Shown here in pieces: positions 1 through 30,271 of a stretch of DNA of 30,271 bases. Position 1 is the stretch's first letter. Each line of letters begins with the position of its first letter. Both the position numbers and the translations under genes were made by a program. Source of the DNA: a virus (Duplodnaviria > Caudoviricetes). The notes under the pieces were generated by a model. That model saw nothing but the letters and a program-made list of their open reading frames with translations. It had not been told where the DNA came from and made no database searches. The DNA is taken from positions 1 to 30,271 of IMG/VR virus record IMGVR_UViG_3300024515_000033, one strand, 5' to 3'.

Positions 1-34
1 CCGGCGTGGCCCGATCTTTCTCTCGGACAGGGAT

Positions 35-63
35 AGAATGGCATAGTCAAGCCACCTTGTCAA
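35..63 (-). promoter_or_regulatory. Putative sigma70 promoter downstream of cro
   Basis: TTGACA (63-58), 17 nt, CATTCT (40-35); weak -10. Confidence 0.4.
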
Positions 64-285
64 CTACTGCTGCGGGACGATCTCAGCCACCATCTGCTCG
101 ACGGGGATGTAATCCACAGGATTGACCATCAGCGCCCCGTTTGTGATGACTTGGAGCTTGTATGCCACGCCCTCGGGAATCTGCCCCCGCTTTGCCCATT
201 GGCTGACTGCCTGACTCGTAATGCCCAATGCCTCTGCCAGTTTCCTGCGATTGCCGAAATGCTGCTCTGCCTGCTGAACTTTCAT
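64..285 (-). CDS. Cro-like HTH transcriptional regulator
   Basis: 73 aa with HTH pattern RKLAEALGITSQAVSQW..G.IP typical of Cro/YdaS family; AGGAG SD upstream; divergent from early genes. Confidence 0.85.
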   Translation of the reverse strand: MKVQQAEQHFGNRRKLAEALGITSQAVSQWAKRGQIPEGVAYKLQVITNGALMVNPVDYIPVEQMVAEIVPQQ

Positions 286-314
286 GCTGCCTCCTGTAAG
301 TTAACTTGCAAAGT

Positions 315-344
315 ATCGTATCCTGTGCAAAGCTATCTTGTCAA
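315..344 (-). promoter_or_regulatory. Putative leftward sigma70 promoter (cro)
   Basis: TTGACA (344-339), 18 nt, TACGAT (320-315). Confidence 0.6.
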
Positions 345-395
345 GCGGCGTTGCATTAGTTAACATTACTTTACAATTTTCCTTTGCAACAAGTG

Positions 396-424
396 TTGAC
401 AATGTGCAATTAGGTAAGTAAAGT
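396..424 (+). promoter_or_regulatory. Putative rightward early sigma70 promoter
   Basis: TTGACA (396-401), 17 nt, TAAAGT (419-424). Confidence 0.7.
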
Positions 425-466
425 CCGTCCTGTAGCACTTGATTGACAACAACAAAGGAGACACAA

Positions 467-775
467 ATGAACTACGCAAACCACATCGGATACAGCGATA
501 TCAACCCGTTTGAAGTTGTTCGCGTCATCAGCGACAAAACTCTTGAAATCCGCGCAATGGATGCCGAGCGCGACGAGTCGGTCAAGCTGGACTGGGTTGT
601 CGGCGGCTTCTCCGGCATCTGCATGAACCAGCGCGATCAAAACTGGTTTATCACCAGCAACGAACAAAACCGCGTTGTTCGCATTCGCCTTGGCAAACAA
701 GGATGGAAAGACGCAAACGGTCGTAAATATCAGCTTTCCGATGAGCCGGTTAAATTTTACGACTACAACTTCTAA
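467..775 (+). CDS. Hypothetical early protein (102 aa)
   Basis: ATG at 467 behind AAGGAG SD; start revised from ORF track. Confidence 0.8.
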   Translation: MNYANHIGYSDINPFEVVRVISDKTLEIRAMDAERDESVKLDWVVGGFSGICMNQRDQNWFITSNEQNRVVRIRLGKQGWKDANGRKYQLSDEPVKFYDYNF

Positions 776-783
776 GACCAAAT

Positions 784-799
784 GGGGGCGCAAGCCCCC
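784..799 (+). other. GC hairpin with GCAA tetraloop
   Basis: GGGGGC-GCAA-GCCCCC between two early genes; no U-tract. Confidence 0.7.
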
Positions 800-825
800 G
801 CTAATTGACAACAACAGGAGACACC

Positions 826-1032
826 ATGAACCTCTGCAAAGACTGTAAGCACTACAAGAAAAACGCCGACAACATCGAGGCATCCGAATGCACACGCAAG
901 CCGGAATTCTCGCCCATCAGCGGGAGTGTGCTGCCGACCTTCTGCAACATCGAACGCGCTCCTTGGGGAACGTGCAAACACGAAGGCATCCATTGGGCGC
1001 GTGCCGAAACCACAACGGCAATTGAATCATGA
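826..1032 (+). CDS. Small Cys-rich hypothetical protein (68 aa)
   Basis: ATG at 826 behind AGGAG; CKDC plus three further Cys. Confidence 0.75.
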   Translation: MNLCKDCKHYKKNADNIEASECTRKPEFSPISGSVLPTFCNIERAPWGTCKHEGIHWARAETTTAIES

Positions 1033-1103
1033 ACGGCGACCGCGCAGTAGCAATTGGCTTCACCATCATTTTTTTACTGATCGTTACGGGGGTACTAGCA
1101 TGA
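1029..1103 (+). CDS. 24-aa single-pass membrane peptide
   Basis: MNGDRAVAIGFTIIFLLIVTGVLA; ATGA overlaps with both neighbouring genes. Confidence 0.65.
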   Translation: MNGDRAVAIGFTIIFLLIVTGVLA

Positions 1104-1666
1104 GCGTCTACACAAAACTGATGCAGGCACGACTGTTCTTGCAAGCCACAAAGCTGAACAAATCAGGCGAAAACAAGTTTGCCGGTTACAAGTATTTCGA
1201 GCTAGGCGACTTCCTGCCAACGGTGCAAGAAATCTTTCACAACCTCAAGCTGTGCGGGGTAGTCAGTTACACCGCCGACATTGCTCGCCTGACTATCATC
1301 GACACCGAGGACGGATCGCAGCTTGAAATCACCTCGCCTATGGGGTCAGCCGCCCTCAAGGGATGCCACGAAGTCCAAAATATCGGGGCAGTCGAGACTT
1401 ATCAGCGCCGCTATCTGTGGGTCACGGCGATGGAGATCGTCGAGCATGATGTGCTGGATGCGACTAACGGCAAGGATGCCCCTCAGAAACGCTTAGAAAC
1501 GCTTGAGACGCATTTGCACGCTATCGCCACATCTCAAGCTGCGGATGCGCTGAAAACCGCCTACACGCTTGCCTACAAGGAAGCCAAGGAAGTCGGCGAC
1601 ACGGATGCAATGGCAAAAATTGTTGCTGCCAAGAACACGCGCAAAACGCACTTGGAGGAAGCATGA
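1100..1666 (+). CDS. erf: ERF-family single-strand annealing protein
   Basis: KSGENKFAGYKYFELGDF and IGAVETYQRRYL motifs of ERF superfamily; adjacent to exonuclease; start revised to 1100. Confidence 0.85.
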   Translation: MSVYTKLMQARLFLQATKLNKSGENKFAGYKYFELGDFLPTVQEIFHNLKLCGVVSYTADIARLTIIDTEDGSQLEITSPMGSAALKGCHEVQNIGAVETYQRRYLWVTAMEIVEHDVLDATNGKDAPQKRLETLETHLHAIATSQAADALKTAYTLAYKEAKEVGDTDAMAKIVAAKNTRKTHLEEA

Positions 1667-2277
1667 AAGTTTTGTCAATGCCGCAGGGCAGTCCCGAATG
1701 GCTTGCAGCGCGTGCCGGTAAAGTGACAGCCAGCAGGATCAGCGATGTTATGGCATCCAAGACCACAGCAGCTTATCGGGATTACAGGGCGCAAATTGTG
1801 GCTGAGATTCTGACAGGGCAACCGCAAGAATCCGGCTTCACCAATGCTGCAATGCAATGGGGAACTGACCAAGAAAAGTTTGCCCGCGTCGAGTACGAAC
1901 TCGCTTGCGATTGGACGGTGGACGAAATCGGAATCGTTCTGCATCCGACGATTGAGCGTGGCGCAGCTTCGCCGGATGGGTTGGTATCGACTAATGGCTT
2001 AGTGGAAATCAAGTGCCCCAAGACGGCTACGCACCTGCAAACGCTGATCGACAAAAAACAACCTCGCCAGTACGAAAATCAGATGCTGTGGCAAATGGCT
2101 TGCACCGGTCGGGAATGGTGCGACTTTGTATCCTACGATCCGCGATTGCCTGAAGATTTGCAATTGTTTGTTCACCGATTCGACCGCGATGAAAAACGCA
2201 TTGCGGAGATTGAAGCAGCAGTAAAGCAGTTCCTGTCCGAAGTAAATGAAATGATTGACAACATAAGGAAGAAATAA
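1663..2277 (+). CDS. YqaJ/lambda-exonuclease family protein
   Basis: QGSPEWLAARAGKVTAS, AASPDGLV, EIKCP, QMLWQM..TGREWCDFVSYDPR motifs. Confidence 0.92.
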   Translation: MKVLSMPQGSPEWLAARAGKVTASRISDVMASKTTAAYRDYRAQIVAEILTGQPQESGFTNAAMQWGTDQEKFARVEYELACDWTVDEIGIVLHPTIERGAASPDGLVSTNGLVEIKCPKTATHLQTLIDKKQPRQYENQMLWQMACTGREWCDFVSYDPRLPEDLQLFVHRFDRDEKRIAEIEAAVKQFLSEVNEMIDNIRKK

Positions 2278-2525
2278 TGGCTTACATACCGAAACCTGGC
2301 AGCTTCACGCTGTTCAAGAACGCCAAGAAAGAAACCGACAATCACCCTGATTACAGGGGCGATGGTTTGGACATGAACGGCGAACCTGTGTGGGTTAGTG
2401 CATGGATTAAAGAGGGCGCTAAAGGCAAGTTCATGTCTTGCAGTATGCAGCACAAAAACAAAGACCAGCCCAAACAAAAGAAAGCTGGCGATATGTCGGA
2501 CTTAGATAACGACATCCCTTTCTAG
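2277..2525 (+). CDS. Small ssDNA-binding-like protein with SSB-type acidic tail
   Basis: LFKN..K....PDY.G...WVSAW core; C-terminal DLDNDIPF; follows annealing and exonuclease genes. Confidence 0.7.
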   Translation: MAYIPKPGSFTLFKNAKKETDNHPDYRGDGLDMNGEPVWVSAWIKEGAKGKFMSCSMQHKNKDQPKQKKAGDMSDLDNDIPF

Positions 2526-2530
2526 TCAAC

Positions 2531-2599
2531 GGGGGAAAGCTGCTGCTGGCATGGGGTTGCGACTACGCGGCCGAGCGCAGTCAGCATAGTGAGTACCCC
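2531..2599 (+). ncRNA. Candidate structured RNA with loop-E-like motif
   Basis: Nested pairings GGGG/CCCC, GAA/AGUA, UGCUGGC/GUCAGCA and GGUUGCG-ACUA-CGCGGCC occupy most of the intergenic gap. Confidence 0.5.
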
Positions 2600-2618
2600 A
2601 CCAATTTGAGGAACAACA

Positions 2619-2927
2619 ATGGACTACGATTATTTTGGAAAAATTCGTGAATGGGCAAATGATCGCAACCTCGTCAAAGGTAGCACCCTGCAAGCGCAAG
2701 TGGTCAAGCTGCTTGAGGAATCCGGCGAACTTGCTGCTGGCGTTGCTCGCAAAGACATAGATCGCATCGTTGATTCAATTGGCGACATTATGGTCGTGTT
2801 GACCATCATTGCCGCGCAGATTGATATGCCAGTCGAAGAATGCCTCGATCTTGTGTGGCAGGAAATCCGTTACCGCAAAGGAAAGATGGTTGACGGCATC
2901 TTTGTGAAAGAAAACGACAATGGATGA
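2619..2927 (+). CDS. MazG-like nucleotide pyrophosphohydrolase
   Basis: KLLEESGELA...DSIGD metal-binding pattern; W..DRNL and I..RKGKMVDG.FVKE motifs. Confidence 0.85.
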   Translation: MDYDYFGKIREWANDRNLVKGSTLQAQVVKLLEESGELAAGVARKDIDRIVDSIGDIMVVLTIIAAQIDMPVEECLDLVWQEIRYRKGKMVDGIFVKENDNG

Positions 2928-3297
2928 AGAAGCGCAAACAGCAGCTTGCAGACAATTGCTTGCCAATGTCGTAAGCCTTGCGGTACTTGATGCCTGCCTA
3001 AAGCCGGTCAAACGCAAAGGCCCGGAGCGGCATAAGGTAGACGTAGCGCAAGACAAAGCCATCGATGCAATGATGTTTTTAATGGATGGCGCACAGCATT
3101 ATGTTGAAATGATCGGCATGGATGGCGAACGGTTCAAAAAGCAATTGATTAAATCCATGTATGACGATTCACCAAACTACTTTACCAACACCATCACAGC
3201 AGAGCAGCGTCGCAGTTTTAGATTCAATCTTTACTTTTGGCAAAACAACCCTGCACGCCGCAGGTTTTTACCGGAGGATGACGATGAGAATAGCTGA
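2920..3297 (+). CDS. Hypothetical protein
   Basis: 125-aa ORF overlapping neighbours in operon order. Confidence 0.7.
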   Translation: MDEEAQTAACRQLLANVVSLAVLDACLKPVKRKGPERHKVDVAQDKAIDAMMFLMDGAQHYVEMIGMDGERFKKQLIKSMYDDSPNYFTNTITAEQRRSFRFNLYFWQNNPARRRFLPEDDDENS

Positions 3298-3547
3298 CGC
3301 AATCAACTGGATGATGACTTACGACGCATTGCAGCCCGATCTGATAGACGTATCGAATTGGAAGCCACACGATCCGCGTCGATACGATGAAAAACGCAAA
3401 GGCTGCATTCAATATTTACGGGAGAGAAATCTCTACATCCTTGACGGGCATTTCACTCCTACCAAAGCCTCACACACCGACATAACCGTGATCTTCAACC
3501 GCGCTCGCCAGCAACAGGGCGAAACCTTGATACAGGTGGCAAAATGA
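3284..3547 (+). CDS. Hypothetical protein (87 aa)
   Basis: ATG at 3284 behind GGAGG; ATGA overlap with next gene. Confidence 0.7.
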   Translation: MRIADAINWMMTYDALQPDLIDVSNWKPHDPRRYDEKRKGCIQYLRERNLYILDGHFTPTKASHTDITVIFNRARQQQGETLIQVAK

Positions 3548-3801
3548 AAATGCTTTGCTTTGCAGTCATTATGCTTAGCGGCTGTGCATCGCTGCAAACC
3601 GCCAGCACTACCGTTCCCGAAGCCGTGTCTAGCTTACAGGTGGAAAAGGAAGTCCCACCGTTGTCCAGGCTGGAAGTTATCAACGGGATTGGCGAGTGCG
3701 AAAAAGCCGGAATGCGCCCCGTAGTCATCAGCACAAAGCGCAAGGTCAATAATCAGCTTGTTCCGTCTGTGGTGGATGTAACGTGCCTGCCCAAGCTCTG
3801 A
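3544..3801 (+). CDS. Putative lipoprotein
   Basis: MK + hydrophobic stretch + lipobox LSG|C. Confidence 0.7.
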   Translation: MKMLCFAVIMLSGCASLQTASTTVPEAVSSLQVEKEVPPLSRLEVINGIGECEKAGMRPVVISTKRKVNNQLVPSVVDVTCLPKL

Positions 3802-4193
3802 AACCCCGCGCCCGTCAGATCATCGCTGCCATGCGGGAAGTCTTAGCCCGCGACCTTGAAATGACTGGCTTCAACATAGCCGCAGTCTTGAATGAAGATG
3901 TGGGAACGATTGGCAGTTACTTAAACGGCATGGCAAAGGACGGCTTAGTGTTTCGCATGGGTCTTAGGCTGCAATACAACGGCAAAACACGGACGAAGCA
4001 TATGCTGTGGCGGCTCAATCACAAACTAATCAGGGAATTGGAAAATGGGTCAACCGCGACGATGGAGGATAAAGGGGCATCCAGCGCAATGCTCCAAGTG
4101 CAAAGCAATCAAGGAATCAGACCAGTTCAATTTGACAAAATACGGGACGCTCTCGTCTTGGTGCAAAGAGTGTCACCGCGTGCTGTGCCGTGA
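3783..4193 (+). CDS. Putative winged-helix DNA-binding protein
   Basis: MTGFNIAAVLNEDVGTIGSYLNGMAKDGLV followed by a beta-hairpin-like segment; GTG start. Confidence 0.5.
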   Translation: MPAQALKPRARQIIAAMREVLARDLEMTGFNIAAVLNEDVGTIGSYLNGMAKDGLVFRMGLRLQYNGKTRTKHMLWRLNHKLIRELENGSTATMEDKGASSAMLQVQSNQGIRPVQFDKIRDALVLVQRVSPRAVP

Positions 4194-4218
4194 AAACTAT
4201 CACAAGGGGAAAACATGA
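4045..4218 (+). CDS. 57-aa zinc-finger-like protein
   Basis: CSKC...WCKEC; not in ORF track; ATGA overlap with next gene. Confidence 0.65.
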   Translation: MGQPRRWRIKGHPAQCSKCKAIKESDQFNLTKYGTLSSWCKECHRVLCRENYHKGKT

Positions 4219-4391
4219 TCTTTTTCGGTGGCTTGTTTATGGTTGCAGTATCGTTTGGCGTGTTCGTGATGTTTGCTGATCCTATCAACGACAAACGCTT
4301 GTGGCTTGAGGATGCGTGTGCAGCTATGATGATGATGGGAGTAGGGATTGCGATTATTGGCGCTCTAACTTGGATTGGACAATTTTTATGA
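4215..4391 (+). CDS. 58-aa two-helix membrane protein
   Basis: MIFFGGLFMVAVSFGVFVMF...MMMMGVGIAIIGALTWIGQFL; ATGA overlaps on both sides. Confidence 0.7.
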   Translation: MIFFGGLFMVAVSFGVFVMFADPINDKRLWLEDACAAMMMMGVGIAIIGALTWIGQFL

Positions 4392-4567
4392 AAGACTATT
4401 CAGAAAGCATCCTTGAAGTGGACAGGATTCGCAAAGCCATCCACACCGCTGCATTGTCGCAACAATGGTGGAAAGCCGACGCGCTTACCAATGATCTGTT
4501 GGTGGCGGTTTCGGAATTGAAAGTCGATCTTTACAAACGCAAAAGGGAAACTGATGGAAAACTATGA
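4388..4567 (+). CDS. Hypothetical protein (59 aa)
   Basis: Start revised to MKDYSE via ATGA overlap. Confidence 0.65.
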   Translation: MKDYSESILEVDRIRKAIHTAALSQQWWKADALTNDLLVAVSELKVDLYKRKRETDGKL

Positions 4568-4724
4568 GCGTTGCAAGGTTTGTGATGTGGCTTTCAAGAC
4601 GGGCGACAAGGTTATGTGGTGCAAGGTTAAGACTTGCCCTGAGACTGAACAGCGGGAAATGAGTGAGCAGCAATACCGCTGGATCATGCACAAAAAAGCC
4701 GCGCCTCATCAGTTCGACGCTTAA
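4554..4724 (+). CDS. 56-aa Cys-containing hypothetical protein
   Basis: MENYERCKVC...WCKVKTCP; purine-rich SD upstream; not in ORF track. Confidence 0.6.
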   Translation: MENYERCKVCDVAFKTGDKVMWCKVKTCPETEQREMSEQQYRWIMHKKAAPHQFDA

Positions 4725-5157
4725 CCAATCCTGGCAGAACTTTACCCCCTGCCTTGGTGAATTTCATGAATTCAGCCGCAGCAGCTTCATAATCCCGGCG
4801 CAGCACCTTTTGACGGAGGGTGCTGCGCTGTAGTGTTCCCAAACCAAGATTAAAAGCAAAACAGACAAGAGCATCGAATTTAGATTGAGTAAGCTCGCCG
4901 CAATACTGGGTAACGCCGCGCTCAAATCGTTCAAGATCGCTTGCAAGAATTGCATCCACTTCCTCCTTGCTCCACACCCGATTGTCTGCGGGATGTAAGT
5001 CTACTTTCAACCGGTCAGCCATCGTCAGCTTAGCGTGATCGGGATACATGACATGGCCTACCCCAACCGTCCACAAGTTAGCCGGGCATCGGTAAGGCTT
5101 ATATCTTACGCCCTCATGGTGTGCAATCATCTTGATGCACAGCGGCGAGACTTTCAT
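4684..5157 (-). CDS. Endolysin, GH24 lysozyme
   Basis: HEG...PYRCPANLWTVGVGH gives E-x8-C-x5-T triad; FAFNLG, STL and GLVKRR.DE motifs. Confidence 0.95.
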   Translation of the reverse strand: MKVSPLCIKMIAHHEGVRYKPYRCPANLWTVGVGHVMYPDHAKLTMADRLKVDLHPADNRVWSKEEVDAILASDLERFERGVTQYCGELTQSKFDALVCFAFNLGLGTLQRSTLRQKVLRRDYEAAAAEFMKFTKAGGKVLPGLVKRRTDEARLFCA

Positions 5158-5678
5158 CGCTTGAATGCCTGCCCGCCAAAGTAAAAAGCAATGATGCTAC
5201 TGAAAATGATCTGCGAATCATCATCCCAAAGGTTATTCAGCGCCACATCAAACGCCACGCCCGTTTTGAAGGCGTACAAAAAGCCAAACACATCCACAAA
5301 CACCAGCAGTAAAAACATCCCATAGGCGATGCCAGGACGCACCATAGCGCGAGCATTGATTACCCATTGACTTGCACCTTTGGCGCTCTCAGTATCGTGC
5401 TGTAGCAACGCCACCTTCTCGGTTACGGCTATCTGCTGCGATTGGACGGCCAATTCCTCAGTCCGGCTTTGCGCCTGCACCTTGATCTGCTCAGTCTTAA
5501 TTTCCTCGATTTGCTTCTCAATCTCAAAACCGGCTTTCCTAAGTTCCAATTCCCGTTCAATTTGCATCTGCGCTAGAGCGAGTTCGTGTTTCTTATCGGC
5601 GCGGTCTTGGAAAAATGACAAGATAGACGGCAACCCGCCCATGAGGAATGACAGCGAACTAGAGATAAGAGATAGCAT
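5154..5678 (-). CDS. Putative holin (3TM/GTA-type)
   Basis: Hydrophobic N-terminus, coiled coil, VRP + TM, C-terminal FYFG; directly upstream of endolysin; start revised to MLSLISS. Confidence 0.65.
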   Translation of the reverse strand: MLSLISSSLSFLMGGLPSILSFFQDRADKKHELALAQMQIERELELRKAGFEIEKQIEEIKTEQIKVQAQSRTEELAVQSQQIAVTEKVALLQHDTESAKGASQWVINARAMVRPGIAYGMFLLLVFVDVFGFLYAFKTGVAFDVALNNLWDDDSQIIFSSIIAFYFGGQAFKR

Positions 5679-5679
5679 T

Positions 5680-6213
5680 TCAGCCCCTAAAGTAAATGGC
5701 AACACCAACCGTGATGCAGCCAATCAATACGAATACGACAATCCCCGCCATCATCAGCAATTCTTCTTGCTCTTGTTTCTTCCTAGCGGCGCGGTCTTTA
5801 GCTAACCTGGCTTTGCGGATAGCTTCCCTAGCGGCTTCATCTTGCTCGCCAACGATGCGTTGCCGCTCGGCGCACAGTTCGTGATACAGGTCTAGCTCGC
5901 CCTTGAGCGTGAACATATCGCGCAGTTCTTGCTCAAACTCGCGCATCTGCTTGCGCTGCATGACAATGGTGAAAGCCTGTGACAGCGCCGATTCATGCTG
6001 TTCGGCTTCCTTTGGATCGTCAGGCTTTGGTGCTGCCTTTGCCGCTTCGACTTGCTTGGCGGCTTTTTCTATCTGACCTTGGGCAGTAAAGAATTGGGAA
6101 AGCTCTCCGTAACAATCACGGATTTCCTTGCCCATATTGATCGCCTCTTTGACGAAGGCGACCGAAGTCTTAGCTACAGCAAACGCTGCTCCAATCGTTA
6201 CGGGGTCGATCAT
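5680..6213 (-). CDS. Lysis-region coiled-coil protein with C-terminal TM helix
   Basis: 177 aa; MIDPVT start; charged helices; C-terminal hydrophobic segment. Confidence 0.7.
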   Translation of the reverse strand: MIDPVTIGAAFAVAKTSVAFVKEAINMGKEIRDCYGELSQFFTAQGQIEKAAKQVEAAKAAPKPDDPKEAEQHESALSQAFTIVMQRKQMREFEQELRDMFTLKGELDLYHELCAERQRIVGEQDEAAREAIRKARLAKDRAARKKQEQEELLMMAGIVVFVLIGCITVGVAIYFRG

Positions 6214-6217
6214 TCAT

Positions 6218-6379
6218 TTAGCCCCCTGTTTTTGTTACCAAGTGCAGCAACAAAAGAATGATAGCGCCAGCGCAGGCAATACCGATGCTTTCTATGCGCT
6301 TGATCCGAAGGATGGTTTCTTTCCATCGCTCCGCGCAAACGGCTTCATGCGCTAGGAATTTTGCCGATAGGTCATCCAT
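6218..6379 (-). CDS. 53-aa single-TM lysis-region protein (holin/XhlA-like)
   Basis: MDDLSAKFLAHEAVCAERWKETILRIKRIESIGIACAGAIILLLLHLVTKTGG; fills the gap; not in ORF track. Confidence 0.7.
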   Translation of the reverse strand: MDDLSAKFLAHEAVCAERWKETILRIKRIESIGIACAGAIILLLLHLVTKTGG

Positions 6380-6710
6380 TGGCCTCTACCCATGATTGAG
6401 AATCTTCATCCCACCCGTAGACCTTGCCATCAGTCGGCATCGGAATTGGGGCTTCCCACCAGCAAGCATCATTCAGCACCCAAGACGCAAATGGCTTCGG
6501 AGGAATGAAAGCATCGCGCTGTTCGTCGTAGGTGTAACCGATTCCCGCATAGTTTTTTCGGATTCGTCCATTGTATGAAGTGCGTTTGCAAACCTGTTGA
6601 CGAATCTCACCATAGAATAATTCCCAATCATGCGTTAAATCCGTTTCATCTTTGCCCACGATGACTTCGGTCACAATGTTATTTTCATCAAGAAAAGCAT
6701 AATGTGCCAT
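6372..6710 (-). CDS. Tail-fibre-associated (assembly/chaperone-like) protein
   Basis: MAHYAFLDENN...RKNYAGIGYTYD...DAFIPPKPFASW pattern; follows Gly-rich fibre gene; start revised. Confidence 0.65.
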   Translation of the reverse strand: MAHYAFLDENNIVTEVIVGKDETDLTHDWELFYGEIRQQVCKRTSYNGRIRKNYAGIGYTYDEQRDAFIPPKPFASWVLNDACWWEAPIPMPTDGKVYGWDEDSQSWVEANG

Positions 6711-6717
6711 GTGCGCC

Positions 6718-7596
6718 TCAAGCAAAAGTTGCTGTGCCTGTGCCAGCCGTCACAGTCGTTGTTTTGTAGCCGCCGCTTGATGCCGTAGAACCCGTCAAGC
6801 CGCCGCTCAGAGTAATCGTCAATGTGTCAGGGTATTTGATAACAACAACACCCGAACCGCCGCTGCCGCCGTTTCTGAAACCACCATCATAGCCGCCGCC
6901 GCCGCCCCCGCCCCCGGTGTTGGCAGTTCCATTGTTGCCTGGCCCGTTGGTCGTTGCTCCACCGCCGCCCGTTCCTGCTGTGCCTGGACTGTAATTTCTA
7001 GTGTCCGAACCACCACCGCCGCCGCCAGCATAAGTGCTGCCTGTAATTGTGGAAGTGCTGCCATTGCCACCGCTGCCCGCACCGCCTGCACCGCCCGATG
7101 TGCCAACAGCCGACGCACCACCGCCGCCACCTTGTTGAATCGTGCCGCTTTTAAGGCCGGTGTTTGCGCCACCGTTATTGCCTTGACTTGGGCTAGTTGA
7201 AGGCGTGTTTCCAGCACCACCTGCGCCGTTTGTGGTCGGACTGTCACCATACGCGCCGCCGCCACCAGAGCCGCCATCCCCGCCGTTGGCAATAGCCGCG
7301 CTCGTTCCGGAAGCATACGAACCGCCGCCACCACCGCCCGCCGATGTGATGGTATTGAATACAGAATTAGAGCCTGATCCAGCGCGAAGGCTTGCGCCGT
7401 TCGTTGTGCCGCCTGCTCCTACTGTTACTGTGTAAGCAATGCCAGCGAGCAATGATTGCGATAGCAGTTCTCTGAATCCACCCGCACCACCACCGCCGCC
7501 AGTATTGCCGCCAGCACCACCTCCAGCCACTACCAATACATCAGCCGAAAAAGACCTCGCGCCCCCTGCCAACAAAAAATTTTTAGCTGCGAACAT
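6718..7596 (-). CDS. Glycine-rich tail fibre/receptor-binding protein
   Basis: VLVVAGGG.GG...GGSGGSGVVVIKYP glycine-rich domain in tail region. Confidence 0.75.
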   Translation of the reverse strand: MFAAKNFLLAGGARSFSADVLVVAGGGAGGNTGGGGGAGGFRELLSQSLLAGIAYTVTVGAGGTTNGASLRAGSGSNSVFNTITSAGGGGGGSYASGTSAAIANGGDGGSGGGGAYGDSPTTNGAGGAGNTPSTSPSQGNNGGANTGLKSGTIQQGGGGGASAVGTSGGAGGAGSGGNGSTSTITGSTYAGGGGGGSDTRNYSPGTAGTGGGGATTNGPGNNGTANTGGGGGGGGYDGGFRNGGSGGSGVVVIKYPDTLTITLSGGLTGSTASSGGYKTTTVTAGTGTATFA

Positions 7597-8582
7597 TAGG
7601 GTGTATATCCTTGAGCGATGCTGCCGTACCAGTTCGTTCCGTCAGCGATGAAGGTCAGAATGTCCATTTTTCCGGCTGTTGCGGTAATCGTCGGAGCGCC
7701 AGCAGTTCCCCACTTCACGCCGGTAAACGTAGCAGTACCGTTACCAGTTGAAGCTGCTTGTTTGAGCAACAAGACAAAAGACTTACCAGCGGTTGCTGTG
7801 GGCATCGTGAACGTGCAAGCCGTCGAAGCGGTAAGCGTCGCGGTTTGAACCGTGCCATTTGTCAAAGCGATAGTGTTGGACGATGTAACCGTACCAATCG
7901 CAACCACGCTTTCGACGTAGTTAGTAACGGTCGGATTGTTGACGGTTGGGCTAGTGTCCAGCACCATCTTGCCTGTGCCCGTAACCGCGTTAGTTAGCGT
8001 CACGCCGCCATAGGTCAGAGTCCCGCCGATCGTCTCGTTGCCTGAGACATTTAGATTCGTGAAGCTGTTACCGTTCAGCAGTTGGAATCGAGTGCCATCG
8101 TATTCAATCAGCACCACTTGACCAGCCACCATGTCGCCAGCCACTAGCGCAGTTGATCCGGTGCGAGTGATAGACTTTGAACCTACGCCGTCAATGTTGA
8201 TCGTTACCGCGCCGGTGTTGGTGTTGGCAACCACAAATGAAAATTGATTGCCAGCAGCATAAGCCGTTAACGCAGGGGTCAATGATCCGGTAAGCGTGTC
8301 AGTACCCGTCACCGTGATGAGCTTGTCCGTCCCGCCTTGAATCTGCGAGTACCGAGCGGCATCCGTTCCAACCGTTGCAGCACCAAGACCTGTGATCTTG
8401 AATCCCGCCATCGGGATGTTGTTGGTAACAGTCGTTTGCCCGTCCTTAGTGATTGCGGTACTAAGTCCGTTCGCAAGGTCAGCCGTCAGCGAGTTAAACG
8501 CTGTCGAGCTAATAACTGTGCCTGCAACGACAGGTTGCCCCGCCGTGTTGATCTGAAAAGTCCCCGAACCGTTGTAGCTCAT
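7596..8582 (-). CDS. Tail fibre protein (proximal)
   Basis: MSYNGSGTF N-terminal anchor; T/G/A-rich beta repeats; start revised via ATGA overlap. Confidence 0.75.
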   Translation of the reverse strand: MSYNGSGTFQINTAGQPVVAGTVISSTAFNSLTADLANGLSTAITKDGQTTVTNNIPMAGFKITGLGAATVGTDAARYSQIQGGTDKLITVTGTDTLTGSLTPALTAYAAGNQFSFVVANTNTGAVTINIDGVGSKSITRTGSTALVAGDMVAGQVVLIEYDGTRFQLLNGNSFTNLNVSGNETIGGTLTYGGVTLTNAVTGTGKMVLDTSPTVNNPTVTNYVESVVAIGTVTSSNTIALTNGTVQTATLTASTACTFTMPTATAGKSFVLLLKQAASTGNGTATFTGVKWGTAGAPTITATAGKMDILTFIADGTNWYGSIAQGYTP

Positions 8583-10165
8583 TGTTGCGCTCCCTGTTGT
8601 TGCCACCGCTGAAGTTGTTGTGCAAGCCTTGCAGCATCTATTGGCGAAATTGGTGAGTTAGGTGCTTGTTGCCGTAATTGATCCGCTAACTTTGCTGCCC
8701 GACCTGTTGCATAAGTCATTTCTCCAATTGCCCGTGGAGACGCTAAAGCTAATCCAGGCAAATACATTGGATTGGTAAATGCTTGATTTGCGCCTGCTAG
8801 TGCCGATCCAATACCTTGCAAACTTCTTGGGGTAGGTGAACTTAATGCCTGTCCTGCAAGTTGCGGATATAAATTTTCTGCTCCTTGCGCTTCTAGCATT
8901 CTGCCTAATTCTTCACGTCTACCATAGTTGGTGTTTGCATTGTTTCGCATAATGGATTGCAGCTTGCGAACTTGCGTATCCACATTAGCGCGCGGATTCA
9001 TTGATAGCGTTTTTTCAACTTCGCGCAATAAATCACTAGCCAGTTGATAATCTTTCATTACATTGGCATAGTCCGGCGCTTGCTTAACAATTTGATTTTT
9101 TATTTCGTTGTAAACTTTTTGCGCTGCTGCGTGCGATGGCGTGCCAGGCGCACTTGAATCGACAATATCGCCAATTGATCGTTTAAGAGCATCCAATCCT
9201 TCAGCGGTATGAAATTCCGCAGGGTTTGAATTACGCCATTCGCTTACTTTGTCGTTAATTTTTTGCCATGTGTCAGCGGCACTTTCGTCGATTACTTTTC
9301 CTTTAAATGTGCCAAGTTTTTTGGTGTCTGCAACTGCGGTTTCTATAGGGTTGAAATCAAGAACTGTCACATCTTTTGTTACATTCCCCATGCCTTGACG
9401 ATACTGTGACGCACGTTCAGCCCGCATACGTTCAATCGCAGGCTTGACTGTTTCTATAACTTCATTGACGGGCGCTGTGCCACGCATTTGCGAAGTAAAC
9501 GCCGCTCCACGTTCGCCGCCTTGTTTGCCAGCTTGAAATGCCTCATTGATTGCCGTTGATCCTGCGCCTGTAGTAAACCCCAAGACCGGCGCAACTGCTT
9601 TGCTTGACGCTTGACCTGCTCGCAAAGCCAGCACTAACGGATCAATCGCTGCGCCCGCTCTTGTAGCAGCTTGTCCTGCCGCTGCCATGCCAGGCACACG
9701 CGATGCAATTGCACCGCCACCACTTAACACACCAGCAACATCACTAGCCACACCCGCAGGATCAGTTGCTAATGTGTTCTTTAATGCTTCTTCGCTGCCA
9801 TAGCGTTCTCTAAGCATTCCACCCGCTGCATTTGCAGCATTGACAGCGCGTTGCTGTGCTTGTGGATTGTTCTCAAAACGGTTGATGAAGTTTGCTATTG
9901 GAGCAGGTGTAATGTTTCGCAATGTACCTGCTGCAATGTCTGCTGCCCCGCTCAATGTTTGAACGGGGCTGGTAACAGCTTCAGCAAAATTGCTTAACAC
10001 GCTTCCGACGCTTCGAGGCAAATTTTTCAATGCTTGACCGGGAACATCTGCCCATGACATTTGCGGCTTCGGTTCAACAGGTTGTGCGTCTGCTCCCGTA
10101 ACTAATACATAACCTTCGGGCAGTTTGGTCTGTTCTACAAGTTCAAATCCCGGTGGCAAAGGCAT
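8579..10165 (-). CDS. Putative DNA ejection/internal virion protein
   Basis: 528 aa, Ala/Gln-rich helical; third of three genes between nozzle and fibres. Confidence 0.6.
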   Translation of the reverse strand: MPLPPGFELVEQTKLPEGYVLVTGADAQPVEPKPQMSWADVPGQALKNLPRSVGSVLSNFAEAVTSPVQTLSGAADIAAGTLRNITPAPIANFINRFENNPQAQQRAVNAANAAGGMLRERYGSEEALKNTLATDPAGVASDVAGVLSGGGAIASRVPGMAAAGQAATRAGAAIDPLVLALRAGQASSKAVAPVLGFTTGAGSTAINEAFQAGKQGGERGAAFTSQMRGTAPVNEVIETVKPAIERMRAERASQYRQGMGNVTKDVTVLDFNPIETAVADTKKLGTFKGKVIDESAADTWQKINDKVSEWRNSNPAEFHTAEGLDALKRSIGDIVDSSAPGTPSHAAAQKVYNEIKNQIVKQAPDYANVMKDYQLASDLLREVEKTLSMNPRANVDTQVRKLQSIMRNNANTNYGRREELGRMLEAQGAENLYPQLAGQALSSPTPRSLQGIGSALAGANQAFTNPMYLPGLALASPRAIGEMTYATGRAAKLADQLRQQAPNSPISPIDAARLAQQLQRWQQQGAQQ

Positions 10166-11719
10166 TTATCTTGCTCCTTGTACGGGTTGCCAAGTTTGCC
10201 CGCCATCGGTCGACATGATTTCTTGACCAGTAGAAGGATTTCTTGCTCGCATGGTTTGTTGCGCTTGCTGTCCTTGTGCTTTTGGCAACTCAATTTTTGG
10301 CTGTTTGTATACGGTTGCCAAATTGGTGTTTTGCCTATCAATGATGTTTCTCATTGTTTCAACTTGTTTGATCATTGCATCCGTTGAAATTGGCGCAGAT
10401 GCAATTGCTAATGGGTTGCTAATGATTTGTTCAAGGATTGCTTTATCAGGGCCATTCAACACACCAAGGTTATAAATTTCTTTAGCTTGCAGCAAAGCAT
10501 TTTGATATGCCGTACCAATTCTCGCGCGTTGATCAGGCTGCAAAGCTGTTGTTACAGTAAACCCTTTCAATTCATTTTGATATTTATTAAGCGCATCCGT
10601 CATGTTAAGCAATGCAGATGCTTGTTTTGAATAGGCTTCCGGCGCTTGTCGTGGTGCGCCCGCTAATTGCGTTCCTTGAGCGGTTGTAACCGGAGCAGAT
10701 GTAGCGTCTCTAGGATTAACAGCCACATAGCCGCCCTCTGATTGCACTATCTGCGGAGTTGGGTTTTGCGCTTGCCATTTCCGCAAATTGAACTCTTGGA
10801 TATTTAAGCCCAATTGTTGCGCTTGTTGTTTTGCTTGCTGTTGTTGTGCAGCAGAAAGGTTATAAAATGCTCGGTCAGCAAGTGCTTGTTGTTGAGCAAG
10901 CGATGCGAAAGTATCGGGCGAAACAGTTCTTTCAATTGAAGCATTGTTTTGCTCGTATCCTGTACGAGGAATCATTGAGCCACCAATGTTAATGTATTCT
11001 GTTTTAGCGCCTACTTCACCACCAAGACGGAAAGTAGCAACTGGATCGGGTGCATTTATATCGACAAAACCAACACGTTTGCCACCTGATGCTGTTGGCA
11101 GTTCTACTTTTTCCCACTTCACTTCTTTGGGCTTAACCATTTGTGCAAGCAACGCACCGCCAGCAGATTGCACCATCGGGTTAATTGATCCCATTGACAT
11201 TTCAAGAGCTCGGGCAAGGTCAGGGCCAACAGCAGCACGCGCAGGCACACCTCGCTGCGCTGGAACTGTCAGTTCCGGCATTTGTCCCATATCCATCGTT
11301 GCGCGTTGCTGCACGTTTACATCATTCAACAGGCGAGGATTGTCCTCAATGTCAATTGCGGTCGGAATAAATTTTTGTTCCGGCACGCCCTCAGTCCCTT
11401 CGACAGCGGGAGTGCCACGCAAAGCCCGCATAAATTGCGTGCCTTCTTCTGCGGATTGCGTGCGGTACTTTTCGCCCAATGCTTTCTGCTCTTGCAGAAT
11501 GTCGCGTTGCGTCTTGCCAGCCATATACCCTTGCAAAACCTTCGCAAGCCCCGTAAGCGGCGAAGTCCTCGCCTGTATGCCGCCGTAGCTAAATGTTTCG
11601 GCGGGCTGGAAAGCCTGTTGTTGCATGATCTCAGCCATGCGCTGCCGACGCGCCATATCAGCCAATTCAGCTTGGTATGGGCTTTGCAATGTAAAATTTA
11701 TTGCTTGATTTTCAGCCAT
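10166..11719 (-). CDS. Putative DNA ejection/internal virion protein
   Basis: 517 aa, Gln/Ala-rich; podovirus synteny. Confidence 0.6.
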   Translation of the reverse strand: MAENQAINFTLQSPYQAELADMARRQRMAEIMQQQAFQPAETFSYGGIQARTSPLTGLAKVLQGYMAGKTQRDILQEQKALGEKYRTQSAEEGTQFMRALRGTPAVEGTEGVPEQKFIPTAIDIEDNPRLLNDVNVQQRATMDMGQMPELTVPAQRGVPARAAVGPDLARALEMSMGSINPMVQSAGGALLAQMVKPKEVKWEKVELPTASGGKRVGFVDINAPDPVATFRLGGEVGAKTEYINIGGSMIPRTGYEQNNASIERTVSPDTFASLAQQQALADRAFYNLSAAQQQQAKQQAQQLGLNIQEFNLRKWQAQNPTPQIVQSEGGYVAVNPRDATSAPVTTAQGTQLAGAPRQAPEAYSKQASALLNMTDALNKYQNELKGFTVTTALQPDQRARIGTAYQNALLQAKEIYNLGVLNGPDKAILEQIISNPLAIASAPISTDAMIKQVETMRNIIDRQNTNLATVYKQPKIELPKAQGQQAQQTMRARNPSTGQEIMSTDGGQTWQPVQGAR

Positions 11720-11722
11720 TTT

Positions 11723-12694
11723 TTATGCCACCCCGCCAAATAAACCTTTGATTGCTGTCGGATTGTATGCGTATGCACCAAGACCTGCGCCTAGCAAACT
11801 TCCAAGGCCCGACATATTTGCATTTTGCTGCGCTGCATTGATGCCGTATTGAGTCAAAGCATTTTGGTTTGCAGCTTGAGCGCCAGCAAAGATCGGGGCG
11901 GGTGCAACTTGTGCAGGCTGATAGCCTTGGAACTGCGGCATCTGAATTTGCGAACCGGACAGCAACCCAGTAATTTCGTTTAACGGGCCTTGACGCTCTG
12001 CAAGCTGTCTTTGTCTTTCTTGCAAATCCGCTGCATTTTGCGCCGACATTTGCGCTTGCTGTTCGTTGAATCCTTGCGCCCGCGCTCCGGTGTCAAGGCT
12101 AATACCCTGCAAAGCCGCTTGGCTCAATAGATCGTTGCGGTTTTGCGCTGCTTGCGTTTGTGCCGTCCTGTAAGCCTCTGATCCTGGCGTAATGCCCTGA
12201 TTGGCAAGCTGATTTTCCATCGCGGCTTGTTGGCGTTGCAGTTGCGGCTCTAACCGCGCCATAATCGCTTGCTGCCCCGTCATTCCTGCATTGACCGGCA
12301 TTTGCGCGAGATTGGACAAATCAAGACGGGTTTGCAGCGGGCCTGCTGCCGTTCCGCTTGGAGTAAACGGCTTGTTCAGCACATCTTGTGCGGTTGTCGC
12401 GCCCGTTTCGCCCAATCTTGCCAATAGCTGCTGCACCCTTTGCTGAGTGTCAAAAGTTGTTTGCGCCGTTGGCGTAAATGTTTGTTTGACTGTCGGCTGG
12501 TTAGTAGTCGGATCAAATGTGACAAGCTGCGTTCCAGCGGGTGTGTATATATTTGGGTTGTTGATGTAACCCTGTTTGATCGCTGTTTCTACGTTAGCCG
12601 CGCCTTGCGCTTTAGCTGCCGCAGTTGGGTCATAAGTTTGAACAGGGGTGGATTGTTGCCCGCCGCCAAATATCGTTTCGACAAGTTTAGCCAT
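11723..12694 (-). CDS. Putative DNA ejection/pilot protein
   Basis: 323 aa, Q/A/N-rich; C-terminal GLGSLLGAGLGA hydrophobic glycine segment. Confidence 0.6.
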   Translation of the reverse strand: MAKLVETIFGGGQQSTPVQTYDPTAAAKAQGAANVETAIKQGYINNPNIYTPAGTQLVTFDPTTNQPTVKQTFTPTAQTTFDTQQRVQQLLARLGETGATTAQDVLNKPFTPSGTAAGPLQTRLDLSNLAQMPVNAGMTGQQAIMARLEPQLQRQQAAMENQLANQGITPGSEAYRTAQTQAAQNRNDLLSQAALQGISLDTGARAQGFNEQQAQMSAQNAADLQERQRQLAERQGPLNEITGLLSGSQIQMPQFQGYQPAQVAPAPIFAGAQAANQNALTQYGINAAQQNANMSGLGSLLGAGLGAYAYNPTAIKGLFGGVA

Positions 12695-13115
12695 GAACTT
12701 TCTCCAATTCCTGACGCATCCACTTTTGAGCGTCTTTTTTCATCAATCCATAAATGCACACATCGCCATTTTCATGTGCATTACGCATAACGCCTTCCAA
12801 CTTAAAACCCATGTGATTCGCAAATCGCCGTGACTTTTTGTTGCTCTTGAGGATCGTTCCTGTAATTCGCTTGCATTGCAACTGCTCAAACGCATAACGC
12901 ACAATTGCATCCATGAAACCCCTGCTAATTCGTTCAGCAGCAATGTGCATCAAAATGTTCGGATGTTGGTAGCAATCAAACACCACACCAGCCACTAATT
13001 CCTCATTGCTGTTAAGCAATCCGATTGCAGAGTAGTTCTGCCATTCCTCGGTTTGCCCTTGCTTGCTTGCCACATAGCGCCCAATAAGTTCTTTCGGCTC
13101 GGTAATGATCTTCAT
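12687..13115 (-). CDS. GNAT-fold acetyltransferase-like virion assembly protein
   Basis: YAFEQL.CKRITG.I...N..S.RF..HMGFKLEGVMR RimJ/RimL-like pattern; start revised. Confidence 0.75.
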   Translation of the reverse strand: MKIITEPKELIGRYVASKQGQTEEWQNYSAIGLLNSNEELVAGVVFDCYQHPNILMHIAAERISRGFMDAIVRYAFEQLQCKRITGTILKSNKKSRRFANHMGFKLEGVMRNAHENGDVCIYGLMKKDAQKWMRQELEKVHG

Positions 13116-14677
13116 ATACCAGCCCAACCCGTTTGATACACCACGTCAGTCGATGCCCATTCAATCTGAATGCCGCTACTGGCGCTTTTTAGCTGAATTG
13201 CGCCGCAGTACCCAATGCCGGTGATGCCTTGCCAGTTGTTTGTGATCGTCGAATCCGATCCCCACACGCCAACATCCCACAAGGATGTGCCCCAAGTTGC
13301 ATAGGTCTGAGGGCTAAACGACAGCGCCGCCGTGGTGTCTTGAATGTCAAAATCGACGTTCATGCCGACAAAAATGCCCGGTTGCCCGTTGGTAAAAAGG
13401 CTAGGTCTTGCGCGAGTGAAATACTTCTTAACGCCGCGAGAACCGTAGTAATTAAACGCTTGCAGCGTATTGGCAGGGATGTTTGCAGCGTTGTCTTGGT
13501 AATCTAATGTCCATGCTTTGCCAACGAAGCCATTTCCGCCGAAGTAAGGATCATCGTTGTAGATTTCCCAACAATTAGCATTCCAACCGGTAAAGTTGCA
13601 CCATGCTTTTGTGATGTTGTTCATGACATACTGTTGTTGCTGCGATCCTTCGGACACCGGCACATTGACGAACAGCGCATTGTTTTTTGCGTTGTAAAGA
13701 ATCTGCCAACCAAAGTTGTTTTGGTAAGTCCTAGTCGCTTGTGCAAACGCGCCTTGAATCTTGTCTGATAACGCAATCCTCGGATCAAGCCGCGAACTCT
13801 GCACAGCAGAAGCAAGGGGGTAAAGACCGTCAAGCGTGAGGATCAACAGATCGCCCGAATACTTGAACATACACCGCTTGCCAATTGGCGTGCCTAGCTT
13901 CCATACGCCAATCAGCGCCCATGTCGATGCGCTTGCAGGGTCTGTGCCTCGATACGCAACGATCTCGCCTGTGCTGGTCACAAACACTAAATTGTCATCA
14001 GCACCATAGCCAGCATCAATCGTCCACGTTCCTACGGAAACAAGGTAGCCACCGAACCGACAGATAGAACTTAGGTCTAACTGTTCAGCAGCACCGCCGA
14101 TGGAGGAAGTCGGGAGATACCATGCCTTGAGGGTGTTTTTCTCAATGAACCAAACGCGGTTTTTGAACAGAGTCACATCGTCGAGCGAAGTCGTTGTAAC
14201 GCCCGTAATTGCGGGAGTCGATGCGCCTGTAATCGAAGTCCACGTTGTGCCGTTGTAAAGCAGGGGAGCGTCTACCCCGTTGGCGCAATACATATAAGAG
14301 CCGCCAGGGGTTGAAACGTTGACGTACTCCCACCGGCTGTTAGTCAGTCCTGAGACAGCAGCAGCGCCAACAGCACCGCCTGCGGTTACGTCGTAAATTT
14401 TGCCACCAGCAACCGCAAACAATTTTTCGGATGCACCGCCGGAATAATTAAACAGGCTTTCGACTTGTCCTGTAATGCCCGTTGCAAATTGCTGATAGCC
14501 GCCCCGCAAGTTGACGCTTGATACCGTCGGGAACATATTGGTTAGCTGGACAGCATCCGTCGGTTCCATGTTTGCCAAGGAATCGCGGGCATTCCAGCCA
14601 CCAATAGGCGCAGGCAAGGAAGCGACTTGCGCCGCTGTGCCTTGGATCATCATCCGACGGCGTGCGCTCGTTGCCAT
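13112..14677 (-). CDS. Tail nozzle/head-stabilisation protein (P22 gp10/T7 gp12 position)
   Basis: 521 aa, beta-rich; LPAP.GG.N N-terminus; synteny after adaptor. Confidence 0.7.
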   Translation of the reverse strand: MATSARRRMMIQGTAAQVASLPAPIGGWNARDSLANMEPTDAVQLTNMFPTVSSVNLRGGYQQFATGITGQVESLFNYSGGASEKLFAVAGGKIYDVTAGGAVGAAAVSGLTNSRWEYVNVSTPGGSYMYCANGVDAPLLYNGTTWTSITGASTPAITGVTTTSLDDVTLFKNRVWFIEKNTLKAWYLPTSSIGGAAEQLDLSSICRFGGYLVSVGTWTIDAGYGADDNLVFVTSTGEIVAYRGTDPASASTWALIGVWKLGTPIGKRCMFKYSGDLLILTLDGLYPLASAVQSSRLDPRIALSDKIQGAFAQATRTYQNNFGWQILYNAKNNALFVNVPVSEGSQQQQYVMNNITKAWCNFTGWNANCWEIYNDDPYFGGNGFVGKAWTLDYQDNAANIPANTLQAFNYYGSRGVKKYFTRARPSLFTNGQPGIFVGMNVDFDIQDTTAALSFSPQTYATWGTSLWDVGVWGSDSTITNNWQGITGIGYCGAIQLKSASSGIQIEWASTDVVYQTGWAGI

Positions 14678-15585
14678 CAGTTTGTTCCGTAGCCGCTATC
14701 GGGAATGTTGTCGTAGCCGATGAGAACTGTGCCAGGACGCGGAGCAAGGGACAAGTTAGCGGAGGACATATCCAGCGCCTTCGCTGCTTCCAACTCGGTC
14801 AGATAGTTACGCATCATCGCTGTGGTATCAAAGCCTTTAGCCTCAAAATACTTTAGCTTTGTAGCGTTGACCATCAGCCGGTCGGGATAGATACAGGTGT
14901 CGGTGTCGGCAGTAAATGAATTCTTGACAGTCCCATCCGCAGCTTGCGCCCATCCTTTGCTGCGGTACTCAAAGCCAAGGTATTCAGCCGTAGACATACC
15001 GGGCCAAATCTGAAAGTACGCACCAAGCAAACGCCAACGGATACGCGGGCCGGTTGAGATATAGCCCGACAGCAACCATTCCCATTGCTGTGCATCTTCA
15101 GGCCCAAGCATTTCCCAATGTTTGGATTTATCCCACATCGTGCGCGGGACGAGGCTTTCGTAATCGCTCGGGAGCGAATACTTGATTTTTTGAAAGTAAG
15201 CAGTAGCACCAGCGGCACTTGCAGCAAAGTCCTGATTGACTGTGACTTGCGTACCTGAGTCAACCGAAACGATGTAGGTGTTCTGATTGATGCCTGTGCC
15301 TTGAACCTGATACGTCGTATCAAGCCCCGCAGTCGATGCCATCGTGATCGTGCGGGCTGCGGTCGTCCAAGTGCCTGTGGTGGTTATGTATTGCGTATAA
15401 AACGCGTGCGGTTTAGTCAATTCCCGCCAAGCGTGACGGCGCAGAAACTCGTATCCGTTCGCGTTCATTAACGCGAGAATTTGAATTACGTCCTGATTCG
15501 TGTTGCCTGCTACGCTTGTCGGGGTTGCAACGCCAAGCTCGTTAGTTACTTGCTGCACTAACTCCAGCATCGTTGTCGTTGACAT
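14677..15585 (-). CDS. Head-tail adaptor/tail tubular protein A-like
   Basis: MLELVQQVTNELG N-terminus, YSLPSDY motif; synteny; start revised to 15585. Confidence 0.65.
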   Translation of the reverse strand: MSTTTMLELVQQVTNELGVATPTSVAGNTNQDVIQILALMNANGYEFLRRHAWRELTKPHAFYTQYITTTGTWTTAARTITMASTAGLDTTYQVQGTGINQNTYIVSVDSGTQVTVNQDFAASAAGATAYFQKIKYSLPSDYESLVPRTMWDKSKHWEMLGPEDAQQWEWLLSGYISTGPRIRWRLLGAYFQIWPGMSTAEYLGFEYRSKGWAQAADGTVKNSFTADTDTCIYPDRLMVNATKLKYFEAKGFDTTAMMRNYLTELEAAKALDMSSANLSLAPRPGTVLIGYDNIPDSGYGTN

Positions 15586-16108
15586 TCTCTTTCCTCGGTC
15601 GGCCAGGTTTGCGCTGCTCCAATAGCATCGCCATCTGCGCCTCAAGTTCTCTCAGTTTTGCGCGGGTTTCTTCCAACTCACCGCTAGAAACCTTTTGATT
15701 CTTGTTCAGCAAGTAATTCCGCGCACGTTCGCGCAATCCTACGCCACCCATGCCAATCCGTTGCAGCTGATTATCGCTTGCCGTGGCGACTTGTTCAACC
15801 GTCTGAAACTTGAGAATCTGCAACTCAGCCAGTTGGTTGTCGCTCAGTTCGTCGGGGCGGTCTTGAAACCAATCTTTCAGCGGCACGCCAATAACCGGGC
15901 CATCACCGCTTTGCATCTGAAAATGCAGCCATTGACGGGGAAACCGTTCTTTGTGGTCATCCCGCACCGGCTGGTCAATAATTGTGGTTTTGTCTCCTGG
16001 CACTACAATTCGCACAAACGGTTTTCCCTTGTAGGGGTCTTTTTCACAGTTGTAAAACTCAACATAAAGCTGCGAATCTGCATTGTTAATATCTGAATCG
16101 AGTGCCAT
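15542..16108 (-). CDS. Hypothetical head-module protein
   Basis: 188 aa with AGGAG SD; C-terminal coiled coil and KPGRPRK. Confidence 0.75.
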   Translation of the reverse strand: MALDSDINNADSQLYVEFYNCEKDPYKGKPFVRIVVPGDKTTIIDQPVRDDHKERFPRQWLHFQMQSGDGPVIGVPLKDWFQDRPDELSDNQLAELQILKFQTVEQVATASDNQLQRIGMGGVGLRERARNYLLNKNQKVSSGELEETRAKLRELEAQMAMLLEQRKPGRPRKENVNDNDAGVSAASN

Positions 16109-16126
16109 AACGTTCTCCTGTGGGGA

Positions 16127-16492
16127 TTAGGTTTTCGTGCCGTTGATGCTGTACCACATATTGTTACTGACTGCGAAAAAAATGCTTGTATGGTCTTTGC
16201 TGATACTTGCCGAAGTTGTCTGATTGATCGTAGTAGTTGATTCGTACGGGTAGACCTTGAGCGTGCTTGCACCGCTGTTCGCAATGTAAATCACCTCCCC
16301 CATTTCTGTCGGGGGAAGTTTTACGCCTGTTCCCGATGCCACCGTGTCCACCGAATTGAACACGCTTACCAATTGCGTTGCGTCGGTTCTTGTCGATCCC
16401 GCGGCTGTGATTTCGTCTTTGCCATCCCCGCAAATTGAAACGGTGGATAATTGACTAACACCCGAACCAAGAACCCGCGAAGGTATGCTCAT
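16127..16492 (-). CDS. Ser/Thr-rich putative virion protein
   Basis: 121 aa; GVKLP...IANSG...LKVYP beta-rich pattern; ATGA overlap. Confidence 0.6.
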   Translation of the reverse strand: MSIPSRVLGSGVSQLSTVSICGDGKDEITAAGSTRTDATQLVSVFNSVDTVASGTGVKLPPTEMGEVIYIANSGASTLKVYPYESTTTINQTTSASISKDHTSIFFAVSNNMWYSINGTKT

Positions 16493-16965
16493 TTGAATCC
16501 TAAAACGCGCAAATCTCGCTGCGGAATATGAAAAAAAGGTTCTTCAAATCGCACATTCTGAAAACCTGCTTCGGTCAACAACGCACCGATTTCAGCTTTA
16601 GAGTAACACCAATGATGCCGCATCGTATCAGGTTCGGGCATTCCGAACAATGCTCGCCCAATCAAGTCATCATGCCGATAGCCCGCATTCCACAAGGCAA
16701 TCACATTATCAAGACACGGCATCTCAAGCGATAACTGACCGCCTGGCTTCAGCACCCGCCGCCATTCCTGTAAGGTTTGTTTCACCTTCAGGCGTTCGAT
16801 ATGCTCAAACAGGTGGATAGCGGAAATCTCATCGGCATGGTCATCCGGCAAGTCAAGTTTCGTTACATCGGACAGCAAATCCTGATCCCCGACGCAATCG
16901 ACGTTGATCCAGCCAGGCCATGATCGATCCCCCGCCCCTAAATGGAGTCGAATAGCGTATCCCAT
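16489..16965 (-). CDS. Class I SAM-dependent methyltransferase
   Basis: LHLGAG motif I, D.I.AIHLFEHI and WRRVLKPGG motifs. Confidence 0.88.
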   Translation of the reverse strand: MGYAIRLHLGAGDRSWPGWINVDCVGDQDLLSDVTKLDLPDDHADEISAIHLFEHIERLKVKQTLQEWRRVLKPGGQLSLEMPCLDNVIALWNAGYRHDDLIGRALFGMPEPDTMRHHWCYSKAEIGALLTEAGFQNVRFEEPFFHIPQRDLRVLGFK

Positions 16966-17774
16966 GCCGCTCCAATCTGTTCGGGGGAATAGTGCATTTG
17001 AATGTATCGCTGTCCTTCGCGTACCAAATCGTTCAATTCATGCCTGTAGGCTTGCGAAAACTGCAATCCACCCTTGACTGGCCCAAGGTAACAAAAGTGC
17101 CTAAATTCCTTGTTTATAACAATCTTACTCGCGATTACAAAGCAACCCGCCATGACTGCGTTAATGAGTCGATTGGGGCTTTTGTAGGTTTCCTCGGCAT
17201 TCGGTAACAAAACAATGTTGCTTTGGTGCAGCAGTTGTTCTTGTGCGCTGTTCGACCACGGCACGCAATCAATCAGGTCATTTTTCCCTGTGCAGTAGGT
17301 TATATCGTACTTTTTCAACATTTGTTGATAAGGCAAGATTTCTTTCAGATTGCTCTGATGCCCCATCCACAAAAATTTATTGCCGTCTGCGTGCGGTTGA
17401 CCTCGGTTTTCCCACGAATCGGGGATTACTTGGGCATCCCTTTCCGCATGGCGGCGAATTCGTCGCGCCATTTCCGGAGTCGGACACACAACTGCATCAG
17501 CTTCTCGAGCCATTTCTTCATAAAGTTTCCCTAACTGTGGATGCTCAAAATGGTCATCGCAAATATCGACCACCATTTTTACGCCTTGCCCCTTCATGTG
17601 ATGGAACAGCATTGCATCATCGGGGTGCGGCTTTGCAAAGACGGCTATATCCGCGCCTTGAGCATTCAGCCTTGATTTGTGTTTGCAATACGCCGAGGGC
17701 AGTTGCGCCCTCAATCGGTAGGATGCCATCTCAGCACCCCCGCGATGCAGCCAGGTTACGCTGCGAGCTTCCAT
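16938..17774 (-). CDS. Glycosyltransferase (GT-B/GT4-like)
   Basis: ASYRLRA, VVDICDD, ADAVVCPT, FLWMG and KSPNRLINAVMAGCFVIAS motifs. Confidence 0.75.
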   Translation of the reverse strand: MEARSVTWLHRGGAEMASYRLRAQLPSAYCKHKSRLNAQGADIAVFAKPHPDDAMLFHHMKGQGVKMVVDICDDHFEHPQLGKLYEEMAREADAVVCPTPEMARRIRRHAERDAQVIPDSWENRGQPHADGNKFLWMGHQSNLKEILPYQQMLKKYDITYCTGKNDLIDCVPWSNSAQEQLLHQSNIVLLPNAEETYKSPNRLINAVMAGCFVIASKIVINKEFRHFCYLGPVKGGLQFSQAYRHELNDLVREGQRYIQMHYSPEQIGAAWDTLFDSI

Positions 17775-18532
17775 GCGCTCCTAACCCGCAGGATTTCGGC
17801 TATCAGCCCGTCTCCCCGCGCTTCGATTGTAATGTCCGGCATCACGCTAAATACCAGTTGGAACTCGTTTGCCTGCTGCGCCATCGCCATGTTGCTTACA
17901 AACTTCTTGCGATGCGGCGCTTCACCGACATAAATTTCAATTGTCTGACCAGCTTTCTCACCCGTAAAGCGTTTCGTCCCATCCTCGCGGATGCAAGAGT
18001 CATAGCCGTACAGGATGAACTTGCGAAAGCCGAGCAAGTAACCGATGTTGATAGCCCGCAAGCCGGAAGTCGTTCCACCGCCTACTGCAAGCCTTTTGCC
18101 TATTGCCTCGCATTCAGCGTCTTGCGACCACGAATGCCAAAGCAGCACATTTTTGTCAGCAAGCCAGTCAAACATCACCGGCGGGCATCGGGATGCCACC
18201 ATGTAAACCGTGTGATCGTTCTTTTTCTGAATGCAGTTAGTCCTGTCTCGTGGGTCAAGATCAACCCACAAATCAGGTTTTATGCCGTTGTCGCATAGGA
18301 AATCGTGTGCGCCCTTGATAGCGCAGATCGTCCTGCCCTGTTCGCGTTGCTGTCGTATCTCATCAACGAACTCAGGCATTGATGGGCCGCTCCCGACCAG
18401 CACAAGTGTTCCATCGTGCCGAGCGGGAGCGGGTTGTAGCTCCGGAAGTCCCCGCGCAAGCGCAGAGCGGATGTAAGCCGAATTTTCGTCGGGCGTACCA
18501 GCAGCCCGCACAGAGATTTCCAGTTTATTCAT
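17756..18532 (-). CDS. Maf/DUF115 (MptE-like) family protein, putative glycosyltransferase
   Basis: VLVGSGPSM, GIKPDLWVDLDP and GGGTTSGLRAINIGYLLGFRKFILYGYDS motifs. Confidence 0.8.
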   Translation of the reverse strand: MNKLEISVRAAGTPDENSAYIRSALARGLPELQPAPARHDGTLVLVGSGPSMPEFVDEIRQQREQGRTICAIKGAHDFLCDNGIKPDLWVDLDPRDRTNCIQKKNDHTVYMVASRCPPVMFDWLADKNVLLWHSWSQDAECEAIGKRLAVGGGTTSGLRAINIGYLLGFRKFILYGYDSCIREDGTKRFTGEKAGQTIEIYVGEAPHRKKFVSNMAMAQQANEFQLVFSVMPDITIEARGDGLIAEILRVRSAWKLAA

Positions 18533-19011
18533 TAAGTACCTGCAACACCCGAAGCGATATGCGGATAACCAGCAATGCAGGTAACCGCAGTCGCGTTGGA
18601 AATTGAAGTGGTAGCCACAAGGCCAAACACCGCGCCACCCGAAACAACAGCGTCATCCAGCACGCCGGCAGTTGCGGTAGTGTAGAGCGGGACGTTCGGG
18701 GCGCAGTTAGCAGCCAAATTGACTTGCACCTTGCCGCCCAGTTGCACCCAACCGTAATAGCCCGAAGCAATCGAAGTCTGAGCGAAACCAATCCGCTTGC
18801 AAGTTGCTGCGAGCGTCGTGGTCATCATCTGCGCCTTTTGCGTGTCATAAACGGCGACAGCAGCATAGGCAGAGATTTCAGACAGAGCTTGGACGTACAC
18901 GGCTTGACCGCCGTCGGAAGTGTTGACCACCGTACCAGTCGTGAATTGCGAAGTCTGATCCACGTTGGTCAGGGTAACGCCTGCGGTATTACTTACGCTG
19001 AAAGTAGGCAT
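18532..19011 (-). CDS. Putative capsid decoration/cement protein
   Basis: 159 aa, beta-rich, YYGWVQLGG; directly after capsid gene with AGGAG SD. Confidence 0.65.
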   Translation of the reverse strand: MPTFSVSNTAGVTLTNVDQTSQFTTGTVVNTSDGGQAVYVQALSEISAYAAVAVYDTQKAQMMTTTLAATCKRIGFAQTSIASGYYGWVQLGGKVQVNLAANCAPNVPLYTTATAGVLDDAVVSGGAVFGLVATTSISNATAVTCIAGYPHIASGVAGT

Positions 19012-19025
19012 TTTCGTTTCTCCTA

Positions 19026-19946
19026 TTAAGCAATCAGCACGCCGCAGAACTGCGGGCCGCTGCTAGTCAAGTTACCGGCCCAACCAATCAGCTTAACGAT
19101 TGCATCTTGGTTGACTGCTTGGCGCTCGCCACCAATCGGAACAAAGTTCCGGTCAGCGTGCGGACGGAACATCAGGTACTTGGTGTTCAAGAAGAACATA
19201 TGGTTAGCGGTAGCGGAAGAACCGATACCACCATCCAGCACCACGTCCGAAGCCATACCAGCGCCAAAGTATTTCAGCGAGGCAAAGCCAGCACCGGCCA
19301 TCGACGAACCGCTATCGGTAATCCGCTGGATCGCTTGCAGCGATTGCAGATACAGACGATAGTAGTTGTTGTCAGCCACGATCAGATCAGGCTTGTCCGT
19401 TCCACGAATCAACTGAACAGCGACTGCATCCATGTATTGCTGGATGTTGGACGCCGAAACCGCAGCCGAACCGTTGCTAAGACCGGAGTACGACACCGAG
19501 CGCCAAAACGACCAAGTAGCACGATCAATGCCGCCGTAAGTGCCCGAACTCGGAGCATCAGGCACAGCAGCGCCCAAGCCGGTCAGGTTCTTACCAGCGT
19601 TACCAGTACCGTCAAGATACAGGTCACCGCTGATACGGTTAGCCAGTTGCGCCTCAGCAACGCTCATACGACCGTCCAGCAGGTCGATGATCGCCTCTTT
19701 GCCGCTGTTCTGAATCATCTCGAGGCCGCTGATCGAAACTGCCGAAGCGTATTGGGTGATCGAGAACTGCGCCGCAGAGATCGGGCTGTTTTGGGACACG
19801 TTCAGCACTTCATAGCCGCTATAGCTATTGGTGTTGTTGGTGGCGCTGTCGTTATACATAATCTCTTGCAAGATTACGTTACCGCCTGAGAAGGTCTTGA
19901 CGTTTCCGCGTTCTTTCAGTCGGCGCAGCAGGGCGTTGTTGTTTGT
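19026..19946 (-). CDS. Major capsid protein, exon 2 (spliced CDS 20730-20650 + 19946-19026, 333 aa)
   Basis: Frame open from TNNNALLRRLKERGNVKTFSGG to LIA*; lies between scaffold and decoration genes; no own SD/ATG. Confidence 0.9.
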   Translation of the reverse strand, partial: TNNNALLRRLKERGNVKTFSGGNVILQEIMYNDSATNNTNSYSGYEVLNVSQNSPISAAQFSITQYASAVSISGLEMIQNSGKEAIIDLLDGRMSVAEAQLANRISGDLYLDGTGNAGKNLTGLGAAVPDAPSSGTYGGIDRATWSFWRSVSYSGLSNGSAAVSASNIQQYMDAVAVQLIRGTDKPDLIVADNNYYRLYLQSLQAIQRITDSGSSMAGAGFASLKYFGAGMASDVVLDGGIGSSATANHMFFLNTKYLMFRPHADRNFVPIGGERQAVNQDAIVKLIGWAGNLTSSGPQFCGVLIA

Positions 19947-20649
19947 CCTTTTTGTTCATGTCCTCGGCTCTTTATCCGAAGCTCCTGCATGTTTTATTCC
20001 ATGCAGAGCAGACTATCTCATCGTAAGTTTTTCGCTTGCTTGGTGGCGCTAATTTTTGCACCGTGGCCTTTCGGCTTTCCAAGCTGCGCCAATCTACGTT
20101 TTAAGTTGCTTTTCGCGCTAGGACGGTAACCATTGGCTACTCGTGCCGCCGCTGCCTTTTTTGGAGCATCCGCAGGGGGTCTAAACGATAGTTCATTTTC
20201 GTTTAGCAACAAATCTTGCACCCTGTAATGCTTCATCCAAGACAATTCACGCTCGCGCTTTTCAATCACGGATACATCTGCTGGCATTGTTTCTAATACT
20301 TTCATTTGAAACAAACCAGCGTGATCGTTCCACGCTTCTTGCAACCGTTTAGAAGTGTGTTTACCGGATTTCAACAGGCTGCGATGCTCGCGCATCCGCT
20401 TACCTATCTTGCCCGATGTGCAGCCTACATAAGCCGCGCCGGTACTTGCATCTTCTAATCCGTAGATCGTCACCATTTGGGATTCCCCTCTTTGGTTAAT
20501 ACTTACGCTCCGCGCTCGTGGGACTTGACTTCCGTCGCATCCTAGTCGTTACACCTTCCGCAACCCTTGGTTATCCTTTGCGGCTTGGCTCGGTGTTGGC
20601 ATCTCAGCTTTTCACCGAATTCACGGAGTTTTATAACGTCTATATGTTA
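19947..20649 (-). mobile_element. Group I self-splicing intron (703 nt) in the major capsid gene
   Basis: P1 with U.G at the 5' splice site; P3, P4, P6, P7 (A-C-GACUA/UAGUCU), P8 and P9; terminal G; removal restores the reading frame. Confidence 0.92.
20018..20476 (-). CDS. Intron-encoded GIY-YIG homing endonuclease
   Basis: TIY-x10-YVG, KRMREH, ERE and LLN motifs; basic C-terminus; located in L8. Confidence 0.88.
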   Translation of the reverse strand: MVTIYGLEDASTGAAYVGCTSGKIGKRMREHRSLLKSGKHTSKRLQEAWNDHAGLFQMKVLETMPADVSVIEKRERELSWMKHYRVQDLLLNENELSFRPPADAPKKAAAARVANGYRPSAKSNLKRRLAQLGKPKGHGAKISATKQAKNLR

Positions 20650-20730
20650 AACGTTATCAGCAAGCTCACCGCTACGGCTTTGGATGTTAGTAGCGATAAT
20701 GTCGCTGATAGAACTATTGGCAAATGCCAT
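20650..20730 (-). CDS. Major capsid protein, exon 1 (27 codons)
   Basis: AGGAG SD + MAFANSSISDIIATNIQSRSGELADNV, followed by TAA as first three intron bases. Confidence 0.9.
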
Positions 20731-20750
20731 GGTTTTCTCCTATCAGGTTT

Positions 20751-21734
20751 TTAGAGTCGATCTGCCATGCTGTCGAATTGTTCGGCAAGCAGGGATCGGC
20801 GATCTTGCGCTTTGGTAGCCGTTGTCGCGCCGGGTGCGGCACTTCTGACACTAACCGCTGCCGCTCTAGCCTTCTTCGCAGCTTGATTCGCTACGACCTT
20901 TTGCTGAGTCTCAACTTGGGCTTGTCGGCTCTGTTGAACTTGCTGATAAAGGTTGTCGTCTAGGCGTAATGCTTTTTCATACGCATCCTCTAATGTCGTT
21001 GCTACACCGCTTTGCAGCAAACTAATCATTGTCGGACGCGCTTCTTCAAAATGCTCAGCCCGCATAGCGAAACTGTCAATCTCGCTTAGCAAAGACTGGT
21101 TCTGCACTTGCTCTTGTTGCTCTTTCCAACTCAACACCTCGCCCCGAACTCGATTCAGTTCCTGCTGAAGTGCTGAAATATTGGGATCAACCATCTGTTG
21201 TGGCAGTTGGCTCATGTCACCCAAATTCACACCGTACTGCTGCGCGAGTCGCATAAAAAGTTGTTGCTTTTGCTGCGGATCGCTATACCGTAATGCGTGA
21301 TCTGCTTCCATCAAGGCTTTGACAGCCTTCGGTGCATCCATCCCCAAGCCGCGGATTGTCTCCATGTAGGGGTTCAAGACCTCGTTAAACTGGTCTGCTA
21401 TGCGGGCTTTTTCCATCAGGGGCTGTACCCCTGCTTTCATTTGTTCTTCGCGCTGCCAGGCGTATTCTTTCATCCTGTCATCAGCGGTTTGCCAAACGTC
21501 GTGATAATCTTTCTTCCACGAAGCCGGTGGGCGTTTCCAAACGGGTTCTTCTACAGGCTCTTGCGCCTGCTGCATCATTGTCTGCTCGGGCTCTTTCGCT
21601 GCAAACTTGCCTTGCTCGTCGCGGGGCACATCCTCGCGGACAGGTTCGGGGGCGCTTTCGACTTGCTCAAACTGTTCCAGCAACTTTTCTCTGCGGGTAT
21701 CTTCAACTGGTGCAATTGCGTTTAGATCGCTCAT
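20751..21734 (-). CDS. Capsid scaffolding protein
   Basis: 327 aa, acidic/Gln-rich helical; RDEQGKFA and PPASW motifs; directly upstream of capsid gene. Confidence 0.75.
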   Translation of the reverse strand: MSDLNAIAPVEDTRREKLLEQFEQVESAPEPVREDVPRDEQGKFAAKEPEQTMMQQAQEPVEEPVWKRPPASWKKDYHDVWQTADDRMKEYAWQREEQMKAGVQPLMEKARIADQFNEVLNPYMETIRGLGMDAPKAVKALMEADHALRYSDPQQKQQLFMRLAQQYGVNLGDMSQLPQQMVDPNISALQQELNRVRGEVLSWKEQQEQVQNQSLLSEIDSFAMRAEHFEEARPTMISLLQSGVATTLEDAYEKALRLDDNLYQQVQQSRQAQVETQQKVVANQAAKKARAAAVSVRSAAPGATTATKAQDRRSLLAEQFDSMADRL

Positions 21735-22076
21735 TTATCTCTCCCTGTGGGGGTTACGGGTAAATCGTGCGTCATCGCGCAGTTTGTTTAACATCTTGTT
21801 TGCATCTGCGTGAGTCATGTTTGCCAGTTGCGCCCGCAATACTTCTTTGCGGTTATCCTTCACCGGAGCAACTTTCGTTTCCATCTTTTCGTTGCCGACT
21901 TCAATGCAGCCATGCGCTTGCAGGTGTTCCCTGTGGCGGCTGCGGCTGGTAATCATTGATCCGTCAATCATGGACTGATAAGGCTGAATGTCGGGCATTA
22001 CATGGTGCAAGGGAGTCGGTTGGTACTCGCCAACTTCTATTGCTTCACCATCAACATAAATCCAGCGTTTTTTCAT
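21735..22076 (-). CDS. Hypothetical protein
   Basis: 113 aa; DIQPYQSMIDGSMITSRSRHREHL..HGCIEVGNE; operon order. Confidence 0.75.
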   Translation of the reverse strand: MKKRWIYVDGEAIEVGEYQPTPLHHVMPDIQPYQSMIDGSMITSRSRHREHLQAHGCIEVGNEKMETKVAPVKDNRKEVLRAQLANMTHADANKMLNKLRDDARFTRNPHRER

Positions 22077-22420
22077 AGAAGTAACAGAATTTCCTCATCG
22101 TCCGTTTCGATATGCTGATTCCATATTTGTTCAGCATTCTTAAGATCGGCAATCAATTTATCAAAATTAAGATTGCTTGTCAAAATCTGTTGCTTGGTTA
22201 TGTATTTCAGCGGTTCGACGACTTCGGGGATATCTTCTTTACCTTCAACAATTCTTTCATACAAGGCAAGAACTTCTTTGCGACGCTCCTCTCGAACCGC
22301 TTTTTCTCTTGCAAAGCGATCTTTCAGTTTGTCGCCGTCATGGGTATCAATATCGACAATTACGGGAACAAAGTCCCATGTCGCATCATCCCATGTGCCG
22401 GTGTCCCATCCTCCGTTCAT
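22073..22420 (-). CDS. Hypothetical protein
   Basis: 115 aa; WDTGTWDDATWD N-terminus, DDEEILLLL C-terminus; ATGA overlaps. Confidence 0.7.
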   Translation of the reverse strand: MNGGWDTGTWDDATWDFVPVIVDIDTHDGDKLKDRFAREKAVREERRKEVLALYERIVEGKEDIPEVVEPLKYITKQQILTSNLNFDKLIADLKNAEQIWNQHIETDDEEILLLL

Positions 22421-24690
22421 ACAGCGATTTCAACGCCTATTGCCTTGCCATCAGGCCCGCGAATGATGCGTTTCGGCGCATTTAGCGTTTGGATCATTGA
22501 GGCGATATTGTCCATCGTTGCATTCGCCTTGTTTGCCATGTCCTCGTGCAAATTAGCGACTTGCTGCACAGCAGCAACGACGTTATCTCCAAGCTCGGCA
22601 GTCATGCGTTCGGAAGCCGCATTTGCAGCCTGTAGCAATTGCAAATCTTGCCCAGGATTGGCACTAATGCGTGCAACGGTAACTTTTGTTGCTGCGTCAA
22701 GTTCGGTTTTCCAGCGGTTGTATTGTTCTTCCATTTCCGCTTTCTGACGCTCAAACTCCATTTTCTGAGCATCCATCTGAGCACGCATCTGCTCGATTTC
22801 GATTTCGCGCTGCGCTTTTGCCTGCTCAAGTTGCAATTTAGCCTGCTCGACCTGCATATTTGCCTGCATCTTGGCCTGTTCAAGCTGCCCTTCTGCTTGC
22901 ATTTTCGCCTGTTGCAATTGCTGTTCAGCCTGCATTTTGAGCATTTCGGGGTTTTGCTGCGGTTGCGGCGGCGGTCTGTTGACGATTTGGTTTATGCCTT
23001 GGTCGATTGCACCTTCCAACTGACGCGCACCCTTGAACGAGGCAACCATAAATTTCATCGTCTCGCCAATCATGGGCACAAGTTCCGGTGCTTGCGTACC
23101 CAGCGGCAAGGCTTCGCGCAAGAATGCGCCCAATGCAGAGATAAACTCAGCCCGATCCCGCTTCATTTGCTGCTCGTCAAGCTGAACAAGTGAGTCAGCA
23201 GCAACTTCGATGCGGAAATTGCGTAGCGGTTTGTCTTTCAGCAACGCCAACGCTTGCGGGACAAGCTGTTGATCTTGTGGTTCAAGCTGATCCGCTGCCG
23301 CGTACATGAGAATCGTTTCGGGCTGGAACTTGGTGCAAATAACCTGCGCCTTGAGCCTGAGAAGCCCCGTAGCGAACAGCGCCACATCCTCCTGCATTGA
23401 GCGCAGCCGGATAGAGGCGTATTGCCCCTTAATTTGCTGTGCTGTAGCCGTCTCAGACGCAAAGGATGATCCTCGGATAATGTCCGAAAGACCTGTGATT
23501 TCGTAGATTTGGTTCTTAATCTCAGTCCGCGCCTGATAGCACTGAATCAGGGTCTGAGCAATCATGTCAATCGGCAGAAAGTCAATCGCGCCCTTCAAGC
23601 CGCCTTTCTCACCAAACGCCAGCCAGGTGTCGACCGGCAACAAGGCGTTATTCTCGCCCTCAGTCATCAGTCGCTGCAATGCGGGCTGTGAAGCGTCATA
23701 CACGCCCCTAACACGCAAAGCCTTGACGAGTCCATCAATCCTATCGGACAAAATATCAAGCTCGTTAGCCTGATCCTGATACAGCACAAAGTCAGGAACA
23801 GGAACAAGGGTGTCGCTCGTCATCGTCGCAAACAACGGTTTCGGGCAGGGGAAGAATCCTTCTAACTCTAGCGGGTCGTCGCGCTCGTCAATGATGTTAG
23901 GCATCGACTTGCTGAACCAGTAAACCTTCCCCGTTTCCTTGTCCCAGTATTCGCAAATTTTCGCGCGAGTGTGTTCCTTGGTGCTTTGCCCGTACTGTTT
24001 GAGGGTGTCAGGGCCAGCATCAAAAGGAATTTTGCTGCCGACTTCCTCACCGAAACGCTCAATCAGTGCTTCGCGGGTCATGTATACCCAACGCCAAACA
24101 GCGGTTACTTCCTCCCATGTACGCGCAACTGCATGGCCGAAGTCTTTCCAGTGAACATAGTCAACGGGAGCGCATTCGTACTCGATCTGCTCCATCGGTT
24201 CTTCACCGGCTAACGCTTGGTTTCCGGTTTCCGGCTCGTCTATGTCCTCGGTGACTTCTAGCCCGTCCTCGGGCATATCAATCGCTTGAACGTGCGGCTC
24301 ATAACGCACCCAAGACGTGCCACGCCCGCCAAGGAAGCGATCCTCGACGCAATGCTTCATCGTGCTGCGAAAGTCGGGGTAATGCTCAATCTCGTAATCC
24401 AGCGCCCGCTCAATCAGCAACGAGGCTACTCGTCCCACTTGGTCGTTGTCGCCAAAGCGACGCGATACGTCTGCTTTTGGTAGACGCGCATAGACCGCAG
24501 GAATCAACGTCTGGACGTTAGACCATAGGATGTTGAACTTGGCAGTCTCGTTTGTGTTTTGACTGCGGTTGTCGTCCCGATAACGCTTGATAATTTTCTG
24601 TGCGCGGGCTTCCCACTTCTTGAAGTCGTTATCGTAGGCTGCAACGTTATGCAGCAGTTTCTGCAAACCTGTGCTTTGTTCTTCGCTCAT
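22417..24690 (-). CDS. Portal protein (P22-like, long C-terminal coiled coil)
   Basis: 757 aa between terminase and scaffold; IYEITGLSDIIRG...ETATAQ motif; Q-rich C-terminal coil. Confidence 0.88.
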   Translation of the reverse strand: MSEEQSTGLQKLLHNVAAYDNDFKKWEARAQKIIKRYRDDNRSQNTNETAKFNILWSNVQTLIPAVYARLPKADVSRRFGDNDQVGRVASLLIERALDYEIEHYPDFRSTMKHCVEDRFLGGRGTSWVRYEPHVQAIDMPEDGLEVTEDIDEPETGNQALAGEEPMEQIEYECAPVDYVHWKDFGHAVARTWEEVTAVWRWVYMTREALIERFGEEVGSKIPFDAGPDTLKQYGQSTKEHTRAKICEYWDKETGKVYWFSKSMPNIIDERDDPLELEGFFPCPKPLFATMTSDTLVPVPDFVLYQDQANELDILSDRIDGLVKALRVRGVYDASQPALQRLMTEGENNALLPVDTWLAFGEKGGLKGAIDFLPIDMIAQTLIQCYQARTEIKNQIYEITGLSDIIRGSSFASETATAQQIKGQYASIRLRSMQEDVALFATGLLRLKAQVICTKFQPETILMYAAADQLEPQDQQLVPQALALLKDKPLRNFRIEVAADSLVQLDEQQMKRDRAEFISALGAFLREALPLGTQAPELVPMIGETMKFMVASFKGARQLEGAIDQGINQIVNRPPPQPQQNPEMLKMQAEQQLQQAKMQAEGQLEQAKMQANMQVEQAKLQLEQAKAQREIEIEQMRAQMDAQKMEFERQKAEMEEQYNRWKTELDAATKVTVARISANPGQDLQLLQAANAASERMTAELGDNVVAAVQQVANLHEDMANKANATMDNIASMIQTLNAPKRIIRGPDGKAIGVEIAV

Positions 24691-25763
24691 TTATTTTTTT
24701 CCTTGGCTAACAAGTCAGGTGCTGCTACGCCCATCGCTGCGGCTGTTGCGGCGTTTCTGCGGAATGGGTCAAAAGCGGCAAAGCGGGAACGTAATAAATC
24801 TGAATCTTGAATGGATGTAACCGTATTTTTTTGAGATTTATAAAGTTTTTCCATATAGTCTTTTGCTTCTGCAAATTGATTTCCAGTAACATTTGACCAA
24901 GTTTCATTTGGAGTTATTCCGTATTTTTCTTTTAAATATTCTTTAGCTCTAAAAATATGACTATTTGGGCCTAAATCTTTCACATTTTTAATTTCAACGC
25001 CTTTTAATCCTAAAAGGTCTTTAGCAATAATTCCAAGTTCATCGGTTGATGTTGCTGAGTTTTTGTCTAACTCCATATCAGCTAAAGAGTATCGTTTTTT
25101 TCCCGCTTTGGCGGCAAGTGTATTTGTATCTATATCAGCCCAATTTCTTCCTTTTGCATTGACTGACAACAACCCTTCTTTTTTTAAAAGTAATGGAAGG
25201 ATATTTCCTTCTCCAGATCCACTGAAATAAGTTTCTGCTACTAATGGATTGTCAGTAACAAAAACACCAGCACCAGCGGTTTTACCTTTTCCAGCAACAT
25301 TCATTGCTTGTATATCTGCATTTGTTCCGTGATAAACATTATTTAGAAACCCCATTGCTTGTGCCCGTTGCTCTGCCGTGTTGTTAGGCGGCAAACCTAG
25401 ACCACCACGCTCTACAGGCAACGCTGCACGCTGTTGGGCAAGGCGCAATGCTTCGTCTTGCGGTGCACTAAATGCGCGTTTAATAGGCGCGGCTGTTGAC
25501 GCAGCTTCCATTGCCCTATCAACATTTCTTTGCTGCACATCTTCGGGAACGCCAAACACCGAACCACGCCAAAACTTTGTACGGGCTAGATCGTTCACAG
25601 CATTGACAGGCTCTGCTGATCCGTAGCTTGAACCTGTGCCCAACGCTTTCAATGCGCCAATCAACCTGCTCGGCACTTTGGCAAGTTCTTGCGCCATCGT
25701 TGGCGGTGCAGCCGTAGCGCCCTGATACGCTAGCGCCGCCGCTATGCGCTCTTGGTCAGTCAC
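24687..25763 (-). CDS. Protein with ADP-ribosyltransferase-like (ART-PolyVal-type) domain
   Basis: VYHGT...GAGVFVTDNP.VA.TY...GNILPLLL...LRSRFAAFDP; probable GTG start at 25763. Confidence 0.65.
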   Translation of the reverse strand: MTDQERIAAALAYQGATAAPPTMAQELAKVPSRLIGALKALGTGSSYGSAEPVNAVNDLARTKFWRGSVFGVPEDVQQRNVDRAMEAASTAAPIKRAFSAPQDEALRLAQQRAALPVERGGLGLPPNNTAEQRAQAMGFLNNVYHGTNADIQAMNVAGKGKTAGAGVFVTDNPLVAETYFSGSGEGNILPLLLKKEGLLSVNAKGRNWADIDTNTLAAKAGKKRYSLADMELDKNSATSTDELGIIAKDLLGLKGVEIKNVKDLGPNSHIFRAKEYLKEKYGITPNETWSNVTGNQFAEAKDYMEKLYKSQKNTVTSIQDSDLLRSRFAAFDPFRRNAATAAAMGVAAPDLLAKEKNK

Positions 25764-26046
25764 GATTACGCTCCGAGATCGCTCTTGCCTTCGCGCGGGC
25801 ATCCTCTTTACTGGATGCGCCCCACGCCTTTAAAGCTAACGCCAATCGAGTAGGTTTACCGTTTTTTTCCATCGGGCCAGGCATATTGCCCATGCGAGCA
25901 AGAAAAGACGCGCGACGCGGGTTATCGCCAGCCTTGACGGGAGGCTTTAGCGTGCCGCCAGTCTCCGCGTGATAGCTCGCCCGTCCCTTGGCGTTCAAGC
26001 CGCCCTCGGGGTTTTTACCCTCGCTACGCGTCCATGCTGCGCTCAT
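25756..26046 (-). CDS. Small basic phage protein
   Basis: 96 aa; W.R.EGKNP.GGLN.KGR.SY...RR.SF.ARM; ATGA overlap. Confidence 0.75.
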   Translation of the reverse strand: MSAAWTRSEGKNPEGGLNAKGRASYHAETGGTLKPPVKAGDNPRRASFLARMGNMPGPMEKNGKPTRLALALKAWGASSKEDARAKARAISERNRD

Positions 26047-26201
26047 TTGTTCTCCGGTTTCACAGTCTTCGCAGATTCGCGGAAAGCCTTCGCGGTCGGC
26101 GCACCGGGATCGCCAGGCTTGCGCATCTTCTCGCCTGATCCATGCTTAATCCGTTCCTGCTTGGCTAGGATGTTGGCATAAAGCCCCGGTTTGTTCATCA
26201 T
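26043..26201 (-). CDS. Small basic phage protein (52 aa)
   Basis: KPGLYANI.AK..RI..GSGEKMRKPG..GAPT; start revised via ATGA overlap. Confidence 0.7.
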   Translation of the reverse strand: MMNKPGLYANILAKQERIKHGSGEKMRKPGDPGAPTAKAFRESAKTVKPENK

Positions 26202-26509
26202 GCTGAGAAGATTCCAACAGCAATGACAGTCGCGCCTGCGCCGGTCGTGATTTTCCACGGGCCGGTAGCAGCAGCCATATTCATTTCGACGCTATAAACG
26301 CCAGGCACTAGCGTAGCCGAACCCGTCAACAGCGGAATGGAAGTCGATCCATCCAGCACCGTCACGGTTGCAGTCGCCACGGTGTTGACGCTGATAATCA
26401 GCCTGTGCAGATAGTCGCCTTTAGCGCCCGTACCGCCCAACACTTGCGCGGTTTGCGATGCTGCAACAGTCTCATACGCATATGCGTACGGGTTAGAAAC
26501 GCCACTCAT
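26198..26509 (-). CDS. Hypothetical, possibly structural protein
   Basis: 103 aa, T/A/G-rich beta pattern; ATGA overlap with terL. Confidence 0.7.
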   Translation of the reverse strand: MSGVSNPYAYAYETVAASQTAQVLGGTGAKGDYLHRLIISVNTVATATVTVLDGSTSIPLLTGSATLVPGVYSVEMNMAAATGPWKITTGAGATVIAVGIFSA

Positions 26510-27837
26510 ATTCTTGCTCCTTTAGGTTTAACAGTTGACCACATATCGTTAAGGGTAACTGTGTTTTGCGGGCCTACCATCAGAGGCTTCTCTCTGTCCG
26601 GCGCTCTGACTACCGGCTCTTGCTTCCAAGCTATCGCCATCATACGAAAAGCATCTGCGGGATGGCTAGTCCAATCGTGTCTCGGGGTCTGTCTGAATGC
26701 CTTCTTGTCCTCGTCATACTCGCGTTGATACTGCTTCAATGCCTCGATGCCCTCGTAACATTTGTTGTCAAACCAAGTGATCGGGAGCATCTTCCTTACT
26801 GCCTGAATGCCGTCTTGGATCGACAGATCAGGAACGATAGCCAGCGAGGAAATGCCCAAGTGCGCCCCAAGCTGCTCAATGATGGACTTGCCGCCGCTGG
26901 CAAGGGTTTTGGCTTTTGCGTCGTGCGGGAGCCAATGCTTACCATAGCGATAACCTCGGCTCTCAATAACCTGCGCGAGTTCTTCAATGTTTGCGCCCGA
27001 TACCGAGTAATGGTCGATAACATGGATTTCTCCCCGCAAGACTTGATACCACCAAATCGCCGTATCGTCCCGATAGCCCAAGTCCCACGCGGTATGCACT
27101 GGCACGCTCGGGTCAACATCAATGCTTGTTACACGCCCTTGTTGCTCGAGTTCTCTAAATTCTGTGCCGTAAAAAGCTCCGAGGATTGCAGCTTCGAATG
27201 AGCATTCGTACTCCTGCAAGTACTGATCCTCGGACAATTGCGCCCTGGCTGCTGCAAGCTCGGATGGAGGAAGCAGCCCCGACGAAGAAGCGGGCAGACG
27301 CAGCAGGAACCATTCGTGAGGGGAACGAATGGCGTTTTCATAAATCGACCAGAACTGGTTTTTACCCTTGGGCGTACCACCAAACACCGCCCACCCCTGC
27401 TTGTCAGACAATGCCGGACGGATAACGTTGCCCCAAACGCTCGGTTTGAAGTCGCCATACTCGTCCATGTAGATACCGTCAAAGCCAAGACCGCGCATCG
27501 CGTCGGCATTGTCAGCACCAAACAGCCTAACCTTCGCCAAGTTCATCAGCGTAACTGTTAGTTCAGCCTCGTTGCTATCGAGGATGATCGGCGCAGCAAA
27601 GGTCTTGAGATAGTCCCAAACCACCGACTTCGCCTGGCTTCGGTACGGAGCAATGTAGCCGAACAGCGGGAAAGTTGACCTACAAGTAGCCGCTGCCCTG
27701 ATTACGTCATTGATAGCCGCTACTGTCTTGCCTGCGCGTCGATGAGCGACTAAACAGCCCCATCGCTGCGTGCGGGCATGGAAGGGGAGGAAAGCCCGTC
27801 TCGGCGCATAGGGAAGGATTATTTGGGATCGGCCCAT
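26506..27837 (-). CDS. terL: Terminase large subunit
   Basis: Walker A AHRRAGKT, Walker B GIYMDE, GTPKG, nuclease AWDLG..D and HPADAFR. Confidence 0.95.
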   Translation of the reverse strand: MGRSQIILPYAPRRAFLPFHARTQRWGCLVAHRRAGKTVAAINDVIRAAATCRSTFPLFGYIAPYRSQAKSVVWDYLKTFAAPIILDSNEAELTVTLMNLAKVRLFGADNADAMRGLGFDGIYMDEYGDFKPSVWGNVIRPALSDKQGWAVFGGTPKGKNQFWSIYENAIRSPHEWFLLRLPASSSGLLPPSELAAARAQLSEDQYLQEYECSFEAAILGAFYGTEFRELEQQGRVTSIDVDPSVPVHTAWDLGYRDDTAIWWYQVLRGEIHVIDHYSVSGANIEELAQVIESRGYRYGKHWLPHDAKAKTLASGGKSIIEQLGAHLGISSLAIVPDLSIQDGIQAVRKMLPITWFDNKCYEGIEALKQYQREYDEDKKAFRQTPRHDWTSHPADAFRMMAIAWKQEPVVRAPDREKPLMVGPQNTVTLNDMWSTVKPKGARI

Positions 27838-28058
27838 CGGATTATCATCTCCTGTGGCCCGCCCTCATCACCTACGTTTTCAGTCCTCGCCAAATCAGGA
27901 ACGACCTTTTTCAGCAGAATGTCCGCTGCTTTCACTTGGCTGTTCGACAGCTCAATCTCGCCCTCAACGTGCTTCAAGAGGCGATTCATAATCTGACTGG
28001 CTTGAATCTTCTCCCGCCATGAGTCAGATAAAGTTATCTTTCGCTTCCTCGCCGCCAT
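27819..28058 (-). CDS. Putative terminase small subunit
   Basis: 79 aa overlapping terL start; basic N-terminus; C-terminal G..GGP..IIRW. Confidence 0.6.
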   Translation of the reverse strand: MAARKRKITLSDSWREKIQASQIMNRLLKHVEGEIELSNSQVKAADILLKKVVPDLARTENVGDEGGPQEMIIRWADPK

Positions 28059-28095
28059 ATCATTGATTTGTAACGAAAATTGTCAACATACTTAG

Positions 28096-28482
28096 TTAAT
28101 CTTTAGGTACTGGATAACGCAATTCATCCTGCCCTGCAAATGGGCTTTTGCCTTGCTTGATTCGACCTATTGCGAACTGTTCTGCTTTGGAATAAATCTC
28201 AGGGGTCGGCTCATTCCCTGCGGTCAAGTGCTGCAATTCTTGTTTCGTTAGGGTAGGCACAATTAGCGGGTGTTCAACTTGCTGGCCATTGTGTTCAAAG
28301 ATAGACGAAAGTTCTGTTGCCATGCCATCTTGGGCGGGCAGTTGACCGAAATACCCTTTGCCTTTAGCCGTGAAAGGATTGTTTACTGCCTGCTCATTGC
28401 CGTGTCTCATGCCATAAGGCGCAAGCGTCTGTTCAGACGGATACGCTTTCAGCAAAGCAGCAAGACGCGCATTGTCAGCCAC
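28096..28482 (-). CDS. Hypothetical protein
   Basis: 128 aa, GTG start; KGKGYFG.L...ATELS...PLIVPTL. Confidence 0.7.
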   Translation of the reverse strand: MADNARLAALLKAYPSEQTLAPYGMRHGNEQAVNNPFTAKGKGYFGQLPAQDGMATELSSIFEHNGQQVEHPLIVPTLTKQELQHLTAGNEPTPEIYSKAEQFAIGRIKQGKSPFAGQDELRYPVPKD

Positions 28483-28639
28483 GGTGCATCCGTTTCATGG
28501 CTTCGGCTAACTTCTTGCCCTTGTCAGCAGCGTTGAATTCCTTCGCTACTTTGACCGGTACGCCGACCTTCTTGGCGAATTTTGGGTCGTGAGCGGCCGC
28601 CGCCATCATGCGGGCTTGAGCAGGGGAGTGACTGGGCAT
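28475..28639 (-). CDS. 54-aa small basic protein
   Basis: MPSHSPAQARMMAAAAHDPKFAKKVGVPVKVAKEFNAADKGKKLAEAMKRMHRG; fills the gap; not in ORF track. Confidence 0.75.
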   Translation of the reverse strand: MPSHSPAQARMMAAAAHDPKFAKKVGVPVKVAKEFNAADKGKKLAEAMKRMHRG

Positions 28640-28641
28640 GA

Positions 28642-28980
28642 TTAGTCAAACTGATAATTAAATCTGATACCGGACTCACCACGACTAAAATTCTTAATTT
28701 TTTGCTTGAAATCAGGGGTTTCAACAGAACCGACAGCACCTCCACCACCACCATACAACTGAAGTTGAGCGCGTTCAGAGAATGGAATGTTCAACATTGC
28801 TTGACCACCTCCCGACAAGATTTTTGCGCCTTTTTCATTCTCAAAGCCGCCGCTTCCAAACATCCGCAACGGACTACCGGCGACTCCTTCATAACTTGGC
28901 TGATAGTCAAGGTTCAAAGACTTTTGGATTTCGCCATGCCTTCTAAGTGCTTCAGCAAGATTTGCCGCGTCTCTGTCCAT
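28642..28980 (-). CDS. Hypothetical Gly-rich beta-strand protein (112 aa)
   Basis: Start revised to MDRDAA, 8 nt after the upstream stop; ends GIRFNYQFD. Confidence 0.65.
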   Translation of the reverse strand: MDRDAANLAEALRRHGEIQKSLNLDYQPSYEGVAGSPLRMFGSGGFENEKGAKILSGGGQAMLNIPFSERAQLQLYGGGGGAVGSVETPDFKQKIKNFSRGESGIRFNYQFD

Positions 28981-28987
28981 TATATTC

Positions 28988-29356
28988 TCACTTGAGGAAG
29001 CGTAACTTGTAGAGGGTTGAATCGATCTGATCCGCAATCTCATCCACGATGTTCTGAAGCTGGCTTTCTTCGGGCAAATCCTTGCGAATATCGTCCACGA
29101 AGTCTTTAATCTGCGTCAAATACTTAACCGGCTCGGTAGCCAGGTGGAACTCTTTGGGGTAGTTTGTGATGATGTCGTAGCACCCCTGATAAGCCTCTGC
29201 CCACTTGTCGGCAAGCTCGACGATTGCGTCGTAATACTCACCAAGCGCCATATGCTGGGCGAAACTCTTGGTTTGCAGGTGCATGAAATGCGTTACGGTT
29301 GCCGAGTGAAAAAGAACACTAACAAACGCCGCCGCCGATTCGTTGTATTTCGACAT
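28988..29356 (-). CDS. Dps/ferritin-like protein
   Basis: H..H.QT.SFA.H.AL.E.YD......D..AE.YQG; ends LYKLRFLK. Confidence 0.75.
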   Translation of the reverse strand: MSKYNESAAAFVSVLFHSATVTHFMHLQTKSFAQHMALGEYYDAIVELADKWAEAYQGCYDIITNYPKEFHLATEPVKYLTQIKDFVDDIRKDLPEESQLQNIVDEIADQIDSTLYKLRFLK

Positions 29357-29383
29357 TTTTCACCCTTTTTCAGCAATATCTTG

Positions 29384-29412
29384 ATGGTATTCGGGATTTT
29401 TCATGGTGTCAA
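29384..29412 (-). promoter_or_regulatory. Putative sigma70 promoter for the packaging/structural operon
   Basis: TTGACA (29412-29407), 17 nt, TACCAT (29389-29384). Confidence 0.65.
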
Positions 29413-29705
29413 GCCCGTAATTTGACCATTTGGGCAATCATGATTTCTACCGTATCTTTCACGCCCTGCACATCTCGAACGATTGCCCTGCACCCCGTCC
29501 ATTGCAGCGCAAACTTTTGTTGATCCTCAGTCTCCTTACCTTTCGGCCCTTTGACCTCAACTAGCCATGTAACCCCTCCAAAAGCGACGAGAAGGTCAGG
29601 CACGCCCTTTCCCATCGCGGCAAGGGATAGCACCGCACAGCCCCGCATTTTGAACTCTGTGACGATTTCCTGATGGTTAGCATCGACTTTAGCGGCGCGT
29701 CTCAA
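29409..29705 (-). CDS. PD-(D/E)xK nuclease (VRR-NUC/resolvase-like)
   Basis: RRAAKVDAN, G.GVPDLLV, LVEVK and T.DQ..F motifs. Confidence 0.8.
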   Translation of the reverse strand: MRRAAKVDANHQEIVTEFKMRGCAVLSLAAMGKGVPDLLVAFGGVTWLVEVKGPKGKETEDQQKFALQWTGCRAIVRDVQGVKDTVEIMIAQMVKLRA

Positions 29706-29932
29706 TGGGATGCCTTCTCGATTGCTTTTGCCGCTTCAATTTCTGCCATGACTTCCGGCCCGGTCTCAATCGTGATCCGCATATCATTGACCAGCAATTC
29801 CAAACGTACACCGTCAGAAAGTTCTGTTTCGGTGTAATCGCTTTGCGCTTGACCAAACGCAAGAACAGCCGAACAAATGCCATGCAACACCTCTAAAGCT
29901 TCCCGCCCGTTTACCTTCGAAAATTGGCACAT
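29702..29932 (-). CDS. Hypothetical protein
   Basis: 76-aa ORF overlapping both neighbours. Confidence 0.55.
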   Translation of the reverse strand: MCQFSKVNGREALEVLHGICSAVLAFGQAQSDYTETELSDGVRLELLVNDMRITIETGPEVMAEIEAAKAIEKASH

Positions 29933-30204
29933 AGCTGCTCCGTCTGTTGTAACAATTCTTGCTCTGTCCCGTACCGTTTCTCAAATTCCTTGCGCCAGGG
30001 GTGTCGGCTCACAAATTCCGGCGTATTTCTGCCGCTCCTGTGATGCGTCGGACACAGGCATATCACAAACATTTCACCCGCCCGCTTGCTTCCCGACAAA
30101 ACGTGGTGAATATCCCCATCCGAGCGCACACCGTGGAACAACCTGCAAACGATACACCCCAAGTCTCTGACCTTGGCGTGCCATTGCTGTTCAGCTTTCG
30201 TCAA
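29911..30204 (-). CDS. Ref-like HNH/zinc nuclease
   Basis: LGCIVC...IHH...LCPTHHR...FE..YGTE.ELL; TTG start with GGGAG SD. Confidence 0.75.
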   Translation of the reverse strand: MTKAEQQWHAKVRDLGCIVCRLFHGVRSDGDIHHVLSGSKRAGEMFVICLCPTHHRSGRNTPEFVSRHPWRKEFEKRYGTEQELLQQTEQLCANFRR

Positions 30205-30271
30205 GGGTAACTCCCGCGTGATGAGTTGCTGCCATCAGCCAGTCCAACCATTCAGAGAATCGAGCCTTGGT
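30191..30271 (-). CDS. Partial CDS (C-terminus), NinB-like
   Basis: TKARFSEWLDWLMAATHHAGVTLDES*; truncated by the window edge. Confidence 0.45.
   Translation of the reverse strand, partial: TKARFSEWLDWLMAATHHAGVTLDES

Follow-up and report, generated by a model that had tools for sequence, protein, structure and literature searches.

How can a small freshwater phage make its major capsid protein from a gene whose reading frame runs into a stop codon after 27 codons, and why does the interrupting element sit in a gene that the phage cannot do without? The gene lies on the minus strand of a virus record of 30,271 bases, about 90% complete, which was analysed as a whole and is called the window in the following. 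The answer that we regard as highly probable is a homing group I intron, presumably self-splicing and with a predicted nuclease activity, that is tolerated in the essential capsid gene. Taken singly, the intron of the window is ordinary and belongs to a type of selfish element already described, but it is unusually well supported by the joining of its exons in environmental RNA.

The split capsid gene and the fold of its intron

The gene consists of three parts:

20730-20650, minus strand: capsid exon 1, 81 nt or 27 codons, ending in ADNV and followed by TAA
20649-19947, minus strand: group I intron, 703 nt, with an in-frame TAA first and a terminal G last, identified by RF00028 and by the RNA joint
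19946-19026, minus strand: capsid exon 2, 306 stop-free codons plus a stop

An intron after codon 27, with TAA next and a removal of 703 nt that yields an in-frame protein of 333 aa, had been proposed in a preliminary description of this DNA, and all coordinates given there hold. The full-length capsid indeed requires splicing, as exon 1 runs into TAA and the frame is restored only by joining. Exon 2 matches positions 29-328 of the major head profile phrog_9953 (E 1.5e-98), and exon 1 supplies the start of the profile that is missing when exon 2 is taken alone. The capsid identity is confirmed by NF033394 (capsid_maj_Podo, 279.9 bits vs a cut-off of 80). Exon 1 possesses an AGGAG ribosome site at 20741-20737 and is 93-100% identical to the N-termini of intronless homologs. 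The alignment to such homologs that had been suggested shows 76 of the 80 closest IMG/VR capsid loci to be continuous through the insertion site, while three carry the same intron and one is cut off there.

The expected truncation by gene callers was borne out as well: the longest plain ORF of the capsid starts at TTG 19871 and encodes only 281 aa, so that the first 52 residues are dropped. Since several percent of the relatives are split likewise, capsid-based marker surveys are distorted.

The following elements of the ribozyme could be assigned:

20657-20633, minus strand: P1, in which the internal guide sequence pairs with the end of the exon, with U.G at the splice site
20628-22/20514-08, minus strand: P3, 5' core
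20618-13/20595-90, minus strand: P4, 5' core
20583-78/20563-58, minus strand: P6a, together with P6 and a short P5 part of the 5' core (20628-20508)
20549-43 (5' strand) and 20015-10 (3' strand), minus strand: P7, the G-binding helix
20542-20521, minus strand: P7.1-type arm with a GGAA loop, 22 nt between P7 and P3'
20507-01/20028-22, minus strand: P8, which closes the ORF-bearing loop
20006-19985 (pairs 20006-00/19991-85), minus strand: P9, 3' core
19980-19963, minus strand: P9.1 hairpin with the loop motif of the subfamily, 3' core
20015-19947, minus strand: 3' core as a whole (3' strand of P7, P9, P9.1 and terminal G)

The coordinates proposed earlier for P1, P3, P4 and P7 were confirmed, the proposed P6a, P8 and P9 were located, and the missing P2, the short P5 and the insert between P7 and P3' (the 22-nt arm) were seen as well. 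P1 is followed by P3 without a P2 in between, and the intron of the window shows no evident P9.0. RF00028 matches 20659-19985 with 35 bits (E 1.5e-5), short of the gathering score of 50, and with a long insert in the P8 loop, and it is the sole Rfam hit in the window. A faster Rfam search of the phage's own genome did not report the group I intron.

For the analysis of covariation we used 60 complete copies of the intron (47 distinct) out of 72 candidate loci plus the window, after 13 loci had been dropped as incomplete or off the boundary pattern. Among the distinct helix variants of P3, 56 of 56 cells are paired, a value reached by none of 2000 shuffles. In P4, 38 of 42 cells are paired (6 of 2000 shuffles), in P9.1 99 of 105 (0 of 2000), and P8 is 96.9% paired in 16 variants vs 61.8% after shuffling (0 of 2000). 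These shuffles ignore relatedness, and clear double changes are present, e.g. from C-G to G-C in P3. The closing stem of the P7.1-type arm also changes in concert among the relatives, as read by eye. P1 and P7 give no covariation signal because neither of them varies: the inner six pairs of P1 are invariant among 12 variants, and P7 is invariant in 47 introns.

The boundary pattern demanded a T at the exon end, and the covariation set is therefore no evidence for the U.G pair. Such evidence comes from the comparison of intron and intronless alleles. The final base of exon 1 is T in every one of the 46 intron alleles in which this exon was visible (it was out of view in 5 of the 51 same-site loci), but in only 7 of 118 intronless alleles. 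All 46 introns start with TAA or TGA. The terminal G19947 stands at the 3' splice site, exactly where the RNA joint falls. P10 reaches at best two of four pairs in the window and three to four of four in several relatives (L123, L134, L138, L140). The covarying core, the U.G in P1, the terminal G and the exact joining of the exons in RNA establish the element as a group I intron, as had been proposed.

A peripheral arm between P7 and P3' is a mark of class IA. From its 22-nt arm it is plausible that the intron is IA-like; P7.1 and P7.2 are given as class features in the available text of PMC3984707, and phage introns are described as fitting the group I subgroups poorly in that of PMC11878797. 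In the same-site introns of L136, L140 and L144, the P5 region is enlarged by a further insert of about 55 nt, and the P7 arm consists of two hairpins.

The endonuclease gene and the probable spread of the intron

The splice sites and the fold of the preliminary description stood the comparison, but it had left out the reading frame that takes up most of the intron and matches PF01541:

20476-20018, minus strand: ORF of a GIY-YIG homing endonuclease (152 aa), which occupies 459 of the 703 nt and lies within the P8 loop
20496-20472, minus strand: predicted hairpin over the ribosome site and start codon of the nuclease, -7.3 kcal/mol

The match to PF01541 reaches 26.6 bits vs a cut-off of 22.6 (E 7.6e-6), and the catalytic-domain chains of I-TevI (1MK0 and 1LN0) align with the ORF (E 1.3e-6). 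R27 and E77 fall at positions that are changed in these two chains (E77 by reading of the alignment). Both belong to the residues that are invariant in 44 of 44 nuclease relatives, together with Y5, Y16, G18, H31, H40 and N92. Ten pairwise comparisons gave dN of 0.01-0.21 vs dS of 0.17-1.7, with dN 5- to 19-fold lower in all ten. The gene is intact and under purifying selection, and its product is a predicted nuclease. The short basic tail, the putative DNA-binding part, matched no family in profile searches, and no record of a cultured phage covered 80% of the nuclease (0 of 236).

The ORF's 3' end runs through the 3' strand of P8, and its stop lies 2 nt before the 3' strand of P7; in many relatives it lies inside P7. 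Since the ORF overlaps P8 and ends at or inside P7, its translation would cross the ribozyme core. In the start-masking hairpin, the upper stem is paired in 16 of 16 variants with one swap between G-C and A-U (8 of 2000 shuffles), whereas pairing in the lower stem does not exceed that of the shuffles (130 of 2000). By analogy to I-TevI, the hairpin might limit translation of the nuclease and thereby protect splicing, so that ribosomes would leave P8 and P7 wound before the intron is removed.

In the td intron of phage T4, the ORF sits in the P6a loop. The nuclease ORF of the window differs by its position in the P8 loop, its length of 152 aa and its short basic tail, and the host gene is that of the capsid instead of thymidylate synthase. 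A further difference is that a sigma-70 scan, which is blind to phage-specific promoters, found no internal late promoter in 19800-21000 (one site vs 1.1 expected by chance). Both systems have in common a phage group I intron, a GIY-YIG ORF with a 3' end that overlaps the core, and a ribosome site masked by a hairpin, the loss of which lowers splicing in the case of I-TevI (available text of PMC2988022).

The nuclease keeps to its site. The search for relatives of the nuclease gave 67 loci, of which 65 lie in the same capsid family at the same site, three of them one codon later, and exon 2 of these nuclease-bearing capsids ranges from 100% down to about 32% identity. A complete scan of IMG/VR yielded 51 stretches with the intron at this site, vs about 1,100 intronless stretches as estimated from 7 of 64 parts. 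Accordingly, the intron frequency at the site is roughly 4-5% and about 95% of the relatives are intronless, in a comparison of counts from unequal search patterns and without dereplication. The trees of capsid and nuclease, built from 22 representatives out of 44, agree over much of their depth, so much of the inheritance may be vertical. They conflict at two loci: L131 has a capsid in the clade of the window (89% identical) and a nuclease (51%) outside the matching supported clade, and L123 combines a capsid of 55% with a nuclease of 69% identity. The intron is probably mobile by homing, a reading that is drawn from site fidelity, patchy presence and this apparent conflict of the trees.

At the same capsid site, L281 carries an intron of about 729 nt that is absent from the matches of the nuclease search; its longest ORF comprises 227 aa, possibly a different nuclease at the same intron position.

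The GIY-YIG nuclease likely spreads the intron by cutting the intron-free capsid genes of co-infecting relatives. Cleavage would take place near the DNV/TNN junction, with subsequent repair from the intron allele. The homing endonuclease is the likely reason why the intron sits in the capsid gene. We favour the view that the element is a parasite, tolerated by a gene that is conserved and essential, and not a regulator. A nuclease of only 152 aa with a known candidate target provides a ready test case.

It could also be imagined that the phage keeps the intron for its own benefit, with a nuclease that destroys the capsid gene of intronless competitors, beside homing or instead of it. The intact gene under purifying selection and the abundance of intronless targets would fit such an interference, for which there is a precedent in PhiPA3 (available text of PMC11620839). 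However, homing alone predicts purifying selection equally, and the frequency of the intron stays at roughly 4-5%. We therefore consider this benefit to be unlikely, although it deserves more credit than the other alternatives discussed below.

Exon joining in environmental RNA

The runs in which the stretch occurs are riverine metagenomes. In three of the six RNA runs that contain it (X16, X18 and X15), the region 18700-21300 was compared with assembled contigs, with 30 nt on each side of a joint. All three contain the joint between 19946 and 20650 that skips the 703 nt, and it is the sole joint that was found. The exon junction that had been predicted is thus present exactly in RNA contigs. 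The one DNA run that served as control (X13) shows no joint, and its contig crosses the intron unbroken; it has a depth of about 7 and may be the window's own source. The three RNA runs are riverine runs of 2018 and may stem from one sampling campaign.

These contigs show that the intron is removed exactly from RNA, likely through its own ribozyme activity. As is typical of group I introns, splicing would proceed in two steps at the U.G of P1 and at the terminal G, and P7 would bind the guanosine cofactor. Ribosomes that halt at the first intron codon may aid the folding. From the sequence, G19962 was also considered as the 3' splice site; it would lead to an immediate stop and was rejected, as no such joint occurs in the RNA, and the underlying repeat is absent in most relatives. 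No circular-intron joint was among the joints found in the contigs of the four runs, and contigs cannot exclude one. Contig depths were 57, 96 and 7 for the intron vs about 82, 24 and 17 for the exons; such depths cannot rank the parts, and therefore we do not claim any splicing efficiency. In X18, the depth of the intron contig (20615-19949), which does not include the 3' boundary, is about fourfold that of the exon contigs, a weak hint that the excised intron accumulates there.

The preliminary description had considered that splicing might gate virion production. In such a case the intron would be a domesticated switch, whose conditional splicing controls capsid synthesis and hence virion output. 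Every full-length capsid does pass through splicing, the RNA runs hold forms with the intron beside joined ones, and a domesticated, metabolite-controlled group I intron is known from C. difficile (available text of PMC3984707). However, the great majority of alleles at the site lack the intron (about 95%, including 76 of the 80 closest loci), the Rfam search of the window revealed no riboswitch or other family nearby, and joined forms are present in all three RNA runs. Moreover, about ten sites are invaded in the same capsid family, as repeated invasion predicts, and the comparable capsid intron of mycobacteriophage LittleE is described as efficiently spliced (available text of PMC3706429). 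With about 1,100 intronless vs 51 intron-bearing stretches and no sensor element, we do not maintain the idea of a gate, and a switch appears improbable to us.

The joined RNA could also originate from an intronless sibling phage instead of splicing. Three intronless relatives (L001, L008 and L356) are only one base off over the 60 nt, 7 of 118 intronless alleles have a T at the splice-site base, and the DNA control is a single shallow run. However, the one base by which these three closest loci differ is the splice-site base itself, with A for T. The joined 60 nt carry the T of the intron allele and are identical to the window in their flanks, no other letters occur in the exon contigs, the joined form has no exact match among 192 intronless junction loci, and the DNA run is without the joint. 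Since the joined RNA carries the T of the intron allele and no intronless locus is identical, it most likely derives from the intron allele, and a sibling origin is very improbable.

Finally, it is hardly credible that the capsid begins inside exon 2 and splicing is dispensable, since the in-frame TTG 19871 and an ATG a few codons on have no clear ribosome site in contrast to exon 1 with its AGGAG, exon 1 and the first codons of exon 2 are near-invariant in intronless homologs, the family profile spans these residues, and the join is seen in RNA.

Capsid genes as hosts of group I introns

A capsid location of the intron had been called uncommon in the preliminary description. This could not be upheld: such locations have been published already (available text of PMC3706429 and PMC7886860), and the capsid gene is the most frequent host in our sample of the subfamily. 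The 3' motif of the intron of the window occurs in an estimated 2,400 IMG/VR stretches (121 loci in 4 of 64 parts scanned). We tallied the top hits of the downstream frames of 119 motif loci, among which the major head protein ranks first with 33 (from four PHROG families), followed by tape measure and DNA polymerase (9 each), ATPase (6), terminase and thymidylate synthase (4 each), portal and dUTPase (3 each) and rIIA (2). The rest comprises four single hits, 7 unnamed families and 35 loci with none. When three loci that lack the J8/7 motif are removed and the rest is clustered at 90%, the capsid accounts for 29 of 106 clusters, vs a total of 17 for the genes of polymerase, dUTPase, thymidylate synthase and helicase/annealing functions. 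Since the motif was derived from capsid introns, a third of the hosts is unassigned and the counts are not normalised by gene abundance, this lead holds for one subfamily only.

The seeming preference of phage group I introns for nucleotide-synthesis genes and genes of DNA metabolism has been called mysterious (available text of PMC12350094). That the capsid outnumbers the nucleotide-metabolism hosts in this subfamily points to conserved targets generally and not to a link with nucleotide metabolism. Such introns seem to reside in capsid genes more often than one would expect from reviews. A more far-reaching claim, to which we give about even chances, is that a large subfamily of phage group I introns, estimated at about 2,400 stretches in IMG/VR and marked by a P9.1 loop that is fixed, resides mainly in the genes of the capsid and other virion proteins and not in those of DNA metabolism, with about ten sites in one freshwater capsid family and one GIY-YIG lineage that tracks a single site across capsids of about 35% identity. 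If this is true, the textbook preference for nucleotide-metabolism genes largely reflects which phages were cultured. The P9.1 loop (19963-19980 in the window; L148-L268) is fixed across introns of many unrelated host genes and the stem varies. The loop is probably a tertiary-contact motif.

Further insertions in the capsid family lie near codons 13, 52, 61, 68, 71, 82, 109, 150 and 309, which gives about ten sites overall; their placement was automatic and is uncertain by some codons at a few loci. Most of them are 220-330 nt long and have no long ORF, and L143 holds three insertions. Out of 16 loci that were scanned, 11 gave an Rfam group I match, with nine matches above the cut-off. The remaining five (L331, L354, L357, L062 and L322) have insertions only at codons 52, 61, about 66-68 (L357) or 309 and gave no Rfam match, so their intron calls rest on the U/G ends and the P1 helix. 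The insertions at codon 309 (L062, L115, L119, L322 and L325) are 231-248 nt long and possess a P1 of seven pairs, U/G ends and a P7-like motif, with no RF00028 match in the two that were scanned. This suggests a divergent intron type missed by Rfam. In the group I intron near capsid codon 13 of L050 (approximately 1640-2455), a long 5' insert, which resembles, by eye, an HNH-type frame on the opposite strand, precedes the ribozyme core (RF00028, 68 bits) at the 3' end.

Among the closest known systems is mycobacteriophage LittleE, with a probable group I intron near the start of the major capsid gene and a nuclease ORF, the splicing of which has been demonstrated by RT-PCR and N-terminal sequencing. 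In contrast to the window, its ORF is on the opposite strand and called HNH/LAGLIDADG-like, and host and phage type differ; the likeness is one of description only. The same paper cites a capsid intron in Tuc2009 (both from the available text of PMC3706429). In crAss-like phages, group I introns are typically found in core genes including that of the capsid (Delta group), where one capsid gene is split into five fragments (available text of PMC7886860); these are large gut phages and often recoded, whereas the phage of the window is small, comes from freshwater, uses the standard code and has a capsid of podovirus type (NF033394). The introns of Jug phages resemble ours in that metatranscriptome reads support group I splicing (37 of 76 there), but they are mostly short and ORF-less, belong to jumbo gut phages, and the hosts named are terL, nrdD and DNA polymerase (available text of PMC12880540). 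Our literature search, to which most subscription papers were closed, found no work that deals with the P9.1 loop motif or with introns of this capsid family; supplementary tables, e.g. those of PMC11835236 and PMC11878797, could already list members.

As regards the phage itself, the minus strand of the window carries, according to profile searches, genes for terminase, portal, head and tail proteins. The nearest capsids of cultured phages, those of Stenotrophomonas BUCT555, Bradyrhizobium ppBjS10J-1 and Myxococcus Mx8, are at most 52% identical. A host assignment via GTDB contigs was rejected, the 19 capsid matches being spread over bins of many unrelated taxa and resembling co-binned phage contigs. 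Between terminase and portal, a 371-aa ORF (24687-25802, minus strand) matches ART-PolyVal, the ADP-ribosyltransferase in polyvalent proteins (E 4e-7). The capsid gene and a small virion gene are directly followed downstream by three genes (16489-18532, minus strand), an MptE-like, a glycosyltransferase-like and a methyltransferase gene, which possibly form a cassette for virion or DNA modification within the structural operon.
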